DNA of 63,755 nt, filler included, from an uncultured bacterium (lineage in GTDB: Bacteria > Latescibacterota > UBA2968), in assembly GCA_964471275.1 (NCBI GenBank). It is 2 parts of 2 records of this genome, joined end to end, with 100 filler letters (N's around TTAATTAATTAA, not from the genome) between each part and the next. Parts side by side here need not be neighbours in the genome. Positions count along the whole stretch, not along the records: positions 32,016 to 63,755 come from CAYYGZ010000022.1; 1 more part is not named here. One strand, given 5' to 3'. How positions within the stretch are numbered: position 1 is the stretch's first letter; the number at the start of each line of letters is the position of its first letter. This document shows, piece by piece, positions 1-63,755 of this stretch. Position numbers and translations under genes: made by a program. The notes below the pieces were generated by a model, which saw only the letters and a list, made by a program, of their open reading frames with translations, was not told the DNA's origin and did no database searches.

Positions 1-402
1 ATCCGGGTTGTTCGACCAGACCGTCAGTCTGATCCGATCATATTTTTCGTCTTCGGCAATCTGACGTGCACGATCAATGAGGGCGGATCCCACTCCGGTT
101 CTTCTGAATTCCCGTTCGACGGACATCTGATCTATCTCCAGCGTTCTGTCCGCGTGTCGGCAACCGGACTCGTGACGTTCCCGGGTGGTCAGGATCGCAT
201 ATCCGGCCGGGGTATCATCCACGTATGCGACAAGGCCTCGCGCCCCCGACTGAGCGAGTATTTTGCGCACCTCCGAGGCGGCCATCTCGGCATCATAGGG
301 TTTGAACCAATCCGGACGGCGTTCGTGATGGTCAGTCTGCACCGGTCTGCTGAGCGGTGCGATCACGTCGGCCTCCTGTGTCTCTACGATCCGTACCGTC
401 AT
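1..402 (-). CDS. GNAT family N-acetyltransferase (3' end runs off window)
   Basis: Not in ORF track. Manual translation from ATG 402: MTVRIVETQEADVIAPLSRPVQ...LEIDQMSVEREFRRTGVGSALIDRARQIA...IRLTVWSNNPD. Acetyl-CoA motif A (V.REFRRTGVG). ATGA overlap with the upstream gene stop. Confidence 0.85.
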   Translation of the reverse strand, partial: MTVRIVETQEADVIAPLSRPVQTDHHERRPDWFKPYDAEMAASEVRKILAQSGARGLVAYVDDTPAGYAILTTRERHESGCRHADRTLEIDQMSVEREFRRTGVGSALIDRARQIAEDEKYDRIRLTVWSNNPD

Positions 403-1811
403 AGGGCAATCGGCTTCGCCGTGTCGCCTTCCATCGATTCCGGGAGTTGGAACACATTTCCGTCCCGGTCACTGTAGTAGAGGCAAGACTTGGATGCCCG
501 TCGGGCATTGCCGTCTGCCCAGAGTGAATAGAAATCAGGATGCGCATTCACAGGGCTGCGGGCGTAGGTGTGGTTTCGTTCACTGTTCTCGGTCAACTGC
601 TTCGTCCGATTCCACGAGCCGCCCTGATCCGTGTTGACCCACATCGCCATCTCGCCGCCTGGATTGTATGGTTGAGGTCCCGGCTCCGTGGGCGCGATGA
701 TCCGCCAGGTTCCATCCGGTTCGAGATACAACGATCCTGTGTCATAGTTGCTGTCCGATTCGGTGATTGGATTGATCGACCACTCGGATCCCGTCCACTG
801 TGCGATCATCCAGGTTCGCGGACCGTTCTCGGGACCGGACTCGTATCCCTTGCTGACGACATAGAGGATCACGGGTCGGTCCTGGTCGTCGAGCCGAATG
901 TCCTTGAGATAGACTTTGAGGCCCTCTGTAGCGTAGTCGTGGACCCGCGCGTTGTTGTCCGGTGTCGTTACCGGGAGGTCCACGGTTTCCCCTGCGGCGT
1001 TCTGCCAGGACTTTCCGAAGTCGAGTGTCTCCAGGTAATACAGGTTGGTCCGCCAGTTGAGGCCCTGCGGCTCCGGATGGTAGTTGAACCCCGTGCAGCA
1101 CTTCGTTTCCGAATGAATGCTGATCTGATAATGACCTTTGTCAATCGCAGCCAGACGCTGCCATTCTGACCATTCGACACCATTCTCACTGGTCATGAAG
1201 AACAGCGTTCGGTCTGACGGGTCTTTGTAGCGGGTGACGAAAGAGATGAATCCACGGCCCGGAAGATGCCAGGCCTGGAGGTAGGAGAAGTTGTCCATCG
1301 AGACTGGTGAGCCATCGACGAGCATTGTCGGGTTGACGTTTTCGAACGCCTCGACTGAGTAGGGTTCGACGCTACGGTGGATATACGACGGTCGTGACAG
1401 ACCGTGTGAAGTCGAAAATATCCAGATGTAGCCGTCGTCATCGACGGAGATGACGGGGTTGTCGTGTGCATCCGCCGTTTCCTTGTCGAGGAGGATTGTC
1501 GGCCGTGGGACTTCGCCGGTCTTGTGGTCAAAACAACTGACCATATGGATCAAGAAACCTTCCCGTTCGGTGGAGAAGGCTCCGTCGTTGGCCAGTTCAG
1601 CTCTCGAGTGTTTCAGGTGCGCGTCGGGGGGAGTCCCGCCATAGCAGAAGAAGGTCTTGTCGACCTCGGGTCTGTAGACCGCGAAGGGACGGTGCTTTGC
1701 ACAGTAGGTTGCGAGGCCTCCGCTGTATTTGTAGACGTATTCGTCTCCGGATGGCTGGTTGAAGTACCAGATGCCGCGGTACCCGGTGTCTTTTTCGTTG
1801 ATGGTCACCAT
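399..1811 (-). CDS. BNR-4 repeat / sialidase-like beta-propeller protein
   Basis: 470 aa; DAHDNP motif; Asp-box repeats (TSENGVEWS, TLDFGKSW, TDQGGSW); RBS AGGAG upstream. Confidence 0.8.
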   Translation of the reverse strand: MVTINEKDTGYRGIWYFNQPSGDEYVYKYSGGLATYCAKHRPFAVYRPEVDKTFFCYGGTPPDAHLKHSRAELANDGAFSTEREGFLIHMVSCFDHKTGEVPRPTILLDKETADAHDNPVISVDDDGYIWIFSTSHGLSRPSYIHRSVEPYSVEAFENVNPTMLVDGSPVSMDNFSYLQAWHLPGRGFISFVTRYKDPSDRTLFFMTSENGVEWSEWQRLAAIDKGHYQISIHSETKCCTGFNYHPEPQGLNWRTNLYYLETLDFGKSWQNAAGETVDLPVTTPDNNARVHDYATEGLKVYLKDIRLDDQDRPVILYVVSKGYESGPENGPRTWMIAQWTGSEWSINPITESDSNYDTGSLYLEPDGTWRIIAPTEPGPQPYNPGGEMAMWVNTDQGGSWNRTKQLTENSERNHTYARSPVNAHPDFYSLWADGNARRASKSCLYYSDRDGNVFQLPESMEGDTAKPIAL

Positions 1812-1989
1812 CGTGTCTCCTGAACGTGTCTGTTGTCTGCCTCGTCCGTGCTCAAGGTAAGGAATGGACTCGAGACGGCCTAGCGGGTCGAACCTGGCTA
1901 CCGGAGAGGCGGATCTGCTGCGTTGTCGTCAGACGGCGGACAGGGGAGACCGATTCGCGCACGACCTGATGCCGCCGGTTGTGTCCGGT

Positions 1990-3246
1990 CTACGGCAGGA
2001 GTCGCGCCAGGCAGACATCCGTGCGCAGGACGTCATTGTAGTCCGACTGACTCATCAGTCCGGCGTTGATCCCGGATGTGTAAGCATACCAATGTCCGTC
2101 GGTGCCGGTGTGCCCCGGGCTACACCAGTCCCAATGCTCGATGGCCGGCAGCCAGTGAGCGCGTTCCGGGTCCGTTTCAGTGAGCAGGTTGCAGTCGACC
2201 CGTTGACCGTCGTTCTCGAACACCAGCTGGTAGAGCTCGATGGATGGGTCGTACCACCCCGGGATCTCACCTTTAGGATCGGTGGCGACCAGGAGGTGGA
2301 TGCGGTCTCTGGCGTCGTATGAAATCGCTGTCGACTTGCCCCCAGAGAGGTCGAGATCCGGAATTGCCGTCGAGAGATCGATGTTCTCCCAGCCAGTGTC
2401 GGTCTGATGCCACATGACGCCGCGATCCGGGCCCGGCAGCGAGGCAAAGACCCAGACGTGATCGTTCCGGTCGACGACGTGCGTACCGATGCGCATCGTG
2501 GCCTTGGGATCGTCGAAGCAGGAACTGATCCAGCGCGTCGTGTCGATCGTGAGCGGAAAGACGCACGGACCTCCGGCATTTGTCCAGGTATCGCCACCGT
2601 CGTCGGAGGCGATGTGGGTCATCCCCTTCGTCAGACAGTCGAGGTTGACTCCAGACTCGGAGTAATGGAACTGGAACGTGAGATGAAGTCGACCCGTCGG
2701 GCCGATCGTCAACGAATGCATGAAGTGGTTATATCCGGGTGTGGGACTTTCCGCGATAGGGATGGGTGTCTCCCAATTGCCGCCCGGCCGCTTCCGCGTG
2801 TACTGGAGCTGCCAGCGCTCGCCGCGTTCCCGATAGGCGAGATGAAAGGTCCCGTCCCTGTCGATGATGTAGGCGGGATAGCTGTGGTGGGGACCGATCG
2901 GCTCGGGTGAGGACCAGGATGATTCATCGGAAGGATCGTCGCTGTAGCGGTAGAGAAAGTCGCCGTGATGGGCACCAACAAGCGTGTGAAGCCGGCCGTT
3001 CGCGTCGAGCGTGAGTGTCGGACCACAGTGGTTATCGACGCCCTCACCCAGGGAGACGACAGTCTTGAGCCGTCCCGATTCCCCGTCACAGATACCCAGT
3101 CGGATCCTTACCGGTTCATCCTTCGATGCGGGTCCGTCAAGCCACCCGACAATCAGCTCGTCGCCACGCCGAACGAGCTTACGACTGATGTTGTATGCGG
3201 TCGCTCTGTCTGAGCCTTCTGTCGACAGGTTGATGTGGTTTGCCAA
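1990..3246 (-). CDS. BNR-4 repeat beta-propeller protein
   Basis: DNHCGP motif, SDDGGDTW Asp-box. Start at TTG 3246 (GAGGGG upstream) or GTG 3258. Confidence 0.7.
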   Translation of the reverse strand: MANHINLSTEGSDRATAYNISRKLVRRGDELIVGWLDGPASKDEPVRIRLGICDGESGRLKTVVSLGEGVDNHCGPTLTLDANGRLHTLVGAHHGDFLYRYSDDPSDESSWSSPEPIGPHHSYPAYIIDRDGTFHLAYRERGERWQLQYTRKRPGGNWETPIPIAESPTPGYNHFMHSLTIGPTGRLHLTFQFHYSESGVNLDCLTKGMTHIASDDGGDTWTNAGGPCVFPLTIDTTRWISSCFDDPKATMRIGTHVVDRNDHVWVFASLPGPDRGVMWHQTDTGWENIDLSTAIPDLDLSGGKSTAISYDARDRIHLLVATDPKGEIPGWYDPSIELYQLVFENDGQRVDCNLLTETDPERAHWLPAIEHWDWCSPGHTGTDGHWYAYTSGINAGLMSQSDYNDVLRTDVCLARLLP

Positions 3247-3297
3247 TGTACCCCTCACTCGATTGTGTTGGCCAGGCCAGGGAATCTCGATCGCAGG

Positions 3298-3513
3298 TCA
3301 GTCAAGACCTTCGACCCTCTCGTTCCGGTCGCCTCGAAGATAGCGCACAACGTCGGCCGTGTCGAAGACGATAAGGACGACGCGTGCCTCGTAGGAGGCG
3401 AAGTATTAGAGTGGAACAATCCCGTTGGCTGACATCAGGATCCCCATAGAGAGCTGGACCCACAGTGGGAGACGGAACACGTCTCTGCGGAATCTGACGA
3501 CGCCTTGAATCAT
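3298..3513 (-). pseudogene. Remnant of a small membrane-protein gene (in-frame TAA, probable internal deletion)
   Basis: MIQGVVRFRRDVFRLPLWVQLSMGILMSANGIVPL*YFASYEARVVLIVFDTADVVRYLRGDRNERVEGLD*. The frame stays protein-like past TAA 3406-3408. Confidence 0.5.
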
Positions 3514-3650
3514 ACGGATCCCTTCGAGCATGGTTGGCCCGGCTCCCTGTACAGACGTCTGACAGGCCGGTTTGTGTCCGGGGATCGCCTGATACGGTGA
3601 GCAGGTAACCGTGTGCGGGGACCAAGGAGAGGTCAGGCGTTTCCTGCAAC

Positions 3651-4280
3651 TCAATGCGAATCAGGTCCAAGCCTGGGAAGGAATCGCAGCCAGCTGTTCT
3701 GGTATGAATGCAGCTTTGGCAGGTTGCCAACAGGCGCCCAGAAGAGGCGGAAGGTGTGCTTTTCGTCCACGTGAGTCCATTCGGTCGGTGTGTCACCGGT
3801 GTGGCTGAACAAGTAGAAGTGGCGGTTGACATTGTCAGTGACCGTGGATGACGGGACCCATCCGGTGACCTGGTATGAGACATACGGTGGGTCCGCGTCG
3901 AGGTCTCGTTCTGCGTATTCGATGTGAGTGAAGTCGTCGTGTGTGCGCAGCTGCCACACACGGAGTCCCCGCCTGAGCTCTGCCCAAGACGGACTGGAGG
4001 TATCAGGTCGCGTGTAGACGAGCGTTGTCTGATGTATGAGACGCTCATCGAACTCCAGGTCTTCGGGGGCTTCGGCGAGTTTTCGCTCCAGCTTCAATTC
4101 TAAGAGACCCGTCTCCTCCTTCGCCTCTCTGATCGCCGCGTCGGTCGGGTCTTCCCCCGGTTCGACCGTACCTGCGGGGAGCTGGATGCCCACGTGTTCG
4201 AACACGAGCAAGTGCGGCACGTCATTGATTCTGCTGACGATGAAGGTGGTGACCTTGTCCAGTCGGTCCGATTCAGGCAT
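3651..4280 (-). CDS. NUDIX hydrolase
   Basis: Nudix box GTVEPGEDPTDAAIREAKEETGL. Confidence 0.9.
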   Translation of the reverse strand: MPESDRLDKVTTFIVSRINDVPHLLVFEHVGIQLPAGTVEPGEDPTDAAIREAKEETGLLELKLERKLAEAPEDLEFDERLIHQTTLVYTRPDTSSPSWAELRRGLRVWQLRTHDDFTHIEYAERDLDADPPYVSYQVTGWVPSSTVTDNVNRHFYLFSHTGDTPTEWTHVDEKHTFRLFWAPVGNLPKLHSYQNSWLRFLPRLGPDSH

Positions 4281-4965
4281 CTGACGCGTTCATCTCTGTC
4301 AGTGACAGACTTCCATCCCTGTTGGCATACAGCCAGCGCTCGAAGTGGGTCTTGATCCGAGGCCAGTCGGCGTCCAGCATAGCGAACCAGGCCGTGTCAC
4401 GATTTCTGCCCTTGTAGATCAGGTGCTGGCGGAAGGTCCCCTCATACTGGAAGCCGAGCCGTAAGGCAGCCGCTCTCGACCGCGCATTCAGGGCGTCACA
4501 TTTCCACTCCACACGTCGGTATCCGAGCCGATCGAAGGATTCGCACAGCATCAGGTAGATGGTCTCTGTGTTGGTGTTCGATCGCTGAACCGAGGGTGCG
4601 TACCAGATATTTCCGAGCTCGAGCCGCCAGGCATCCGGTACGATATTCAAGTAGCTGACCATCCCGACGGGTGATCCCGACACACGGTCCACAACCTTCA
4701 GAAACAACGGGTCGGTCGAAGAGGCGCACCCCTCAAGCCAGATTGCCATCCCTGATTCTGAGTCGAACGGGCCGTAGCCCATGTACGTCCACAGCGATTC
4801 ATTGCTGGCCGTCCCGTGGCTGACTCTATACAGGTCTTTTCCGTCACTCTGCGGTGCGATAGGGCTCAGCAGAACCGACTGCCCCTCCAATGGATGGCCG
4901 TCGGGTCGAGGCGCGGCTCCGTGCTGGTCGACCGTGTCGCCCGTCAGTAGACTCTGCTCATCCAC
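4273..4965 (-). CDS. GNAT family acetyltransferase (RimJ/RimL-like)
   Basis: LGYRRVEWKCDALNARSRAAALRLGFQYEGTFRQH...KGRNRDTAWF motif. Confidence 0.9.
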   Translation of the reverse strand: MDEQSLLTGDTVDQHGAAPRPDGHPLEGQSVLLSPIAPQSDGKDLYRVSHGTASNESLWTYMGYGPFDSESGMAIWLEGCASSTDPLFLKVVDRVSGSPVGMVSYLNIVPDAWRLELGNIWYAPSVQRSNTNTETIYLMLCESFDRLGYRRVEWKCDALNARSRAAALRLGFQYEGTFRQHLIYKGRNRDTAWFAMLDADWPRIKTHFERWLYANRDGSLSLTEMNASDA

Positions 4966-5497
4966 TGCCCGACTTCTCCTCCTCGAAATCGCGATACATC
5001 AGGCTGGGCTGGATGCCCTTGTTGTCCTGGTGCTTGCCGCTCGAATAGGGTTCGTATTCCCCTTCGATCGTGTGGTAGTAGATCTGGCAAATCTCGACGC
5101 TCGGGTAGATCGTGACAGGCTGGATCGAGAACATTTCGAGTGTCCAGTAACCAGCGAACCCCACATCACCGAACCCGGCCGTGACGTGAACGAACAGGCC
5201 GAGCCTGCCCACCGAAGAACGCCCTTCGAGCATCGGAACCAGATTCTCGGTCTTCGTGTACTCGACCGTTCTGCCAAGGTAGAGTCTGTTTGGTTCCAAT
5301 GTGAACCCAGCATCCGTGATCTGGATTTCACTCGTCCATGCCGCCCGCTTCATGTCAAGCACCGGGTCGTCGTAAACCAGAAGCTCGTTATGCAGGCGAA
5401 GGTTGTAGCTGTTCGGGTTGAGCCGGCTCTCGTCGAACGGATCGATCTCGATATCGCTTCCGATGCGTTCGGCAATTGCCTTGCCGGACAGGATCAC
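4958..5497 (-). CDS. dcd: dCTP deaminase
   Basis: MILSG start, LNPNSYNLRL, EGRSSVGRLG, AGFGDVGFAGYWTLE motifs. Confidence 0.92.
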   Translation of the reverse strand: MILSGKAIAERIGSDIEIDPFDESRLNPNSYNLRLHNELLVYDDPVLDMKRAAWTSEIQITDAGFTLEPNRLYLGRTVEYTKTENLVPMLEGRSSVGRLGLFVHVTAGFGDVGFAGYWTLEMFSIQPVTIYPSVEICQIYYHTIEGEYEPYSSGKHQDNKGIQPSLMYRDFEEEKSGSG

Positions 5498-5515
5498 ATC
5501 ATTCCTCCCGATTGA

Positions 5516-6940
5516 TTAGTGCAGGTAGCTTCCGTATGTCCATTCGTAGTCGCGCGACGATCCCCACGCGCTTTCCCGATAGTGGGTTCTGGAGATCTCA
5601 TCGTGTTCACTCGTCAAGCGGTCCAGCACTTCTCGATCCGTAATTCGATCGTCCGTCTCTACCTGCCACTCCAGGAGGTTCGCCCTCAGTGCGTCTCGAA
5701 TCGCTGCCGTCTCCGGGTCATCGACCCGGTTCTCGAATTCCCACGGATCATTCTGGAGGTCATACAGTTCTTCGCGAGGCGGATTCTGGAATGTCTCGTA
5801 AGCCTGTCTTGTGCGTCTGTCGCTGGCGGCGATCTCCTCAACCGTAGCTCCCGGCTCCCACAGTTGGTCGGGACCGGAATAGAAGGCCGCGTTCGGGTTC
5901 GGTCGATCGGGCGTGTAGTTGACGATCAGCTTGTATCGCTCGCCGCGAACGGATCGCTGCGGATAGTAACACGGCGGGTTCGCACCTGTCCATTCAGCGC
6001 ACAGGTATCCCCGCCAGTCGGTTGGCTTGCCCTTCAGCAACGAGACCTGAGATCGTCCGGAGCACCGCGGCGTTTCGATGTCCAGGATATCGGTGATCGT
6101 CGGCAGGATGTCGACGTGTGATACGAGCTCCTGTCGGACAGCCCCAGCTTCTGCCTGCCCGGGCCAGCGTACGATGTGTGGGACCCTCAGCCCGCCCTCG
6201 TAGCAGCAGGCCTTGCCACGCGAGAACTGGGCGCCGTGGTCGGTTGTGAAGATGACGAGCGTTTCATCGGCCTTGCCGGACGCATCCAGACGGTCCAGGA
6301 GAAGACCGACGCCCGTGTCCAGTCTGCTCATACAGTTGTAGTAGTCGGCAGCGTGCTGCCGCAATCTGGGTGAGTCCACACCCACCTGAGGAAGAACAGA
6401 TACCTCGTCGGCCTCGTAGGGTTTTTCGGGTATGCCGCACTGCTGTCGGAGCAGAGGAAGATGTGCATCCGGATAGGCGACTGTCAGGAAGAAGGGATCG
6501 CTCGAATCTCCGATGAACGTTCCAGCGACATCAGCGATCCGATGGACGTCACGGTTACCGAAGCTGATGAAGTCACGATCGTTCCACCACATATCGATCG
6601 GGAAGTCGGTATCCGGGTTGACGTGGAGTTTCCCGATCAAGCCCGTGCGGTACCCTGTCTGTTTGGCAAGGGTGAAGAGATTAGGGAAGGCCCCGTATTG
6701 TGCGTAGTTGTGCGTGGCGAGTCCGATCTGCCCACACTGGTGGGGATAGAGCCCTGAAAATATGCTCGCCCGTCCGGGACTGCAGACGGATTGCGTGGTG
6801 TGGGCATTCTCGAATCGGACACCCTCGGAGGCGAGGCGATCGATATTGGGTGTTGCGACGTTGGTGTCACCGTAGCAGCCCAGGTGCTGGCCGTTGTCTT
6901 CGGAGATGATCAGGAGGACATTCAAGGTGGAACCTATCAC
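5516..6940 (-). CDS. Sulfatase (Cys-type, N-sulfoglucosamine sulfohydrolase-like)
   Basis: CSPGRASIFSG (CxPxR), GKLH, TDHG, ELYDLQNDPWE. Confidence 0.92.
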   Translation of the reverse strand: MIGSTLNVLLIISEDNGQHLGCYGDTNVATPNIDRLASEGVRFENAHTTQSVCSPGRASIFSGLYPHQCGQIGLATHNYAQYGAFPNLFTLAKQTGYRTGLIGKLHVNPDTDFPIDMWWNDRDFISFGNRDVHRIADVAGTFIGDSSDPFFLTVAYPDAHLPLLRQQCGIPEKPYEADEVSVLPQVGVDSPRLRQHAADYYNCMSRLDTGVGLLLDRLDASGKADETLVIFTTDHGAQFSRGKACCYEGGLRVPHIVRWPGQAEAGAVRQELVSHVDILPTITDILDIETPRCSGRSQVSLLKGKPTDWRGYLCAEWTGANPPCYYPQRSVRGERYKLIVNYTPDRPNPNAAFYSGPDQLWEPGATVEEIAASDRRTRQAYETFQNPPREELYDLQNDPWEFENRVDDPETAAIRDALRANLLEWQVETDDRITDREVLDRLTSEHDEISRTHYRESAWGSSRDYEWTYGSYLH

Positions 6941-7035
6941 GAAAGGCGTAAGAGAACCGGGAACGAATCGATACTGACGGCGTATATTACCGACGTGAAC
7001 AGCCGATTACCATCGAATTGTGACAGAGGAACCGG

Positions 7036-8475
7036 ATGAGTGAGCAGATCGATCGACACGTTGCCGTCTTGCCCCGGGGTGAAGCGGATACCTACCTGTC
7101 CTGGCGGCTTCTGACTGAAGATGGTGCAGCAGAACCCTTTCACGTTGAGCGAGGCAGAGACAACCAGTGGGAACGGGTGAACGCGAAGCCGATCCTGGGT
7201 TCGACGGACTTCTGTGACCACACCCCCGTACCGGGCACATTCGACTACCGTGTCGTGGATGGCAGCGGTCGTGTATCCGAGTCTGTTTCTGTTGACAGCA
7301 GTCTGGATCCGAGCTGCACCGCGATCTCCTTCCCGCTTCGGTACCAACCCGAGCCGTTCCCGATACGGATGGCCACGGGAGATCTGACGAACGACGGTCG
7401 GTATGGTTACGTGATTGTCGAGTCCGAGAACGGACGGATCCAGGTCTGTGCCTACGCACAGGACGGTCGTCATCTGTGGCACTATGACGCCGGCTTGCCG
7501 TCGAACGGTGGCTGGGATGGCAGAACGTGGCACGTGCCGGTCATTATTCTGGATGTTGATGGCGACGACCGTTCGGAAGTCGTGTTTCATCGTGGGCCGG
7601 GAGTTGAGTTCAAGGACAACCGGTATACGGGCGCAGGACCCGACGAGGCGTTGATCTGTGTGGACGGGGAAACGGGAGATATCAAGTGGGAGGTGCCGTG
7701 GCCGGCTCAGAAGGCGCGTGTGATGATGACGGCGGGAAGTCTGAATGGCGACGACGCGCCCTTGAGCATTGTCGTGCTCGATGAGACCTATCGGGATGTC
7801 CGACTGATTTCGCACGACGGGGCGACGGGACAGGTAGAATGGGAGGCCGATCAGGCAAGGGGAGCGGGGCACAACCTGGATATCGATGACATCGACGGGG
7901 ATGGGCGGATGGAGGTGATCTGTGGTGGTATCTGCTACAATCACGACGGGTCCATCCGATGGGAAGCGGAGCCGTTCGGTCACGCGCACTGGTCGTGGAT
8001 CGGGCGCTACGCCGGACACGGCGATCAGCTGATGATTCACGCGGCGGAGAAGGGGAGACTGCTGTATTTCCCGATCTTCACACCTGACGGCGAGGAGTGG
8101 ATGCAGCTGACGAAGCGGCAAGCTCACCGGTTCGCCGCCGTGGGGTGGAATGTGGACGGGACGGTCGCATTTGCCCGGAGAGACGCGTGCCACATCGTGC
8201 GTATCACCGCAGCAGGCGAGGAGGTGGTGATCCCGGGGAGCGATCTGCCAACGGGCTGCAAGTTCGGACGCGTCCAGCTGGCGATGGATCTGGTCGGGGA
8301 TTTCCGGGAGAATCTCGGATGCGTGGATTACGAGTATGGGACGTTCATCGTTGCGCAGAATCCACTGCCGGCTGGATGCAGAGCGCTGTCGCCTACCGGG
8401 GACGCAAACTATCTCCACGAGCGGGCACAGGTGGGGTCAGGCTACTACACGTATATCGCGCCGCCAATGATGTAG
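7036..8475 (+). CDS. Rhamnogalacturonan lyase family 11-like / FG-GAP beta-propeller protein
   Basis: N-terminal YLSWRLL...FHVER domain, DVDGDDRSEV and DIDGDGRMEV Ca-binding repeats, GHNL, DLVGDFRE. Confidence 0.65.
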   Translation: MSEQIDRHVAVLPRGEADTYLSWRLLTEDGAAEPFHVERGRDNQWERVNAKPILGSTDFCDHTPVPGTFDYRVVDGSGRVSESVSVDSSLDPSCTAISFPLRYQPEPFPIRMATGDLTNDGRYGYVIVESENGRIQVCAYAQDGRHLWHYDAGLPSNGGWDGRTWHVPVIILDVDGDDRSEVVFHRGPGVEFKDNRYTGAGPDEALICVDGETGDIKWEVPWPAQKARVMMTAGSLNGDDAPLSIVVLDETYRDVRLISHDGATGQVEWEADQARGAGHNLDIDDIDGDGRMEVICGGICYNHDGSIRWEAEPFGHAHWSWIGRYAGHGDQLMIHAAEKGRLLYFPIFTPDGEEWMQLTKRQAHRFAAVGWNVDGTVAFARRDACHIVRITAAGEEVVIPGSDLPTGCKFGRVQLAMDLVGDFRENLGCVDYEYGTFIVAQNPLPAGCRALSPTGDANYLHERAQVGSGYYTYIAPPMM

Positions 8476-8555
8476 TCCGGGCTTAGCTGGCCGGCGCTAT
8501 TTCGACGTAACCTGTTGTTGTTAATTAAGTTACGAGTTTGACGGGTTGTGTTGAA

Positions 8556-8585
8556 CTGAAAAGTGCCCCCGGGGGTACTTTTCAG
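8556..8585. terminator. Near-perfect 30-bp palindrome between convergent genes (possible bidirectional terminator)
   Basis: CTGAAAAGTGCCCCC/GGGGGTACTTTTCAG, one G-T mismatch. Confidence 0.5.
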
Positions 8586-8643
8586 AATCGCATCATCCCT
8601 GTACCTACCGAAAGCCTCCCGATCCTGCGGCGGTGTGAGTTCC

Positions 8644-9627
8644 TCAGCGGATCCAGGTCGCAGTTGCAGTGCCGATTCCCGTCATTCCGTAACCGTTCCC
8701 GCAGTAGAAGAGTCGCAGCCGGTCTCCTTCATCTAGGATCGAGGGATACTCCACCATCTGTGATTCCCATTCACAGTTCGGATTCGGTGTGAGGCTCAGA
8801 TACTCGTCGCCTGTTCCCCGGTTCCACTCGTATCCGTCGTCGCTGAAGGCCTCCGACATCGAATAGTAGCCCCACCTTGTCCCAATTCCGCAGTAAAGCA
8901 TTCGGTAGATGTTCCCTTCACGCCACACCCAGGGAGCGGCAACTGCTGCATCTTCGCTCGAGATGTTCGGTCTCGGACTGAGGACGACTCTGTGGTCTGT
9001 CCAGCGGAAACCGTCGACGCTGTGGCAGACCGCGCAGTGCTTTTCCTGGTCGACACGGATATCCTCGGGGTCCGGTGATCCCGTCGCGAGGGTGTAGTAG
9101 AGTCTGTAGGTCGTCGAACCATCCGGCTGCAGATCCTCGATAATGGTGCCACCACCTGCGATTCCTTTGTTATTCGGGAACTGCTCGGTCTGGTTGCCCG
9201 TGATCAGCGGGTAGGTGGAATGTCGTTCGAAGCGGATGCCATCCTCGCTTGTGGCGAGGCCTATACCCCAGAAGGATTGTAGACCCGCAGGACTGTCGTC
9301 CCTTCCCGTGTAGTAGAGATGCCAGCGGTCGCCGAATTTCCTGACGAGCGGAAGAACGCACCAGTTGCTGTCGAAGGAGCCGGGTCTACCCAGGTCAAGG
9401 ACGACTCCCTGGCGTGTGAATTCCGTAGGGCGATCGGTCGGAGCCGTCGCGAGACAGATCCGCTGATGTCCATCGTCATCGCCGCCTGAGTAGTAGAGTC
9501 TAAGCTCCCCGTCCACTCGGATTGCCCAGGGATTCATGCAGCGCGAGGAATCGTAGTCACTGTCCGGGTTGGGAGGCAGTACGGGGTTTTCGGGATCCCG
9601 AAGCCAATCGAGGGGGCTGATTCTCAC
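8644..9627 (-). CDS. Five-bladed beta-propeller glycosidase-like protein (GH32/43/130-like fold)
   Basis: Repeated NPVL...LYYSG...I.LATS.DG units, ending LFYCGNGYG.TGIG. Confidence 0.75.
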   Translation of the reverse strand: MRISPLDWLRDPENPVLPPNPDSDYDSSRCMNPWAIRVDGELRLYYSGGDDDGHQRICLATAPTDRPTEFTRQGVVLDLGRPGSFDSNWCVLPLVRKFGDRWHLYYTGRDDSPAGLQSFWGIGLATSEDGIRFERHSTYPLITGNQTEQFPNNKGIAGGGTIIEDLQPDGSTTYRLYYTLATGSPDPEDIRVDQEKHCAVCHSVDGFRWTDHRVVLSPRPNISSEDAAVAAPWVWREGNIYRMLYCGIGTRWGYYSMSEAFSDDGYEWNRGTGDEYLSLTPNPNCEWESQMVEYPSILDEGDRLRLFYCGNGYGMTGIGTATATWIR

Positions 9628-9757
9628 AGTTCTTCTCCCAGTGTTTCAGCGGACTTCCCGTGAACGGCCAGAATATGCCGGTTGACGATCGAGAATGACA
9701 GGAGCCCACGTACCTACAGGGAACCTTCGCTGTGAACGCTCTAGTCAGGAGGCCACG

Positions 9758-10345
9758 ATGACAGCCCTGACAGTTGCCCTCGTAAGCAGTGCTCTTCTCG
9801 TCGTTGCATGGTACGTGTTTTCGCCGGCGGTTCAAGCCTACAGGCGATTTCGCGGTCAGCTTGTCGTGGCGTGTCCCGAGACGGGTCAAGCCGTGGCAAC
9901 ACGCGTAGATGCCCGCCATCTGGCCTTGTCAGCGGTTCGCCGAACCTGGGAGATGGAGATCGAGTCGTGTGATCAGTGGCCAGGGCAACCCGGCTGCGAT
10001 CAGGTCTGCACAACTTCGATCGAAGATGCACCCGAGCAGTGTTCGGTTCGGGAACGTCTGCGGGTATGGTATCACGGAAAGTCGTGCGTGAAGTGCGGAA
10101 GCGTGTTTGCGAACGTTGATTCTTACGATCACACGGCACGCGTATCGTACGACAAGAAGCCAGCCCTCCTCAGTCTGGATGATGAGGTCATCCAATGGAA
10201 GGACGTTCACCCCGTAGACCTGTTGAAGCTGCTGGACACCCACCAGCCGATCTGCTGGGATTGCGCCACGATCGAGACGTTCCGGAAGCACAAGCCGGAT
10301 TGGGTGATCGACGGGGAGTTTACGTACCGCAGTCTGCACTTCTAG
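9758..10345 (+). CDS. Membrane-anchored cysteine-rich hypothetical protein
   Basis: AGGAGG RBS before ATG 9758; N-terminal TM helix; CPETG, CDQWP...CDQVC, CVKC, CWDC. Confidence 0.75.
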   Translation: MTALTVALVSSALLVVAWYVFSPAVQAYRRFRGQLVVACPETGQAVATRVDARHLALSAVRRTWEMEIESCDQWPGQPGCDQVCTTSIEDAPEQCSVRERLRVWYHGKSCVKCGSVFANVDSYDHTARVSYDKKPALLSLDDEVIQWKDVHPVDLLKLLDTHQPICWDCATIETFRKHKPDWVIDGEFTYRSLHF

Positions 10346-10382
10346 GTCTGTGTGGCGAAGGGGGGGTAATGCCAAACCGGTG

Positions 10383-10458
10383 GCCCTTCGATACGGCACG
10401 GCTGGGGTTCGTATAGCGGAGGATTGAGATATCCGCCACTCTGTGTGCCTACTCAGGG
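10383..10458 (+). repeat. Dispersed REP-like element, family B copy 1
   Basis: Ends GCCCTTCGATACGGCA ... TGCCTACTCAGGG recur exactly, inverted, at 25432-25504. Confidence 0.7.
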
Positions 10459-10483
10459 TGATCTGTGGTCGTATCGCCTCTGC

Positions 10484-11671
10484 CTAATCGAAGAAATCCC
10501 TGTCCTCTTCTTTCAGATAATCCCGTGCCTTCTCGTTGAACGTCACGCCCAGGCCCGGGGTGTCCCACACCTCGATATGGCTGTCTCTGACGATCGGATG
10601 AGGGAGGCCGTCGACTATGCTGTACCACCATTCCGGATTCCCGGTGGGATACTCGAAGGCGATGTAGTTGGACGGGAGCGTCGCACAGACCTGGACGAGC
10701 GCCGCGAGACCGAAAAGACCGTCACCTGTTCCGTGGGGGGCCATCAGGATTCCGTGTAGATCGGCATATTCGGTCACCCATTTGAGTTCGGCGATCCCAC
10801 CGATGTCGCACGGGTCAGGTCCGATTACATTCACGGCCTTCTGTTCGATCAGGTCCTTGAAGTTCTGCCGCAGGTAGATCTGTTCGCCCGTATGAATCGG
10901 TGTGGTGGTCTGCATCGTGACGTCCCGGTATACGTCCGGGTTGACATACGGAATGTAGTCGCCGGTCAGTGCATCTTCAATCCACATCAGGTTCAGCCGT
11001 TCACACTCTTTCGCCAGACGGAGCAGGTCTGTCGGGACCATTCCCGGGCCCGCGTCCAGCGCAAGACCGACCTCGTCACCACACACATCCTTCATAGCTT
11101 CGATACAGGCGACGAGATGGTTGAATCCCTTCTCGGTCAGCAGGCCGCGATTGGGGTGACGACTGGCATTCACTACGTCACCGTGGTAGAAGCCCAGTAT
11201 CTTCGTCGCCATGGGGCCGTGAAAGGCAACGCCCTGCTTGATAATGGTGAATCCCTCCGGCGAGGCTTTCATCCTGGCGATGTTTTCCGCGTAGTTCTCG
11301 GGTTCGAAGCCTTCCAGAGGAAACCGTACAGCTCCGTTATAGACCTGAACGCGATCGCGAACTTTCCCACCGAGCAGTTTGTAGACAGGCAGTCCTGCCG
11401 CTTTCCCGGCGATATCCCAGAGGGCGAATTCGATCGCACTGACGGCACTGCCCCAGGGCTTGAATGCTCCGAGCCTGCGGATCCGGGACATCACACGCTC
11501 GACGTCCGTTGGGTCTTGTCCCAGGATGTATTCCCGGTAGAAGAGGACGTGAGGCTTCAGGTATCCCTTGCTGTACTCGGCTTGCCCATATCCGTCGATG
11601 CCTGCATCCGTGATGATGCGAACGACGGGGTTGTTGCCGATCGTCGCGCACTTCAGATCAGTGATCTTCAT
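10484..11671 (-). CDS. Mandelate racemase/muconate lactonizing enzyme family (enolase superfamily)
   Basis: MKITDLK start with GAGG RBS; SAIEFALWDIAGK, LALDAG, WIED, TGE, APH. Confidence 0.9.
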   Translation of the reverse strand: MKITDLKCATIGNNPVVRIITDAGIDGYGQAEYSKGYLKPHVLFYREYILGQDPTDVERVMSRIRRLGAFKPWGSAVSAIEFALWDIAGKAAGLPVYKLLGGKVRDRVQVYNGAVRFPLEGFEPENYAENIARMKASPEGFTIIKQGVAFHGPMATKILGFYHGDVVNASRHPNRGLLTEKGFNHLVACIEAMKDVCGDEVGLALDAGPGMVPTDLLRLAKECERLNLMWIEDALTGDYIPYVNPDVYRDVTMQTTTPIHTGEQIYLRQNFKDLIEQKAVNVIGPDPCDIGGIAELKWVTEYADLHGILMAPHGTGDGLFGLAALVQVCATLPSNYIAFEYPTGNPEWWYSIVDGLPHPIVRDSHIEVWDTPGLGVTFNEKARDYLKEEDRDFFD

Positions 11672-11979
11672 CTGGACCTCTCGTTCGATCGGTCGAAACA
11701 CATCGATTTGACGAAGCTGCGATCCCTTCACTGTTTTCGCTATACCGGGCATCTTTGCCGGGCAAGAGCCGCGTGTGATCCTCTTGCAGCGTTCGGTGTC
11801 CGGCGCTGAAAGGTCGATGATGACGCAGGGATTGACGCCAGACGCACGGTCAGAAAGCAGGATGCTGTTGCGACCCTCCTACAAGCGTGTGACGTGGCGG
11901 ATCTTCACCGATCGGTCAATGAAGCGATCGTCGAAAGGCAGTTGGCGATGGGTGTCGACATCAATCGGCGTGGTTGTCA

Positions 11980-13035
11980 TCACGTGGTCTGAAGCCTGAC
12001 CTCGGTACCCGTTTCTGCTGAACGGTAGATGGCTCGGACGACGTCGAGTGAACGTCTGCCCTCAGCGCCGTTCACCACCGGTTCGCGATCCTCACGGATC
12101 GCGTCAACGAAGTCCTGGATCTGCCTGCGATGCGCTTCGCCGCCTTCCTCCAGAACGGCTGCTGCTCCGGAATGCTCGACGGGTGCGCGCTCGTCGATAT
12201 CGCGCACACCTTCGTCGAAGGTCTCCCAATGTCTGATCCAGACATCCTCTGTGCCATCGAGGATGATCGTGCCCTCCGATCCGTGAATCTCGATCCGCTG
12301 CTGGAAGTCCGGATGCACGGACGTCGTTGCCTGGATGACTCCCAACGCGCCGTTCGAGTATTTGACTGCGGCGACACAAGTGTCCTCAACTTCTATGCCC
12401 TCGTGTGCCCGAACATCCGTGTAGGCTTTCACCGAAGCCACATCTCCTGCAAGATGAATGAGCAGATCCAGACCGTGGATCCCCTGGTTGATGAGCGCGC
12501 CGCCACCGTCGAGCGCCCGTGTGCCCTTCCATCGTGAATCATTGTAGTATTCCTGGGGACGATAGAACTTCATGTAGCAGTCGGCCATCACGGGGTTCCC
12601 GAGCGTGCCTGCATCCAGAGCCTGCTTGACTTCCTGACAGGCGTCCAGGAAGCGGAGCTGGAAGATGACGCCTAGTTTCACACGGTTGGCTCCGCACGAG
12701 GCGATCAGCGCATCCGCCCGATCCAGGCTTATTTCAATCGGCTTCTCGACCAGGACGTGTTTGCCGGCTTCAGCCGCCGGTATTCCGAACAGCGCGTGCT
12801 CGCCACTGGCTGTGCAGATGGATACCGCGTCCACATCGTCGCGTTCGAGGATACCGGGGTAATCCGTCGTCGGGTCCCCACCAAAGCGATCGCAAATGTC
12901 TTTGGCGCGCGCGTGGTCTCGTGAGCATATGGAAACCAGATCGGCATCGGAAAGGTCACCGATGACCTTCGCGTGCAGCTGGCTGATCATCCCTGCTCCG
13001 ACGATGGCGAATCGAATGGGTTTCCGTGATGCCAA
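11980..13035 (-). CDS. Gfo/Idh/MocA family oxidoreductase
   Basis: GAGMIS Rossmann motif, HVLVEKP, GGGALINQGIH. TTG start at 13035 after GGAGG. Confidence 0.92.
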   Translation of the reverse strand: MASRKPIRFAIVGAGMISQLHAKVIGDLSDADLVSICSRDHARAKDICDRFGGDPTTDYPGILERDDVDAVSICTASGEHALFGIPAAEAGKHVLVEKPIEISLDRADALIASCGANRVKLGVIFQLRFLDACQEVKQALDAGTLGNPVMADCYMKFYRPQEYYNDSRWKGTRALDGGGALINQGIHGLDLLIHLAGDVASVKAYTDVRAHEGIEVEDTCVAAVKYSNGALGVIQATTSVHPDFQQRIEIHGSEGTIILDGTEDVWIRHWETFDEGVRDIDERAPVEHSGAAAVLEEGGEAHRRQIQDFVDAIREDREPVVNGAEGRRSLDVVRAIYRSAETGTEVRLQTT

Positions 13036-13048
13036 AGTTCCTCCTGGA

Positions 13049-14776
13049 TCAGACCGGATCAACGTAAACGTAGTATGCACCGATGTCGTCGCCCTGGTCA
13101 TCGACAAACCAGGACTGCAGCAACGTTTCTCCGGAGTTCAGTTCAGCTGTGAAGATGATGCCCTTGTCGTCCGGACCTACCTCTGACTCCTGCTCGATCT
13201 CTCCCACCTTCAACCTGGCCGTTTTAACCGAGACGGCCTTCCCCCCACCGTAACCATCCTTGATCTGACCGTAGTTCAGCAGGTCACCCGGGATACCCTC
13301 CACAATCGCACGGTCCTCTTCCTTTGGCCAACGGCGGAGTTCTATTCGGTATGTGCCCGGCTGTGCGACGTCGATCTCCCAGTATCCGTTGCACTCCATC
13401 GCTCCGCGGATCTGAGACTGGTTCCACGCGCACGCGGCATCCGGGTTGCGCCAATCGTGGGAGTTGAGACGGACACGCGGTTCTTCGGGTGATCCGATCG
13501 GAATCGGAACCGTCCCGCTGAATTGTCGAGAGACCTTGTCCCACCAGTCGTCGTAGTCCGAGCGAAGTCTGCCAACCACCTCCGGATGTGAGGCCGCGAT
13601 GTCGCTCTGCTGTCCGGGATCTGCCTGGATGTCGTAGAGCTCCTCACCGTTCACGAGTCGCCAACGCTGCGTCATCGTCGCACTTTTGCGCCACTTGACG
13701 GGATCCGTGATCCGCTGACTGTCCGTGACTAGCGTGCGGTCCGGCCAGTCGACCCGCTCGTTCAGGATCAGCGATGCGATCGTCCGACCATCGAAAGCCA
13801 GGTCGTCGCGATCGATTCCACAGAGTGTCATCAGCGTCGGCATCATGTCCACGTTGGCCGTCAACGTGTCGACGTCCCGGCCCACAGTCAGCCCGGCAGC
13901 GGGCCAGTGCAGGAAGAGGGGTACGCGGTGTCCTCCCTCGTACTCCGACCCCTTTATGCCGCGCATACCAGCGTTGTACCCGTGGTCGATAAACTGACCT
14001 TCGCCCGGCTTCGCGCCGCCGGCGGTTCCATTGTCCGTCATGAAAATGAAGATGGTGTTCTCTGTGAGACCCAGCTCGTCGAGACGACGACGCAAACCCC
14101 CGACGTTCTCGTCAATACAGGAGATCATCCCGTAGAAGTTGGCACGATCTTCTGTCTCGACCTGATCGTCGTATTGGCGGCTGTAGTCGTCGTCGACGAT
14201 GAAGGGGCTGTGAGGCGCGTTTGTCGTGATGAAGCAGAGGAAGGGATCTTCCTTGTGGTGTTCGATGAACTTGAGCCCTTCCTGGAACCAGATGTCCGTG
14301 CAGTAGCCCTCGAAAGGCTTCCACTCACCGTTTACCGCGTAGTGATCGTCGTTGTAGTTGTTGCCCCAGTAGTCCGGTGTGTTTCCGATTCCGCCGCCAC
14401 CGTGCGTCGCGACTTCCTGGAAGCCACGGTCCTGCGGCCGGTAAGGATAATTGTCACCCAGATGCCACTTACCGAAGAGCCCGGTTGCGTAGCCCACATC
14501 CGAAAAGGCATTGGCGATACTGTACTCGTCCTGTCTCAGGAGCGAACGGCCCCCGATCGTGTGCCAGACGCCCGTGCTGTTGTGGAAGTGACCCGTCATC
14601 AGTCCGGCGCGCGTGGGGGCACAGGTGGGGCCGACGTGGTAATTCGTCAGTCGAACCGACTCGGCGTGCAGCTTGTCCAGGTTTGGCGTCTTGATGACGG
14701 GGTTGCCGTGGCAGCCGAGCTCGCCATAGCCCTGATCATCCGTGAGGACAAATACGATGTTGGGTCTATCAGTCAT
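13049..14776 (-). CDS. Arylsulfatase A-like sulfatase
   Basis: PNIVFVLTDDQG, CAPTRAGLMTG, GKWHLG, TDNG. Confidence 0.93.
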   Translation of the reverse strand: MTDRPNIVFVLTDDQGYGELGCHGNPVIKTPNLDKLHAESVRLTNYHVGPTCAPTRAGLMTGHFHNSTGVWHTIGGRSLLRQDEYSIANAFSDVGYATGLFGKWHLGDNYPYRPQDRGFQEVATHGGGGIGNTPDYWGNNYNDDHYAVNGEWKPFEGYCTDIWFQEGLKFIEHHKEDPFLCFITTNAPHSPFIVDDDYSRQYDDQVETEDRANFYGMISCIDENVGGLRRRLDELGLTENTIFIFMTDNGTAGGAKPGEGQFIDHGYNAGMRGIKGSEYEGGHRVPLFLHWPAAGLTVGRDVDTLTANVDMMPTLMTLCGIDRDDLAFDGRTIASLILNERVDWPDRTLVTDSQRITDPVKWRKSATMTQRWRLVNGEELYDIQADPGQQSDIAASHPEVVGRLRSDYDDWWDKVSRQFSGTVPIPIGSPEEPRVRLNSHDWRNPDAACAWNQSQIRGAMECNGYWEIDVAQPGTYRIELRRWPKEEDRAIVEGIPGDLLNYGQIKDGYGGGKAVSVKTARLKVGEIEQESEVGPDDKGIIFTAELNSGETLLQSWFVDDQGDDIGAYYVYVDPV

Positions 14777-14837
14777 CCAGAAGTCCAGTGAAGTGTAGGG
14801 CGCATAGCATTGAAATACCGATCTGCAGACGAAGAAC

Positions 14838-15710
14838 TCAGAGCTCAGGTATCTCCCAGTTGTTTCGCCATTGCGAATTCTCTGGCGGGGTTTCGTCGCC
14901 TTGCTGCAAGGATGCGAAGTCCTTCAGCCCTGGTTGAATCTCGTGACTCCAGATCTGTTCGACGTCACCGAAGGTAAGGGGCTTCTTGCGGGAGGGCGAG
15001 TATTGACCGATCAGGTCTCTTGCTTTTGTGCCTATACGGTCTATCACATCCTCGGTCATCGCGTTGCCAACCTGCCGACTGGCGCGGTCGTTGAGCTTCC
15101 CCATCGCGAAGTATGGGCCGGGGGCATCCAGTTCGGGCATCCGCGACAGATCGACACAGTCGGGTGCTACGGACCAGAGCTGCGACGTCTCACCGCGGCC
15201 GGCGTGACCGCCTGTGCCCTCACCATCTCCAAAGTGATCTGTATCTGTCCCGCTGCTGACGAACCAGTCTATCTGCGTGTCGACGTGCCGCTGCATCGTT
15301 TCGAGGATGACGGGCACATCCAGACGATGCGGGCCCGAGTGACCCGAGAAGATGATTGTGGCCTTGAGCCGAAGCGCATCCATTGCGCGGATGTGGTAGC
15401 ACATGTTCTTGAGGAATATCCAGGGCGGCACCGCGGTCAACCAGGTTCGTTGGTTCCCGATCTGTTTGTGTCCCCAGACGGCATATCCGCCGACCTCGTG
15501 ACAATGCCAGTATTCGGGCGGGCAGACGATGCCTCCGTGTCGACGTGCAGCCAGGATGCAGGTCTCGTGTGAACGGATCCCGTCGTTACTGAGGGCGTTG
15601 AGCGGTCCGTGGGGTTCACACAGACCATAGGGCAGGTAGGCAGCTGGAAAAGCGTCGTAGGCCGCTTCGAGTTCATCGGGGAACATGCGTTCCCATCGGA
15701 CTTCGCGCAT
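14838..15710 (-). CDS. Creatininase/amidohydrolase family protein
   Basis: PYGLCEPHG, SGH, GHAGRGETS motifs. Confidence 0.85.
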   Translation of the reverse strand: MREVRWERMFPDELEAAYDAFPAAYLPYGLCEPHGPLNALSNDGIRSHETCILAARRHGGIVCPPEYWHCHEVGGYAVWGHKQIGNQRTWLTAVPPWIFLKNMCYHIRAMDALRLKATIIFSGHSGPHRLDVPVILETMQRHVDTQIDWFVSSGTDTDHFGDGEGTGGHAGRGETSQLWSVAPDCVDLSRMPELDAPGPYFAMGKLNDRASRQVGNAMTEDVIDRIGTKARDLIGQYSPSRKKPLTFGDVEQIWSHEIQPGLKDFASLQQGDETPPENSQWRNNWEIPEL

Positions 15711-15748
15711 GGTAGACCTCGAGAATAGAGTTCAGGGAGAAGAGACTG

Positions 15749-15805
15749 CGTTCCAGAGAAGCAAGTGGCGTTGCAGGTTCCAGGTGAACCGGAAGATCGG
15801 GACGC
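15749..15805. repeat. Degenerate copy of palindromic repeat family A
   Basis: CGTTCCAGAGAAGCAAGTGGCGTTGCAGGTTCCA resembles the left arms at 23969 and 47086. Confidence 0.45.
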
Positions 15806-15888
15806 TGTTGCTCCTTTGAGTGGGCAATACAGCGTGGGATCGAATCTGTCCGGCATAGATACATATCCCGCGTTCGAGGCATTGTGAT

Positions 15889-17346
15889 CTAGAATCCGCC
15901 AGCCTGGATGACCGGGCGACGATCCTCCGTCTGGATACACCAGTCCAGGATTCTTGCCGTCAGTTCTGCCTTTCTTCCCGCTTGATCCGTATCCCCCCAC
16001 AGATTCACCAGTTCTCCCGGGTCGGCCTGCAAGTCGTACAATTCACCCTCTTCGTTGCCCGGGTAGTAGACGAGCTTCCAATCCCGGGTCCGGATGGATT
16101 TGATCGGCCCGAGATCTCCCTTCTTCTGTCGTGGGGCGAAATCGGGCGATGTCGGTGAGGTCGGCAGATCCTCGATGTCCTCGTGGCTTTGTGTGTGCAG
16201 CCGACCGTCCGGTGACTCCACGCCGATCTCGCCGAACACGGAATCTCGAGGTGTGTATTTGCCACCTTCCACCAAGGGGAGCAAGCTCTGTCCCTGCAGG
16301 CCATCCGGATGTTCGAGACCGACGGCATCCAGAACGGTCGGCATCAGGTCGATGATCTCGGTGAACTCAGCTCGACGTTCACCTGCGGGAATACGCTCCG
16401 GCCACCGAATGATCAAAGGGATGCGAGTCAGGCAGTCATACAGCGCTTTCGACTTACGAATCATCCGATGTTCGCCAAGATACTCACCGTGGTCGGATAC
16501 GTAGATGATGAGCGTGTCGTCCGTCAGCCCAAGCGAATCCACACGATTCAGGAGCCTGCCTACTTCATCGTCGATGTACGTGTTCATCCCGAAATACATT
16601 GCCGTGACGCGCCGGATATCTTCCTCTGTGACCTTGTCCCCACAGAGCGCCAGATGGTCGAGTTGTTGAGCGACCGGTTTGCTGTTCACTTCATCGTCCA
16701 GCTGGTCGGGGATGGGAACGCCCGCCGGATCATACATCGACGCGTAGGGCTCGGCGGTCTGGAGCGGTGTATGGGGATCCGCGATCGAGCACCACAGGAA
16801 GAAGGGTTGATCGGTTCGGTGGTTGTCAAGGAAGTCGACCGCGTGCGTGACCGTGAAGGCCGTCCCCAGCGATTCGGATGCGCCCGGGTTGGTGACGGTT
16901 CCCCAGCAGCGTCTGTTGATCTGTGAATCGGGGATGAACTGTTTGGCGCTCAGAGCAGCCTGATCCGGCGGCTCCGTCGGCCCCCCGTGGCCACATTGCC
17001 ACACGTAGTCGAATCGATCGAGATCGGCTTCGCGGAAGCAGTGGTTCTTGCCGCTCAAGGCTGTCGTGTATCCGGCCTCGGCAAGCAGCTTGATAAGGTG
17101 GTTCTGATCCGGTTGCATCCAGACGCTGTTCGCCCGGGATCGCGTGGTGTGACTGTATCGCCCCGTGAATGCCATCACACGCGACGGAACGCAAACGGGA
17201 TAAGGTGTGAAGGCGAAGTCGAAAAGCGTGCCCTCAGATGCGAGCCTTTCCAGGTTCGGGGTTCTGCACACGGGGTTGCCGTAGACGGAGAGCGAGTCGC
17301 GCTTCTGCTGGTCCGTCATAATCAGGATGATGTTTGGACGATTCAT
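15889..17346 (-). CDS. Sulfatase-like hydrolase (choline-sulfatase-like)
   Basis: PNIILIMTDQQ, CVPSR, GKNH, SDHG, ELYDLQADPGE. Confidence 0.92.
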   Translation of the reverse strand: MNRPNIILIMTDQQKRDSLSVYGNPVCRTPNLERLASEGTLFDFAFTPYPVCVPSRVMAFTGRYSHTTRSRANSVWMQPDQNHLIKLLAEAGYTTALSGKNHCFREADLDRFDYVWQCGHGGPTEPPDQAALSAKQFIPDSQINRRCWGTVTNPGASESLGTAFTVTHAVDFLDNHRTDQPFFLWCSIADPHTPLQTAEPYASMYDPAGVPIPDQLDDEVNSKPVAQQLDHLALCGDKVTEEDIRRVTAMYFGMNTYIDDEVGRLLNRVDSLGLTDDTLIIYVSDHGEYLGEHRMIRKSKALYDCLTRIPLIIRWPERIPAGERRAEFTEIIDLMPTVLDAVGLEHPDGLQGQSLLPLVEGGKYTPRDSVFGEIGVESPDGRLHTQSHEDIEDLPTSPTSPDFAPRQKKGDLGPIKSIRTRDWKLVYYPGNEEGELYDLQADPGELVNLWGDTDQAGRKAELTARILDWCIQTEDRRPVIQAGGF

Positions 17347-18198
17347 CTACGGCTCCGCCTTTCCATTCGATTGTCGAATGTGACGGCTCGGCTTGCCAAA
17401 GGTGAGTATCTCGTCCTTCGCAAGCTTCATCGGGATGTGATTGTGGAGCCAACCGCCGCCCGACAATCCATCCGGGAATTCGTGGATCAACATGCCGGCC
17501 TGGTTGATCTTCAGTTTCTGGGCAATTGTTGCGTCAGGTCTGGCGACAAAGCTGGCCCAATGCGAGTAGGGGTGAGAGGAATTGTTGGCGATTGCCCACA
17601 TCTGGTTGTCCGCACAGCGTGTCGGAACCTGGCGACAGTTGAGTACGTCCAGACAGTTCGGTCCTCTTCCACGCGCATTGTAGAAGGAATGGAGCATGAT
17701 CTTTGCACCCAGATCGCGGTAGGCCGTGTATACCTGGGGATAGCAGACATCGTAACAGATGGCCAGACCGATCTTGATGCCGTTGACGGTGTGGGCGACG
17801 AGCCGGTTTCCAGCCGAGTATGCCTGCTGATCACTCTTCGTACACATACACTTGTCGTAGCGATCGACTATTCGACCCCGGTTGTCGATCCAGTAGAGGC
17901 AATTGGTTGGCTTGTTTCGCCCATCAAGGAAGTGTCCCGATCCGAGAATCAGACCGATCTCGAGCTTGCTGCACAGATCGCGCAGAGATTGCGTCTCTGT
18001 CCGAAGCAGTTCCCAGTCAAAGGAGCGAAAGCTGTCGAAATCCGTCCGTGCATAGCCGGACAGGCAGGCTTCCGACGTGTGCAGGATGTGGGCGTTGCTC
18101 TCTGCTGCACGTTTCAGGTAGCGTCGGATGTAGCGTGCGTTCCGGGAGATATCACCGATGACGGGGAACTGACAGCTGGCTATTCTGAGTTTGCTCAA
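17347..18198 (-). CDS. Carbon-nitrogen hydrolase (nitrilase family)
   Basis: E-K-C triad: SEACLSGY, YDK, ICYD. Confidence 0.9.
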   Translation of the reverse strand: MSKLRIASCQFPVIGDISRNARYIRRYLKRAAESNAHILHTSEACLSGYARTDFDSFRSFDWELLRTETQSLRDLCSKLEIGLILGSGHFLDGRNKPTNCLYWIDNRGRIVDRYDKCMCTKSDQQAYSAGNRLVAHTVNGIKIGLAICYDVCYPQVYTAYRDLGAKIMLHSFYNARGRGPNCLDVLNCRQVPTRCADNQMWAIANNSSHPYSHWASFVARPDATIAQKLKINQAGMLIHEFPDGLSGGGWLHNHIPMKLAKDEILTFGKPSRHIRQSNGKAEP

Positions 18199-18297
18199 GA
18201 TTAAAGTCCTTTCATCCCTCGACTCCGCTTTGGTCAGGGGGTCGGCGCCCTGCAGACCTGGCGTGTCCTGTTCCTGGCAATCTCGACATCGGGATCA

Positions 18298-19623
18298 TCA
18301 GTCCATCAATCTGGCGTTGTACTGACGAGGTTCGGGTGTGTACCCCGTGAATGCAGGTTCGTCGAACGGTCCGGGTGTAAAGATGTAGACTTTTGGATCC
18401 CAGGGGTTGTAGAGAACAAGCTCTTCTCGATCATCGCCACAGACGTTTGCTGGAATACAGTGATACCAGGCCATCCGGCCAATCCGCTCGGGCGCGGGCA
18501 ATCCTGGCAGTTCAATGCTCTTCCCGGTAATTGGATCCCACAGCATCCCTCCGTTGTAGAGCAGAGCGGATTGGCTCTGTCCGTTCCAGCATACCGTCTC
18601 CATTCCTGTGTTGTTGGGCGATTCGTTGACGTGGAAGCGATTGATGCAGTCACCGGCTGTGTCGATGAGGACGACGTCCGTGTTGTGTCCGTTCCGGCGA
18701 ATTGCCATCTGAGGACGCGCGTCGTCGTCGAGAAACCGGCCAATCCGTACCTCCTGACCGTGCGGAACGAGATTATCCCCGAGCACCAGGATAACGCCTC
18801 CCGAAGCATCGATGACGTGACCGTGACCCGAACAGATCGCGCGATTCCGGCCGTCGTCCCACTCGGTGATGGCAACAGAATCCATGTGCGGGCCCCAGTC
18901 GTTTTCCCACAGGGTGGAGCCGTCGTGGTCGAGGAGGAAGTAGCCGCCGTTGACTTCGTCGCAACCGTCACCATCGATGTCGCCGACCGAAGGGATGTAC
19001 GCTGCGCAGTGACCGTAATCCGACCAGGGACACACATATCGCCAGAGCAGATCGAGATTCTGATCGAACGCCAGGACGACTGAGCCGAGCTTGATGATGA
19101 AATCACGGGGTGTTTCCAGACCGCGAAGGTTGGCGATCAGGATTCGTTGATGGACCCAGTTTGCTCCTCGCCCGGAGCAGGACGTTAGCTCAGACGGTGC
19201 CGAGCTATGCTTCAGATCCCCCGTCGCGCCGTCTCGAATCTGCATTTCAACATCCGAAAGAGAGTCTGGTGACGCGTGCACGTTGGATCGCTTGTAGAAG
19301 CAGAGGACCTCCGCCGCGCCGTCGCCATCGATGTCGTGAATGGCCACTGATCCAGGCCGTGACGGCTGCTCGCCACCCCCACCTACCTGCCAGAGCAGAC
19401 CGCCATCCATGTCGAAGGCCCCGATAAAGCACGGCTTCATCCCACCACCGTCGTGTGCATTGTCCAGGGATCTATATACCAGGAAGTCGACCGATCCCGG
19501 ACGCTGCAGGCTCCCCATTCGGATGTCACCCCCGTATGCGTGGGCGACACCGTCGATCTCAGTTGATACCTGGAGCGAATCGGGTATGGCGACGGTGCGC
19601 CAGAGAATGGGATTGCCTGACAT
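18298..19623 (-). CDS. FG-GAP / rhamnogalacturonan lyase-like beta-propeller protein
   Basis: DIDGDGAAEV and DIDGDGCDEV repeats, HMDS, HGQE. ATG 19623 lies just after the upstream gene stop. Confidence 0.65.
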   Translation of the reverse strand: MSGNPILWRTVAIPDSLQVSTEIDGVAHAYGGDIRMGSLQRPGSVDFLVYRSLDNAHDGGGMKPCFIGAFDMDGGLLWQVGGGGEQPSRPGSVAIHDIDGDGAAEVLCFYKRSNVHASPDSLSDVEMQIRDGATGDLKHSSAPSELTSCSGRGANWVHQRILIANLRGLETPRDFIIKLGSVVLAFDQNLDLLWRYVCPWSDYGHCAAYIPSVGDIDGDGCDEVNGGYFLLDHDGSTLWENDWGPHMDSVAITEWDDGRNRAICSGHGHVIDASGGVILVLGDNLVPHGQEVRIGRFLDDDARPQMAIRRNGHNTDVVLIDTAGDCINRFHVNESPNNTGMETVCWNGQSQSALLYNGGMLWDPITGKSIELPGLPAPERIGRMAWYHCIPANVCGDDREELVLYNPWDPKVYIFTPGPFDEPAFTGYTPEPRQYNARLMD

Positions 19624-19630
19624 CAAAGGG

Positions 19631-20374
19631 CTACCGCGTTCGTCGCTGGTAGGCAATCGCGTAGAAAGCCCTGGTCTGACCTGTCCGATTGGGCTCGCTG
19701 CGATGCCAGGTGTAGTTCGTGAAGAACAGACCGTCACCGGGTTCCATCGGGACCAATTCCTCCCGCGAATAGTCGATGTCTTCTTCACGGATTCGGTGCC
19801 GCTTGAAGGGAGTGAAACCGTCCGACATTCGACCCCACGGGGGATCGTCGTAGTAGGACTTGTGATCAGTCAGCGCCCACGCGTTGTGGCTCTCCGGCAG
19901 GACAGCGAGGGCGATCCCATCCGTGTCCACGGGGTCGGTCGGAATCCAGCAGTTGCAGCCGAGTTCCGGGTCGATCTTCCAATACCACGAGTCCTGGTGG
20001 TAATAACTGCGACCGCCCTGCTCTTGCTCGATCCATCCGTGCTTGATTCCGATCTGCTCCGTGAACAGATCGACTTCACCACCAAGCAGCGATGACATCG
20101 CGGAGACAATGTTCTCGTGCTCAGAGATATCGGCGAAGACCTGCTCGTTGAGTCCCGGCCGCTGCAGGCCTACGGGGATTGGTTTGCCTGTCTTGCTCGT
20201 GTAGATGGAGGGGTCGAGTATCTGGAAGTGTTTCGAAGGCCAGTCGGGCCGGTCAGCGGCGATCTCAAGGATTCGGGATCGGGCGGCGGTGATCAGGTCT
20301 GCGGGGATGAGATTCCGAATCAGGCAGTAGCCTCGCTGGCGGTAGGCTACGATATGTTCTTCCGCGGCGCTCAT
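19631..20374 (-). CDS. Phytanoyl-CoA dioxygenase (PhyH) family Fe/2OG oxygenase
   Basis: YHQD (HxD), PESH, WHRS.PN distal His. Confidence 0.9.
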   Translation of the reverse strand: MSAAEEHIVAYRQRGYCLIRNLIPADLITAARSRILEIAADRPDWPSKHFQILDPSIYTSKTGKPIPVGLQRPGLNEQVFADISEHENIVSAMSSLLGGEVDLFTEQIGIKHGWIEQEQGGRSYYHQDSWYWKIDPELGCNCWIPTDPVDTDGIALAVLPESHNAWALTDHKSYYDDPPWGRMSDGFTPFKRHRIREEDIDYSREELVPMEPGDGLFFTNYTWHRSEPNRTGQTRAFYAIAYQRRTR

Positions 20375-20377
20375 CGA

Positions 20378-21505
20378 TCAATCCTGGAAGAACCTAAGGT
20401 CAGCGACCGATGCGACCTTGGCGGCTTCCTCGTTCAGGGTGACGCCCAGACCCGGAGACGTCGTTACTTTGATATGACCCTCCTGGATCAGGTTCTGTTC
20501 GACGAGGAGACCGGCCCAGAGCTCATTGTCCAGGTGGTGGAACTCCAGCACCTGGAAATTCGGTACGGCAGCGCAGACGTGCGTGGCCGCCATCGTGCCG
20601 ATCGGACTGCAGATGTTGTGCGGGCAGAACGGGATGTAGTAGAGCTCGGCGAGGTCAGCGATTTTACGGCCCTCGAGCAGCCCGCCGGCTTTGGCGAGAT
20701 CGGGTGATATGATGTCGGCCGCCTGCTTTTCTACGAGGTCGCGGAATCCGTGCGCCGTGTAGAAGTTCTCACCCGTACAGATGGGTGTTGTCGTCGCCTG
20801 GGTGAAGCGAGCCATCGCGTCAATGTTCTCAGGCGGAATCGGGTCCTCAAGCCAGAAGAGTCCGAGATCTTCGTAGGCTTTGGCAACCTGCAGGATATCG
20901 GCTGGCGAATGCTTCCAGTGGCCGTCGATCAACAGATCCGTGTTCGGATCAAGCGCATCGCGCAATGCCTTAACCACGTCGATGTAGTAGGCGATATGAT
21001 CATTGGATATCCCGCGGTTGTAGCGGTCACGTTGATCCGGCAGCGGGTCGATGTCGAATTTGATTGCATCGAACCCGCGCGCCTCGACTTCCTTCGCTTT
21101 TGTGATCCAGGTCTCGATTGAATCGGTCTCACCCGCGTGACAGTCGTTGTAGACACGGATACGGTCGCGGAACTTTCCTCCAAGCAGCTGCCAGATCGGG
21201 ACGCCTGCCGCCTGCCCCGTGATGTCCCAGAGCGCCATTTCGATGCCGCTGATCGCGCTCATCACGGCTCCTTGGTAGAATCCGGAAGCGGACATACGGC
21301 GCTGCATGTTCTTGTAAAGCTTGTCGACATTGCGAGGATCTTCTCCCAGCAGAGATACAGTGAGACGTGGATCGACGACGATCTGATGAACGCCTGCGCC
21401 ATGGTAGGCTTCTCCGATGCCGATGAGGCCTTCGTCGGTGATGACCTTGACAAGGACCCAGGGGAAGGGGGAAAGGAGCGTGGCGCCTATGTGGGTTATT
21501 CTCAT
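20378..21505 (-). CDS. Enolase superfamily acid-sugar dehydratase (galactonate/gluconate dehydratase-like)
   Basis: SGIEMALWDITG, IKFD, LIDGH, WLEDP, TGEN, PHN. Confidence 0.9.
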   Translation of the reverse strand: MRITHIGATLLSPFPWVLVKVITDEGLIGIGEAYHGAGVHQIVVDPRLTVSLLGEDPRNVDKLYKNMQRRMSASGFYQGAVMSAISGIEMALWDITGQAAGVPIWQLLGGKFRDRIRVYNDCHAGETDSIETWITKAKEVEARGFDAIKFDIDPLPDQRDRYNRGISNDHIAYYIDVVKALRDALDPNTDLLIDGHWKHSPADILQVAKAYEDLGLFWLEDPIPPENIDAMARFTQATTTPICTGENFYTAHGFRDLVEKQAADIISPDLAKAGGLLEGRKIADLAELYYIPFCPHNICSPIGTMAATHVCAAVPNFQVLEFHHLDNELWAGLLVEQNLIQEGHIKVTTSPGLGVTLNEEAAKVASVADLRFFQD

Positions 21506-21652
21506 GAGACCCTACAGGGAGAATTGGAAAAGTGGCCAACAATCCTGGGTGATGACGGTAGTATGATCGGCCCGATCAGATGCTCGTGTTGCGATGGATG
21601 GCTGAAGCCTCTCGGGTTGATCAACAGCCCCTGTCTGGGCACAGCCACCCCC

Positions 21653-21834
21653 GGTTTCGGCGCCCGCTGCGCCGACCCGATTCTTTGACCGACCAAAGAA
21701 TCGGGGAAGAAAGTCGCCGCTGGGCGCGGAGCCTGGCCAGAATCACTTCGTGAGCGGTCGCTGTGCGAGTTGATGGAAGTCATCTGTTGTTCAGGTCTCG
21801 GCTTCTTCGAAGAGGGGAGCGATACACGAAGTGA
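21653..21834. repeat. Structured intergenic palindromic element
   Basis: Perfect 12-bp stem CCCGATTCTTTG/CAAAGAATCGGG (21676-21705) and 10-bp IR TCACTTCGTG/CACGAAGTGA (21743-21834). Confidence 0.55.
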
Positions 21835-21947
21835 CCCTACTCGACGCCATTTCTGCGGCCGGTAAACGTGCGCCACGATATATCAGTGAGTTGCTGCGTG
21901 TCGACTCCGCTCAGTAGGATAGTTCTGGCTCTTCTCGTGATGGCTGG

Positions 21948-22565
21948 CTAGCCCTTTAACACCCTCGTGTTTCCATCCTCGGCGTTCAAGTAGCCCACCG
22001 ACCGGTTCAGGAACTCCTGCAACAAGCTCTCGGGTGTCAGCTCCGAGGTGTCGATCGCGAATTTCCGCTTCAACCAGCTCAGCCGTACTTCCTCGGTGTA
22101 GCGATCGAGGATCACCTCAACATCATCGGATGGGACGAGTTGATGGGGGTGAGGATCGGACGTCATTCGGGAACGGAGGATGTCGGGTGTGGTGTGCAAA
22201 TGGACGAGGATCACGTCATCGGGCAGATCGGGCTCATACTCGCGAATCTGGATGTTCTTGCCGGGGTAGTAGTACTTGGGCCCGTAGACCATCTCTTCAA
22301 TGTGGAAGCCGCCCATCAGGATGTGATCATACTTGTGGAACAAGCGAATGTGATAGACGAGCTGGAATCGCTGAAAGCGTTCCTTGATCGCGGGCATCAT
22401 GTCAAGCATGCCCTGCTGTTCATCCGGGATGAGATGGAAGGCATCGGGGATCGTGAAGTGATCGTCCAGGTGGTGATGGATGCCGCGCTGCAGGCCCCAC
22501 CTGTTGATGCCGTCGATCAATGTGCTGACGCCGGAGTATTCGCAGCCAACAACGATCAGACGCAT
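21948..22565 (-). CDS. Hypothetical protein, nucleoside/nucleotide kinase-like with degenerate P-loop
   Basis: MRLIVVGCEYSGVSTL, ILVHLHTTPDILRSRM lid-like segment, IDTS. AAAGGA RBS. Confidence 0.65.
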   Translation of the reverse strand: MRLIVVGCEYSGVSTLIDGINRWGLQRGIHHHLDDHFTIPDAFHLIPDEQQGMLDMMPAIKERFQRFQLVYHIRLFHKYDHILMGGFHIEEMVYGPKYYYPGKNIQIREYEPDLPDDVILVHLHTTPDILRSRMTSDPHPHQLVPSDDVEVILDRYTEEVRLSWLKRKFAIDTSELTPESLLQEFLNRSVGYLNAEDGNTRVLKG

Positions 22566-22669
22566 GTCGATCCTTTCGATGAGTGAGCACTCATCTTAAT
22601 ACCGAACCGACCGGCTTGAAACGCAAATTTCGGCCTGCTGGCGACCGAGAGTGGTGTCAGACGCAGACG

Positions 22670-23917
22670 CTACGCTGCGCCGACAACATCCATCGCCATA
22701 CGCGCCCAATCGTCGAGACGAGCGGGCGCGAACCGGACAGTGCTGACGTCCTTGAGGATGATTTCGAGCGGACACCCATCAGATCGCTCGAGAGCATCGC
22801 AAAGCATCGCACGGGCCCGTTGGAGGTTCCAGTCATCCTCGGCCAGAATGGCGGGGTTTGGCTTGTGAGAGATCACGTAGCGACTGTCGGCTTTCTCGGC
22901 CATCACGGCAATATCCGCCCAGGGACTGCACGAGATTTTGCGAAGGTTGGGCACGCGAGCGAGGATTTCGATCTTCAGGTGGAGGGGCTCGCAGCAGCCG
23001 TAGTAGGTGAGACCGAAGCGGTCGAGCCAGCGCCGTTCGTATTGGAGCGCGAATTCGTCGTGCATTGCGGGTGAGACTCCGGAGAAGATCTGAGCGGTCG
23101 CGCATCCCCAGATGTCCGCCAGTCCCGGAGGGGGTGCATCCGGTTCGGCTGGAGGCAGCTCGTCGGTATGGCCGAAGCCGCCCGACCCGATCCGGACCGG
23201 TCCGTTGTTCGAAGAGAGCAAGCTCAGCGCCTCCCACTGGTCGAGACGACATATGTAAGCATCGACGAGTCGATCCATCGCGGCGTGGACCATATCGGGC
23301 CGGTCGACCAGGTCCTGCATCGCCTTCTCCACACCCCACCATCTGATCAACTCGTCCCAGGGCGCGAACCATCTACCCGGGATCCCCCGTTTCGTGACCG
23401 GAATGAGGTCCCCGACCGCTTCGGCCAGGACCTCCAGGTGTCGATCCGTTTCGCTCTCATCGACGCTGACCTCCGGCATCTGGATCTTGTCGATGTCGGC
23501 CGGTTCCTTGATCTGCGGTTCGAACCCGCGCGACGCCACGGATCCCTCGTTCGCATAGATCTTCTGGCTCAACTCTTCGATCCCGAATCCGGTGTCGTTT
23601 ATCACGATCGATGAGTAGATAACAGGTTCGACGATCATATCGCAGGGGAAGTGGGACCACTGATACAATTCCTGTCGGAGCTGTCGCTCCAGCGATCGGA
23701 CACCGGGATCGTGGGACTGAAGCTGCAGTTCATCCCTCTCCTTTTCGATCTCATGCCAGGGCAATTCGTTAATCCACACTGGAGGCCGGGTTGGTGCAAG
23801 TTGATTGGTCCTGCGCCAGAGCTCCGTCGTCTCCGTGTGGATCGGTAAGGCAGCGATCTCGGCTTTGTGCTCCGCCAAATTCCGGAGAACTGATCTGTCG
23901 TGGTCGTCGATATGCAT
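22670..23917 (-). CDS. Uroporphyrinogen decarboxylase/methyltransferase-like TIM-barrel protein
   Basis: VSPAMHDEF, YYGCCEPL, SCSPW, KPNP motifs. Confidence 0.7.
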   Translation of the reverse strand: MHIDDHDRSVLRNLAEHKAEIAALPIHTETTELWRRTNQLAPTRPPVWINELPWHEIEKERDELQLQSHDPGVRSLERQLRQELYQWSHFPCDMIVEPVIYSSIVINDTGFGIEELSQKIYANEGSVASRGFEPQIKEPADIDKIQMPEVSVDESETDRHLEVLAEAVGDLIPVTKRGIPGRWFAPWDELIRWWGVEKAMQDLVDRPDMVHAAMDRLVDAYICRLDQWEALSLLSSNNGPVRIGSGGFGHTDELPPAEPDAPPPGLADIWGCATAQIFSGVSPAMHDEFALQYERRWLDRFGLTYYGCCEPLHLKIEILARVPNLRKISCSPWADIAVMAEKADSRYVISHKPNPAILAEDDWNLQRARAMLCDALERSDGCPLEIILKDVSTVRFAPARLDDWARMAMDVVGAA

Positions 23918-23961
23918 TCTTGCGTGCACTCGGCTGAATTGTGGTTGAGGCTACGGGTGAG

Positions 23962-24080
23962 GAAAGGGCGTTTCAAAAGGGCGGAGGCGTTTCAGGTTCC
24001 AAAGAATCCAGAAGCGGAGTGCTTTGCAGTCTTTTGGAACGCAGTTTGTGTTCTTTTGGAGCTTGAAGCGCCTTTGCCTC
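23962..24080. repeat. Dispersed palindromic repeat family A, copy 1
   Basis: CGTTTCAAAAGGGCGGAGGCGTTTCAGGTTCCAAAG ... TTTTGGAGCTTGAAGCGCC; left arm aligns with 47086-47122. Confidence 0.65.
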
Positions 24081-25055
24081 CTACCCGACGGCCTGAAGCA
24101 GGGCTTGCTGATAACCGATTGTGTAGGCGAAAGCGACCAGCTGCGGTTCAGGGCCTGCGATCTGCGGGACGTGATCGGGCATGAGCATGTGTTTGTAGCC
24201 GATTTCCTTATATGCCCTGAGGGCATCCAGCATCTTGACGTCGCCTTCGTCCGGGAAGGTTTCGACGAAATTGCAGAATCCGCCGGTTATGTTCCTGAAG
24301 TGGACGTTGAAGATCTTGTCTCGCTCGCCGAAGTAGCGGATGATGTCGCAGATCTCTTCGCCCGGTCTCTCGAGCATTTCGCAGACGGTGCCCTGACAGA
24401 AATTCAACCCGTGGTATGGATTCGGTGAGATATCGATGAATCGCTTGAGGCCCTCGACGCTGCCCATCACGCGATCGACCCCACGCAGACCTATCGGGCT
24501 TGGGACGGGCGGATCGTGGGGATGACAGGCGAGTCTGACCCGGTGCTGCTCGGCTACAGGTACCACCCGCTCGAGGAAGTAGGTGATGCGCTCCCACATC
24601 GTGTCCGCATCAACACGCCCGGCCTCGGTCAGGGGCTCTTGTTCGGCGTCATCGTAGACGAATGTCCGGTTCGACGACCCACCGCGACCGACCACACGAC
24701 CGGTACTGACGATGCCGAGATAGCTGAGGTAGTACTTCATCGCGGGAATCCCGGCTTCAGCGGCGGCCTCGATAATCTCACAGACGCGATCGATTTCTGC
24801 GTCGCGTCCGGGTCCACCCAGCATGATTTCCGGGAACTCGTCGTGGGCTGCGATCCCGATGTGAGCCAGTGGAATCAGACTCAGCGAAAGGCCGTGCGAT
24901 TCCATCTTCTCACGATGAGCTGAAAGCACGTCTGCCGTCCAGGTCGATGCTTTACCCGGTGGATTGCTGCAGATGTGGTCGACTCCCAACTGCTTTAGAT
25001 GCTGGTAGTAATCCGGCCCCGCATCGCGCGGTTCATACTGTGTTCCAATCACCAT
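24081..25055 (-). CDS. uxuA: Mannonate dehydratase family protein
   Basis: [40 protein letters not shown]. Confidence 0.85.
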
Positions 25056-25224
25056 TCAACGAATTCCTCTATTGGGTGTGCTCCACGAGAGATGTGCCCG
25101 CCCTAGATGGACGAAGGCTCATCGATATCGACCTGACATTCAGTCATTGATTACTTGAATCCTCAGCACGGCATCCTCTGCAGGCCAACCCTCTCTCATC
25201 ATCCAGCTCACTTCGAGCGGCCGG

Positions 25225-25353
25225 TTAGTACCCTCGCCGTCTGCCCATTCCGATCCTGGTATGGATCGCGTTCATCCACTCGTACGGCAGCACGACAGCG
25301 AAGATCGCGATCCCCGCTGCCGTGCCGAATGTCCGAAGTGCCAGAGGCAGCAT
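25225..25353 (-). pseudogene. Possible fragment of a membrane-protein gene
   Basis: MLPLALRTFGTAAGIAIFAVVLPYEWMNAIHTRIGMGRRRGY*: hydrophobic and protein-like, next to a REP-like copy. Confidence 0.3.
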
Positions 25354-25431
25354 TCGTTCTCTTCAGCTTGCTTAGCGTCGGGTGTGCCAGAGATCGAGTC
25401 GAGTTGCCGTTTCGGTTGCGGCCACCGATTT

Positions 25432-25504
25432 CCCTGAGTAGGCATATCGCTGATTGGCAGTCGGTTGTGATGAAGGCAGTATAGGGCTTGCCGTATCGAA
25501 GGGC
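25432..25504 (-). repeat. Dispersed REP-like element, family B copy 2
   Basis: CCCTGAGTAGGCA ... TGCCGTATCGAAGGGC is the reverse complement of the ends at 10383-10458. Confidence 0.7.
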
Positions 25505-25746
25505 GCTCCCGTCCGTGCGGACACACTTGCCGATCACCCTTCGATAAGAGGTGTACATTCCCTACAGATTCAGGAAACAGGGATCTGCTCGGCCACGACG
25601 TCACTCCCACTTTCGCACAGGCTTCGGCGGACAAGCAGAGCGAACGGGGACGTGAGGTTGCGGAAGGTAGGTTAGTCATCCTAGGGAGTGGCAACATATC
25701 AGTTATCGGGTATCAACTGATGCCTCCGGATAGCCAGTGGGAGAAC

Positions 25747-25787
25747 AAAAAGCGGGAGCAGCCCTGTCGGCGCTCCCGCTTCTCTTT
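25747..25787 (-). terminator. Rho-independent terminator after parC
   Basis: Stem AGCGGGAGC/GCTCCCGCT followed by TTTTT on the minus strand. Confidence 0.8.
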
Positions 25788-25818
25788 ATGGTCGTGTGGC
25801 CGAACGCTGTTCCGAGTC

Positions 25819-27714
25819 TCATTCCCCGGCCGTGAATCTGCCGCCTTTCACCTCCCGATTCGCCAACCGAACGCCCTTTGCCTTGTTGCCCTTCACCTGG
25901 AATTCCTCGACTTCGAATTCTTCCTGGACCACCCGGACACGCGGTTTGGGCTTGTAGTCGACGAGAACCATCTGGTCCCTCTCGGTGGTCAGCTTTATCG
26001 GCTTGCACCCCGACGGCACCAGATCGTAGCCCTTCTTGAGGATGAACTTGTCGATCGTGAAGCGCTTGAGACAGGGATTGCCCTTCTCGTCGCGATAGAG
26101 CAGCGTGAATACCCGCTTTGGATCGATGAAGCCGCAGAAGAGCATCCCCTTGTCGATGAATAGACGATCCGGAGCGTCCTGGACGGACCAGGTACCGGTC
26201 TTCTTGATGACGAGAACACGATCGTAAGGGCTGACTTCGAACTGCGTCGCGCCGCTGACGTCGTAGCCCAGGTATCCCCGTGCCGAATCATACTTGAGGA
26301 TCAGGTTGCGCTGAGCGGCATCGCGGACGTCGACCTGCTCGAGATCGACGATCTCCGTATTCCTCGGGAACTGCTTGCCATATTTCTTGAGCAGGCCCTG
26401 GAGGTAGTCGACGGCATAATCCTTGAGTGCCTTGAGATGCTTACGCACTGCGCGCAGGCGCTTCCGCATCTCGATCGTTTCTTCTGATGCCTTGTTGATG
26501 TCGTAGAGCGAGATACGGCGGATCGGGATTCGCAACAGCGTGGCGACGTCTTCGTCTGTCACCTCGCGCTTGATGACGTTCTTGAAGGGCTTGAGCCCGT
26601 CCTGAACGGCCTTGTTCACGGCTTCCGCAGTTTCCTGCTCCTCGATTTCCTTGTAGATCCTGTTTTCGATGAAGATCTGTTCGAGCGTCTTCGCGTGCAG
26701 TTTGTCGCCAAGGTCCCGCTCTTCCAGCTTGAGCTCCAGCTTGAGCACGTCGAGAAGCTTGTCGGTCCCGTGCTTGACGACGTCCGTGACGTTCATGATG
26801 TGCGGACGGTCGTCCTTTATGGCCAGCAGGTTGGCCGAGATCGAGTTCTCGCAACCGGTGAAGGCGTAGAGCGCGTCGACCGTGTCTTTCGACTTCACAC
26901 CGCGGGCCAGATGGATGTCGATTTCAACACCCTCGGTCGTGAAGTCCGAGATCGAACTGATCTTGAGCTTGCCCTTTTTCGATGCGTCCTCGACGGACGT
27001 GATCAGGTTCTCCGAGGTATAGCCGAATGGAAGCTCGCGCACGACGATCCGTTTGGGGTCCTTGGTGTCGAGGACCGCACGAATCAGGATCTTGCCGTTC
27101 CCGTCGGTGTATTCCGAAACGTCCATCTGTCCGCCGGTCGGGAAGTCGGGGTAGAGCTTGAACTTCTTGCCCTTGAGATGGGCAATCTGAGCTTCAAGGA
27201 CTTCACAGAAGTTGTGCGGCAGGATGCGTGTCGACATCCCGACGGCGATCCCTTCCGTTCCGAGTATCAGGAGCAGCGGAATCTTGGCCGGAAAGACGAC
27301 CGGCTCTTTGTTGCGACTGTCATAGGTGTCAACATACTCGGTAATGGACTCGTTCAACAGAACATCACGAGCAAGCTCGGTCAGTCGACACTCGATGTAT
27401 CGTGCAGCGCTGGCTTCGTCACCCGTGAAGATGTTACCGAAGTTGCCCTGCTTCTCGATCAGGTAGTCCTTCTGTGCCAGTACGATGAGGGCGCCCTCGA
27501 TCGATTGATCACCGTGCGGGTGATACTTCATCGTGTTACCGACGATGTTGGCGACCTTGTGGAATTTACCGTCGTCCACCTCGGCGAGCGAGTGCAGGAT
27601 ACGTCGCTGTACCGGTTTCAAACCGTCATCGACTTCGGGTATGGCGCGGTCTTTGATGACGTAGCTGGCATATTCGAGATAATTCTGTTCGTAGAGTTTA
27701 TCGACGTAGGGCAC
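25819..27714 (-). CDS. parC: DNA topoisomerase IV subunit A (short GyrA/ParC type)
   Basis: DRAIP...DGLKPVQRRI, YHPHGD, SAARYIE catalytic Tyr, GIAVGMST; 631 aa, no GyrA-box visible. Confidence 0.88.
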   Translation of the reverse strand: MPYVDKLYEQNYLEYASYVIKDRAIPEVDDGLKPVQRRILHSLAEVDDGKFHKVANIVGNTMKYHPHGDQSIEGALIVLAQKDYLIEKQGNFGNIFTGDEASAARYIECRLTELARDVLLNESITEYVDTYDSRNKEPVVFPAKIPLLLILGTEGIAVGMSTRILPHNFCEVLEAQIAHLKGKKFKLYPDFPTGGQMDVSEYTDGNGKILIRAVLDTKDPKRIVVRELPFGYTSENLITSVEDASKKGKLKISSISDFTTEGVEIDIHLARGVKSKDTVDALYAFTGCENSISANLLAIKDDRPHIMNVTDVVKHGTDKLLDVLKLELKLEERDLGDKLHAKTLEQIFIENRIYKEIEEQETAEAVNKAVQDGLKPFKNVIKREVTDEDVATLLRIPIRRISLYDINKASEETIEMRKRLRAVRKHLKALKDYAVDYLQGLLKKYGKQFPRNTEIVDLEQVDVRDAAQRNLILKYDSARGYLGYDVSGATQFEVSPYDRVLVIKKTGTWSVQDAPDRLFIDKGMLFCGFIDPKRVFTLLYRDEKGNPCLKRFTIDKFILKKGYDLVPSGCKPIKLTTERDQMVLVDYKPKPRVRVVQEEFEVEEFQVKGNKAKGVRLANREVKGGRFTAGE

Positions 27715-27820
27715 TATGATACTCCGTTATGTCCGCTCAGTGTCGAGCCGGAGAGCAGGCGCAAAGGCGAGCGGGAGGAGATTTCGCCAGTTCTCCTGCT
27801 CTCCTCTTGCGTACTTCTGG

Positions 27821-29725
27821 CTAGATGAGGTTCTCGATGATGTAGTCTTTTCGTTCCGGGGTGTTTCGGCCCATGTAGAATTCGAGCATATCCGGAACTT
27901 CCTGTAGACTGCGCAGGTTGACTTTGACGGCACGCATGTCTTCGCCGATGAACTGGCCGAATTCCTTGGGTGATATTTCGCCCAGCCCCTTGAAGCGCGT
28001 GACTTCCGACCCACGGATCTCGGCAATCGCGGTATCGCGTTCCTTTTCGCTGTAGCAGTAGCGTGTTTCCTTGTTGTTCCTGACGCGGAAGAGCGGTGTT
28101 TCCAGGATGTAGACGTGACCCCGTTGGACAAGCTCTTCAAAGAACGAGAGGAAGAACGTGAGGAGCAGGATGCGGATGTGGAAGCCGTCGTGGTCTGCAT
28201 CCGTCGCGATCACGACCTTGTTGAACCGAAGGCTGTCGACGCTGTCCTCGATACCGAGTGCCGACATGAGATTGAACATTTCGACGTTCTTGTAGATGGC
28301 CGCCCGTGTCTTGCCGTGCAGGTTCATCGGGACGCCCTTGAGACCGAATATGGCCTGGGTGTAGACGTCGCGAGCCGAGACCATGGAACCTGCGGCGGAC
28401 GGGCCTTCCGTGATGAAGATGGTCGAGTCCTCACCGTGTTTCTTGTGGTCAAGATGAAACTTGCTGTCCTTGAAGTGCGGAATCTTGATGGCGATCTTCT
28501 TCGCCGCTTCCTTTGCCTCTTTCTTGACTGCGTTCAATTCCTTCCGAAGCTTCTCGTTGTGGACGATCTTGTCCTCGAGCTTCTTCGCGGTCGTACGGTT
28601 CTTGTGCAGCCAGTCGACGACGGCAGAACGTGTGTCCGACACGATCCAGGCGCGCACGTCGGCGTTCCCCAGCTTGTTCTTGGTTTGCGACTCGAAGACC
28701 GGCTCCTTGAGCTTCACGGCAACCGCACCCGTGATCGACTCACGGACATCCGCGCCGTTGTAGTTTTTCTTGTAATACTCGTTGACGCCCTTCAGGATGC
28801 CCTCGCGGAAGGCGCTCTGGTGGGTCCCACCGTCGCTCGTGTGCTGACCGTTTACGAAGGAATAGTACGTCTCACCGTAGTTCGAGGTATGCGTAAACGC
28901 GAACTCCATATACTGGCTCTTGTGATATGCAGCCTCGTAGATGGCCGTATCACCGACTTCGCGTTCCAGGAACTCCTGAAGTCCGTTCTTGGTTACGAAT
29001 CTCTGCTTGTTGTAGATGAGCGTGAGGCCACTGTTGAGGCACGCGTAGTTCCACATCCGACGTTCGATATACTCGGCGTTGTATGTGTATTCGTCGAATA
29101 TCTCGTAGTCCGGCAGGAATTCGAAGTTGGTTCCATCCGGCTCCTCGGGAGCCTTCCCCTTTTTCTCCTTCAACAATTTCCCGCGTGAGAACGTGGCCTC
29201 GGAATACTTCCCCGCGCGATAGGCGACGACCTTGAAGTCCTCGCTCAGGGCGTTGACCGCCTTGGTGCCGACCCCGTTCAATCCGACGCTGAACTGAAAT
29301 ACCTCATCGTTATATTTGGCGCCGGTGTTGATTTGTGAGACAAACTCGACAACCTTACCGAGGGGGATACCCCGCCCGTAGTCGCGGACGGTCACTCGAC
29401 CCGAGTCCTCGACCTTGATGTCGATCTTTTTCCCGTAGCCCATGATGAACTCATCGATCGCGTTATCGACGATTTCCTTGAGCAAGATATAGATACCGTC
29501 ATCAATGTCCGTACCGTCGCCCAACCTGCCGATATACATCCCCGTACGTAGACGGATGTGCTCGAGCGAACTGAGCGTCTTGACCTTGCTCTCATCGTAA
29601 GTGTGCGCGCCGTTCTTTCGACCCGACTTGGTGTGATCGTTGGTCTTTCCGTTTGATTTGGGCTTGGTAGGTGTGACAGCGAGCGCAAGTTGATCTTCGC
29701 TTCCGGGTGCAGCTTTGGCTGGCAT
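27821..29725 (-). CDS. parE: DNA topoisomerase IV subunit B
   Basis: EHIRLRTGMYIG, EIVDNAIDE, DYGRGIP, GLNGVG, TEGPSA, TDADHDG, RFKGLGE. Confidence 0.88.
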   Translation of the reverse strand: MPAKAAPGSEDQLALAVTPTKPKSNGKTNDHTKSGRKNGAHTYDESKVKTLSSLEHIRLRTGMYIGRLGDGTDIDDGIYILLKEIVDNAIDEFIMGYGKKIDIKVEDSGRVTVRDYGRGIPLGKVVEFVSQINTGAKYNDEVFQFSVGLNGVGTKAVNALSEDFKVVAYRAGKYSEATFSRGKLLKEKKGKAPEEPDGTNFEFLPDYEIFDEYTYNAEYIERRMWNYACLNSGLTLIYNKQRFVTKNGLQEFLEREVGDTAIYEAAYHKSQYMEFAFTHTSNYGETYYSFVNGQHTSDGGTHQSAFREGILKGVNEYYKKNYNGADVRESITGAVAVKLKEPVFESQTKNKLGNADVRAWIVSDTRSAVVDWLHKNRTTAKKLEDKIVHNEKLRKELNAVKKEAKEAAKKIAIKIPHFKDSKFHLDHKKHGEDSTIFITEGPSAAGSMVSARDVYTQAIFGLKGVPMNLHGKTRAAIYKNVEMFNLMSALGIEDSVDSLRFNKVVIATDADHDGFHIRILLLTFFLSFFEELVQRGHVYILETPLFRVRNNKETRYCYSEKERDTAIAEIRGSEVTRFKGLGEISPKEFGQFIGEDMRAVKVNLRSLQEVPDMLEFYMGRNTPERKDYIIENLI

Positions 29726-29891
29726 ATGCACTTTCCGTCGAACGGGGAGAGGAGGCCGTAAGTAGCGGACAGACTACGTCAAACGACGTGTGCCGCAACG
29801 GACACCTGCTAATAAAGATATTGGATTCCGCCAGGGGAGGCGGATTTGAATTCTGCCTGGGGACTGCTTGAGCACTTCGTAGGGGATTCAT

Positions 29892-29920
29892 AATATACTG
29901 TTGCATATTGGCTGGATCAA
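29892..29920 (-). promoter_or_regulatory. Putative sigma70 promoter for parE-parC
   Basis: Minus strand TTGATC-N17-TATATT in an AT-rich patch about 170 nt upstream of parE. Confidence 0.5.
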
Positions 29921-30447
29921 GTTCTGTGTAACGCGTTTAGGAATAGGTGGTTGGGCCGATTGAGGGTGTGCACGCTGATGGGACAAGCCGAAATCAGCAC
30001 ATATCGAATCGTGAGGCACCAAACGGCGAAGTCGCGGGCGAGATTGAACCGGGATCCCCATTTCGCCGGTGTCTGCTGTGGTTTCGGCTTGGCCAAGTCG
30101 GGATGTCTTACGCTCGGATGGGCAGGATCTGGTGAGAACCCGTAGCTGGTTTTCCGCAGGCTACCTGCTCAGGCTTACTGTAGATCCGAGATGGATGAGA
30201 GCGCCAATCGTTCCTGACGAATGTCCCAGCTACCGATATTCCTCCGGGCCGTAGGTAGTCAGGGCGTCATCCGCCAAGGCCCGCAAGGGCCTCAGATCGA
30301 GCCTGCGATACTCCCCAACATTTACACTCCGACACTGCAGAGATCTTGCGGTGACCTTTTGCGCATCCGGTTGCCTATCCAGAGAGTGGCGTTCCTGATT
30401 TACGATCCTGCGCCCCTGTCAGGGGCATACCTCCGCGATACGCACGT

Positions 30448-31251
30448 TCACTTCCACGCGTCGACATCCTTCACTTCATCGCTCCAATCGACCCACATGT
30501 TGTCTCCCGGTGGTTCCTCTTCCAGCACGTGGATGTTCTTCAATCGGTAGTCGCAGATGACGGCTTTGCGGATCTGCCGGGAGTAGTTGATCGATGCCAT
30601 GTGCCCGATCCGATGATGCCAGAAGACAATGTCTCCTGCGTGACCGTAGGATTGATCGTATACGTAGTCTCGGGAGATTTCCTGCGCGTGCTCCTGATAC
30701 TTCGGGCCGTATTCGGGCCGGTAGCGGGAGTGGAAGTCGTTCCAGAACAGTCGATGGCTTCGGGGCCAGACCGTGAAACCGCCGCCATCCGGCGGTACTT
30801 CGTCGATGTAGGAGGCGATCGCGAAATTGAAGGGGTGCGCGTCAACGTGTAGATGCATCGGTTTGCGCTCCGCGTTTTTGGGTTGGGGAAGCGTGCTGTA
30901 GATGCCTCGAACACGTTCGATCGGGATGAATCTGTCCTTGCCAAGAAGCTGCTCAGCTACGCCGTTGACGAATTCGTTGCCGGGCAGCATATCGACCATG
31001 AACTGCTCTCGACCTAACACCCGATACCGCCAGTTAAACCCGCGTTTGAGGTTCATTCCATCCGGATCTTCTTCTTCTTCCTTGATCGGTCCGACCCATG
31101 TGTCAGGGTCGTCCTTCTTCATCGACGGTGGCGGATCATCCCAGAGGCGCTCTCGGGCGCGCGCACAGAGCTCCAGGTCCATGACGCCTCGTTTGACGAG
31201 GTAGCCGTTGGTCTTGAAGAATCGGATTTCGTCTTCGGTCAGCGGTCCCAT
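30448..31251 (-). CDS. Phytanoyl-CoA dioxygenase (PhyH) family protein
   Basis: FFKTNGYLV, LHVD (HxD), GGGFTVWPRSH, GDIVFWHHRIGH. Confidence 0.88.
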   Translation of the reverse strand: MGPLTEDEIRFFKTNGYLVKRGVMDLELCARARERLWDDPPPSMKKDDPDTWVGPIKEEEEDPDGMNLKRGFNWRYRVLGREQFMVDMLPGNEFVNGVAEQLLGKDRFIPIERVRGIYSTLPQPKNAERKPMHLHVDAHPFNFAIASYIDEVPPDGGGFTVWPRSHRLFWNDFHSRYRPEYGPKYQEHAQEISRDYVYDQSYGHAGDIVFWHHRIGHMASINYSRQIRKAVICDYRLKNIHVLEEEPPGDNMWVDWSDEVKDVDAWK

Positions 31252-31618
31252 ATCAAGATGTGTCCTCAGTTTGGGGTCACCTGGATGACCGGGTGGATTT
31301 TGAGCTGGAAAAGTTGTTGAGAAGGTAAGACGAATTCGAGACGTGTTCCAGGATCGATAACGGTGAATCGCTGCCTGAATACGATCCGCCCACCGGGTCT
31401 GGTGAGGTAGGACTCATATTCACCCAGCTTCAGCAGGAAGAGCTCCACACCCATCTCGCGGGGTTCCTGCATCGCTTGGCATCAAAACGGCAAGGACCCG
31501 GTCCCCAAAGACACGAGGAAGAATGTGGAAAGGGCCACCTGAAGTTCTACCTGGTCTTTCGCTATTGGCGAGTTCTCGACTGGCGCTCCACCTGACGCCG
31601 TGCATTTGATGACCAATC

Positions 31619-31915
31619 CTACTCGTTCCTCTCTGACCTGTTGTCCTCGATGTAGTCCCAATTGACCTTGTAGCCCATTCCCGGCTCGGTCGGGACTGTC
31701 ACCAGACCCTTGTCGTCCATTGGATCGCAGATCTCGTGCAGGTAGGGTTGCGGGACATCATACTCGACCGATGGGGCAAGCAAGCCACGCTCATAGTATT
31801 CACAGACGTCCTCGCTCGTGGCGCCGAGGACCTGCAGGTTTGCGAAACCGCTCATGTGCATCTCACATTTGACGCCTGCCGCTTCAGCGATGGCGGCCAT
31901 CTTCATGCATCCCGT
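31619..31915 (-). CDS. C-terminal part of an enolase-superfamily (mandelate racemase-like) gene, cut by contig end
   Basis: KMAAIAEAAGVKCEMH...YYERGL...VPTEPGMG; 5' part lost in the linker. Confidence 0.8.
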   Translation of the reverse strand, partial: TGCMKMAAIAEAAGVKCEMHMSGFANLQVLGATSEDVCEYYERGLLAPSVEYDVPQPYLHEICDPMDDKGLVTVPTEPGMGYKVNWDYIEDNRSERNE

Positions 31916-32015
31916 NNNNNNNNNNNNNNNNNNNNNNNNNNNNNNNNNNNNNNNNNNNNTTAATTAATTAANNNNNNNNNNNNNNNNNNNNNNNNNNNNN
32001 NNNNNNNNNNNNNNN
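31916..32015. other. Artificial contig-joining linker
   Basis: 44 N + TTAATTAATTAA (stops in all six frames) + 44 N. Confidence 0.97.
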
Positions 32016-32071
32016 CCCGGGGACGCGAATCACCTCGGGATACAGGAATGGGCCTTGTGGGTGTCCAACGC

Positions 32072-34645
32072 TCACTCGCCGTCGTGCAGCAGCTGAAGAG
32101 GCTTCCCAATTCGTTCGGACACTCGCGAACTGACATCCGGGTAGATCCCGATGTTGTGGTCACGCATCTCCTGAAACTGGAAGCCTTGTGCGGCGTCGAG
32201 GCCCATGTTCAGGTCGTGCATCTGCGGTAGGTGACAGTCAACACAGTTGTCAGCGATGCCCGCCCCCATATGATCTGAGACACCACAGACCTCCATCGTC
32301 TCGTGACACTTCATACAGCGCTCCGAGAAAAGCTTGAGATTACCCCGTTCCTGCTGATGAGGGTCGTGGCAGCTCACACAGGTCATCGATTCGCTCTCAC
32401 GAAAACACTTTGACTCACTCAACCGGGAGATCTGATTGGTAGCGTGGACACCCAGTTGATTCTGAGTCGCCATATCCTTCAGTTTGTAGTGTCTCCGGAT
32501 GTCCGCCCCGGGACGATGACTGAACGGCTTGCCGAATGCCTCGACACCCGAGCCCGAATGACATTGGGCACATATCTCCAACGATCTCTCGGGAGTCAGC
32601 TTTGCCGGTGACACGATATACGGCCCTCCCTTAGTTTCACTCTCCTCACCCTCAATCTGATTGCGATAGTGTTTTGAACCGGGCCCGTGGCACCGTTCAC
32701 AGGAGATGCGCAGGAGGTAGTTCTCCTTGTCATAGACGTTGGTCGTGTAAGAATCCACCCCGAAGTACGTCGTATGGCACTCCAGACACCGCGGCGCGAT
32801 CGGACGGCTGAAGTTAGCCACCCCATCACGATAGCCCGGGCTGTTGATCCACTTGTCGCTAGCCGTCATATACGAGATCGGGAGTTGATACAACCGGTCC
32901 TTATCCCAATACAGATACATCTGACCGAGCTTTCCGGATCCAAGTACGAAATCGAATCTTTCCTTCCGGGATCGTTCCGCCCCACTCGGATCGCGCGAGT
33001 GGGCTGTCTGGTAGAATGAATCCCCTTCCTGCGTCATCTCGAACCGCAGCGCCTGGCTCCTCGCCTCCAGGCTGTTGTCCCCTTGGGCAAAACTGCCCAG
33101 AATCGTCCCACCAAGCGCGGTCGCGGAGGTCCGGTGGTGGGCGGTTTCCCGAAAACCCTCGTACTTGTCCTTATGACACTCGGCGCACGCCTCCGCCCCG
33201 AGGTATCCTGCCTCAAACGAAGTGGCAGCGGATTCCCGTGCTTCGCCCGTCTCGATTTTGATGGGGGCGGGGTAGTTGCCCGTCCGGAAGATCTCCAACT
33301 GCTCCTCGCGCTCCTTGCGTTTACCCAGACGCGAATAGGCGCGGATAAGCTGGTATCTCGCAGCCTTGTTGTCGGGTTCCCTGAGCAGTAATTCGAGAAG
33401 CACCGAGACGGCCGCCGCGTCGAATCCCTTCTTGATCAGCCGTTCCGACAGCGTGAAGGTCACCTCGCTGAACTGCCGTCCCTGCGCCTTGATCAGTCGT
33501 TCCACCGTCCGGTAGGCACGCGCCGATTCCGCCTCGTTCCCCTGGCGTCTCCGCAACAGCCAGATCAGCACCTGGATCGACACATCCCCCTGCTTGAATT
33601 TCAGGGCTTCCTGGTAGGATGCGTATGCACCCTCGAAATCTCCGTCCCGATCCTTTGCCAACCCCTCCTGCCAGTTCGAAACAAACTTCGCCTGCTTGCC
33701 CTTCAGGACTTTGTCATTCTGCTGCATCTCACGGAACCTTGTGAGTGCTGCTTTCGCCTTCACTCGCTCACCCAGCTTCATATACGATTGACCGAGACCG
33801 TAGTGGGCTTCAGCCTTCTCCGGATTGTAGCGAATCACTTCGTCGAACGCCTCCACAGCGCCCCGTGCGTCACCCGTCTTCAGCCTGACCATACCGAGTT
33901 CGTGTGCATAATCTGGGTGGCCTTTCTCCTTCTCCCCGGCCTGGTTCAGGGCAGCGAGCGCCTTCCCATGCTCGCCCAGTTGTCGATAGACCTTCCCCGC
34001 CAGAAGCAGGGCATCCCAGTAGTCCGGATAGTCACGGAGGAGCGGCTCGAGCACCTCCTTTGCATCTTCGTGAGAACCGACAAAGTTGCTCAACGTCGCA
34101 AGTTTGAGACGGAACCTTGGATCTCTTGGGTTTGCCTGGATCGCACGTCGCGCCCACTTCTTTGCTTCCTCAATCGTCCCTTCCTGGAAGTGCAGATACT
34201 GGAGCGTATCATAGAGTTGTATTCCTCTTGACCCAAGGGTCACCGCTCTCTCGAGTTTTTCGATCGCCTCCATCCGGTCTTCAGCCCCAAACGCCAGCAT
34301 CCCCAGATGCTCGTGGACGTCTGCCCGCATCGAATCGATCTCGATCACCTGCATTAGTTCCAGCCGTGCTTCGAATGGCCGGTTGGTCAGACCGTAGACG
34401 ACCCCGAGCCGGAAACGGGACTCGACGTCATTCGGTTCACGTGCGATAACCTCCTTCAGCAGCGCGATCGCGTCATCGAATTCTCGGTCCCCAGTCGCTT
34501 TCTGCGCCTGACGAAGGACCGCCTGCTTGTCGAAAGGTTCCTCGCAGCCCACGGCGAGCAGAAGAACCCCCAACACCATGAGTCTGAGCGAGGCCCCCAC
34601 GATCGCGAGGGTATCGGATATCGGTCTGTGTTCAAATACACGCAC
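32072..34645 (-). CDS. TPR-repeat lipoprotein fused to a C-terminal multiheme cytochrome c (7 CxxCH)
   Basis: Lipobox LLAVGC; TPR helices; CAECH, CLECH, CERCH, CAQCH, CVSCH, CMKCH, CVDCH. Start uncertain. Confidence 0.88.
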   Translation of the reverse strand: MRVFEHRPISDTLAIVGASLRLMVLGVLLLAVGCEEPFDKQAVLRQAQKATGDREFDDAIALLKEVIAREPNDVESRFRLGVVYGLTNRPFEARLELMQVIEIDSMRADVHEHLGMLAFGAEDRMEAIEKLERAVTLGSRGIQLYDTLQYLHFQEGTIEEAKKWARRAIQANPRDPRFRLKLATLSNFVGSHEDAKEVLEPLLRDYPDYWDALLLAGKVYRQLGEHGKALAALNQAGEKEKGHPDYAHELGMVRLKTGDARGAVEAFDEVIRYNPEKAEAHYGLGQSYMKLGERVKAKAALTRFREMQQNDKVLKGKQAKFVSNWQEGLAKDRDGDFEGAYASYQEALKFKQGDVSIQVLIWLLRRRQGNEAESARAYRTVERLIKAQGRQFSEVTFTLSERLIKKGFDAAAVSVLLELLLREPDNKAARYQLIRAYSRLGKRKEREEQLEIFRTGNYPAPIKIETGEARESAATSFEAGYLGAEACAECHKDKYEGFRETAHHRTSATALGGTILGSFAQGDNSLEARSQALRFEMTQEGDSFYQTAHSRDPSGAERSRKERFDFVLGSGKLGQMYLYWDKDRLYQLPISYMTASDKWINSPGYRDGVANFSRPIAPRCLECHTTYFGVDSYTTNVYDKENYLLRISCERCHGPGSKHYRNQIEGEESETKGGPYIVSPAKLTPERSLEICAQCHSGSGVEAFGKPFSHRPGADIRRHYKLKDMATQNQLGVHATNQISRLSESKCFRESESMTCVSCHDPHQQERGNLKLFSERCMKCHETMEVCGVSDHMGAGIADNCVDCHLPQMHDLNMGLDAAQGFQFQEMRDHNIGIYPDVSSRVSERIGKPLQLLHDGE

Positions 34646-34650
34646 GTGGT

Positions 34651-36364
34651 TTACCGTCCTGTCCCGGACTGTCCTTCGTTNNNNNNNNNNAGTTGATCCG
34701 CAGAAACATCCCCCAGACGATCGATCACACCCGACGGCCAGCGGATTTCGATTTCATCGACATGCTCCCGACTACCCAATCCGAAGTGAACTTCGCGTGG
34801 ATTCGCTGTTAAATAGCTTGACGCCGAGTGCACGTCTTTGACCTGTCTCAGGTTTCCGGCCTTCACCGTGATCCGTGTCCCGATTCCATCACGGTTCGTC
34901 AGACTCGGTGTGCCCCTCTTCGACAGCCCACGGGCGCCACCAACGGCCTTGATCCCAAGCCAGTGGTTCCCGGTTTCGCTCTCATTCCGCAGAAGGTCCG
35001 CACGCTCGAGCACGTTGAGAACGAGCAGATCGATATCCCCGTCGCGGTCGATGTCACCGGCCGCGAGCCCTCGGCTGGCCTTGATGGACTCGAATCCTGG
35101 ACCAGCCGTGTCTGTCGCGTCCACAAACTTCCCCGCACCGACATTCTCGTAGATCTGGTTTCTCTGTCTATATGTCCGGTTGGCATCGACACGCTCGATG
35201 TTGTCGATCACGTGACCGTTTGCCGCAGCAACATCCGGATCGCCATCGTTGTCTGCGTCCAGAAATTTCAGTCCGAACGTGACATACGGCCAAGAGGGAG
35301 GTCCGAGACCGGTCCGGGGTGTGACATCCGTAAACAGGCTTCCACCATCGTTCCTGTACAGGGTCGACGTCTCGAAATCGAAATGTCCGATCAGGACATC
35401 CTGCAGACCGTCACCATCGACATCCGAGAAATCGATCCCCATACCCGCCTCGGGACGCCCAGTCTCGTTGTAGGCCATCCCCGAGATCAGGGCAATTTCG
35501 TCGAATTTCCCCTCGCCAACATTGTCGAAAAGGAAATTCTCGACAAGATCGTTGGCGACGAAGATATCGACGTCCCCATCCCCGTCGTGATCCGTCGTGA
35601 TTACACCCAGTCCCTTGCCCTCGTCCGAGTGAATGCCGGTAGCTTCAGAGACATCGGAGAACGTGCCGTCTCCGTTGTTCCGATACAGCTTGTCGGGTGC
35701 GCCGAGGTAGTTCTCAGGGCCGCAGTAGATCACCGAACCGTCTGCCTGAGTGCAGACCTGGCCGTCATCCAGATCGAAATTCGTATACGCACAGACGAAC
35801 AGATCGAGATCACCATCCTGATCCGTATCCACAAAAGCCGCTGAAGTGTTCAGCCGCACGTCTCCGACCCCGGCTCGTCCCGTCACATCCGTGAACGAAC
35901 CGTCGCCATTATTCTGATACAGGACGTTCGCGCCAAAATTGGTCACATACAGATCGGGATCGCCGTCATTGTCGAAATCGCCGACAGCACACCCAAAGCC
36001 ATACCCCGTATCTCCGACACCTGCCTCCTCCGTCACGTCGGTGAATGTCCAATCGGCATCCGCCCCGTCATTCCGATATAATCGATTCGTCGGCACGGCA
36101 TCCGATTCGAAACCTGGTAGCCGTGCACCGTTCACCAAGTAGATGTCGAGATCGCCATCCCCGTCGTAGTCAAAAATCCCGCACCCGCCACAGAATGTCT
36201 CGATCGTGAATTTCCTTCCGCTCGCACCGTTCTCGTGAACGAAGGAGATGCCTTTCTCGTCGGTGACATCAGTGAACCGNNNNNNNNNNCGAGTCGGCAG
36301 CCACGTTCGATAGCAAAACAGACAGGAGAAGGATTCTGAGTAGTGAGATCGTTAGAAGGGGCAC
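34651..36364 (-). CDS. CRTAC1 family FG-GAP/ASPIC-UnbV protein (spans two 10-N gaps)
   Basis: Frame extends upstream of the track ORF (RFTDVTDEKGISFVHENGASG...DYDGDGDLDIYLVNG); a signal-peptide-like segment from GTG 36364 lies beyond the gap; DxDxDGD repeats; NHWLG...SSYL...HFGLG...WPSG. Confidence 0.85.
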
Positions 36365-36375
36365 TACCGGCCGGC

Positions 36376-37212
36376 TCAGTCCTTGGCGCATCGAAATCCT
36401 ACCTGGGAATCGGGCAGATCGGCCTCGATCAGGAACGCACGGAACCGTCTGGTCGACCGCATCTCGTCTGGGGATGAGGCCCAGCTGCCGCCCCGGATCG
36501 TGTGATCGGGTTCACCATCCCCTACAATGGCGATCGGATTTCGGTCAGGGCTGATGCGATAGTAATCGGCAACGTAATGATCACGGACGTATTCCCAGAC
36601 GTTGCCGGCCATGTCCAGCGCGCCAAAAGGACTCTGTCCAGTGGGAAAATTCCCGACCGAAGACGGGCCCTCCGTGCTCTGATACCGGGCGAGTGAAGAC
36701 GACGGCGGGTCGTCTCCCCAGGGATAGGTCAGGGCTTCCAATCCCCTGGCCGCCTTCTCCCACTCGGCCTCGGTCGGTAAGCGCAGACCCGCCCAGTCGC
36801 AGTAAGCCGCGGCCTCTTCCCAGACGATACCGACAACCGGCTGCTGTGGCTTGTTGAACCGATCGCTCACGACATGCACGGGTTCTGCCGCCCCCGTGGC
36901 CCCGACAAAGACCAGATACTTCTCATTCGAAACTTCGAGCTTGTCGATGTAGAAATCGTCGAGATGAACCTGGTGAATCGGGCCTTCGTCATCTGTACCG
37001 GATTCGCTCCCCATCGTGAATACCCCCCCCGGCACCCGCACCACGACGTGTTCGGTGCCCCCCGGCGTCAGAGACACGGTCTCCTCGATTTCGAAGGCCA
37101 CGGGAGGCACGTCGTCACACCCGACCACACAGACAAGCATCGCGATCGCCACAGATCGCCCGGCCCTGCCATCCACCGCGTGAGCGACCTCTCTGAACCA
37201 ACGCTTCAACAT
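36376..37212 (-). CDS. FGE-sulfatase (SUMF1/EgtB/PvdO fold) domain lipoprotein
   Basis: FTMGS, RLPTEAEWEKAARG, DMAGNVWE, RGGSW, GFRC; lipobox-like VVGC. Confidence 0.88.
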   Translation of the reverse strand: MLKRWFREVAHAVDGRAGRSVAIAMLVCVVGCDDVPPVAFEIEETVSLTPGGTEHVVVRVPGGVFTMGSESGTDDEGPIHQVHLDDFYIDKLEVSNEKYLVFVGATGAAEPVHVVSDRFNKPQQPVVGIVWEEAAAYCDWAGLRLPTEAEWEKAARGLEALTYPWGDDPPSSSLARYQSTEGPSSVGNFPTGQSPFGALDMAGNVWEYVRDHYVADYYRISPDRNPIAIVGDGEPDHTIRGGSWASSPDEMRSTRRFRAFLIEADLPDSQVGFRCAKD

Positions 37213-37229
37213 CGACCTGACTCCCGTAA

Positions 37230-39497
37230 TCAAAACATCCGATTGTCGGCATCCCCGGCCGCTGTCTCATACTGCTTGAATTTTTCCCAGTATCTGGATC
37301 CCGCTTCCGAGTCGCCTTGAGAATACGCCACAAGGGCCAGGCCCCGGTATGCGTTGGCGTGCTTATCGAAGATCTTGATCGCCCGCTTGTAGTGTCGCTC
37401 CGCGCTGGCAACGTCCCCTGCGCGACGGTAGCCGTCTCCCAGTCCCGTCTCTACCAGCTCGGAGTCGATCTTCTGATTTCTGACCTCCTCGAGCAGGCTG
37501 ACTCCTTCCATCGTAAGACCCCGATGAATCTTGGCGATCCCCAGGGCCACCTTCAACCGGATATCTGTATCCAGATGCGGTGTCACCATTGTCAGGAATT
37601 TCTCATACTTCGCGTCGGCCAGATCCAGGAGCTCCATCCGTTCGAGCGCTTCGGTGTGACCACGGTTGACGCGAAGTGCCCGCCGATACGAATTCTCCGC
37701 TGCGTCGAACTGGGTGAGCCCCTCGTGAGCTTGGCCGATCGTCACGTGCGTGTTCGGACTGTCCGACAGAATTCCGAGGCTGGATGCCTCGTGCTCGGTC
37801 AGCGCCTTTGCAAGGGCCTCGCGATCGGCGATCGTCGGCGGGACATACTCCAGCTGCACGAGGGAGAACGCGGCGCGGATACGCACGCTGTAGACCGAAT
37901 CCCGAACCAGTGTCTTGAGGCCCGGGATCGCGGCGGGATGACCAATCGCTCCCGCGGCAAGCGCGGCCCTCGATCGAAGGACCTGATGTGTATCCACCAT
38001 CGCGGTCATCACAAGGGGTAGCGCAGATTCCTCGCCGATCATCCCGATAAGCGTCACGGCACCGCCACGCAACAGCGGATCTTCGAACGGGTCAGCCACG
38101 ATCTTCTTCAGTTCGGGTAGACCACGCGCATCCCTCTCGCGTCCCCAGGCAATCGCCTGCGCACGAACGACGTGATCCGGCTGGTAGTCTCCCCACCAGG
38201 CCTCGGCCTTCTGGGAGGCCCACTCGGACGTCTCCTCGCTGTGGCAGCCCGTCTGGCTACACGCGTTTGGTATGCCGAGACGGCTCGTGTTCTCGGGCAC
38301 GGGAACCGTCAGACGATGGTCTGTTGTCATCAGGGAATTCAGGAACATATTGGGCATGTGGCACGCCATGCAGTCGCTCCCCTTCCCCGCGGGTTTGTGG
38401 AAGGTGTGTGCCCGGATATCGGCCATCACATCCGGATGGCAGCGGGCGCAGAGCGCGCCGCCCCCAGGCTCCGCGGTCAACTCGATCGGCCTCTCACTTC
38501 CGTGGTCCGCGTGACAGCCCGAGCAGGTCAGGTCAGCCTTCCGAAAGCAGGCACTGCCGGCGAACTGCAGGTATGGATACGCGAGCTTACGGATCAAACC
38601 GTCTGGCCAGAACGAATCCGCGTCGTCGATCAGGTTGATCTCATAGTAGTCGAGAAAGTGATCGCCCGGTTTGTAACCCGAACGAATAGACGACTTTGTC
38701 GCGTGGCACTGCGCACAGACCTCCACCTGCTTGGCCGACGATAGGCTCGCAAGACGGATCAGTGATGCGGTCTGCCGCGCTGCGGGATCCGGGTTCGGAT
38801 CCTGTAATGCCTCCCGCCAGAAGAGCGTGTGCGCTTCCCCCGGCCCGTGGCACGTCTCACAGTTGATCGACAGGTCTCCGAGCTGTGTGCTGTAGGTATC
38901 GGTTTCGAGATCGTAGTTCTTGCGCATCTGGGAGGCGTGGCAATCGAAACAGCGATCATTCCACGTTCTGCCCTGGTTTGCCCAGAACAGCCAGTCCTGT
39001 GGGATAAAGGCCCGCCCGAAACCCAGAGTACCTTCCGCCGCGTCATACCAACGTTTTTCGTTCAGATCCCAGTAAACGGGGAGTATCTGTACTCGACCGT
39101 CCGGAAATCGCGTCAGATAGGTCTCGTGCTGGCGCGCACCCAGTGTGTAGTGAACCGGGAAATCCGCGGTCCTGCCGTCACTCGTCGGAGCGCGAATAAA
39201 GAAGGAATCGCCACGACGGAACATCACGTAGGATTGGTCATCGAACGTGTGGATCGTATCCTGCTCAAAATCACCACGCACAAACTCGGGTGTTGCTTCG
39301 GTCATCGCCCTCGCGTGCGTCGTCCGGGACCAGAGCCCGTACTCCTCCTGGTGGCATTCCTTGCACGATTCCGCGCCGAGATAGCCCTCGACTGCCAGCG
39401 CGCGTGCAGCTTCCGACGGCCCCGTGTCGTCCGGCGATTCTGTTGAGCAGGCCGTGGTCAGGATTAGTACGGCCAATGTGAAGATGCGTGTCGTCAT
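37230..39497 (-). CDS. Multiheme cytochrome c lipoprotein with HEAT and TPR repeats (7 CxxCH + 1 CX4CH)
   Basis: Lipobox LTTAC; CKECH, CFDCH, CETCH, CAQCH, CSGCH, CARCH, CMACH, CSQTGCH; HEAT-like LRSRAALAAG and VRIRAAFSL; C-terminal TPRs. Confidence 0.9.
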   Translation of the reverse strand: MTTRIFTLAVLILTTACSTESPDDTGPSEAARALAVEGYLGAESCKECHQEEYGLWSRTTHARAMTEATPEFVRGDFEQDTIHTFDDQSYVMFRRGDSFFIRAPTSDGRTADFPVHYTLGARQHETYLTRFPDGRVQILPVYWDLNEKRWYDAAEGTLGFGRAFIPQDWLFWANQGRTWNDRCFDCHASQMRKNYDLETDTYSTQLGDLSINCETCHGPGEAHTLFWREALQDPNPDPAARQTASLIRLASLSSAKQVEVCAQCHATKSSIRSGYKPGDHFLDYYEINLIDDADSFWPDGLIRKLAYPYLQFAGSACFRKADLTCSGCHADHGSERPIELTAEPGGGALCARCHPDVMADIRAHTFHKPAGKGSDCMACHMPNMFLNSLMTTDHRLTVPVPENTSRLGIPNACSQTGCHSEETSEWASQKAEAWWGDYQPDHVVRAQAIAWGRERDARGLPELKKIVADPFEDPLLRGGAVTLIGMIGEESALPLVMTAMVDTHQVLRSRAALAAGAIGHPAAIPGLKTLVRDSVYSVRIRAAFSLVQLEYVPPTIADREALAKALTEHEASSLGILSDSPNTHVTIGQAHEGLTQFDAAENSYRRALRVNRGHTEALERMELLDLADAKYEKFLTMVTPHLDTDIRLKVALGIAKIHRGLTMEGVSLLEEVRNQKIDSELVETGLGDGYRRAGDVASAERHYKRAIKIFDKHANAYRGLALVAYSQGDSEAGSRYWEKFKQYETAAGDADNRMF

Positions 39498-39641
39498 TGC
39501 GTATTCGTGTCGTCCGGCATCCTGTGGTGCATACGTGTGGTGGGCTCCGCGCCGAGCTTCGAGTCGGTTCCGAGAAGGCGAGTCCCCATCATCATCTCTC
39601 TCTGCGCCCGCCGCGCACTCTGCGTTGAGGGCCTTTGACTC

Positions 39642-40694
39642 TCAGGCATTCCAATCGATATAGTTCGCGCTCTCGTTCATCAGCGTCTGGACATACTCGC
39701 TGATCAGGTGCTCGTCCGGTTTCGTCTCCAGCATCCGCATCGTGAACGGTCGCATCACGGGCACCCGCATGATCGGATCGGTCCAGTCTTGGACATACAC
39801 CGTGTCCGGGAGCGATTCGAGAATCGTCCGGATATTTGTCTCCAGGTCATCGGAATGGTAATCCTGCAGCTCCGTCACGTGGAACGACTCGGGGACGAAC
39901 GTCTGCAGGTCGTGAATCGAGCGCGTCTTGTGACTTTGCAGTGTCTCGTTAAAGGCGCGCTGCAAGGCGATCTGACCGTCCAGGTGAGCGCACGACCGGA
40001 CGAACGGCCCGATATCTCGTGGGCAGACGATCGCGTGAATTGTCGTCACCTTCGGATTCTCGCCCGGCACGGCGACCGCGAGCATCTTCTCGGACACGAC
40101 CGGATGAAACTCCGTTAGTCCCGGGTCGATAAACTCACGATGGGCAAGCCCGAATCTCCCCAGATGCAGACAGACATCGAGATGTTCATACATCTCGAGC
40201 AGGCCGTGAAGCACGCACTCGAGCACATTGTTGCCAGCCGACACCCCGTCCGCTGTCTCGTTCAGGTGTTCGATCACATCGTTGGGCATCGTCGCCGGCA
40301 CCAGCGACAGATCGTCTGTCAGCTCATATACGGGAGCGTTCCCGCCCTGCTCGAGCCGGATGAACAGGGAGAGACGTTCGATCGCCTCCGCGAGTGCCCC
40401 CGCGGACACTTGATCCTTGTTGAGACCCTTGCCCATCGTGCGCATGGCCTCGCCCTCCATGAGCGGTCCTTCATACTGCCGGAACATCTCGGGGTTCTCG
40501 TAGTCCGTGTAGCAATCCGAGATCCACACGGTACCGTAATACCGTCGGGCACGCACCTTGTAGTTGCACCGTCGACCCAGAGCTGCCTGGAAGTCCCGGA
40601 TCGTCTGCTGAAACGGCACGGTCCGGTCCGCATTAACGATATGGCTGTGCTCGTGATCGACAGGGGTCGAGCAGATGGGATCAGCTGCCGTCAC
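39642..40694 (-). CDS. YcaO-like family protein (divergent)
   Basis: DRTVP, MGKG...SAGALAEAIER, DGVSAGN...HGLLEMYEHLD, AHLD..IALQRAFNETLQ, VQDWT...VPV. Confidence 0.82.
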   Translation of the reverse strand: MTAADPICSTPVDHEHSHIVNADRTVPFQQTIRDFQAALGRRCNYKVRARRYYGTVWISDCYTDYENPEMFRQYEGPLMEGEAMRTMGKGLNKDQVSAGALAEAIERLSLFIRLEQGGNAPVYELTDDLSLVPATMPNDVIEHLNETADGVSAGNNVLECVLHGLLEMYEHLDVCLHLGRFGLAHREFIDPGLTEFHPVVSEKMLAVAVPGENPKVTTIHAIVCPRDIGPFVRSCAHLDGQIALQRAFNETLQSHKTRSIHDLQTFVPESFHVTELQDYHSDDLETNIRTILESLPDTVYVQDWTDPIMRVPVMRPFTMRMLETKPDEHLISEYVQTLMNESANYIDWNA

Positions 40695-41848
40695 CCTTTC
40701 TGCCCCCGTGCTCCTCCGCCTGGCGCCATCCTCTCAAGATCTGCCGCTGCCTCGATGAACCGTCCCAGCTGTCGATAGGCCTCACCGCGGGCCGATATCG
40801 CGAATATGTCCTCGGGATCGAGAGCGATCGCACGGTTGTAGTCTTCGAGTGCCTCCTCGCAGCGATCCAGCTGTCGGTAGGTCTCGCCTCGACGGGCCCA
40901 GATCCAACTGTCCTGACCGTCGATCGCAATCGCTCGGTCGAAGTCGGCAAGCGCCTTCTCGAACTCATACATCCTGCGGTAGGTTTCCGCACGACCGGCC
41001 AACGCCGGGGCATCCTCTGCATCCAGAGCGATCGCACGGTCAAAGTCCTCGAGCGCGGACTGAAACTGGTTCTGCTGTCGGTAGGTTTCGCCGCGCCCGG
41101 CCAGGGCTGCTGGCGATTCGCCAAATGTCTCGATTAGAAGGGAGAAATCATCGAGTGCTTCGTCAAGTCGTCCGGACTGTCGATATGCGATGCCCCGACT
41201 CATAAGAGCGCCGTCGTATTCCGGGTTAATCGACAGCGCTTGCGTAAAGTCAGCCTCGGCCTCTTCCCATCGGCCCTGGATCCGGTACACTTCTCCCCGG
41301 CACGCGTAGGCTTCTGGGTTTCCGGGGTCCCGTGAGATGGAGGCGTTGAAGTCGGCGAGCGCCCTATCGTATTCGCCGATCTCTCTGAAGATGTCCCCCC
41401 GGCCCACAAGCACGCCGGTCATCGACGGATCAAGTCTGAGTGCGGTCGTAAAATCATCAGCCGCTTCCTCGAGTCGGCCCATCACACGCTTTGTGTCCGC
41501 CCGACTGGCGATCACGATCGCATCACCAGGCGCCAGTTCAACGGCACGATCAAAGTCAGAGATCGAGGCGTCGAACTCGCCCGCGAGCCCGCGTGCGATC
41601 GCCCGGTTCGTGTAGAGCCAGCCGTCGTTTGGGCTCCGGGAAATGGCTCCGTCGAGCGCCTCGAGTGCGGCTGGCAGCTGGCCAGTTTGACCCAGCGTAA
41701 TGGCGAGTTCGCCCGCAGCCTGTGCGTGGTCGGGATCGAGTTCGAGCGCGGACCGGAAATCAGCGAGCGCTTGCTCAAACCGGCCCTGATCGCGCACAGC
41801 CAGTCCTCGATCGACAAGCTCATCGGCGGAATGTGACACGTCTGGCAT
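40691..41848 (-). CDS. Tetratricopeptide repeat protein
   Basis: About 11 regular 34-aa TPRs (RG..Y...G..E.A..DF..AI.LDP); GTGA overlap with ycaO. Confidence 0.92.
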   Translation of the reverse strand: MPDVSHSADELVDRGLAVRDQGRFEQALADFRSALELDPDHAQAAGELAITLGQTGQLPAALEALDGAISRSPNDGWLYTNRAIARGLAGEFDASISDFDRAVELAPGDAIVIASRADTKRVMGRLEEAADDFTTALRLDPSMTGVLVGRGDIFREIGEYDRALADFNASISRDPGNPEAYACRGEVYRIQGRWEEAEADFTQALSINPEYDGALMSRGIAYRQSGRLDEALDDFSLLIETFGESPAALAGRGETYRQQNQFQSALEDFDRAIALDAEDAPALAGRAETYRRMYEFEKALADFDRAIAIDGQDSWIWARRGETYRQLDRCEEALEDYNRAIALDPEDIFAISARGEAYRQLGRFIEAAADLERMAPGGGARGQKG

Positions 41849-41943
41849 TGGGGGTCCAAAGAGATTGCGGAGGCGTACGATCAGCAGAAGGGAGGTCTGA
41901 AGAACGGGACGCTACTTCCGAAAACACAACAAGATAATGCGAA

Positions 41944-41973
41944 AAAGTAACCCACGCGCAGTGGCGTTGTCAA
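41944..41973 (-). promoter_or_regulatory. Putative sigma70 promoter for the TPR-YcaO operon
   Basis: Minus strand TTGACA-N18-TACTTT. Confidence 0.45.
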
Positions 41974-41992
41974 GCAAGCGACCCGAATCCCC

Positions 41993-42022
41993 TTGACGCG
42001 CTCTGTGCGCGATCATTAATAT
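41993..42022 (+). promoter_or_regulatory. Putative divergent sigma70 promoter
   Basis: TTGACG-N18-TAATAT upstream of the 42065 ORF. Confidence 0.35.
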
Positions 42023-42064
42023 CGACTCGACTGGGGATCCACCTGAAGACACAGCCGGAGAAAG

Positions 42065-42787
42065 ATGGCAGAAAAAAAGTCGAGCAACCCGTTTGAACGA
42101 ATCCTGAATGCATCGAACCGCATCCATCTCGACAACCCCTTCAGGACGAACAGCGAACTCCGGACAAAGCACTTCCCGGGCGCAGGCAATAAGTTGTCTC
42201 ACGCAAAATTGATCAGTGCCTATCTCGCCGAAATCGATGGGCCATCACCTGACTGGCAGCTGGTCGCACACGGAACTTGGCCCTGGGTTATCGGTCACGG
42301 TCACGACCTGGCCGCACTGGCCGGTGACCTCGAACAGGCTGCCCGGTCGAGCGAGGTCACGTTCCCGTCAGCAAGACGGAAAGCCTTTGTCGACCAATTT
42401 TCCGAGGACGGAACGACGGAGATAGAGGCATTCCTTGGTGTGTTCGTCAACGCCGGAGATGAATTCCAGAAGGCTGTTCTGCAGAAGCTACGCGATTCGC
42501 AGGCAGATCGTCCTGAGCAATTGGTTCCGACACCCGCACAGCCACGGTCTGCGCCCCCCCCTCCCTCAGAGCCCCCAAAACCCTCAGTCGCGGATCTCGA
42601 TCCGATTACACGGGCAAAGATGGCTTTGATCGGAACGGTATTCTGTTTCGCCCTGTCGCTGATTCCACTGGCGATCCAGTTCTGGCGACAGCCCGATGAG
42701 GCCCACTGGGTTGTAACCTCGATATCCGGCTTCCTCGCCCTGCTGACACTCGCCTTTGTCATCGATTATCTGCGAAAGAGACCTTGA
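42065..42787 (+). CDS. Hypothetical protein with Pro-rich linker and two C-terminal TM helices
   Basis: 240 aa, GGAG RBS, APPPPSEPPKP linker, two hydrophobic segments. Confidence 0.7.
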   Translation: MAEKKSSNPFERILNASNRIHLDNPFRTNSELRTKHFPGAGNKLSHAKLISAYLAEIDGPSPDWQLVAHGTWPWVIGHGHDLAALAGDLEQAARSSEVTFPSARRKAFVDQFSEDGTTEIEAFLGVFVNAGDEFQKAVLQKLRDSQADRPEQLVPTPAQPRSAPPPPSEPPKPSVADLDPITRAKMALIGTVFCFALSLIPLAIQFWRQPDEAHWVVTSISGFLALLTLAFVIDYLRKRP

Positions 42788-42862
42788 TCTCTCTATTGAA
42801 TGACACAGGAATGGCCCCGATACGTTGAGGTGACGGGGCCATTCACCTGCCTGTTGATTCGA

Positions 42863-44146
42863 TTACTCCGCGATCGAACGCCCGAAATTCTCGACAAAAG
42901 TCAGGAAATCAGAAAAATCCACCGAGCCGCTCTGGTCGACATCGTATACGGGGTCGGTCGTGCCAAACGCACCGGCGAAACCGAGGAAATCAACGAAATC
43001 CACCGAGCCGCTGCCATCGAAGTCTGTTCGCGTATCCGCCGGGATGGCCTGTCCGGCACCCGTGATGTCTACCGCGACCGAAGCCTTATCTGGGTCGTCA
43101 CTCAGAACCGTAACGGTGCCGGTGAACGCTCCCTCACCCGACGGCTGCACGGTAACCGTGATCGTTCTCGATTCTCCCGGTCCCAGCGTGAAGGCCTGGT
43201 CGGATACCGTCAGGCTTGTCAGATCACTCTGGACATCTGTAACCGTCAGCGGTCCGAGACCCTCGTTCCGGATCTCAATTGTCCGAGACAGGGATCGTCC
43301 CACCTCGATCGTGCCGTAGTCGACCTGTTCGGTCGGTAATGCGATCGCTGGTGGCAAACCGCCTTCGATCAGAATACTCGAGATCGGGAGCGACCAGTTC
43401 TTCTCGTTCGTCACGACTTCGACTGATCCGGTAAGCGTTCCTTCTCGCGTCGGGCTCAGCGTGATCGTAAACTGCTCGCTGGCGTTTGGACTCACCGTGA
43501 ATGCGGTGCGGTCAACGGTGACCTGATCCGATGAGGGTCGGATTGCCGTCACCTCCAGGTCTACCAAACCCGTGTTCTCGACGGTAATCTCGATCTTTCG
43601 CTCAACACCAACCTCACCTCTCGTCCCCCAATACAGCGACTTGGGCTTCAACTCAGACACAGGCATCGGATCGTTGATGAGATCGATCAGATCGACAACC
43701 TTGTCTCGATCCGCGACGCTCAGGATCCCGCGAACGATTCCGCCAGGATCGACGACGATGATATTCTCGACACCCAGTCCCCAGGGCATCCCATCGCTCG
43801 TTCCATTCTGCAGCAGCAGGAACTTGACCTGGGTGACAAACTGATACGCGTTCAGCTGGGTCGCCGACCCATTCCACAGATCGACGCCCACCATCTCGAA
43901 ATTCTTGTCTCGCGTTACGTCGACAATCTCTTCTTGCACGAACGGACCCGCCGCTCTGCAGACGCCTCAGTCGTGGCCCAGAAGAAAGATACCCAGGATC
44001 TTCCCTCGATATTGCGACGGGCTTCGGAAGGTGCCGTTCAGGTCGGGCAGCGTGAAATCGTGAATCGGTTGGCCCACAAGCGTCTGACCGACACTGGGGG
44101 CCGCGGCCGCAAGGAAGAGCAGTACCCCGGCTGTCAGTTTTCTCAT
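42863..44146 (-). CDS. Secreted selenoprotein: redoxin/AhpC-TSA domain (UxxC) + two Ig-like (ASH/choice-of-anchor D-like) domains + dockerin/EF-hand-like tail
   Basis: GGAGG RBS, ATG 44146, signal peptide MRKLTAGVLLFLAAAAPSVG, DFTLPDLNG...YRGKILGIFLLGHD-TGA(43969-43967)-GVC, then in frame into the track ORF 42863..43939; 427 aa with U60. Confidence 0.88.
43935..43960 (-). promoter_or_regulatory. Bacterial SECIS-like hairpin just 3' of the Sec UGA
   Basis: mRNA UGA GGCGUC UGCA GAGCGG CGGGU CCGUUC G UGCA: a 6-bp upper stem plus a 4-bp lower stem, with a G-rich apical loop. Confidence 0.72.
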
Positions 44147-44400
44147 TCTATCCTCCGTAGTACTAACTCCCCGTAAGCCGGAAGGTCCTTTGCTTTCACC
44201 GGGGAAATATCGTCAATTCAGCAGAACGCTTTCCGAGTATGCCAAAACCGTTCCGGAATTCCTCTCAGAACTGTAACCACCTGAAATTAAAAATCTTAGG
44301 GACACAAACCGGGATCAAAGATCAGGCGGCCGAATACCTGTATCGGATGCAAGCGTGAGACCCCCCGGCAGACTCTAGCGGTCGCAGAAGAGCAGCGCAC

Positions 44401-45963
44401 CTAGAAACGGGTCAGAATGCGCAGCTCGGCTCCCCGGAACGCCAGCACCTCGTAGCAGGTTCCGGATGTGCAGGCTGTCCCTCCCCGTCGCTCGCCGGCA
44501 AAGAGCAGGGCCTCATAGCGGTTGAATCGGGCATTCGCATGGATGGAAAAGAACCGAACCGGTTCCGTCTCGAACGCCAGTGTCTCGGGCAGGTCGGTCT
44601 CCGACAGGTTGGTCGAGCGATCCATCACAAGCGCCGCACCGAACCCGGCGGGAGATTGCCAGGACAACTGCGCATAGGTGTCCCAGTACCACGGTTCCAC
44701 GCCAAAGGGCAGTTTGCCTCTCTGGAGTTCCAGGCTCAACTCGAAGGACTGCCCCGCGGACGTCGTTGTCCCTAGAAGAACCCCACCCGTGCGGTGCGCG
44801 GTTAGCGCCTCCAGCTCGTCCCTGCCCCAATCAATGAAGACGGAGGCGTTCTGCGCGGAAGGAAGGAAATCCAGATCGAGCCCTATATACCGTTCCTCGA
44901 AAACCGTCGATACCCGAGCGGACAGCTGGTTCTTCCCTCGACTAACATTTCCCGTCACCGTGACAATCCCCGGAATGGGGTATACCGCTTCGATCTGGTA
45001 ACCCTTTTCGTTCAACGTCTGTAGAATGTGCGTGTTCCGGTTGAGCAGATAGGCGGCGTGTTCACGAACCAGCTGCGGAGGATCGTTGGCGAGCAAATCG
45101 AAATTGTCGTAGTCCTTGTATTCGACGCTGAAGCCGAAAGAACCGATTCCGAAATTGCCTGCCAGGTAGCGACCGTGTCCGTCACTCGTGAATTTCTCTC
45201 TACGACCCAGCTCCGCATACAGATCGCCACACACCGAAGTCAGCCCAGTCCGTTCGAACAAGGGGCCGAGTTCGAGCCCTGCCAGCCACGACCAGGCGTA
45301 GCTGTTGTCGACCCCATCCGGGCGCAGGTTCACGGCCGTCCCCCCGATCTTCAGCGCTGGAAAAGGCCGCACGTGGACCTCACCACCCAGGATCCAGTCT
45401 TCCCGACGGTCGCTCCCAACGCCTACCAGCTTTTCAAACAAACTGATCGAGTCCGGATAACCTGGTGAGATGTCGCCGGCAACGGGACGACCGGCCAGCG
45501 CCTTGACCTCGAACAGGTCATCAGACCACGACACCAACCCACCTTCCATATCCTGCGTGTTCGTATACCGCTGCCTGAATAGCGCGCTTTCGATGATCGA
45601 ACCGGACAGCTCGAAGGCACGCATCGTCAGCCCGCGACCCAGGATTCCGGTAAAATTCCCACCGGTAACGTATGCGGGTCCATTAGACCACAACACATAT
45701 CGTTCGCTGAGAAACGTCATCCTTCTGTCCTCGACGGATGCCCGGTAGATCTCGAACCGGCCCCCGGCCTGGATTGCACCCATCGTGTAATCGACGCTGA
45801 ACTGCTCATACACATTCGAGAAATCCTCGGCATCTTCGTTCGGCACGCGTCCGCGCTGTGCCTCCGTAACACTCGTTACCGATAGCTGTCCGGCAACCCG
45901 TTCGGGCAAGTGGACCCACGACACCAGAAAAATGATCAGACAGATTCGGCTCAGCATTCTCAT
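44401..45963 (-). CDS. DUF6029-like outer-membrane beta-barrel protein
   Basis: Signal peptide, GRGLTMRAFE, SVEYKDY, C-terminal RRGGTACTSGTCYEV...RILTRF ending in Phe; ATGA-coupled to TlpA. Confidence 0.75.
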   Translation of the reverse strand: MRMLSRICLIIFLVSWVHLPERVAGQLSVTSVTEAQRGRVPNEDAEDFSNVYEQFSVDYTMGAIQAGGRFEIYRASVEDRRMTFLSERYVLWSNGPAYVTGGNFTGILGRGLTMRAFELSGSIIESALFRQRYTNTQDMEGGLVSWSDDLFEVKALAGRPVAGDISPGYPDSISLFEKLVGVGSDRREDWILGGEVHVRPFPALKIGGTAVNLRPDGVDNSYAWSWLAGLELGPLFERTGLTSVCGDLYAELGRREKFTSDGHGRYLAGNFGIGSFGFSVEYKDYDNFDLLANDPPQLVREHAAYLLNRNTHILQTLNEKGYQIEAVYPIPGIVTVTGNVSRGKNQLSARVSTVFEERYIGLDLDFLPSAQNASVFIDWGRDELEALTAHRTGGVLLGTTTSAGQSFELSLELQRGKLPFGVEPWYWDTYAQLSWQSPAGFGAALVMDRSTNLSETDLPETLAFETEPVRFFSIHANARFNRYEALLFAGERRGGTACTSGTCYEVLAFRGAELRILTRF

Positions 45964-46484
45964 TCGGAGGCAGACTCCTTAGATGTCTCGAGACCGAGAA
46001 CAGATTCGATCGCATCGATCAGAAGATCTTCCTGGCCCTTCACAAAACCGGTTTGCCGAAAAACAATCTCACCGTCCTGATCGATCAACACCGTGCTGGG
46101 CAAAGCGGACACACGCATCCGCTTCCGGACCCCGCCATCCAGATCGAGTGCGATCGGAAAAGTGAGCTTCCGTGCCCTCAGAAACGGCTTCACCGTCGGC
46201 TGACCTCGAGGTCCATCCTCGTTGACACCTACGACGATCAGACCCCGTGTATGATACTGATCGTGGATCTCCTGAATCTTCGGCATTGCCTTGACACAGG
46301 GCTTGCACCACGTTGCCCAGAAGTCGAGCAGTACAGGCCCGTCCTCGAGCATCGACTTCAAATGGACGCGTCTACCCTCGGGTGATCGAAGATTGAAATC
46401 GGGCGCCAGATCAGATGCGGCAATGGGACGAGTAAGTGACAACACCACACAAACTAGGAAGCAACGAATGGCGACTCTCGTCAT
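45960..46484 (-). CDS. TlpA-like disulfide reductase (thioredoxin fold)
   Basis: Signal peptide, APDFNL, LLDFWATWCKPC, ALPSTVLIDQDG. Confidence 0.93.
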   Translation of the reverse strand: MTRVAIRCFLVCVVLSLTRPIAASDLAPDFNLRSPEGRRVHLKSMLEDGPVLLDFWATWCKPCVKAMPKIQEIHDQYHTRGLIVVGVNEDGPRGQPTVKPFLRARKLTFPIALDLDGGVRKRMRVSALPSTVLIDQDGEIVFRQTGFVKGQEDLLIDAIESVLGLETSKESASE

Positions 46485-46729
46485 AGAATCCTCCAGCTAT
46501 CAATTCGAGACAGACCTCCGGGAAAGGTCGTGCAAATAGTTTTCCCAACTTAGGCAGGAATGTCCAGATGCGGCGCTATTGCACTGTTAACAAACAATTT
46601 AGCCGCCCAATACGGATGTCATTCCGTAACTGAGCGGCTTCTGCTCAAGTGAGATCATCTCACGATTTCGGTATGGCCTGGGAGGATCGCGTGCAGTACA
46701 CAACGACCGATCCCCGCACAATCAGCCGT

Positions 46730-47044
46730 TCACGTGCACCCTGTCGGTGTTGGCAATCCGGCAATCTTGCACGCACCGTCTGCTGGCCCATCGGGAAACA
46801 GATCATAGATCGTATCGATATCCTTCTGGGTGACCTTGCACAGACGCCGGATCAGCGGCGCGATCTCGAACTTCAGGTAGTATTCTCGGATATAGTTCAC
46901 GACAGACCAGTGATCGTCGGTCATCTCCCCGATCCCAATTCCCCTCGCGATATCCCGAGCAACCGCTTCATCCCAGCGTTCAGGCTGTTGGATGAACCCC
47001 TCGTCATCCACATCGATTTCCTTGCCCCCCAGCATCGTCGTCAT
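46730..47044 (-). CDS. dsrC: DsrC/TusE family sulfur-relay protein, two-Cys C-terminus
   Basis: VDDEGFI...WDE.VA, HWSVVNYIR, LFPDGPADGACKIAGLPTPTGCT (CX10C); ATG 47044 with GGAG upstream. Confidence 0.9.
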   Translation of the reverse strand: MTTMLGGKEIDVDDEGFIQQPERWDEAVARDIARGIGIGEMTDDHWSVVNYIREYYLKFEIAPLIRRLCKVTQKDIDTIYDLFPDGPADGACKIAGLPTPTGCT

Positions 47045-47085
47045 AACTGCCACGTAATTCTCCAGTCCAGATATGTGCGCCAACT

Positions 47086-47178
47086 CGTTCCAAAAGGGCA
47101 GAAACGTTCCAGGTTCCACAAGACCTGACGCACCTGGGCCCTTGGAACCTGGAACGCTCTTCCTTCAGTTTTGGAACG
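47086..47178. repeat. Dispersed palindromic repeat family A, copy 2
   Basis: Nested IRs: CGTTCCAAAA/TTTTGGAACG outside, perfect CGTTCCAGGTTCCA/TGGAACCTGGAACG (47105-47156) inside. Confidence 0.7.
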
Positions 47179-47187
47179 CCTCTTCTT

Positions 47188-48357
47188 TCAATCTCCGTGC
47201 CGGGTACTGATGTCTCTCAGCCCCGCGAGCAGCGCATCCACGTGTTCATCCGTGTTGAACGGGCCGAGCGAAATCCTCACCGTTCCTTTTCGCGACACCG
47301 TATCGAGCCGCTGATGAACACGCGGCGCACACAGAAGTCCGGTTCGCGTTGCGATCCCGAATTTCACATCCAGCAGGGTGCCGACGTTGTTGGCGGTCAT
47401 CCCGTCGACATTCACCGACACAACGGGCAGACGATCCTCACTGCGAGTGTCGCCATAGACGGTAAGACCATCCGTCTCTGCCAGTCCGTCCAGCAGACGA
47501 CGTGTCAGAGACCGCTCCCTGGCCTCGATCGTGTTGAGTCCCCGCTCTGCGATCCAGTCCAGGGCGGCGTGCATCCCCGCAATCCCGAGAAGGTTGATCG
47601 TCCCGCACTCCAGCCGCCAGGGATACGCCTCAAGGTGATCCAGTTGTTCCGATCGGACACCCGTTCCCCCGTATCGAAGCGGGGCAACATCGATGCCTTC
47701 TCTCACATACATCCCGCCGATCCCGCTCGGTCCCATCAACGACTTGTGGCCTGTAAAACAGACGATATCCACGCACATCGCTTCCATATCGATCGGAATC
47801 ATCCCGGCCGTTTGGGCGACATCCAGAATCAGCGTCACTTCTGCGTCACGGCAGATCCGACCGATATCCGCAATCGGCTGCACGGTACCCAGTGCGTTCG
47901 AACCGTGTGACATCACCACAGCCTTCGTGTCAGGGCGCAGGGCCTCGCTGCAAACCTGCGGGTCGACCCGTCCCGTTTTATCGAAAGGCAGATAGGTCGA
48001 TGCGATCCCGTCATATTCGGTCAGGTGATAAACCGGACGAAGAACGGAATTGTGGTCGAGGTCGGTCGTGATCACGTGATCACCGGACGACAGTGTCCCC
48101 TGTATCGCGATGTTCAACGCATCGGAGGCGTTCTGCGTAAACACCAGCCGATCGGGATCCCCCGTTGCGCCGAAGAAGGCTGTAAGCCGCTCGCGAGTCG
48201 ACCGAACCATCTGCTCTGCCTCCACCGCCAGATCCGTTCCGCTCCGCCCGGGGTTCACCCCGTAGCGGCCATACCACGCCATTGCCGAAGCCATCACCTC
48301 GGGAGGCTTTGGGAATGTCGTCGCCGCGTTGTCGCAGTAGATCAGCTCGTCAGCCAC
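47188..48357 (-). CDS. Cysteine desulfurase/selenocysteine lyase family (class V PLP enzyme)
   Basis: IYCDNAATTFPKP, DHNSV.RP, DVAQTAG, FTGHKSL (PLP Lys), RTGLLCAP (catalytic Cys); GTG 48357 after GAGGAG, overlapping the DsrK-like stop. Confidence 0.9.
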   Translation of the reverse strand: MADELIYCDNAATTFPKPPEVMASAMAWYGRYGVNPGRSGTDLAVEAEQMVRSTRERLTAFFGATGDPDRLVFTQNASDALNIAIQGTLSSGDHVITTDLDHNSVLRPVYHLTEYDGIASTYLPFDKTGRVDPQVCSEALRPDTKAVVMSHGSNALGTVQPIADIGRICRDAEVTLILDVAQTAGMIPIDMEAMCVDIVCFTGHKSLMGPSGIGGMYVREGIDVAPLRYGGTGVRSEQLDHLEAYPWRLECGTINLLGIAGMHAALDWIAERGLNTIEARERSLTRRLLDGLAETDGLTVYGDTRSEDRLPVVSVNVDGMTANNVGTLLDVKFGIATRTGLLCAPRVHQRLDTVSRKGTVRISLGPFNTDEHVDALLAGLRDISTRHGD

Positions 48358-49726
48358 TCGCGTTCTCCTCACCTTCGAGCACGATCGCGGAATACACCAG
48401 TTCGTGCACACCCGTCACTTTCTGCGGAAGCTTGTAGTGACGGACCAGTTCCTTCAACTGCGTGCGGCACTGGAGACAGGACGTAGATACCACCTCGGCG
48501 CTCGACGCCTGCAATTGCTCGAGCTTTTTCTTACCCGAAATGTCCATCCGGAAATCGTGGACCGACCGGAGGGCCGAGAGTCCACCGCCGCCACCGCAGC
48601 ACCACTGGGTCGGGCCGCAGGCGTCCATCTCCTCATAGTCTGAACAGGATGCCTTCACGATCGCCCTCGGTTCCTCGACAATGTTGCAGCCCGCCGCAAA
48701 CTGACACGAATCGTGGTAAGTCACACGTTCGGTATTTCGCTCGGGGTCCAACTGGATCGTGTCATTCTCGATCAGATCCGAGGTGTACTCGAAAGCGCTC
48801 GTGATCTCGAATGGAAGCGAGCCCCACCATAGCCCCTCGGCGGCCATGAACTTCATTACCCGGTAGGCGTGTCCGCATTCACCCATCACCATCGTCTTGC
48901 AGCCGATCTTCTCTGCTTCATCGATATAGTGCTTGGCCTCGAAGCGCATCGAAAAATTGTTGCCTGTCGTAAAACCGAAGTTGGCGCCATCGAATGCGCG
49001 GCTGCTCATCGTCCAGCTGGCGCCGGCAGCGTAGAACACTTTTGCCATCCCCATCAGGTTCTCCGCGTAGACCAGTACGTCACCGGACGGTGGGACAAAG
49101 TAGATCTCCGCGCCTTCCGCGTCGATCGAGATCGGAATGTCGAGGCCTGTCTCCTCCTTCAGTTCTTCTTCCAGAAACTGGACACTATCGATCATCGCCT
49201 CGGGTGAAGCGCCTTCGAGATTACCCGTATCGAACGAATTGTCCGTGCCCTGCGCTAATGCAGGGGGTGTCAGGCCCATGTAGTCGACCAGTGACCTGCC
49301 TACACGTGTCACGACCGAGTGATCGATCCCGACGGGGCAATAGGCTGCGCATCGTCGACAGGCCAGACACTCGTACATTCGTTCAGCAAACAGTTCAGCA
49401 TCGTCGTTCTCAAAATCAGGTCTGGGCCAGATCGCATTCTTGAGACGCCCCCACCACGTCGCGTGCTTCCGATAGAGCTGGATGACCTGGCTAGAGCGCT
49501 CGACTGGATGCATGCGTTCCGTGGGCTGCCCATAGTAGACCGGGCACTCCTCTGCACAAATCCCACACTTTGTGCAAATGTCCGCGTAGAGCATGAAGGC
49601 GGAGGGCTCATCCTGGATATCGCGGACAAACGGGTCTGGGTCGGCAACACGACGCATGTAGGCGCCGACCATTCCAGGCGGGATGAATTTCTTGTCGCGA
49701 TCTGTCTGTGTTGTGAAGTTGGGCAA
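48350..49726 (-). CDS. DsrK/HmcF-like heterodisulfide-reductase-type Fe-S protein (CCG domain)
   Basis: CTKCGICAEECP, CLACRRCAAYCP, GECGH, YHDSC, CCGGGGG, SCLQC. Start uncertain (TTG 49726, ATG 49672 or ATG 49657). Confidence 0.88.
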   Translation of the reverse strand: MPNFTTQTDRDKKFIPPGMVGAYMRRVADPDPFVRDIQDEPSAFMLYADICTKCGICAEECPVYYGQPTERMHPVERSSQVIQLYRKHATWWGRLKNAIWPRPDFENDDAELFAERMYECLACRRCAAYCPVGIDHSVVTRVGRSLVDYMGLTPPALAQGTDNSFDTGNLEGASPEAMIDSVQFLEEELKEETGLDIPISIDAEGAEIYFVPPSGDVLVYAENLMGMAKVFYAAGASWTMSSRAFDGANFGFTTGNNFSMRFEAKHYIDEAEKIGCKTMVMGECGHAYRVMKFMAAEGLWWGSLPFEITSAFEYTSDLIENDTIQLDPERNTERVTYHDSCQFAAGCNIVEEPRAIVKASCSDYEEMDACGPTQWCCGGGGGLSALRSVHDFRMDISGKKKLEQLQASSAEVVSTSCLQCRTQLKELVRHYKLPQKVTGVHELVYSAIVLEGEENASG

Positions 49727-49837
49727 GGGGTGTCGGGTGTCGGGTGTCGGGTGTCGGGTGTCGGGTGTCGGGTGTCGGGTGTCGGCAAGTCGGCAAGTCG
49801 GCAAGTCGGCAAGTCGGCAAGTCGGCAAGTCGGCAAG
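49722..49837. repeat. Compound tandem repeat: (GGGTGTC)x8 + (GGCAAGTC)x6 + partial unit
   Basis: 7-mers at 49728-49783, 8-mers at 49784-49831; GGCAAGG at both 49722-49728 and 49832-49838. Confidence 0.95.
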
Positions 49838-49992
49838 GAAATATACGGAAATGGCGACTGGGTCCTAGCGAGGCTATCCCTCAAATATGGGCACTTCTGC
49901 TTTGATCCGTGACTTCGAGCAGGTTTACACGTCGTGCAAGGCGTATCGAGAAGCCATGTTGTGTGGCCACGAAGAAGACGCAAACCAGGTCA

Positions 49993-50760
49993 TCAATCCA
50001 CATCACCCGAGAACGAGTCAGGGGATGCCAGGAACCGTCTGCTGATGAAGATGCCGCCGGAGTGGAGGAGATGACTGAACGGCATCACGACCAGAAGCAG
50101 CTGAACGGTCAGAAGATGGAGAACCAGGTTCGGGCCCAATGCGGGTGCGGCAGGCGCAAACACGGCAAGGCTCTCCAGATAGGCAGAGAAGGCAGCGCCG
50201 TCCGGAGGGTCATACGCGACCCAGAGACCCGTCACGACAGTGAGACCAAGTAGGATCTCGGAGAGATAGTCCGTGAGCGAAGTGATCTGGCGAACACGGG
50301 TCACCAGAACCCGGCGAACCAGAAGCACTGCCGCGCTGCCTAGGAGAATCCAGCCTGATGTTCGGCCGATGTCCCTAAGGAACGGCTTGTCCACCCATTC
50401 TGACAGCGGAAGGATCCACTTCAGGTGAAGCACGAAGAGGAGCGTCAGCGATACATGGTACAGCCAGGACCCGAGCCAGAGCAATTTGTCGCGCCGAAAC
50501 AGACCCGCGAAGAGGATGAAACCCTTGAAATCCCGCCAGAGACGCACGCCTCCCGTATCAACCGGATTCGGGAACAGTTCGATTGTCGGTCGATACTGGC
50601 GTGCCCAGACTGCCCTCGTGCTTCTGGGGCCCGGGATCAGCTTCAGGGCAGGATTGTAGAGCTTCATCCAGAACCAGAGACGTAGGAGGATCAGGATCGT
50701 GTATACGGGGACCACGACGTACGGCATGATCACCAGTGTTATGTAGGTGAGTGTGTCGAT
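49993..50760 (-). CDS. DsrM/HmcE/NarI-like membrane cytochrome b
   Basis: TM helices with heme-ligand His pairs WLYHVSLTLLFVLH and LHLL...PFSHLLHSGG. Frame is open upstream to the N gap at 50813; start uncertain. Confidence 0.85.
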   Translation of the reverse strand: MDTLTYITLVIMPYVVVPVYTILILLRLWFWMKLYNPALKLIPGPRSTRAVWARQYRPTIELFPNPVDTGGVRLWRDFKGFILFAGLFRRDKLLWLGSWLYHVSLTLLFVLHLKWILPLSEWVDKPFLRDIGRTSGWILLGSAAVLLVRRVLVTRVRQITSLTDYLSEILLGLTVVTGLWVAYDPPDGAAFSAYLESLAVFAPAAPALGPNLVLHLLTVQLLLVVMPFSHLLHSGGIFISRRFLASPDSFSGDVD

Positions 50761-50927
50761 CTCTTCGCACTCGAGATAGGATTGCAGACCATCGGTTTGG
50801 GTCGATCCAGCCNNNNNNNNNNTTTAGGCAAACTCAAACCAATACAGAAGGTTTTCACGCGCAGTCGAATCTTGTAGATTAACTCCGTTCGCTAAATACT
50901 CACAAGACCAATGAGCCCCTCTGACCC

Positions 50928-51941
50928 ATGAAAATTCGAATAATCTTTACGCTGGCCTTGCTCGCCTGCTCCGCTCAGGATGACCCATCGGACGTCAACA
51001 TCGCTCCTCTGCCTGAGGACAGGACCGGTTACACATACATCAAGCCGGGCGGGTTCCAGATCAATTACAATCGCGAATTCGTTCCTGCGAACAAGGCCGA
51101 ACTTGGCGCCAAAGACATCGTCATTGGAGTCAATCTGGATGGCGAGGCCAGAGCCTATCCGGTCAACTTCATGACGGGACCGGTCAACGAAGTCGTGAAC
51201 GATCACGTGGGTAAGTCGAACATCACCGTCGCCTGGTGTTCGGTCGACTACAGCGGTGTCGTCTACCATCGCGAGTTCGAAGGACGACCGTATCACTTCG
51301 GTGTCATGGGTATGGACAACGGAGTGATGGTCCTTTATGATCGGCAGACCGGTTCACGGTGGAATCAACTCGTAGGGAAAGCCGTAAGCGGGCAGATGGA
51401 AGGCGAACGTCTTCGCACGCTGCCGTCCACCCTGACCAGTTGGGAGCAATGGCGCGAATCCCATCCGGAAACAACTGTCTACGTCAACCGACGTGTCCCG
51501 TATCAGTCCCAGTTTACAGCCGCGTCAATACGCGAATTAGCCACAAAGGACAAGAGCTCAGAGCTAACGCAGACAGACTTGGTGCTTGCGCTCGAGGGAC
51601 ATATCGACGCCAAGGCCTATCCCATCAAACAGCTTGCGAAAGATCCCGTCGTCAACGACTCGTTCGAACAGGTGCCTATTCTCGTTGCTCTCTCTGACGA
51701 CCTCTCTACAGCCAAGATCTATGACCGCCGGGTCGATGGTCGCACGCTGACATTCGAGAGATCCTGGTTTGGTGGAAAGTTGGTCGATACCGAAACCGGA
51801 ACGGAATGGAACCTCCTCACGGGCCAGGGAATCAACGGCAGTCTCTCCGGGCAGACGCTTCAACCCATCCCGGCCACTTACGTCCTCTGGTATGCCTGGA
51901 AGACCTATAGACCGGACTCGGCCATTCACGGACAAGGCTGA
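50928..51941 (+). CDS. DUF3179 domain lipoprotein
   Basis: Lipobox LLAC; GEARAYP...EVVND.VG, LYDRQTGSRWNQ..G.AVSG, internally duplicated second half (AKAYP...VVND...DTETGTEW). Confidence 0.85.
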   Translation: MKIRIIFTLALLACSAQDDPSDVNIAPLPEDRTGYTYIKPGGFQINYNREFVPANKAELGAKDIVIGVNLDGEARAYPVNFMTGPVNEVVNDHVGKSNITVAWCSVDYSGVVYHREFEGRPYHFGVMGMDNGVMVLYDRQTGSRWNQLVGKAVSGQMEGERLRTLPSTLTSWEQWRESHPETTVYVNRRVPYQSQFTAASIRELATKDKSSELTQTDLVLALEGHIDAKAYPIKQLAKDPVVNDSFEQVPILVALSDDLSTAKIYDRRVDGRTLTFERSWFGGKLVDTETGTEWNLLTGQGINGSLSGQTLQPIPATYVLWYAWKTYRPDSAIHGQG

Positions 51942-52391
51942 TCCTACGCTATCCTGTGGCAGATCATAATTCCTCACGCAGTCAGTGGAGCCGTCGCACT
52001 CGATACGCCTCTCGACTCATTCCTTTAATTTCCTATAAAACAATCTGTTACGATTCACTGGCTTCCAGCAGATGGAGCGGCACGCTAATTGCCGATCTCA
52101 AGCAGAGCCACCTGCGTTTCGGGAAGTTCGGATGAATCGCCTCACTCACATTACCGGCACGGCCGTATTTGTCGCGACCCGGGTCAACCCGGGAAGGGCT
52201 CAGTATCCACAGGACGGCTGCCCTTCGTTTGCGGAAACATCGGGCGGCGGGTTCGACGCACCAGAGTTTGGTACACTTGATTCGGGACTTGAAATCGATG
52301 CGAGTGCTTACGTCGATTCTGCCACCCCCTGATACGCTCAGATGCCTTTGGGAAACCCGGCGATGAATAAGCAAATGACATGGAGGATCCC

Positions 52392-52841
52392 GTGAAAGAC
52401 CCGTACAGAGGTTTGGTCCTGTCGGTCACGTTGATTCTGACAGCCTGCGGCTGAGACAGTCCCCCTACCGTCATCGGAGAAACAGTCAACCCCGTGACGA
52501 ACAGGGAGGCGGCCAGCGGGGGAAACCATCTAAATTCGATTCTGTTCCCCTTTGATCATCTGTTCGCGATTGTAGAGCGAGACGAGATCCCGGCGACCAC
52601 CGATCGAAGGATGGTCGGCCCGAGGGACGAACTGGCACGCTATCTCCTGCCCGATGACAAAGTCTTCGGCGTCAACATCAACGGAGACATTCGAGCCTAT
52701 CCCCACAACATTGGATGGTGGCACGAAATTATGAACGATGTCGTGGGGGGGTTGCCCGTGGTCATGCCCTTCTTCCTGTTTGAGACCAGCCACGCTTCCA
52801 AGACAGAGCCAGTGGCACAGAGATTCCCTCTCCCATCGTAA
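52392..52841 (+). pseudogene. Disrupted and truncated DUF3179 paralog
   Basis: GGAGG RBS, GTG 52392, LILTACG then in-frame TGA 52452-52454, RDEIPA...FGVNINGDIRAYPHNIGWWHEIMNDVVGG, then similarity is lost. Confidence 0.7.
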
Positions 52842-52876
52842 GGGAAAGGGCGGTCGCGCCCGCGACCGGGTGAGAG
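52826..52876 (+). repeat. CCCTCTCCC-type REP-like palindrome
   Basis: CCCTCTCCC-N7-GGGAAAGGG, then CGGTCGCG/CGCGACCG and GGTGAGAG; degenerate TYTGCCY heptamers follow. Confidence 0.55.
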
Positions 52877-52933
52877 CTCACCTGTCTGCCTTCCGCCCTT
52901 TGCCCTTTGCCATCTGCCTTTTCCTCTACCTCC

Positions 52934-55900
52934 CTACTCCATACCCCCTTCAGCGATGTCCTTTGTGTTCTCCCACGGGAGGGGCTCTGGCCGCTGCGTA
53001 AAGGTCTTCGACCGGACGTAATCTCTGTAGGCGGCTGGCCCAATACGACGTGTGAGTGTTTCGCGAATCATCCGTCGATGTGCCTCGGTATCTGGGAACG
53101 TCTCACCTTCCGGATAGGGATAGGCTGTCATCGCGTGGAAGGGCAGCGGAAGCACCGTGTCACCGGTGACGGTATTCCGATCCGAATCCTTGTCCCAGCC
53201 ATCGCTCAGGAAGAAGAAGCTCCGGGTCATCCCAATCGGCAACTCCGGCAGAGCGGATGCGTCGAAGCGAATCGTGATTTCCTCGCCCGCCGTGAATACG
53301 GTCATCAGATCATCGGTAGCGTTCACCAGGTTCGTGACATCCCCAAACCGTGTTACGAGTCCCGTCATATCCTTCCAGACGGGCAATGAAACCTTCTTGG
53401 CATAATTGTACAGGTGAGGACCCTCTGGTGACGGCCGGACCATCTCCGAAAATCCGCCGTAGTGGAGGTCTGCTGACACGGGTTTCAGGCGTGTAACCCT
53501 TGTTCCCCGTTCAGCCACAGCATCCGCAAGGAATGCGAGATCGTAGTAGATCTGGTAGTTGGTACGAATCCGAACTCGCGCATCAGCGGGATCGATCTGA
53601 TCCTCGAGGTCGAGAACCATCCACTTGTCCTTCCCCTTCGGAAGGCCGAAAGGCCGATCGAGCGTCACCCACGCGCCCGCTCGCCACACATCGATCATCG
53701 GGAAGTCCGGTTTCACCGCTTCGCCCTGCGAGACGTTCACATTGATGCTCGTATCCGTCCAGAAGATCCAGCCTCGCATCACCAATGTGGGGTTGGCAAG
53801 GTCGGACACATCACCGAACGCCATCGTCAGCGTATGCGGTTCGACGAGTCCCTGGTAGCGTGTGGGTTTCAACACGTTGGGATACCGGTAATCGTAGGCC
53901 GACAGACGCTCTGCAACATCCTCACCATTCGTGTTCAGCGCTGTCATCGGGTAGCGCCTCCCCCGGGTCGTCACCACCTCGGGATCACTATACGGAGGCG
54001 GCACAAACCGCTCATCCGTAAAGGCCTCGACCCCCTCTGGATGATCGACCACCCACAGCCCGACCTCATCGAGGTAGATCGTTTCCCAGAGCTCCTCCGT
54101 GAACTGGAAGACGTATTCGCCATCCTGTTCTGCCATCAGATCCGAGTCGATCTTCACGATCTCGCGAGGATTGTCTGATGCGATCACGCCATCGGCCAGT
54201 TGGAGACCGAGTGGTGCTGCGCCAAGCAGATCGGTCACAAAGCGGTATCGCTCACCGTCCCAGACATACAGATAGGGACACGAACCTTTCAGCACCTGCT
54301 TCTCCCTGAGCGTCTGGTTGGCTTCGGGCCGGAACGCGTTCTGCGGCACACCGTTGCTCCACGTCACCCGAACCAGGTCCGCCTGTGTCAACTGACCAAG
54401 CCCGAAATGCATGACAGGCCGATCGACATACTGCAGCTGGTAATGGAAACCCGCCTTCACCTCCACCCGGCTGCCATACCCGTTCAGATTGTTCTTCGTT
54501 CCGCGCGTCTGCAGACCGACGAGGCCCAAGCGAAGCCAGTGATTCGCGTTCCCCCCATCATTCCGGACCGTCTCGATCGTCCCATCCTGACGGAGCGCAA
54601 TCAGATCCAAATCACCGTCATTCTCGATATCCGACCATCCAATCGCGACCGCATTCCCACCGGACCCGGCAATCTCCCGGTAGACCCACCCTCCCTGACC
54701 GTCGTTTCGGTAGACGGCCAGTTCGCCATCGCGGCTCACCGCAACATCGGTCCAACCGTCGTTGTCATAGTCACCCGGGCTTACCTGGCTGAAGGGTCCT
54801 TCGTCGATGACCACATCGCTCGCGAATTGGTCCACCCGCCAGTATCTCACGGCCAGGGCACCGGATTCGGTCACCGTAACCAGATCCATCCATCCATCGT
54901 TATCCGCATCGACAGATGCCACGGACCGGTAGACACTTTCGCCAAACCCGCGATCTACCTCGGCAAACCGGCCCAGCCTGAGATTGTCGAACAGTCTCAG
55001 ACGACCGCTGCCGTCGATCGCCACCAGATCCGGATCGTCATCGTCATCGTGATCAACCGAAATAACGGAACGGATACCGGGTAGATCGTCAATACCGATT
55101 CGGTCACTCACCTCCCGGAAACGTCCATCCATTCGGTTCTGCCACACGTAAAAACCATCGGACGCGCCCAGAGCCAGGTCCAGATCGCCCTCGTTGTCCA
55201 TATCCACAATCGCGACGGTGTTCACGTCACCCGAAACGATCTCGGTTCCTGCTGTGACATCCGTGAGAGATCCGGTCGAGTCGCCCCTGACCATCCGAGT
55301 ACCGGTCTGACCGATGCTCAGCAGATCGAAGGCCCCGTCGTTGTCGAAATCGAGAATGTAGATCTCCCTAGCGGCAGGCCCGCTCCACCCATTTGTATGG
55401 CGAGAGCCATCCGACAGAAAGAGCCAGGACCCGCCCTGGTCGCCATCGATCGAAGCCACCCAATCCTCGATCCCGTCGTCGTTTACGTCAGCGAAATTTA
55501 GGCTGCCGTGACGACCGGACCCACCCAAAGGGTATGTTTCTTCTCCACCCACCCACTCCACGCTGATTTCAGCAGGAACTTCGCGACGCAGCGTCTTGTG
55601 GAAGCGATCGCTGAACCGGAGAACGGGCAGACCGACGACCGGGTTCTGCAGGCTCTCGAGCGCCTGCTTGTATCTCTCGGATGGCCGGAGCACATTCTCG
55701 AGAACGGTGAATCCACGAGCTGCCAGCATAGAGTTCCCCGAAACGAGACCTTTCTCAACAAGCGCCAGGACACGTTCCTGAACACCTGCATCGTCGAGAA
55801 GCGATTTCACCGCTGCAAAGCTTTCCCGGGCAGATTCGAAATCGCCGCTCGCGGCTCGATCCTTCGCGTACTTCATACGGATCGCCGGGTTGTCCGGCAC

Positions 55901-56413
55901 CAGCACAACCAGCCGCTCCATATCCTCGGCGGCGGTTGCATCACGTGCATCGGACCTGGCGGACTGACTGGCTCGATATCTGGCGTAGCGAACGATTGGG
56001 TCATCTGGCGACAGCTTTACCGCCTGATCGAGAGCTTGAAGCGCGTCCTCCCAGCGATTCGCCGCGCTGTTGGCCTCGGACATCAGGTAGAGCACGTGCG
56101 TGTCTTCAGGTGCGACGCTGTGAGCTTCGCCCAGCCAGTAAAGGGCGGAGTCCACTTGGCTGAGGCGAAGATGGCTCACGGCTAGGTTCGCATAACCGAG
56201 AGGCTCTTCCGGGACGAGCGCAATCACTTCCTGGAACATCACCAAGGCGTCTTTGGGCTGCTCCTGCTCGAGATATGCGATCCCGAGATTTTTCGCGCGC
56301 TCCACGTCAAGGCTGGGTAGCTGTGCATCGATCGGTAGCACGATACACAGCATCGCCGCCAGTATCGAGAATCCACGTCTATTGTGAATCGACAAAGCGT
56401 TCCTCCGAAACAA
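52934..56413 (-). CDS. Large TPR + FG-GAP + ASPIC/UnbV protein with extra C-terminal domain
   Basis: Signal peptide, TPRs, many DxDxDG repeats, NHWLRL...HFGLG...WSNG, then a KGSCPYLYVWDG domain; 1159 aa, start uncertain. Confidence 0.85.
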   Translation of the reverse strand: MFRRNALSIHNRRGFSILAAMLCIVLPIDAQLPSLDVERAKNLGIAYLEQEQPKDALVMFQEVIALVPEEPLGYANLAVSHLRLSQVDSALYWLGEAHSVAPEDTHVLYLMSEANSAANRWEDALQALDQAVKLSPDDPIVRYARYRASQSARSDARDATAAEDMERLVVLVPDNPAIRMKYAKDRAASGDFESARESFAAVKSLLDDAGVQERVLALVEKGLVSGNSMLAARGFTVLENVLRPSERYKQALESLQNPVVGLPVLRFSDRFHKTLRREVPAEISVEWVGGEETYPLGGSGRHGSLNFADVNDDGIEDWVASIDGDQGGSWLFLSDGSRHTNGWSGPAAREIYILDFDNDGAFDLLSIGQTGTRMVRGDSTGSLTDVTAGTEIVSGDVNTVAIVDMDNEGDLDLALGASDGFYVWQNRMDGRFREVSDRIGIDDLPGIRSVISVDHDDDDDPDLVAIDGSGRLRLFDNLRLGRFAEVDRGFGESVYRSVASVDADNDGWMDLVTVTESGALAVRYWRVDQFASDVVIDEGPFSQVSPGDYDNDGWTDVAVSRDGELAVYRNDGQGGWVYREIAGSGGNAVAIGWSDIENDGDLDLIALRQDGTIETVRNDGGNANHWLRLGLVGLQTRGTKNNLNGYGSRVEVKAGFHYQLQYVDRPVMHFGLGQLTQADLVRVTWSNGVPQNAFRPEANQTLREKQVLKGSCPYLYVWDGERYRFVTDLLGAAPLGLQLADGVIASDNPREIVKIDSDLMAEQDGEYVFQFTEELWETIYLDEVGLWVVDHPEGVEAFTDERFVPPPYSDPEVVTTRGRRYPMTALNTNGEDVAERLSAYDYRYPNVLKPTRYQGLVEPHTLTMAFGDVSDLANPTLVMRGWIFWTDTSINVNVSQGEAVKPDFPMIDVWRAGAWVTLDRPFGLPKGKDKWMVLDLEDQIDPADARVRIRTNYQIYYDLAFLADAVAERGTRVTRLKPVSADLHYGGFSEMVRPSPEGPHLYNYAKKVSLPVWKDMTGLVTRFGDVTNLVNATDDLMTVFTAGEEITIRFDASALPELPIGMTRSFFFLSDGWDKDSDRNTVTGDTVLPLPFHAMTAYPYPEGETFPDTEAHRRMIRETLTRRIGPAAYRDYVRSKTFTQRPEPLPWENTKDIAEGGME

Positions 56414-58190
56414 TACCTTCTGGTGAAATCGTAATCGTTTGCCCTGCCTTCACCGACAGGTGTATCGTCATCTTGCCCGCGGGCCACATCACCTCAAGCG
56501 TATCTGCCCCGAGAGCCTGACCGATCCCGAATGTCAGGGGAGTCTCGCTCTGGCTCATGTAGGATGATCCTGTTCGAACCATCAGCTCGGTTGACCGATC
56601 GTTCGCGACAACGCGGACCCTTGCACCGATGACTCTGGTATTCGGGGGCTTACCCGTGAGTACGACACGAATCGCGTTCCCCGTCTTCGAATCATTCCGG
56701 GCTACGATCGGTGTCCCGCCGTTCTCTACCATCACCAGGTCCGGATCGCCATCCCCGTCGAGATCACCATAGGCCAGACCACGTCCCACAATCGGTCGCG
56801 CAAAACCGGAACCCGCCGTCGACGTGACCTCCTCGAACCGTTTCGACCCGTCGTTCCGGAATATCTGGGGCAGCTGACGGTAGGTGATCTCCTTCTGAAC
56901 ACGATTGATATCTGGCTCGAGGTGGCCGTTCACACAGACGAGATCCAGATACCCATCCAGATCGACGTCCACAAAGGTGACGCCGAATGTCAGCTTCAGA
57001 AGCGTGGGAGTTGCAATACGCTTCTTACCAGCAAAATCGATGAACAGATCTTCCCACGCCTGGACATACAACGAAAGCGATTCCCTCGAGAAATTACCAA
57101 TCGCGATGCCCACGCTCCCCGACGTATCGATGCGAGCCACATCGACGCCCATCCCCGCACGTGCTCGCCCTCCTTCGTCGTAGGCCACCCCCGCGATCAG
57201 GGCGATATCCTCGAACGTCCCGTCTCCCGCGTTCTTATACAGCGCATTCGGCTGTGTGTCATTCGTGACGATGATATCCGGATCGCCGTCACCGTCATAG
57301 TCGGCGATCGCTACTCCCATCGTTTTACCGTCGGGGTTATGGATGCCCGATGCCTTCGAGGCGTCACTGAACGTACCATCCCCCAGGTTACGGTAGAGTC
57401 GGGAGGACAAACCGTGATACTCCTGGGGCGTCGCATAGGATTTGCTCTCCCCATCGATCGACGTGAACAGATCCGTCGAAGGCGACCACTGTACGTAGTT
57501 CCCAACAAACAGGTCCAGCCATCCGTCACGATCGATGTCCACCCAGGCTGCACTGGTCGACCACTCGGGCTCTCTCTTCCCGTCGTCCGTCTCCCAATGT
57601 CCCCCCGCCACACCGGCCGCCGCTGTCACATCAATAAACCTCCCCCCGTCGTTCCGCAGCAGCAGGTTGTCACCGACGCCCGTCAGATACAGATCCGGAT
57701 CACCATCGCCATCGTAATCTCCCGCCGTTCCACCCATACCGTAGACCAGAACGTCAAGTGCCGCCATTTTGGTCACATCCTTGAATCGCATCCCACCGAA
57801 GTTTTCATACAGGCGTGGGGTGGGTATCACCCCTTCTCCCGCGTGACCGGGCCAGTGTGTCCCGCTCAGAAACAGGATATCCTGCAGATTGTCGCCGTTG
57901 TAGTCGAAAATCACCACCCCGCTCGCCAGGCTCTCCGGCATCCACTTGGCACCGAACGCTCCCGTTTGATGCACAAAATCGATCCCGGATTCACGGGTCA
58001 CATCGGTGAACAGAATGGTCGGCAGACGGGGCTGCTCGACAACAGTGCTGTCGACCGAAACTTCGGTCTTCGTGTAGGAGGAAGTATCGACCTGTTTAGA
58101 AACAGGTTCCTGGCTGCAACTGAGAGTCAGCAGGAGGATCGCGAGGAATAAGGACGACCAGACCGATTGGATACAGGCTGTTCGTGACAA
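56379..58190 (-). CDS. CRTAC1 family FG-GAP/ASPIC-UnbV lipoprotein
   Basis: Lipobox LTLSC; FTDVT..SGIDFVH; DYDGDGDPD repeats; GSSYMSQSE..LTFGIG. Confidence 0.9.
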   Translation of the reverse strand: MSRTACIQSVWSSLFLAILLLTLSCSQEPVSKQVDTSSYTKTEVSVDSTVVEQPRLPTILFTDVTRESGIDFVHQTGAFGAKWMPESLASGVVIFDYNGDNLQDILFLSGTHWPGHAGEGVIPTPRLYENFGGMRFKDVTKMAALDVLVYGMGGTAGDYDGDGDPDLYLTGVGDNLLLRNDGGRFIDVTAAAGVAGGHWETDDGKREPEWSTSAAWVDIDRDGWLDLFVGNYVQWSPSTDLFTSIDGESKSYATPQEYHGLSSRLYRNLGDGTFSDASKASGIHNPDGKTMGVAIADYDGDGDPDIIVTNDTQPNALYKNAGDGTFEDIALIAGVAYDEGGRARAGMGVDVARIDTSGSVGIAIGNFSRESLSLYVQAWEDLFIDFAGKKRIATPTLLKLTFGVTFVDVDLDGYLDLVCVNGHLEPDINRVQKEITYRQLPQIFRNDGSKRFEEVTSTAGSGFARPIVGRGLAYGDLDGDGDPDLVMVENGGTPIVARNDSKTGNAIRVVLTGKPPNTRVIGARVRVVANDRSTELMVRTGSSYMSQSETPLTFGIGQALGADTLEVMWPAGKMTIHLSVKAGQTITISPEGIVSEERFVDSQ

Positions 58191-58343
58191 AACGTCTTCA
58201 GGTCCGATCGAGAGTACGGGGTTTGCGTCTGGCGTGTATTAATGATGAGTAACAGCTACGTCACAGGAACAGTGGATATTGGCCAGGCAGAATGTTTACA
58301 AGATAACCTGTAGAAACGCCTAGGGCGATTCGATTCTGATCTA

Positions 58344-61187
58344 TCATCCCTGCTCTTGCCCAACCGCCCGGGGATAATGCACCTGTATCCTCTGCGCCGC
58401 TCGTTCAACCTCAGGATTCTCCAGCAGAAATTTTTGTGTCACCTCGCACGCCGATTCATCGATCTGATACTTGAGATACGCCCGTTCGGCAGCCGCGGCT
58501 TCTGCGAGTCTTCCCGTTGCACGCAGCCCCAGCATCCGGTGATAATGTGCGGCCCGGTCTTCCGGATCGATCGCCAACACGCGATCGAGTGCACTGAGTG
58601 CCTGCTCAAAATCTGCTTTCAGGTAGCGGACACGACCCAGGTTACGCCACGCAGATCGGTCTTCGGGAAAGGATTTCAACACGCGCTCATACGCACCTGC
58701 AGCTTCCTCGTAGCTACCCGCTCTCTGGTGCGCCGTTCCCCAGACCCAGGCCGTCTGTGGATCACCGGCGGCAAGGGACTCGCACTTCTCAAGAAACGCG
58801 TATGCAGACGGGATGTTCCCGTCTCGGACCGCGATCCGGGCCAAATTCCGGTAGCCATCGACGCGACCTGTATCCGCGCGCGTCACGGCATCGAATGCGA
58901 GGGAAGCATTTCGCGTATCTCCCTGCATCAGAAGGGCGATCCCGTAGTCGTTGAACCGCATCCAGTCTTCGGGTTCGGTCTGAACCTCAATCACATTTGT
59001 ATTTCGGCCGACGGACAGACGAACGGAGTCGGCCGCGATTTCCGTGATCGGCAGGATCGGCATGTCCGGGAAAGCCTTGAACCCCTCGGGGTTCGCCTGA
59101 TACGCAAACGTCGTGTAGGCACGGTCAAACTTTCGCCAGAGAAGCCGAGCCTTGACAGTCAGCTCGCCGCCCGGGACGCGTTCCGGAACACGGAACCGGA
59201 AGCGACCGATGTCCGCCGACCCCGGACCAATCTTCCGAGTGTAGACGGAGGTGTGGATATTGTGGCCGTCTCTCCGATGGATCCGTTCACCGTTCCTGTC
59301 GACCATCACGGCGTGGTAGAACCGTGCGTCGGAGTCGACAAAATGATCCTCATCCACAAGCCCGCTCGTGTAAAGTGCCTGTCCGCCCGTCTCGGAAACC
59401 GTAAACTCGAGCCATCCCTGATTCGAATCGTTTGTCCCGCCAGGGAACGTGTGCCCCACACCCCTATTCCGCACGACGACATCGAGCTGAATCGTCTCAC
59501 CACCACTCACCGTCGGCTCTATCCTGTCGATCGGTGCAGTCACGCGGTCGAAGGACGCGCCGCGACGCAGCGCGAGAATATCCACACTGAGCTTCTCCTT
59601 ACGCAGGAAGCGCTCGATTCGCCCGATCGTCTCCGTATCGCCGCGCACGTACGGCAGGGCCGTGTTCGCAGCCGTGAACCGGTGTGACTTGATCAGTCCC
59701 TGCTTCGCGGATACGTCACCCAAGGGAGCCGGCTCGAGCGGCATATGACAGTCCTGACAGATACGCTTCGTCTGCGGCAGGTAGAAGGTGCTGGATGCGT
59801 TTCGGGATACGCCGCTGTTGTGCCAGGCATCGTAATCGTCCTGACCGCGAAGCCATCGGTACCCGTTTACCGGCTCATCCAGGCTGACCTTATGGCAGCT
59901 CCCGCAGAACTCCGGCTCGCGAAAGAACGGCTTCTGCATCTGCTGTTTGTGCACGAGCGGTCTCGACTTCAACGCCGTGTCGTGCATTACCAGTCCAAGC
60001 CCCCCCTTGGCATTCGGAAACACGTAAGGGTCTTCTCGCTCGTCGGCGATGTTGTAGTTCGCATTACCCGTGCGATCGTGAATCGCGTCAATCGCGTGGC
60101 AGGCCAGACACGTCAGACCCGCCTGCGCTTGCGGGGTCCGTCTGTCGACCGGCTTTCCCATCTCCCCGGCGAGCATCAGCGACGGATCGTGACAGCCGCT
60201 GCACCACTTCGATTTCTCCAACCCATTGTCGGCCGTCTCACGCAACAGATTGACAGTCGCTTCGTAGAACGGATTGTTGAACGACGCGAACCGATGTGCC
60301 GAAACGGACCACTGCTCTGTTGCATCCGGATGGCACCGGTCGCAGGTATCGGCACCAATCTGCGTGGTGGACACAAAACCCAATGTGTCGAGATCTGCCT
60401 CCAGCGCCTCACGATTGCCGATATCGCCGCGCGTAATGATTCGGGATGGCAGATGACCGCCTGTCGTTGTCGTAACGGCGGCCGGGAAAAAGGGGCTGTC
60501 ATCGGGAACAAATGCTGCCGGGAGAAAGCCGACATCATCGGTGTAGGCGGATCGATCCCGGGCCCTGGACCCTGGACCCGTGTGCGATCCCCGAGCCAGG
60601 GCTTCAGCTGCCTCAACCGTAAGGTCGGTCTCCCCATCGGTGATCCAGTGACCGAACAGGAAGAGGGCGACACCAGCTCCAATCAACCTGATCACGTGTC
60701 GCTGAACGGTGGATTCGGGTCTCCAGATCGAGAAACGACGATGCAGGGCATACAGCAGCGGAACCAGAACGGCCGTGATGACGTGGAGCCAATATGCCTG
60801 GCGATTCCCGAGACTGTTCGCCTCCGACAGGATCAAAAAGCCCGTAACCGAAAGGACAAGACCCAGCGCCAGCACGAGGATACCGGTCACGAGTGCCCGC
60901 CGGTTGCGTCTCCGGACCCAGACGCTCGTCAGATGCCACAGCGCGAACACCGTCGCCATGGCTGCGAGCACAAGCCCCACACCCGTGTGCGACAGGATCT
61001 GAAACTGGAACCACTTCGGAAGCGACGACGCTTCAGCCGACACCGTTCGCCAGCCAAACGAATCGATCGCGCGATTCACAAGGAGATAAAGCGTGTTTGC
61101 GATCATGAAGACATTCAGCCCAATGATCGCACGCAGCCCCCATCTCTGGGACGTTGTCAGCCGACTTCTATCATTCGAATCATTCAT
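58344..61187 (-). CDS. Membrane cytochrome b-like domain + pentaheme cytochrome c + TPR protein
   Basis: About 5 N-terminal TMs with His (SHTG, LWHL, WLHV, ALHR); CDRCH, CSGCH, CLACH, CGSCH, CQDCH; GHTFPGGTND; C-terminal TPRs. Confidence 0.88.
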   Translation of the reverse strand: MNDSNDRSRLTTSQRWGLRAIIGLNVFMIANTLYLLVNRAIDSFGWRTVSAEASSLPKWFQFQILSHTGVGLVLAAMATVFALWHLTSVWVRRRNRRALVTGILVLALGLVLSVTGFLILSEANSLGNRQAYWLHVITAVLVPLLYALHRRFSIWRPESTVQRHVIRLIGAGVALFLFGHWITDGETDLTVEAAEALARGSHTGPGSRARDRSAYTDDVGFLPAAFVPDDSPFFPAAVTTTTGGHLPSRIITRGDIGNREALEADLDTLGFVSTTQIGADTCDRCHPDATEQWSVSAHRFASFNNPFYEATVNLLRETADNGLEKSKWCSGCHDPSLMLAGEMGKPVDRRTPQAQAGLTCLACHAIDAIHDRTGNANYNIADEREDPYVFPNAKGGLGLVMHDTALKSRPLVHKQQMQKPFFREPEFCGSCHKVSLDEPVNGYRWLRGQDDYDAWHNSGVSRNASSTFYLPQTKRICQDCHMPLEPAPLGDVSAKQGLIKSHRFTAANTALPYVRGDTETIGRIERFLRKEKLSVDILALRRGASFDRVTAPIDRIEPTVSGGETIQLDVVVRNRGVGHTFPGGTNDSNQGWLEFTVSETGGQALYTSGLVDEDHFVDSDARFYHAVMVDRNGERIHRRDGHNIHTSVYTRKIGPGSADIGRFRFRVPERVPGGELTVKARLLWRKFDRAYTTFAYQANPEGFKAFPDMPILPITEIAADSVRLSVGRNTNVIEVQTEPEDWMRFNDYGIALLMQGDTRNASLAFDAVTRADTGRVDGYRNLARIAVRDGNIPSAYAFLEKCESLAAGDPQTAWVWGTAHQRAGSYEEAAGAYERVLKSFPEDRSAWRNLGRVRYLKADFEQALSALDRVLAIDPEDRAAHYHRMLGLRATGRLAEAAAAERAYLKYQIDESACEVTQKFLLENPEVERAAQRIQVHYPRAVGQEQG

Positions 61188-61204
61188 TGGCCGAGAAAGA
61201 TACC

Positions 61205-61233
61205 AAAAAACCCGATCTCAAAAAGAGATCGGG
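61205..61233 (-). terminator. Rho-independent terminator after the amidohydrolase
   Basis: CCCGATCTC-TTTTT-GAGATCGGG-TTTTTT on the minus strand. Confidence 0.8.
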
Positions 61234-61256
61234 ACGCCCGCTCCCACTTTCCATTC

Positions 61257-62480
61257 TCACGTGTCATTTGTCACTTGCACTTCTTCTCCCTCCATCACCA
61301 CTCCCCTCACCTCTCGCAGTGCCTCGATTTTTTTCAGGGGATTTCCCTCGATCGCGATCAGGTCGGCCAACTTTCCCGGCTTCACATCACCCAACCTGTC
61401 ATCCAAACCCAGCATCTCCGCCCCGTTCACCGTCACCGCCTTCAGCGCCTCCACCTCTGACAAGCCCATCCCCACAAAACACTTCGCATCTCGCCACAGT
61501 GTCGCGTGCGTGCTGTCGGTCGCCAGGCAGACCTTGATGCCTGCCTTGACCGCTTCCGGAATCCATCTTCCTGTCAGCTCGCGGGCGATCTCCACGCGGT
61601 CCCGCCACCAGTCCCACGCCCACGACTCAAACGACTCGAAACCGGTCTCCGAATCAAAGAACAGCTGCAGGTTCGGATCGCTCAGATAGGCGCCGCTCTT
61701 CACGAACAGTTCGACATCCGATTCCGTCAGCAGATTCGCGTGCTCGATCGAATCGATTCCGGCCTCCATCGCCCACCGCATCGCCTCCCCACCGATTGCG
61801 TGCGCGCACACGGGAACCCCTCGATCGTGAGAAAAGGCGATCGCGGTCTCGATCTCCTGTCGCGTATACGCCGGCACATCCGTCAGGTCGCCTCGCAGGT
61901 AGTCCTCGAATGAATCCCCGTCTCGGACATTCGTGACGAACAGTTTCGTCCAGTCCGCACCCTCATCGATATTCTCGCCGATCTTCCGCTTCAACTCCTC
62001 CGGCCCATCCGCTGCGAACGCGATAAACGGCGCCGTACCGTGGCTCGGACGGAGCGCCCTCACACACGCCTGAATCCGTGGCGCCATCAACTCCCCTCTC
62101 GAGACCGCCTCCCTGAACTGCGTCTCGATCCCCTCTCGATCCCCTACCGCCCGCATCGTCGTCACACCGGTCCGCAGATCCTGCTGCAGGTTGTCGACTC
62201 CCCGAAGCACTGCCGTCGTGTAGTCAAGATCGAAGTGTTCATTCAGCGGGATTCCGTAGGCATTGTTGATCGTGATGTGCGTGTGCGGATCCACCATCGC
62301 CGCCATCACCGTCCACCCAGACCAATCGATCACGTGCGCACCGAGCGGAATCGAACTCTCCTCTACCGACCCAACCTCACCAATTCGATCCCCGACAATC
62401 GCCACAACGGCATCTTTGATGCCGGGTTGATCTGGATGTGTAATCAGCAAGCCCGCTTTGACATATCGCAATGACATCAA
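61257..62480 (-). CDS. Metal-dependent amidohydrolase (prolidase/Xaa-Pro dipeptidase-like)
   Basis: DPHTH, GVTTMR, WTKL, AHA, SIEH, ATD, GKLADLI. Confidence 0.9.
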   Translation of the reverse strand: MMSLRYVKAGLLITHPDQPGIKDAVVAIVGDRIGEVGSVEESSIPLGAHVIDWSGWTVMAAMVDPHTHITINNAYGIPLNEHFDLDYTTAVLRGVDNLQQDLRTGVTTMRAVGDREGIETQFREAVSRGELMAPRIQACVRALRPSHGTAPFIAFAADGPEELKRKIGENIDEGADWTKLFVTNVRDGDSFEDYLRGDLTDVPAYTRQEIETAIAFSHDRGVPVCAHAIGGEAMRWAMEAGIDSIEHANLLTESDVELFVKSGAYLSDPNLQLFFDSETGFESFESWAWDWWRDRVEIARELTGRWIPEAVKAGIKVCLATDSTHATLWRDAKCFVGMGLSEVEALKAVTVNGAEMLGLDDRLGDVKPGKLADLIAIEGNPLKKIEALREVRGVVMEGEEVQVTNDT

Positions 62481-62499
62481 TCCTCGCTACCACCTTGTG

Positions 62500-63549
62500 T
62501 CAACCGTTGCGCGATCCCCCGCTCTGTACGCTTCCCACCCCCATCAGAGTTTCTGCCTGCGCAAAAAGATTCGGCCCGCCTCCGGAGTGCAGAAACACCA
62601 CCGACTCGTTCGCCTTCACAGTTCCTTTCATAATCTGATCCATCAGCCCGGTCATACACTTCCCGGTATAGACCGGGTCCAGCACGATCGCCTCCTCGCG
62701 GGCGACCATCCGAATCGTCTCGATCACCTCGGACGTGCTCATCCCATATCCTGGCCCCACATATTGGTCCAGCACTCCGAAATCCGTACCCGTAATCCGG
62801 GTCGACAGCCCCAGCATCTCGGCCGCCGCGTTCGCGTATCCCTCAATCCGCTCCTTAAGGAAATTCGCCTCGGCACTGCTGCTCACGGCGACCACCCGCG
62901 TTCGCATCCCGAGATGCTTCAGTCCGAGAGCCAAACCCGCCGCCGTGATCCCCGAGCCCGCCGTCGCGTAGATCCACTCCGGCTCGACCTCTAGATCCCT
63001 GAACTGTCTCGCAAGCTCCTCTCCCCCAGACACATACGCGCACGTCGCAAGTGTCGAGGTCTCTCCCGTCAAATGAAGCACGTATGGCTTCCGACCCTCA
63101 CGGATCAGTTCAGCCTTGACTTCCTCCAACCACCTTGGCACCCGCTCATCATATGGATCCTGCGTCGGAATAAACCGCACCTCCGCCCCAAGCAGCCGAT
63201 CCAGCAGCAGGTTCCCTTGCCCCCGCTCCTCAACACTCCCACGCAGCAGAAGCACACAGTGCATCCCCAACTGGCTCGCCGCCGCTGCCGTCGCACGACA
63301 CATGTTCGACTGCACACCTGCCGTCGTGATCACCGCATCACACCCCCGCGACAGGATATCTCCAAAAATAAACTCGTGATTCCGAATCTTGTTCCCACCA
63401 AACGCCAACCCCGTCGCATCCTCCCGCTTCACCATCAACCGCACCCCCACCCGGCCCGACAGCCTTTTCATCTCCTGCAACGGCGTCGGCAACGACGCAC
63501 ACAGCGCCACCCTCGCCAACCCACCACATATCCCTTCTTCGTCGCCCAC
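62500..63549 (-). CDS. D-cysteine desulfhydrase/ACC deaminase family PLP enzyme
   Basis: PTPL, KREDATGLAFGGNKIR, QSNMCR, GSGITAAG, LDPVYTGK, HSGG. Confidence 0.9.
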   Translation of the reverse strand: MGDEEGICGGLARVALCASLPTPLQEMKRLSGRVGVRLMVKREDATGLAFGGNKIRNHEFIFGDILSRGCDAVITTAGVQSNMCRATAAAASQLGMHCVLLLRGSVEERGQGNLLLDRLLGAEVRFIPTQDPYDERVPRWLEEVKAELIREGRKPYVLHLTGETSTLATCAYVSGGEELARQFRDLEVEPEWIYATAGSGITAAGLALGLKHLGMRTRVVAVSSSAEANFLKERIEGYANAAAEMLGLSTRITGTDFGVLDQYVGPGYGMSTSEVIETIRMVAREEAIVLDPVYTGKCMTGLMDQIMKGTVKANESVVFLHSGGGPNLFAQAETLMGVGSVQSGGSRNG

Positions 63550-63586
63550 CTTGTCTCCCCCCCTTCAATGGCTAATGGCCAATCCC

Positions 63587-63755
63587 CGTAGTGATCCTCC
63601 CAAAGCGAGACGTTTTCAAGCTGCCATTAGAGTTGATTCATTCACTTCGTTTGGTGTTCGGTAGTCGAGCGACGGATGCAGCCGCTCCTGGTTATAGTAA
63701 CTGGCATAGTCTGCAATGGCGTCACGCGCCTCACTGAGGCTATCGTAGTCGCTAC
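63587..63755 (-). mobile_element. Right end of an IS3-family insertion sequence (transposase C-terminus 63616-63755 plus terminal IR)
   Basis: ...YDSLSEARDAIADYASYYNQERLHPSLDYRTPNEV...* integrase-core tail; IR-like CGTAGTGATCCTCCCAAAGCGAGAC at 63587-63611. Confidence 0.85.

Follow-up and report, generated by a model that had tools for sequence, protein, structure and literature searches.

In UxxC proteins generally, selenocysteine (Sec, U) attacks and the Cys resolves to a selenenyl-sulfide. Redoxins bearing this motif are already catalogued among predicted bacterial selenoprotein families (PMC13188914, Table 1), in which the entries 'Prx-like thiol:disulfide oxidoreductase' (PF00578) and 'Redoxin family protein' (PF08534) have the redoxin fold, UxxC motif and downstream SECIS element in common with the protein described here. 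Marine UxxC redoxins like ours were also reported from the GOS data as 'Prx-like 2' and 'Prx-like 3/Unknown_3' (Zhang and Gladyshev 2008, PMC2398784). Inspected by eye within one of the 59 parts of Dataset S1, the rest of which may hold closer relatives, many of the sequences printed there have signal peptides, some end in T9SS-type tails and 'Unknown_3' carries a TSP3 and dockerin-like region, while the accessible text of that report names neither export nor a dockerin (PMC2398784). In fold, the closest described proteins are the TlpA/ResA/CcmG reductases and B. thetaiotaomicron 2LS5, and there is a precedent for a surface thioredoxin in Porphyromonas gingivalis HBP35, which is thioredoxin-active and displayed at the surface via a C-terminal sorting domain (PMC4674972). 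Cohesin-dockerin anchoring in cellulosomes offers a further point of comparison, in that the protein under study has a duplicated calcium-loop tail (compare 2y3n_B) and cohesins are encoded in the same genome. To our knowledge, the known periplasmic reducing pathways end at the outer membrane.

Against this background we analysed a 63,755-nucleotide stretch of DNA (the window) from an uncultured bacterial genome (G000; 91.85% complete), in which positions 1-31915 belong to contig C21, the run of N at 31916-32015 marks the contig join, and the gene of interest sits on contig C22. Under translation table 11 the open reading frame begins at GTG 43939, ten codons downstream of an in-frame TGA; this start, the TGA, the ATG at 44146 and its GGAGG are all found in the sequence where the initial annotation had placed them. 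Once the TGA is read as U, the frame from this ATG to the TAA at 42863 stays open for 427 codons, with a single TGA, at codon 60. The read-through product has the order of parts proposed for it, namely a signal peptide (the cleavage site of which was assigned by eye), a redoxin domain containing U60-G-V-C63, a pair of Ig-like domains and a dockerin-like tail (Table 1), and U60 and C63 are the sole Sec or Cys residues of the whole protein. Pfam places AhpC-TSA at residues 24-112, below cut-off, and ASH/DUF1573 Ig-like matches in two stretches; NCBIfam matches choice-of-anchor D above cut-off and, weakly, a dockerin. A database homologue with 81% identity is labelled Candidatus Latescibacterota. 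Most of the sequencing runs that contain the stretch are metagenomes of marine or seawater origin; none is listed as RNA, which carries no information on expression. A scan of the locus for promoters and terminators gave matches at chance level only.

Table 1. Features of the read-through gene and of the linked TlpA and barrel genes, in window coordinates.
Feature	Position	Strand	Remarks
Read-through gene, 427 aa: predicted exported UxxC redoxin, two Ig-like domains, dockerin-like tail	42863..44146	(-)	
GGAGG ribosome-binding site	44152..44156	(-)	5 nt upstream of ATG
Sec-type signal peptide, residues 1-~20	44087..44146	(-)	basic start, hydrophobic core, without Cys lipobox
Redoxin domain (AhpC/TSA-like thioredoxin fold), ~residues 21-159	43670..44086	(-)	acidic residue at cis-Pro position
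In-frame TGA, read as selenocysteine U60 of UxxC (U60-G-V-C63)	43967..43969	(-)	
Candidate bacterial SECIS hairpin	43934..43960	(-)	family consensus: upper stem, GGUC loop 18 nt past UGA
Ig-like domain 1 (ASH / choice-of-anchor D type), ~residues 166-259	43370..43651	(-)	
Ig-like domain 2 (ASH / choice-of-anchor D type), ~residues 266-365	43052..43351	(-)	
Dockerin-like tail, duplicated calcium-loop repeat	42866..43042	(-)	common to 39 ORFs of the genome
DUF6029-like outer-membrane beta-barrel, ~24 strands	44401..45963	(-)	invariant CxxxxC pair in last loop
TlpA-like CxxC reductase, signal peptide and cis-Pro	45960..46484	(-)	overlaps barrel gene start by 4 nt

The structure predicted for the redox domain (mean pLDDT 93) has a redoxin fold, with 2LS5 (Z 17.6, rmsd 2.1, 130 aligned) and ResA (Z 17.5, rmsd 2.4, 129 aligned) tied as its closest matches and BCP-type peroxiredoxins also close. 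The cis position of this fold is occupied by Pro in thioredoxins and cytochrome maturation proteins, where it probably serves to bind substrate peptides and to prevent metal binding, and by Arg in peroxiredoxins (PMC2757866). In our 21-row alignment the corresponding column, assigned via sequence alignments, holds Glu (13), Asp (6) or His (2) and neither Pro nor Arg, and the peroxiredoxin PxxxTxxC/U motif is absent, with Gly at -3 in 21/21 rows and Leu or Ile at -7. Lacking Pro or Arg at the cis position as well as the PxxxT motif, the domain is, at the level of sequence, thioredoxin-fold oxidoreductase-like yet in neither the TlpA/ResA-type nor the peroxiredoxin group: membership of TlpA/ResA/CcmG was rejected on the cis-proline, the redoxin fold with C/UxxC being present, and that of the peroxiredoxins on the motif and the Arg together. 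The same features recur in Cys forms retrieved by a profile search over 1.84 billion representatives: the 150 best proteins gave 186 domain rows, 134 of which share a Cys-form signature made up of a Gly three residues ahead of CxxC plus the motif G-[LIV]-D-x-W-[ND]-G, and 119 of these 134 rows have Asp in the cis-proline column. A small-molecule or otherwise specialised substrate is plausible. Five members of the subfamily (P0072, P0084, P0112, P0140 and P0155) are without one or both active-site Cys, one of them with the full Ig and dockerin-like architecture.

Compared one by one with the systems introduced above, the protein scores under the cut-offs of both PF00578 (24.6 vs 26) and PF08534 (18.6 vs 26.6), and Table 1 in PMC13188914 contains no entry that combines an Ig stalk with a dockerin, and none linked to a barrel. 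Among the GOS sequences, judged by eye, Prx-like 3 mostly keep a cis-Pro-type motif and Prx-like 2 have Arg (PMC2398784), unlike the Glu, Asp or His found here. Relative to TlpA/ResA/CcmG and 2LS5, ours is without the cis-proline, has Gly in place of the WC motif, and adds a predicted Sec nucleophile, a stalk and a putative docking tail. HBP35, in turn, relies on Cys, has a T9SS CTD of its own and also binds hemin (PMC4674972); its likeness to our protein is one of function. Our case differs from the cellulosome in its diderm host, in cohesins fused to T9SS CTDs and in having a redox enzyme as passenger. Two NCBIfam selenoprotein models gave weak matches and were rejected: TUGYCR redoxin (NF053656), matching the redoxin domain with 21.7 bits vs a cut-off of 100, and OS_HP2/DUF1573 (NF041425), matching the Ig domain with 37.6 bits vs a cut-off of 100; proteins of the OS_HP2 type place Sec within a UGC motif, but neither Cys nor Sec is present in the Ig domains of ours. 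Matches to the deiodinase model NF038285 are weak as well, and no deiodinase appears among the 50 fold-comparison entries shown, which does not exclude one. The absence of the thioredoxin cis-proline and of the peroxiredoxin motif, together with the exchange of dockerin-like and T9SS-type tails described below, sets this subfamily apart from known UxxC redoxins. The initial annotation had taken the architecture to be uncharacterised, and in the open-access literature searched we found no paper on it or on the three-gene module presented below; the general design is, however, visible, though unrecognised, in the examined portion of the 2008 GOS supplement (PMC2398784).

The signal peptide very likely carries the protein out of the cytoplasm. 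At its other end, the tail displays the duplicated calcium-loop and helix repeat by which dockerins are recognised, and its profile finds the cellulosomal dockerin 2y3n_B as best PDB match over the whole length (E 1.4e-11). Tails of this kind, carried by 39 ORFs of the genome, are C-terminal on 26, and all 26 match PF00404 at E up to 0.1, that of the 427-aa protein lying under the gathering score (17.7 vs 22.9 bits). Possible partners are encoded in the same genome, which has five Pfam cohesin matches, and cohesin is present in 53/53 genomes of the order. Two small proteins combine one cohesin-like domain with a T9SS CTD (C83:4404-5273 (-), L080; C111:7965-8717 (+), L081) and are candidate adaptors for the dockerin-tailed proteins. 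Contigs C20, C26, C46 and C78 further encode secreted proteins of 1500-2000 residues that end in a dockerin-like and a cohesin domain, with a T9SS CTD on three of them. The secretion system itself is represented by SprA, seven PorV-family matches above cut-off and 13 CTD matches, with a PorU-like gene below cut-off (245.6 vs 420). A predicted complex of a cohesin-like domain with the tail and calcium scored 0.15 relative to a mark of 0.32 (controls not folded), a result that speaks neither for nor against docking. A search for related loci gave four short, unrelated-looking matches among genome contigs and, among metagenome contigs, five matches to the T9SS tail only.

Orthologues bear on the same question. 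The 427-aa protein has no match to the TIGR04183 sorting domain, which is found on 20 of 35 hand-picked library matches. Within family f4 of the class, the same-locus UxxC orthologues L057, L058, L059 and L066 end, by eye, in a T9SS-type tail, making up the 4/12 loci compared that do so, and orthologue L060 has a dockerin-like tail without Ig domains. Dockerin-like and T9SS-type tails thus look interchangeable at one locus, a swap that argues for surface sorting and suggests that a diderm marine lineage displays proteins at its surface by way of cohesins. On balance, the tail most likely docks on the cohesin of a cohesin-T9SS-CTD protein, and the enzyme would thereby be tethered at or beyond the outer membrane. 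Export and possible surface anchoring, as first proposed, therefore gain support from the cohesin and T9SS genes and from the T9SS-type tails of the orthologues, from which we infer the surface location.

Upstream of the read-through gene lie a barrel gene and a TlpA gene (Table 1) that do not figure in the initial annotation. The barrel model (mean pLDDT 79.8) has about 24 strands by our own count, and its only conserved Cys, found in 16/16 sequences, form a CxxxxC pair within the loop that precedes the final strand; this loop is modelled at pLDDT ~60-75 and may face the outer side, judging only from the alternation of loop lengths. TlpA adjoins the barrel in 12/12 loci and the UxxC redoxin does so in nine of them. 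Of 132 genomes of the class, 99 have both redoxin and barrel and 25 yielded neither; 6, including the near-complete G037 with no barrel detected, have the redoxin alone, and 2 the barrel alone. Kin genomes among them are not independent, and not every weak redoxin match was inspected. The 25 genomes that yielded neither mostly retain selA (21/25, including the single-contig G040 and G130). Among the matches listed, and after exclusion of four partial redoxin rows, the redoxin and barrel genes are no more than 3 kb apart in 61 of 86 genomes, in four orientations. On the same basis, linkage is complete in f2 (20/20) and present in 4/7 genomes of f1 outside genus g6, co-directional in both, reaches 37/41 in f4, there mostly convergent or divergent, and is absent from genus g6 (0/18). 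From co-occurrence and linkage together, the redoxin probably works with TlpA and the barrel as a functional module, and we regard this linked barrel module as the more surprising part of the finding. A DsbD membrane domain is encoded elsewhere in the genome, on contig C18.

Several neighbouring genes were recorded alongside. A cluster of DsrC-like, cysteine-desulfurase-like, Fe-S/CCG and NarI-like membrane genes (window 46730-50733 (-)) lies upstream of the TlpA gene, and was rejected as part of the module as it has no match beside the barrel in 12/12 other loci. A YcaO-like gene adjoins a TPR-repeat gene at window 39642-41848 (-), and a DUF3179 gene is found at window 50928-51941 (+), Sec forms of DUF3179 being known elsewhere according to the table of PMC13188914.

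The explanation that best accounts for these observations, and which we hold to be somewhat probable as a whole, is a Sec redoxin that is exported, tethered and re-reduced via the TlpA-barrel module. SelB would decode the UGA as selenocysteine with the GGUC-loop hairpin as guide, and the signal peptide would export the redoxin from the cytoplasm. Sec60 would then act as the attacking nucleophile, with Cys63 resolving to a selenenyl-sulfide, while the Ig domains would serve as a stalk and the dockerin-like tail would dock on a cohesin-T9SS-CTD protein, placing the tether at or beyond the outer membrane. DsbD would reduce TlpA in the periplasm, the cysteine loop of the barrel would hand the reduction from TlpA to Sec60/Cys63 of the surface redoxin, and the latter would reduce oxidants in the cell's surroundings, such as small disulfides or peroxides. 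Every step of this relay is put forward tentatively. The broader proposition, in which a cross-outer-membrane thiol/selenol relay feeds a cis-Pro-less surface selenoenzyme docked on small cohesin-T9SS-CTD adaptors, and in which some 26 other dockerin-tailed ORFs could share the route, is speculative. A periplasmic reductase kept together with a surface-sorted selenoenzyme and a barrel whose cysteine loop is conserved nonetheless makes a testable candidate for the delivery of reducing power to the cell surface.

The strongest competing account, which we consider unlikely, has the selenoprotein remain periplasmic and act there as a reductase or peroxidase of general scope, with TlpA tending the barrel disulfide and the barrel serving export or assembly instead of electron transfer. 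It agrees with the lack of a T9SS CTD on the 427-aa protein itself, with a barrel model nearest to usher translocation pores (TM 0.54), with the export role suggested for DUF6029 (PMC9603273) and with the one genus whose redoxin has no linked barrel, but sits poorly with the T9SS-type tails of same-locus orthologues, with stalks that in some copies extend >570 residues past U (L021, L034) and would suit surface display, and with a cysteine pair that constitutes the only conserved Cys of the barrel. Alternatively, the module could mediate uptake: a surface selenoenzyme would reduce or bind a small S, Se or metal substrate, the barrel cysteine loop would receive it for import and TlpA would release it in the periplasm. 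The width of the barrel, at ~24 strands, would fit such a role, as would the loss of the cis-proline (0/21 Pro), a residue proposed to block metal binding at CxxC (PMC2757866), and the DsrC-like, cysteine-desulfurase-like and Fe-S genes upstream in the window; these sulfur-relay genes are, however, not shared by the other barrel loci and nothing indicates a substrate. We rate uptake as about equally unlikely.

The favoured explanation, of an exported and tethered Sec redoxin, begins with the TGA codon, and we have little doubt that the gene is a real selenoprotein. The redoxin query (residues 1-162) found matches in 116 of 168 genomes of the phylum, with exactly one TGA in most of the 150 matches listed (119 further matches). 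The initial annotation had assigned the TGA to the first-Cys position of a CxxC, and across 30 loci 38 copies align at this site, with TGA in 36 of the 37 other than this gene and TGT in the remaining one; these 37 come from 29 genomes, and one further partial match short of the TGA site was left out. All 38 have Cys at +3, and Trp occurs in none. The TGA is kept down to ~33% identity, with conservation on both sides of the codon. As to the decoding machinery, the absence of which had been set in advance as a ground for withdrawing the assignment, selA, selB and tRNA-Sec lie together on contig C121, and selD, with one in-frame TGA of its own, on C135. From this conservation and the sel genes, Sec is almost certainly inserted at the TGA. 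Copies with TGA also occur in G074 (91% complete, 430 contigs) and G044 (80% complete, 820 contigs), two fragmented assemblies in which searches for selA and selB gave no match.

That the TGA is instead a true stop (the gene being split or a pseudogene), results from a sequencing error or is a codon reassigned genome-wide to Trp or Gly is very improbable, as the broken redoxin copies in G067 and G070 and the database annotations beginning after the TGA are outweighed by its retention in 36/37 homologues with both flanks conserved, by its unchanged presence in contigs of 4/4 runs from four studies (one run may be the source sample), none of which has TGC or TGT, by the existence of Cys forms of the domain among protein-library matches, and by the 618 of 1340 open frames of >=400 codons in the genome that TGA terminates, from which it follows that TGA is not reassigned genome-wide.

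The annotation pattern has a bearing beyond this genome. Gene callers had been expected to split the gene, and they do: the 10 database homologues examined, of 15 found, are all annotated as starting after the TGA. As the redoxin domain is present in 105/132 genomes of the class, and the close records examined are all cut after the TGA, this amounts to a common selenoprotein family that is mis-annotated.

The contribution of the hairpin is of a different order. It folds as described by the initial annotation, ~6 nt after the UGA and with -12.9 kcal/mol, but as evidence it falls short, being no more stable than shuffled sequences (z -0.15 to -0.98), and its energy was rejected as proof of a SECIS. 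It agrees with the bSECIS requirements (loop 16-37 nt past the UGA, G in the first two loop positions, MFE <= -7.5), with a loop 16 or 18 nt after the UGA and the G in place, although these discriminate weakly, and spacing and loop are consistent with the consensus SECIS model of PMC13188914. A loose hairpin filter passed 328 of the 1609 TGA codons found genome-wide in UxxC or CxxU context, and the combined motif and hairpin scan was rejected as a selenoprotein list for being too noisy. On its own, then, the hairpin is what chance would provide, and the case for Sec stands on conservation and the sel genes.

Comparison across the family is more informative on the shape of the element. The consensus over 31 distinct copies has a 4-pair upper stem and a GGUC loop 18 nt past the UGA, with 97.6% of the stem cells paired vs 38-55% in slid controls. 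Stem covariation is matched by 2/500 shuffles, but amounts to a single double-sided change, a level that by the tool's own statement is reached in 5-25% of unconstrained alignments. Codon choice in the hairpin is skewed, with GGT for 25/26 Gly, CCG for 28/30 Pro and GCG for 22/22 Ala (backgrounds of 25, 36 and 29%), counts that come from related sequences and are hence not independent. The GGU codon is missing in 5/31 copies. The UGA in selD of the same genome is likewise followed by a GGUC-loop hairpin.

Further in-frame-TGA genes in this genome are a SelW-like CxxU gene (C1:46186-46473 (-)), a peroxiredoxin with TxxU (C89:10187-11146 (+)) and the selD already mentioned (C135:3565-4674 (-)). 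The degenerate or frameshifted redoxin copies in G067 (L015:272-1111) and G070 (L067:5906-7267) lie directly behind the barrel, with an intact copy adjacent or elsewhere, and tandem arrays behind the barrel that mix Sec and Cys paralogues are found in G041 (L064) and G044 (L032).

Follow-up and report, generated by a model that had tools for sequence, protein, structure and literature searches.

A cysteine desulfurase in one operon with DsrC and DsrMK-like proteins in uncultured Latescibacterota: a likely undescribed route from cysteine sulfur to sulfide

Described systems and the Latescibacterota locus

DsrMKJOP is a menadiol:DsrC-trisulfide oxidoreductase, and a GECGH motif with a single CCG motif is the signature of the DsrK/HmcF/TmcB group (PMC10861901). 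For the two-subunit DsrMK, quinol oxidation was proposed at M (preprint 10.64898/2026.08.25.746951), and DsrC with DsrMK is counted in the minimal set for sulfite respiration (PMC10504309). DsrC matches in genomes lacking DsrAB are treated as false positives by a prediction tool (PMC8477390). We analysed a window (the whole stretch of DNA, 63,755 nucleotides) of GCA_964471275.1, an uncultured bacterium (GTDB Bacteria; Latescibacterota; UBA2968), in which the part CAYYGZ010000022.1 carries four module genes on the minus strand, in the order DsrM-like cytochrome b (M), DsrK-like Fe-S protein (K), cysteine desulfurase and DsrC. An earlier note had read a co-directional cytochrome b, CCG Fe-S protein, overlapping desulfurase and two-cysteine DsrC here, and profile matches and coordinates bore this out.

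Compared with the DsrC and DsrMK(JOP) of sulfite and sulfate reducers (PMC10861901; preprint 10.64898/2026.08.25.746951), the locus is alike in its two-cysteine DsrC, diheme M, K motifs and the menaquinone genes of its host, but no DsrAB, DsrJOP, DsrT or AprA was found here, K has a cysteine for an aspartate, and the operon has a desulfurase as a constant member. Given this enzyme, a persulfide or disulfide is the substrate to be expected, in place of the trisulfide. Stand-alone DsrMK paralogues ("dsrM2K2", 10.1101/197269; the basal DsrK clade, PMC10504309; the "DsrM-1" complexes of the preprint) are also M-K pairs without JOP, but 35 of the 37 carrier genomes searched outside the family, those of the nearest relatives of this K, have dsrB, and the neighbouring DsrC-family protein of such pairs lacks the CX10C pair (28/28), whereas the family has a canonical DsrC and a desulfurase. 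The basal DsrK clade, for which 7 of 74 bacterial assemblies were without DsrAB (PMC10504309), is, we infer, the clade of this K.

In the relays IscS-TusA-TusBCD-TusE of E. coli and DsrEFH-DsrC of Allochromatium vinosum (PMC3397948), cysteine-derived or sulfane sulfur is finally carried as a persulfide by the last cysteine of a protein with the DsrC fold, as is proposed here, but this genome showed no TusA or DsrE intermediate, docking is predicted to be direct, and a membrane redox pair is attached. The desulfurase shares TIGR01977, the group II motif, the PLP lysine and the catalytic cysteine with SclA (EF2568) of Enterococcus faecalis, whereas it is below the SclA cut-off, outside a selD cluster and partnered with DsrC. 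SclA is the sole characterised TIGR01977 member and prefers selenocysteine, a preference for which no single determining residue was found (10.1101/2020.02.07.939272); EF2568, which lies in a selD cluster, was the protein on which the family definition was built (PMC2276186). HmcEF and TmcCB of Desulfovibrio-type sulfate reducers come near the K-like genes of Acidobacteriota and of most metagenome loci, which were best on HmcF or TmcB in 6/6 tested, but the scores were far under the cut-offs, no cytochrome c subunits were seen in the loci, and the genomes lacked dsrB. No description of the present desulfurase-DsrC-MK route was found in the literature.

The four genes and their surroundings

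The DsrC gene (46730..47053, minus strand) encodes 107 aa with the two C-terminal cysteines of the CX10C pair, Cys95 and Cys106. The protein scored 108.4 bits on TIGR03342 (cut-off 53.5), as fits the DsrC/TusE fold, and 80.8 versus 191 on the TusE model NF008562, which does not place it in a TusE tRNA-thiolation relay. It is the sole DsrC-family gene found in the host genome, its best solved relatives are reductive-type DsrC, and its acidic residues at 80 and 92 are lineage-specific. All trees were made with FastTree and SH-like support, and the DsrC tree, built on few columns, suggested that the canonical two-cysteine DsrC of the family was acquired from another group. A start at 47119 was rejected in favour of the GTG at 47053, which is preceded by GGAG.

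The desulfurase (47188..48357, minus strand; 389 aa) belongs to the group II cysteine desulfurase/selenocysteine lyase family TIGR01977, with 411.6 bits (cut-off 377), PLP Lys205 and the group II catalytic Cys343, and the first 8 bases of its gene, from the GTG start on, lie within the end of the K gene. It is not SclA by the model NF040779 (326 bits, below 525), and selD, of the selenocysteine type in this host, lies on another contig. Since housekeeping SufS and IscS are encoded elsewhere in the genome, it is an additional enzyme.

K (48350..49726, minus strand; 458 aa) has DsrK NF045796 as its best model, but with 297.7 bits it stayed below the cut-off of 400, while the true DsrK of metagenome locus L209 reached 719.4. 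It carries the full DsrK/HmcF/TmcB group signature, namely two cubane motifs, GECGH (Cys284, His286) and one complete CCG (Cys341, 376, 377, 417, 420). Cys420 stands where DsrMKJOP-type DsrK, including that of L209, has a conserved Asp; the DsrMK paralogues of A. fulgidus likewise keep Cys at this last CCG position (PMC10861901). The start is most likely TTG 49726, because the N-terminus from there is kept in relatives, and a sequence search gave no close solved structure for K. M (49993..50757, minus strand, 5' end approximate; about 250 aa) is a DsrM-like/NarI-family diheme cytochrome b (PF02665, E 1e-11) with 51.7 bits on NF038037, below the cut-off of 300. Its His119, 129, 232 and 250 (P0001 numbering) are conserved in 21-23 of 23 aligned homologues, so that an M-K pair without JOP and with four heme-ligating histidines is present, as in the two-subunit DsrMK of the DsrM-1 type. 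With M and K both below the curated DsrM and DsrK cut-offs, and K falling on a long stem within the stand-alone DsrMK paralogue clade of the tree, the pair was assigned to that clade and not to DsrMKJOP; the DsrK phylogeny that the earlier note had asked for thus gave a placement.

The start codon of M is uncertain, with the first GTG at 50733 and the same-genus alignment pointing to a start near 50757. Since M of the relatives begins near 50757, the scaffold gap of 10 N (50813..50822; a nominal length) lies 5' of the M gene, although the frame is open as far as the gap. A divergent gene had been noted past this gap; it is real, a DUF3179 gene (50928..51941, plus strand; PF11376) 106 bases beyond it and outside the module, and among 28 family genomes inspected just one had a DUF3179-like gene 5' of M.

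Of the 30 family genomes, 26 have M-K-desulfurase-DsrC in unbroken order on a single contig, 2 have it split by contig ends and 2 lack it, so the doubt raised earlier, that the desulfurase might not be conserved in this position in relatives, was removed. DsrC and TIGR01977 co-occurred in the same 27 of the 30 family genomes and in none of 22 sister-family genomes. All four frames were intact, and the catalytic residues were kept at 40-87% identity. The gene commonly found upstream in the family encodes a nitroreductase; the host has the orthologue on another contig, and because it is encoded elsewhere in this genus, it was rejected as a part of the module.

The DsrAB that accompanies a dissimilatory DsrC in the same genome was not found: neither dsrA nor dsrB was detected in the host genome (91.85% complete, 369 contigs), dsrA was above cut-off in none of 41 relatives, and all 30 family genomes were negative for dsrB, 13 of them single contigs that carry the module. 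The possibility that dsrAB lies elsewhere was therefore not borne out in the genomes searched, and its hiding within 50813-50822 was rejected by the family-wide absence and by the gene order of both same-genus genomes, which spans the gap position without any dsr gene. Weak dsrA and dsrB matches in the family were small pieces of a protein of ~750 aa, in the host a NirA-family assimilatory-type reductase. DsrJ, DsrO and DsrP of L209, used as tblastn queries, gave no host-genome match at E 1e-4, which argues against a DsrMKJOP complex, and DsrT and AprA were not found. Among other loaders, no TusA, TusBCD, DsrE or DsrE2 was found in the host genome; DsrE was rejected as the DsrC loader, with single copies in 9 of 30 relatives and none inside the operon regions.

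The desulfurase and DsrC as partners

Eighty metagenome loci were picked by desulfurase similarity alone. A DsrC-family gene was present in 39 of them, 24 having two cysteines and 20 of these also a K-like gene, and K was present in 24 of the 80; no DsrC was seen in 41 of the 80, or in 12 of the 30 loci where both flanks reach 2.5 kb. The linked loci had several gene orders, and the gene association for which the earlier note had suggested a search thus recurs, as a desulfurase-DsrC link, in other lineages. In Acidobacteriota, the desulfurase stood with both DsrC and a K-like gene in 24 of 40 regions, and each of these 24 came from a dsrB-negative genome; the 8 dsrB-positive regions were without exception unlinked, and 8 of 32 dsrB-negative regions had the desulfurase without DsrC or K within about 4 kb. 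Fisher's test of linkage against dsrB gave p 1.7e-4, a value that is overstated, the genomes being kin and their completeness not given. The inner cysteine was missing in 2 of the 24 linked DsrC proteins, and the membrane pair of Acidobacteriota, Hmc/Tmc-like, differs from that of the family.

One desulfurase clade was joined to three different K types, and its sister clade adjoins single-cysteine TusE-like genes, in 10 loci immediately after a molybdenum aldehyde oxidoreductase. Of 69 Acidobacteriota genomes possessing dsrB, 17 have this desulfurase too, and it follows true dsrMK(JOP) genes in at most 4 loci (for example DsrAB-type L209 and L266), so it is no simple stand-in for DsrAB. The earlier suggestion that the desulfurase replaces DsrAB as the enzyme loading DsrC therefore held in part: no dsrAB was found and the desulfurase-DsrC link is supported, but a persulfide is expected and not a trisulfide, and dsrB genomes have the desulfurase as well. 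Syntrophobacteraceae had such a K in 3 of 61 genomes, and in one of them (Syntrophobacter) M-K is followed by a desulfurase, without DsrC; this locus was rejected as a case of the module, being sporadic and its desulfurase coming from the other of the two clades, and the other two had no desulfurase nearby. The desulfurase of locus L250 had no match at E 1e-130 in 401 genomes of the phylum of genome G215, so this version of the module is assigned to no taxon here.

The docking model of desulfurase and DsrC passed with an ipSAE of 0.64 versus 0.08 for the best control, at least 82% of contacts agreeing between runs and partner pLDDT being at least 86. Among solved complexes 116 of 157 attain the docking mark, against 2 of 215 for mismatched pairs; these figures apply only roughly to this job. 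The modelled interface joins the helix before Cys343 to DsrC residues 67-92, with both catalytic cysteines outside the confidently placed contacts. Position 332 is the sole one of 389 in the desulfurase that is charge-reversed between the family and other linked desulfurases, and in the model it touches DsrC position 80, one of three charge-reversed DsrC positions. Lys332-Asp80 was present in 27 of 27 family pairs, and of 48 others 40 had the charges the other way round and 7 an acid with a neutral residue. Lys332 occurred in 1 of 76 metagenome desulfurases, namely that of L209, a separate locus with the swapped pair of the family; the charge swap amounts to two evolutionary events, and the family rows are kin. 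Recurrence in other lineages, the docking model and the reciprocal charge swap together support a direct desulfurase-DsrC partnership, as a prediction from modelling and comparison.

Proposed function and alternatives

We lean slightly towards a module in which the desulfurase docks on DsrC and hands over a cysteine-derived persulfide, and MK reduces the loaded DsrC with menaquinol so that sulfide is freed. This reading joins the observed gene order, active-site residues, absence of DsrAB from the searched genomes and menaquinone genes (two PF02621 genes in the host) to a predicted interface and inferred steps. By PLP desulfurase chemistry, L-cysteine would be turned into L-alanine and an enzyme persulfide, whose sulfur would pass to Cys106 of DsrC. 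The DsrC arm would then enter K, where Cys284 and the non-cubane cluster would reduce either the persulfide or, once sulfide has been freed, the remaining Cys95-Cys106 disulfide, with two electrons that would come from menaquinol via the M hemes. The net reaction would be cysteine + menaquinol -> alanine + H2S + menaquinone, a putative cysteine-degrading electron sink. The module is likely an undescribed route from cysteine sulfur to sulfide. A wider claim, that cysteine serves as a respiratory electron acceptor and that desulfurase, DsrC and MK form a menaquinol:cysteine reductase, assembled at least two times with different MK types and widespread in uncultured DsrAB-less bacteria, is tentative, and we rate it as doubtful.

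Menaquinol reduction of a persulfide or disulfide is uphill by standard potentials, while electron flow from thiol to quinone is downhill. With a heme-copper oxidase in the host, the MK complex could thus run in reverse, K oxidising the desulfurase-loaded sulfur on DsrC and passing electrons to menaquinone and the oxidase, with sulfite as the product, like the proposed sulfur-oxidising Hdr-like complexes. Oxidation of persulfurated DsrC by DsrMK(JOP) has been proposed in sulfur oxidisers (PMC8477390), and no SQR or persulfide-dioxygenase motif occurred in 17,044 open frames, an absence that carries little weight, as does that of hydrogenase motifs. The product would, however, be a trisulfide, which is very stable (PMC10861901) and whose known exit, DsrAB, was not found here; the dsrB of the nearest K relatives (35/37 genomes) and the sole measured activity of the family, which is reductive, also make this direction unlikely. 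The selenium alternative takes the enzyme for a selenocysteine lyase, with DsrC and MK trafficking or detoxifying selenium. The origin of TIGR01977 in a selD cluster, the preference of SclA and a SelD above cut-off in 26 of 27 genomes searched speak for it, yet the SclA model was missed (326 versus 525 bits), and the enzyme tracks DsrC and not SelD, which was present in 10 of 10 sister-family genomes without TIGR01977 and in both module-less family genomes. As selD is also not among the recurring neighbours listed, and a membrane respiratory pair would be costly for a trace element, we regard a selenium role as quite unlikely.

The desulfurase could also feed DsrC as a biosynthetic persulfide carrier, for instance in molybdenum cofactor sulfuration or tRNA thiolation, with MK only resetting over-oxidised DsrC or giving two electrons for sulfur insertion. 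The sister-clade loci beside single-cysteine TusE-like genes, and the molybdenum hydroxylase homologues and MnmA of this genome, would agree with such a carrier; we nevertheless hold it rather unlikely, because the 10 molybdenum-enzyme loci and the 20 that have both K and a two-cysteine DsrC do not overlap, no conserved client gene surrounds the family operon (the nitroreductase being on another contig in the host), the 22 sister-family genomes lack DsrC, and TusA and TusBCD were not found. That the desulfurase overlaps the K gene, and stands behind dsrMK(JOP) in L209 and L266 and behind M-K without DsrC in one Syntrophobacter, would suit an enzyme dedicated to supplying sulfur when the non-cubane cluster of K is built or repaired, with DsrC loaded otherwise. 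Among the 80 metagenome loci, however, DsrC without K was commoner than K without DsrC, the desulfurase was adjacent in only 1 of 73 non-family K loci and nearby in neither of the other Syntrophobacteraceae with this K, and the docking model and charge swap indicate DsrC as the partner, which leaves a K-cluster donor very unlikely. An ordinary Dsr cluster, with dsrAB missed in assembly or the genes a decaying relic, might be suggested by the incomplete, fragmented genome and the gap just 5' of M, but it is largely refuted and extremely improbable given the dsrB-free family, the 13 single-contig genomes with the module, the four intact frames and the retained catalytic residues.

Returning to the proposed transfer of cysteine sulfur through DsrC to MK, DsrC and DsrMK here have another fixed partner, in a whole family of the Latescibacterota and many Acidobacteriota. 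If the proposal is true, orphan DsrC and DsrMK genes would gain a function, as would a large share of the uncharacterised TIGR01977 family, and marine and sediment bacteria would have a further way of making sulfide, from organic sulfur. If the doubtful cysteine-respiration reading were also true, there would be a sulfide source invisible to dsrAB surveys, a second point at which sulfur enters the DsrC cycle in sulfate reducers, and a model DsrC cycle without sulfite reductase. The locus also bears on the Cys-for-Asp exchange at the non-cubane cluster of some K proteins and on the question of quinol oxidation at M in two-subunit DsrMK, and the small soluble desulfurase-DsrC pair with its predicted salt bridge is directly testable.

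A promoter and terminator scan gave no signal above chance. The M-K spacer is occupied by two perfect short tandem arrays (49728..49837; a 7-mer x8.3 and an 8-mer x7.1), which are absent from the M-K spacers of both same-genus genomes and were rejected as part of the module, not being conserved; their units form arrays at 3 and 2 places of the genome, respectively. In one of these same-genus genomes (G001), a glycosyltransferase gene lies between M and K.

The four genes and their conservation in the Latescibacterota family

Coordinates and family scans bore out the earlier note's reading of four co-directional genes, which lie on the minus strand: M, a cytochrome b gene (49993 to about 50757; PF02665); K, an Fe-S/CCG gene (48350-49726), whose best model was DsrK NF045796 with 297.7 bits at a cut-off of 400; a class V aminotransferase gene for a desulfurase (47188-48357), over the cut-off of TIGR01977; and the DsrC gene (46730-47053; TIGR03342), whose claimed two-cysteine CX10C was indeed there as Cys95-X10-Cys106. 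The four histidines of M were conserved in 21-23 of 23 homologues, K carried two cubane motifs, GECGH and one complete CCG motif with Cys420 last, and Lys205 and Cys343 were present in the desulfurase. A 10-base gap lies upstream of the M start as placed by same-genus relatives. Every part of the module belongs to a known family, and no description of a desulfurase-DsrC-MK operon was found in the literature searched (mostly open papers; a 2014 DsrC review that possibly lists such clusters was outside this scope).

Searches of the host genome (completeness 91.85%; relatives with 75% identical K are Candidatus Latescibacterota) found no dsrA, TusA, DsrE or AprA, and the dsrB match was a fragment of a NirA-family protein, which agrees with the earlier note's view of an operon with no dsrAB in sight. 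DsrA, DsrT-like, DsrJ, DsrO, DsrP, TusA and DsrE2 queries from fetched loci also gave no tblastn match in this genome. It encodes a single DsrC, SufS and IscS separately from the module desulfurase, MnmA, and eight rhodanese matches.

The phylum survey covered 168 genomes, with the best 10-11 candidates scored per genome. Among these candidates, DsrC was found in 27 of the 30 genomes of the host's family and in none of the 22 sister-family genomes, and TIGR01977 at E 1e-95 in the same 27 plus one genome outside the family; dsrB was found in none of the 30 and in 1 of 168 in the phylum, outside the family, and in none of 41 relatives did dsrA exceed its cut-off. Regions from the 28 family genomes that carry at least some of the module showed all four genes in order on one contig in 26 cases, which means that the position of the desulfurase is conserved in relatives; of the other two carriers, one was split across two contig ends and one was cut after K. 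Single contigs made up 13 of the carriers.

The flanking genes vary among genera. Most relatives have the module between a nitroreductase gene and a futalosine hydrolase gene region (L054:15766-16488; G000:C4:182-4207), and in the host a different contig carries both the orthologue of this nitroreductase and a menaquinone gene, which puts the cassette at another location in this genus. In the M-K spacer (49728-49837) there are two abutting perfect tandem arrays, of a 7-mer and an 8-mer, whose units are also arrayed at a few other sites in the genome; in G001, of the same genus, a family 4 glycosyltransferase gene (L031:8145-9314) separates M from K. Only in this genus is DsrC followed (42863-46484) by genes for a TlpA-like redoxin, a DUF6029 protein and an Ig-domain protein, and a YcaO-like gene follows a TPR-repeat gene at 39642-41848. 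In other Latescibacterota (L172-L175, from G051, G054, G062 and G043), a single-cysteine TusE-like gene unrelated to the module adjoins a DsrE2-like gene.

Desulfurase and DsrC as probable partners

In a docking model, the desulfurase dimer and DsrC reached 0.64 versus 0.08 for the best control; 82% or more of the contacts agreed between runs, and the pLDDT of the partner was at least 86. Of 157 solved complexes 116 passed the docking mark, as did 2 of 215 mismatched pairs; these counts apply only roughly to the present case. The predicted interface joins desulfurase 321-332, just before Cys343, to DsrC 67-92, and neither catalytic cysteine is among the model's confident contacts. The structure bank yielded eight DsrC-family entries, and going by their names, none is a desulfurase complex.

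Same-locus gene pairs (27 family versus 47 others) showed reversed charge at one desulfurase position (332) and three DsrC positions (61, 80, 92), and 332 and 80 are in contact in the model. The family pair is K332-D80, and 40 of 48 other pairs have the opposite acid-base arrangement and 7 are acid-neutral; L209, a metagenome locus with a full dsrMKJOP operon, also has K332-D80, and its desulfurase tree neighbours carry an acidic residue (Asp or Glu) at 332. The second contact, 321-92, is Thr-Asp in the family and an acid-base pair in 45 of 48 others. As read from the sequences, the charge swaps are two events for 332-80 and one for 321-92. DsrC is very probably the desulfurase's partner.

The same grouping also occurs elsewhere. 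A metagenome scan of 3 of 64 collection parts used a desulfurase alignment headed by a distant member; among the best 80 of 585 loci, 39 had a DsrC-family gene, which was of CX10C type in 24, 20 of these also with a K-like gene. For the 30 of these 80 loci that had 2.5 kb of sequence on each side, the numbers were 18, 14 and 12, respectively. Gene order varied among linked loci. The best model was HmcF or TmcB for 6 of 6 common-type K genes tested, and DsrK for three others, one inside a full dsrMKJOP operon. In the other 15 of the 39 loci the DsrC-family gene lacked CX10C, and in ten it followed the gene of a molybdenum aldehyde oxidoreductase; the desulfurases of these loci form a separate clade. 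These ten loci (L237:759-4960, L242:2574-7170, L240:2988-7188 and 7 more) encode the oxidoreductase (~890 aa), a single-cysteine TusE-like protein and a TIGR01977 desulfurase, which could together pass sulfur or selenium in two steps, by way of a DsrC-fold carrier, to the molybdenum cofactor.

A close desulfurase was found in 69 of 401 Acidobacteriota genomes, 17 of the 69 with dsrB; a like search gave 0 of 401 in the phylum of G215, another genome compared. From the 69, 40 regions were picked by score and contig size: desulfurase, DsrC and K occurred together in 24, all dsrB-negative, 8 were dsrB-positive and all unlinked, and 8 lacked both dsrB and the link, counts that come from kindred genomes listed without completeness figures. 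In 4 of the 24 the contig spans the whole genome.

Direction of the cycle and alternative roles

Group II desulfurases convert cysteine to alanine and a persulfide on the catalytic cysteine. Formation energies put the potential of the cysteine/(alanine + H2S) couple at about -0.1 V, similar to that of menaquinone; the net reaction would then be roughly neutral, with low sulfide pulling it forward. PMC10861901 describes reduction of DsrC trisulfide by DsrMKJOP with menadiol, and a Cys at DsrK's Asp position in K paralogues of dsrMK arrangements; a structural preprint (10.64898/2026.08.25.746951) places the sulfur relay on the GECGH cysteine, suggests that Asp suits an oxygenated intermediate, and proposes that two-subunit complexes oxidise quinol at M. 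K with Cys420 would thus reduce a persulfide or disulfide on DsrC; with sulfur exported as sulfide the cycle would need two electrons in, and a cycle exporting sulfite would need chemistry beyond that established for K. That K reduces desulfurase-loaded DsrC has, on sequence evidence, roughly even chances or slightly better. The reverse direction of the DsrC-K cycle would be favoured thermodynamically by oxygen respiration, which is likely in the host; its genome has a heme-copper oxidase and two PF02621 menaquinone genes.

A selenium role for the desulfurase may be proposed by analogy with SclA, the one characterised TIGR01977 member, which prefers selenocysteine according to 10.1101/2020.02.07.939272 and PMC2276186, but among the genomes compared the desulfurase follows DsrC, not SelD. 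The host SelD has an in-frame TGA. The desulfurase also occurs in dsrB-positive genomes, with the acidic patch retained, and hence might supply DsrC in sulfate reducers as well or have some other role; about half of the metagenome loci (best 80 of 585) had no visible DsrC. At the loci L209:1-7224, L213, L266 and L268, a TIGR01977 desulfurase adjoins true dsrMK(JOP) genes, a hint that cysteine sulfur may also reach DsrC in sulfite reducers.

Origin of K and DsrC

The DsrK phylogeny proposed in the earlier note was run (FastTree, 87 rows), and it placed the window K, on a long stem, in a clade whose M-K pairs lack JOP. dsrB was searched in 50 of the 73 non-family genomes behind the K-tree loci and was found in 35 of 37 in or near this clade versus 1 of 13 of the rest. 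We infer that the clade fits the dsrM2K2 paralogues mentioned in 10.1101/197269 and the basal MK-only clade of PMC10504309, where 7 of 74 bacterial assemblies were without DsrAB. DsrC-family proteins adjoining the non-family clade relatives lacked CX10C in 28 of 28, and the family DsrC grouped with canonical two-cysteine DsrC in a weak tree. Given the K clade and the DsrC grouping, the module is a chimera of paralogous MK, canonical DsrC and desulfurase.

Loci such as L058:999-1316 and L063:7097-7414, from dsrB-positive genomes, have a DsrC variant next to stand-alone MK. In 28 of 28, Tyr or Phe takes the place of the inner cysteine and a new cysteine lies seven residues before it; genes for a helix-turn-helix regulator and for a double-DsrC protein without the last cysteine often accompany the variant. 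Other loci from Coriobacteriia and Chloroflexota (L124:8061-11224, L111, L116, L120, L122, L128 and others) have an ArsR-type repressor, DsrE2-like, TusA, M and K genes in a row, with dsrB in 1 of 12 genomes searched; this row is a candidate second DsrAB-free MK module, which may be fed by other sulfur carriers.
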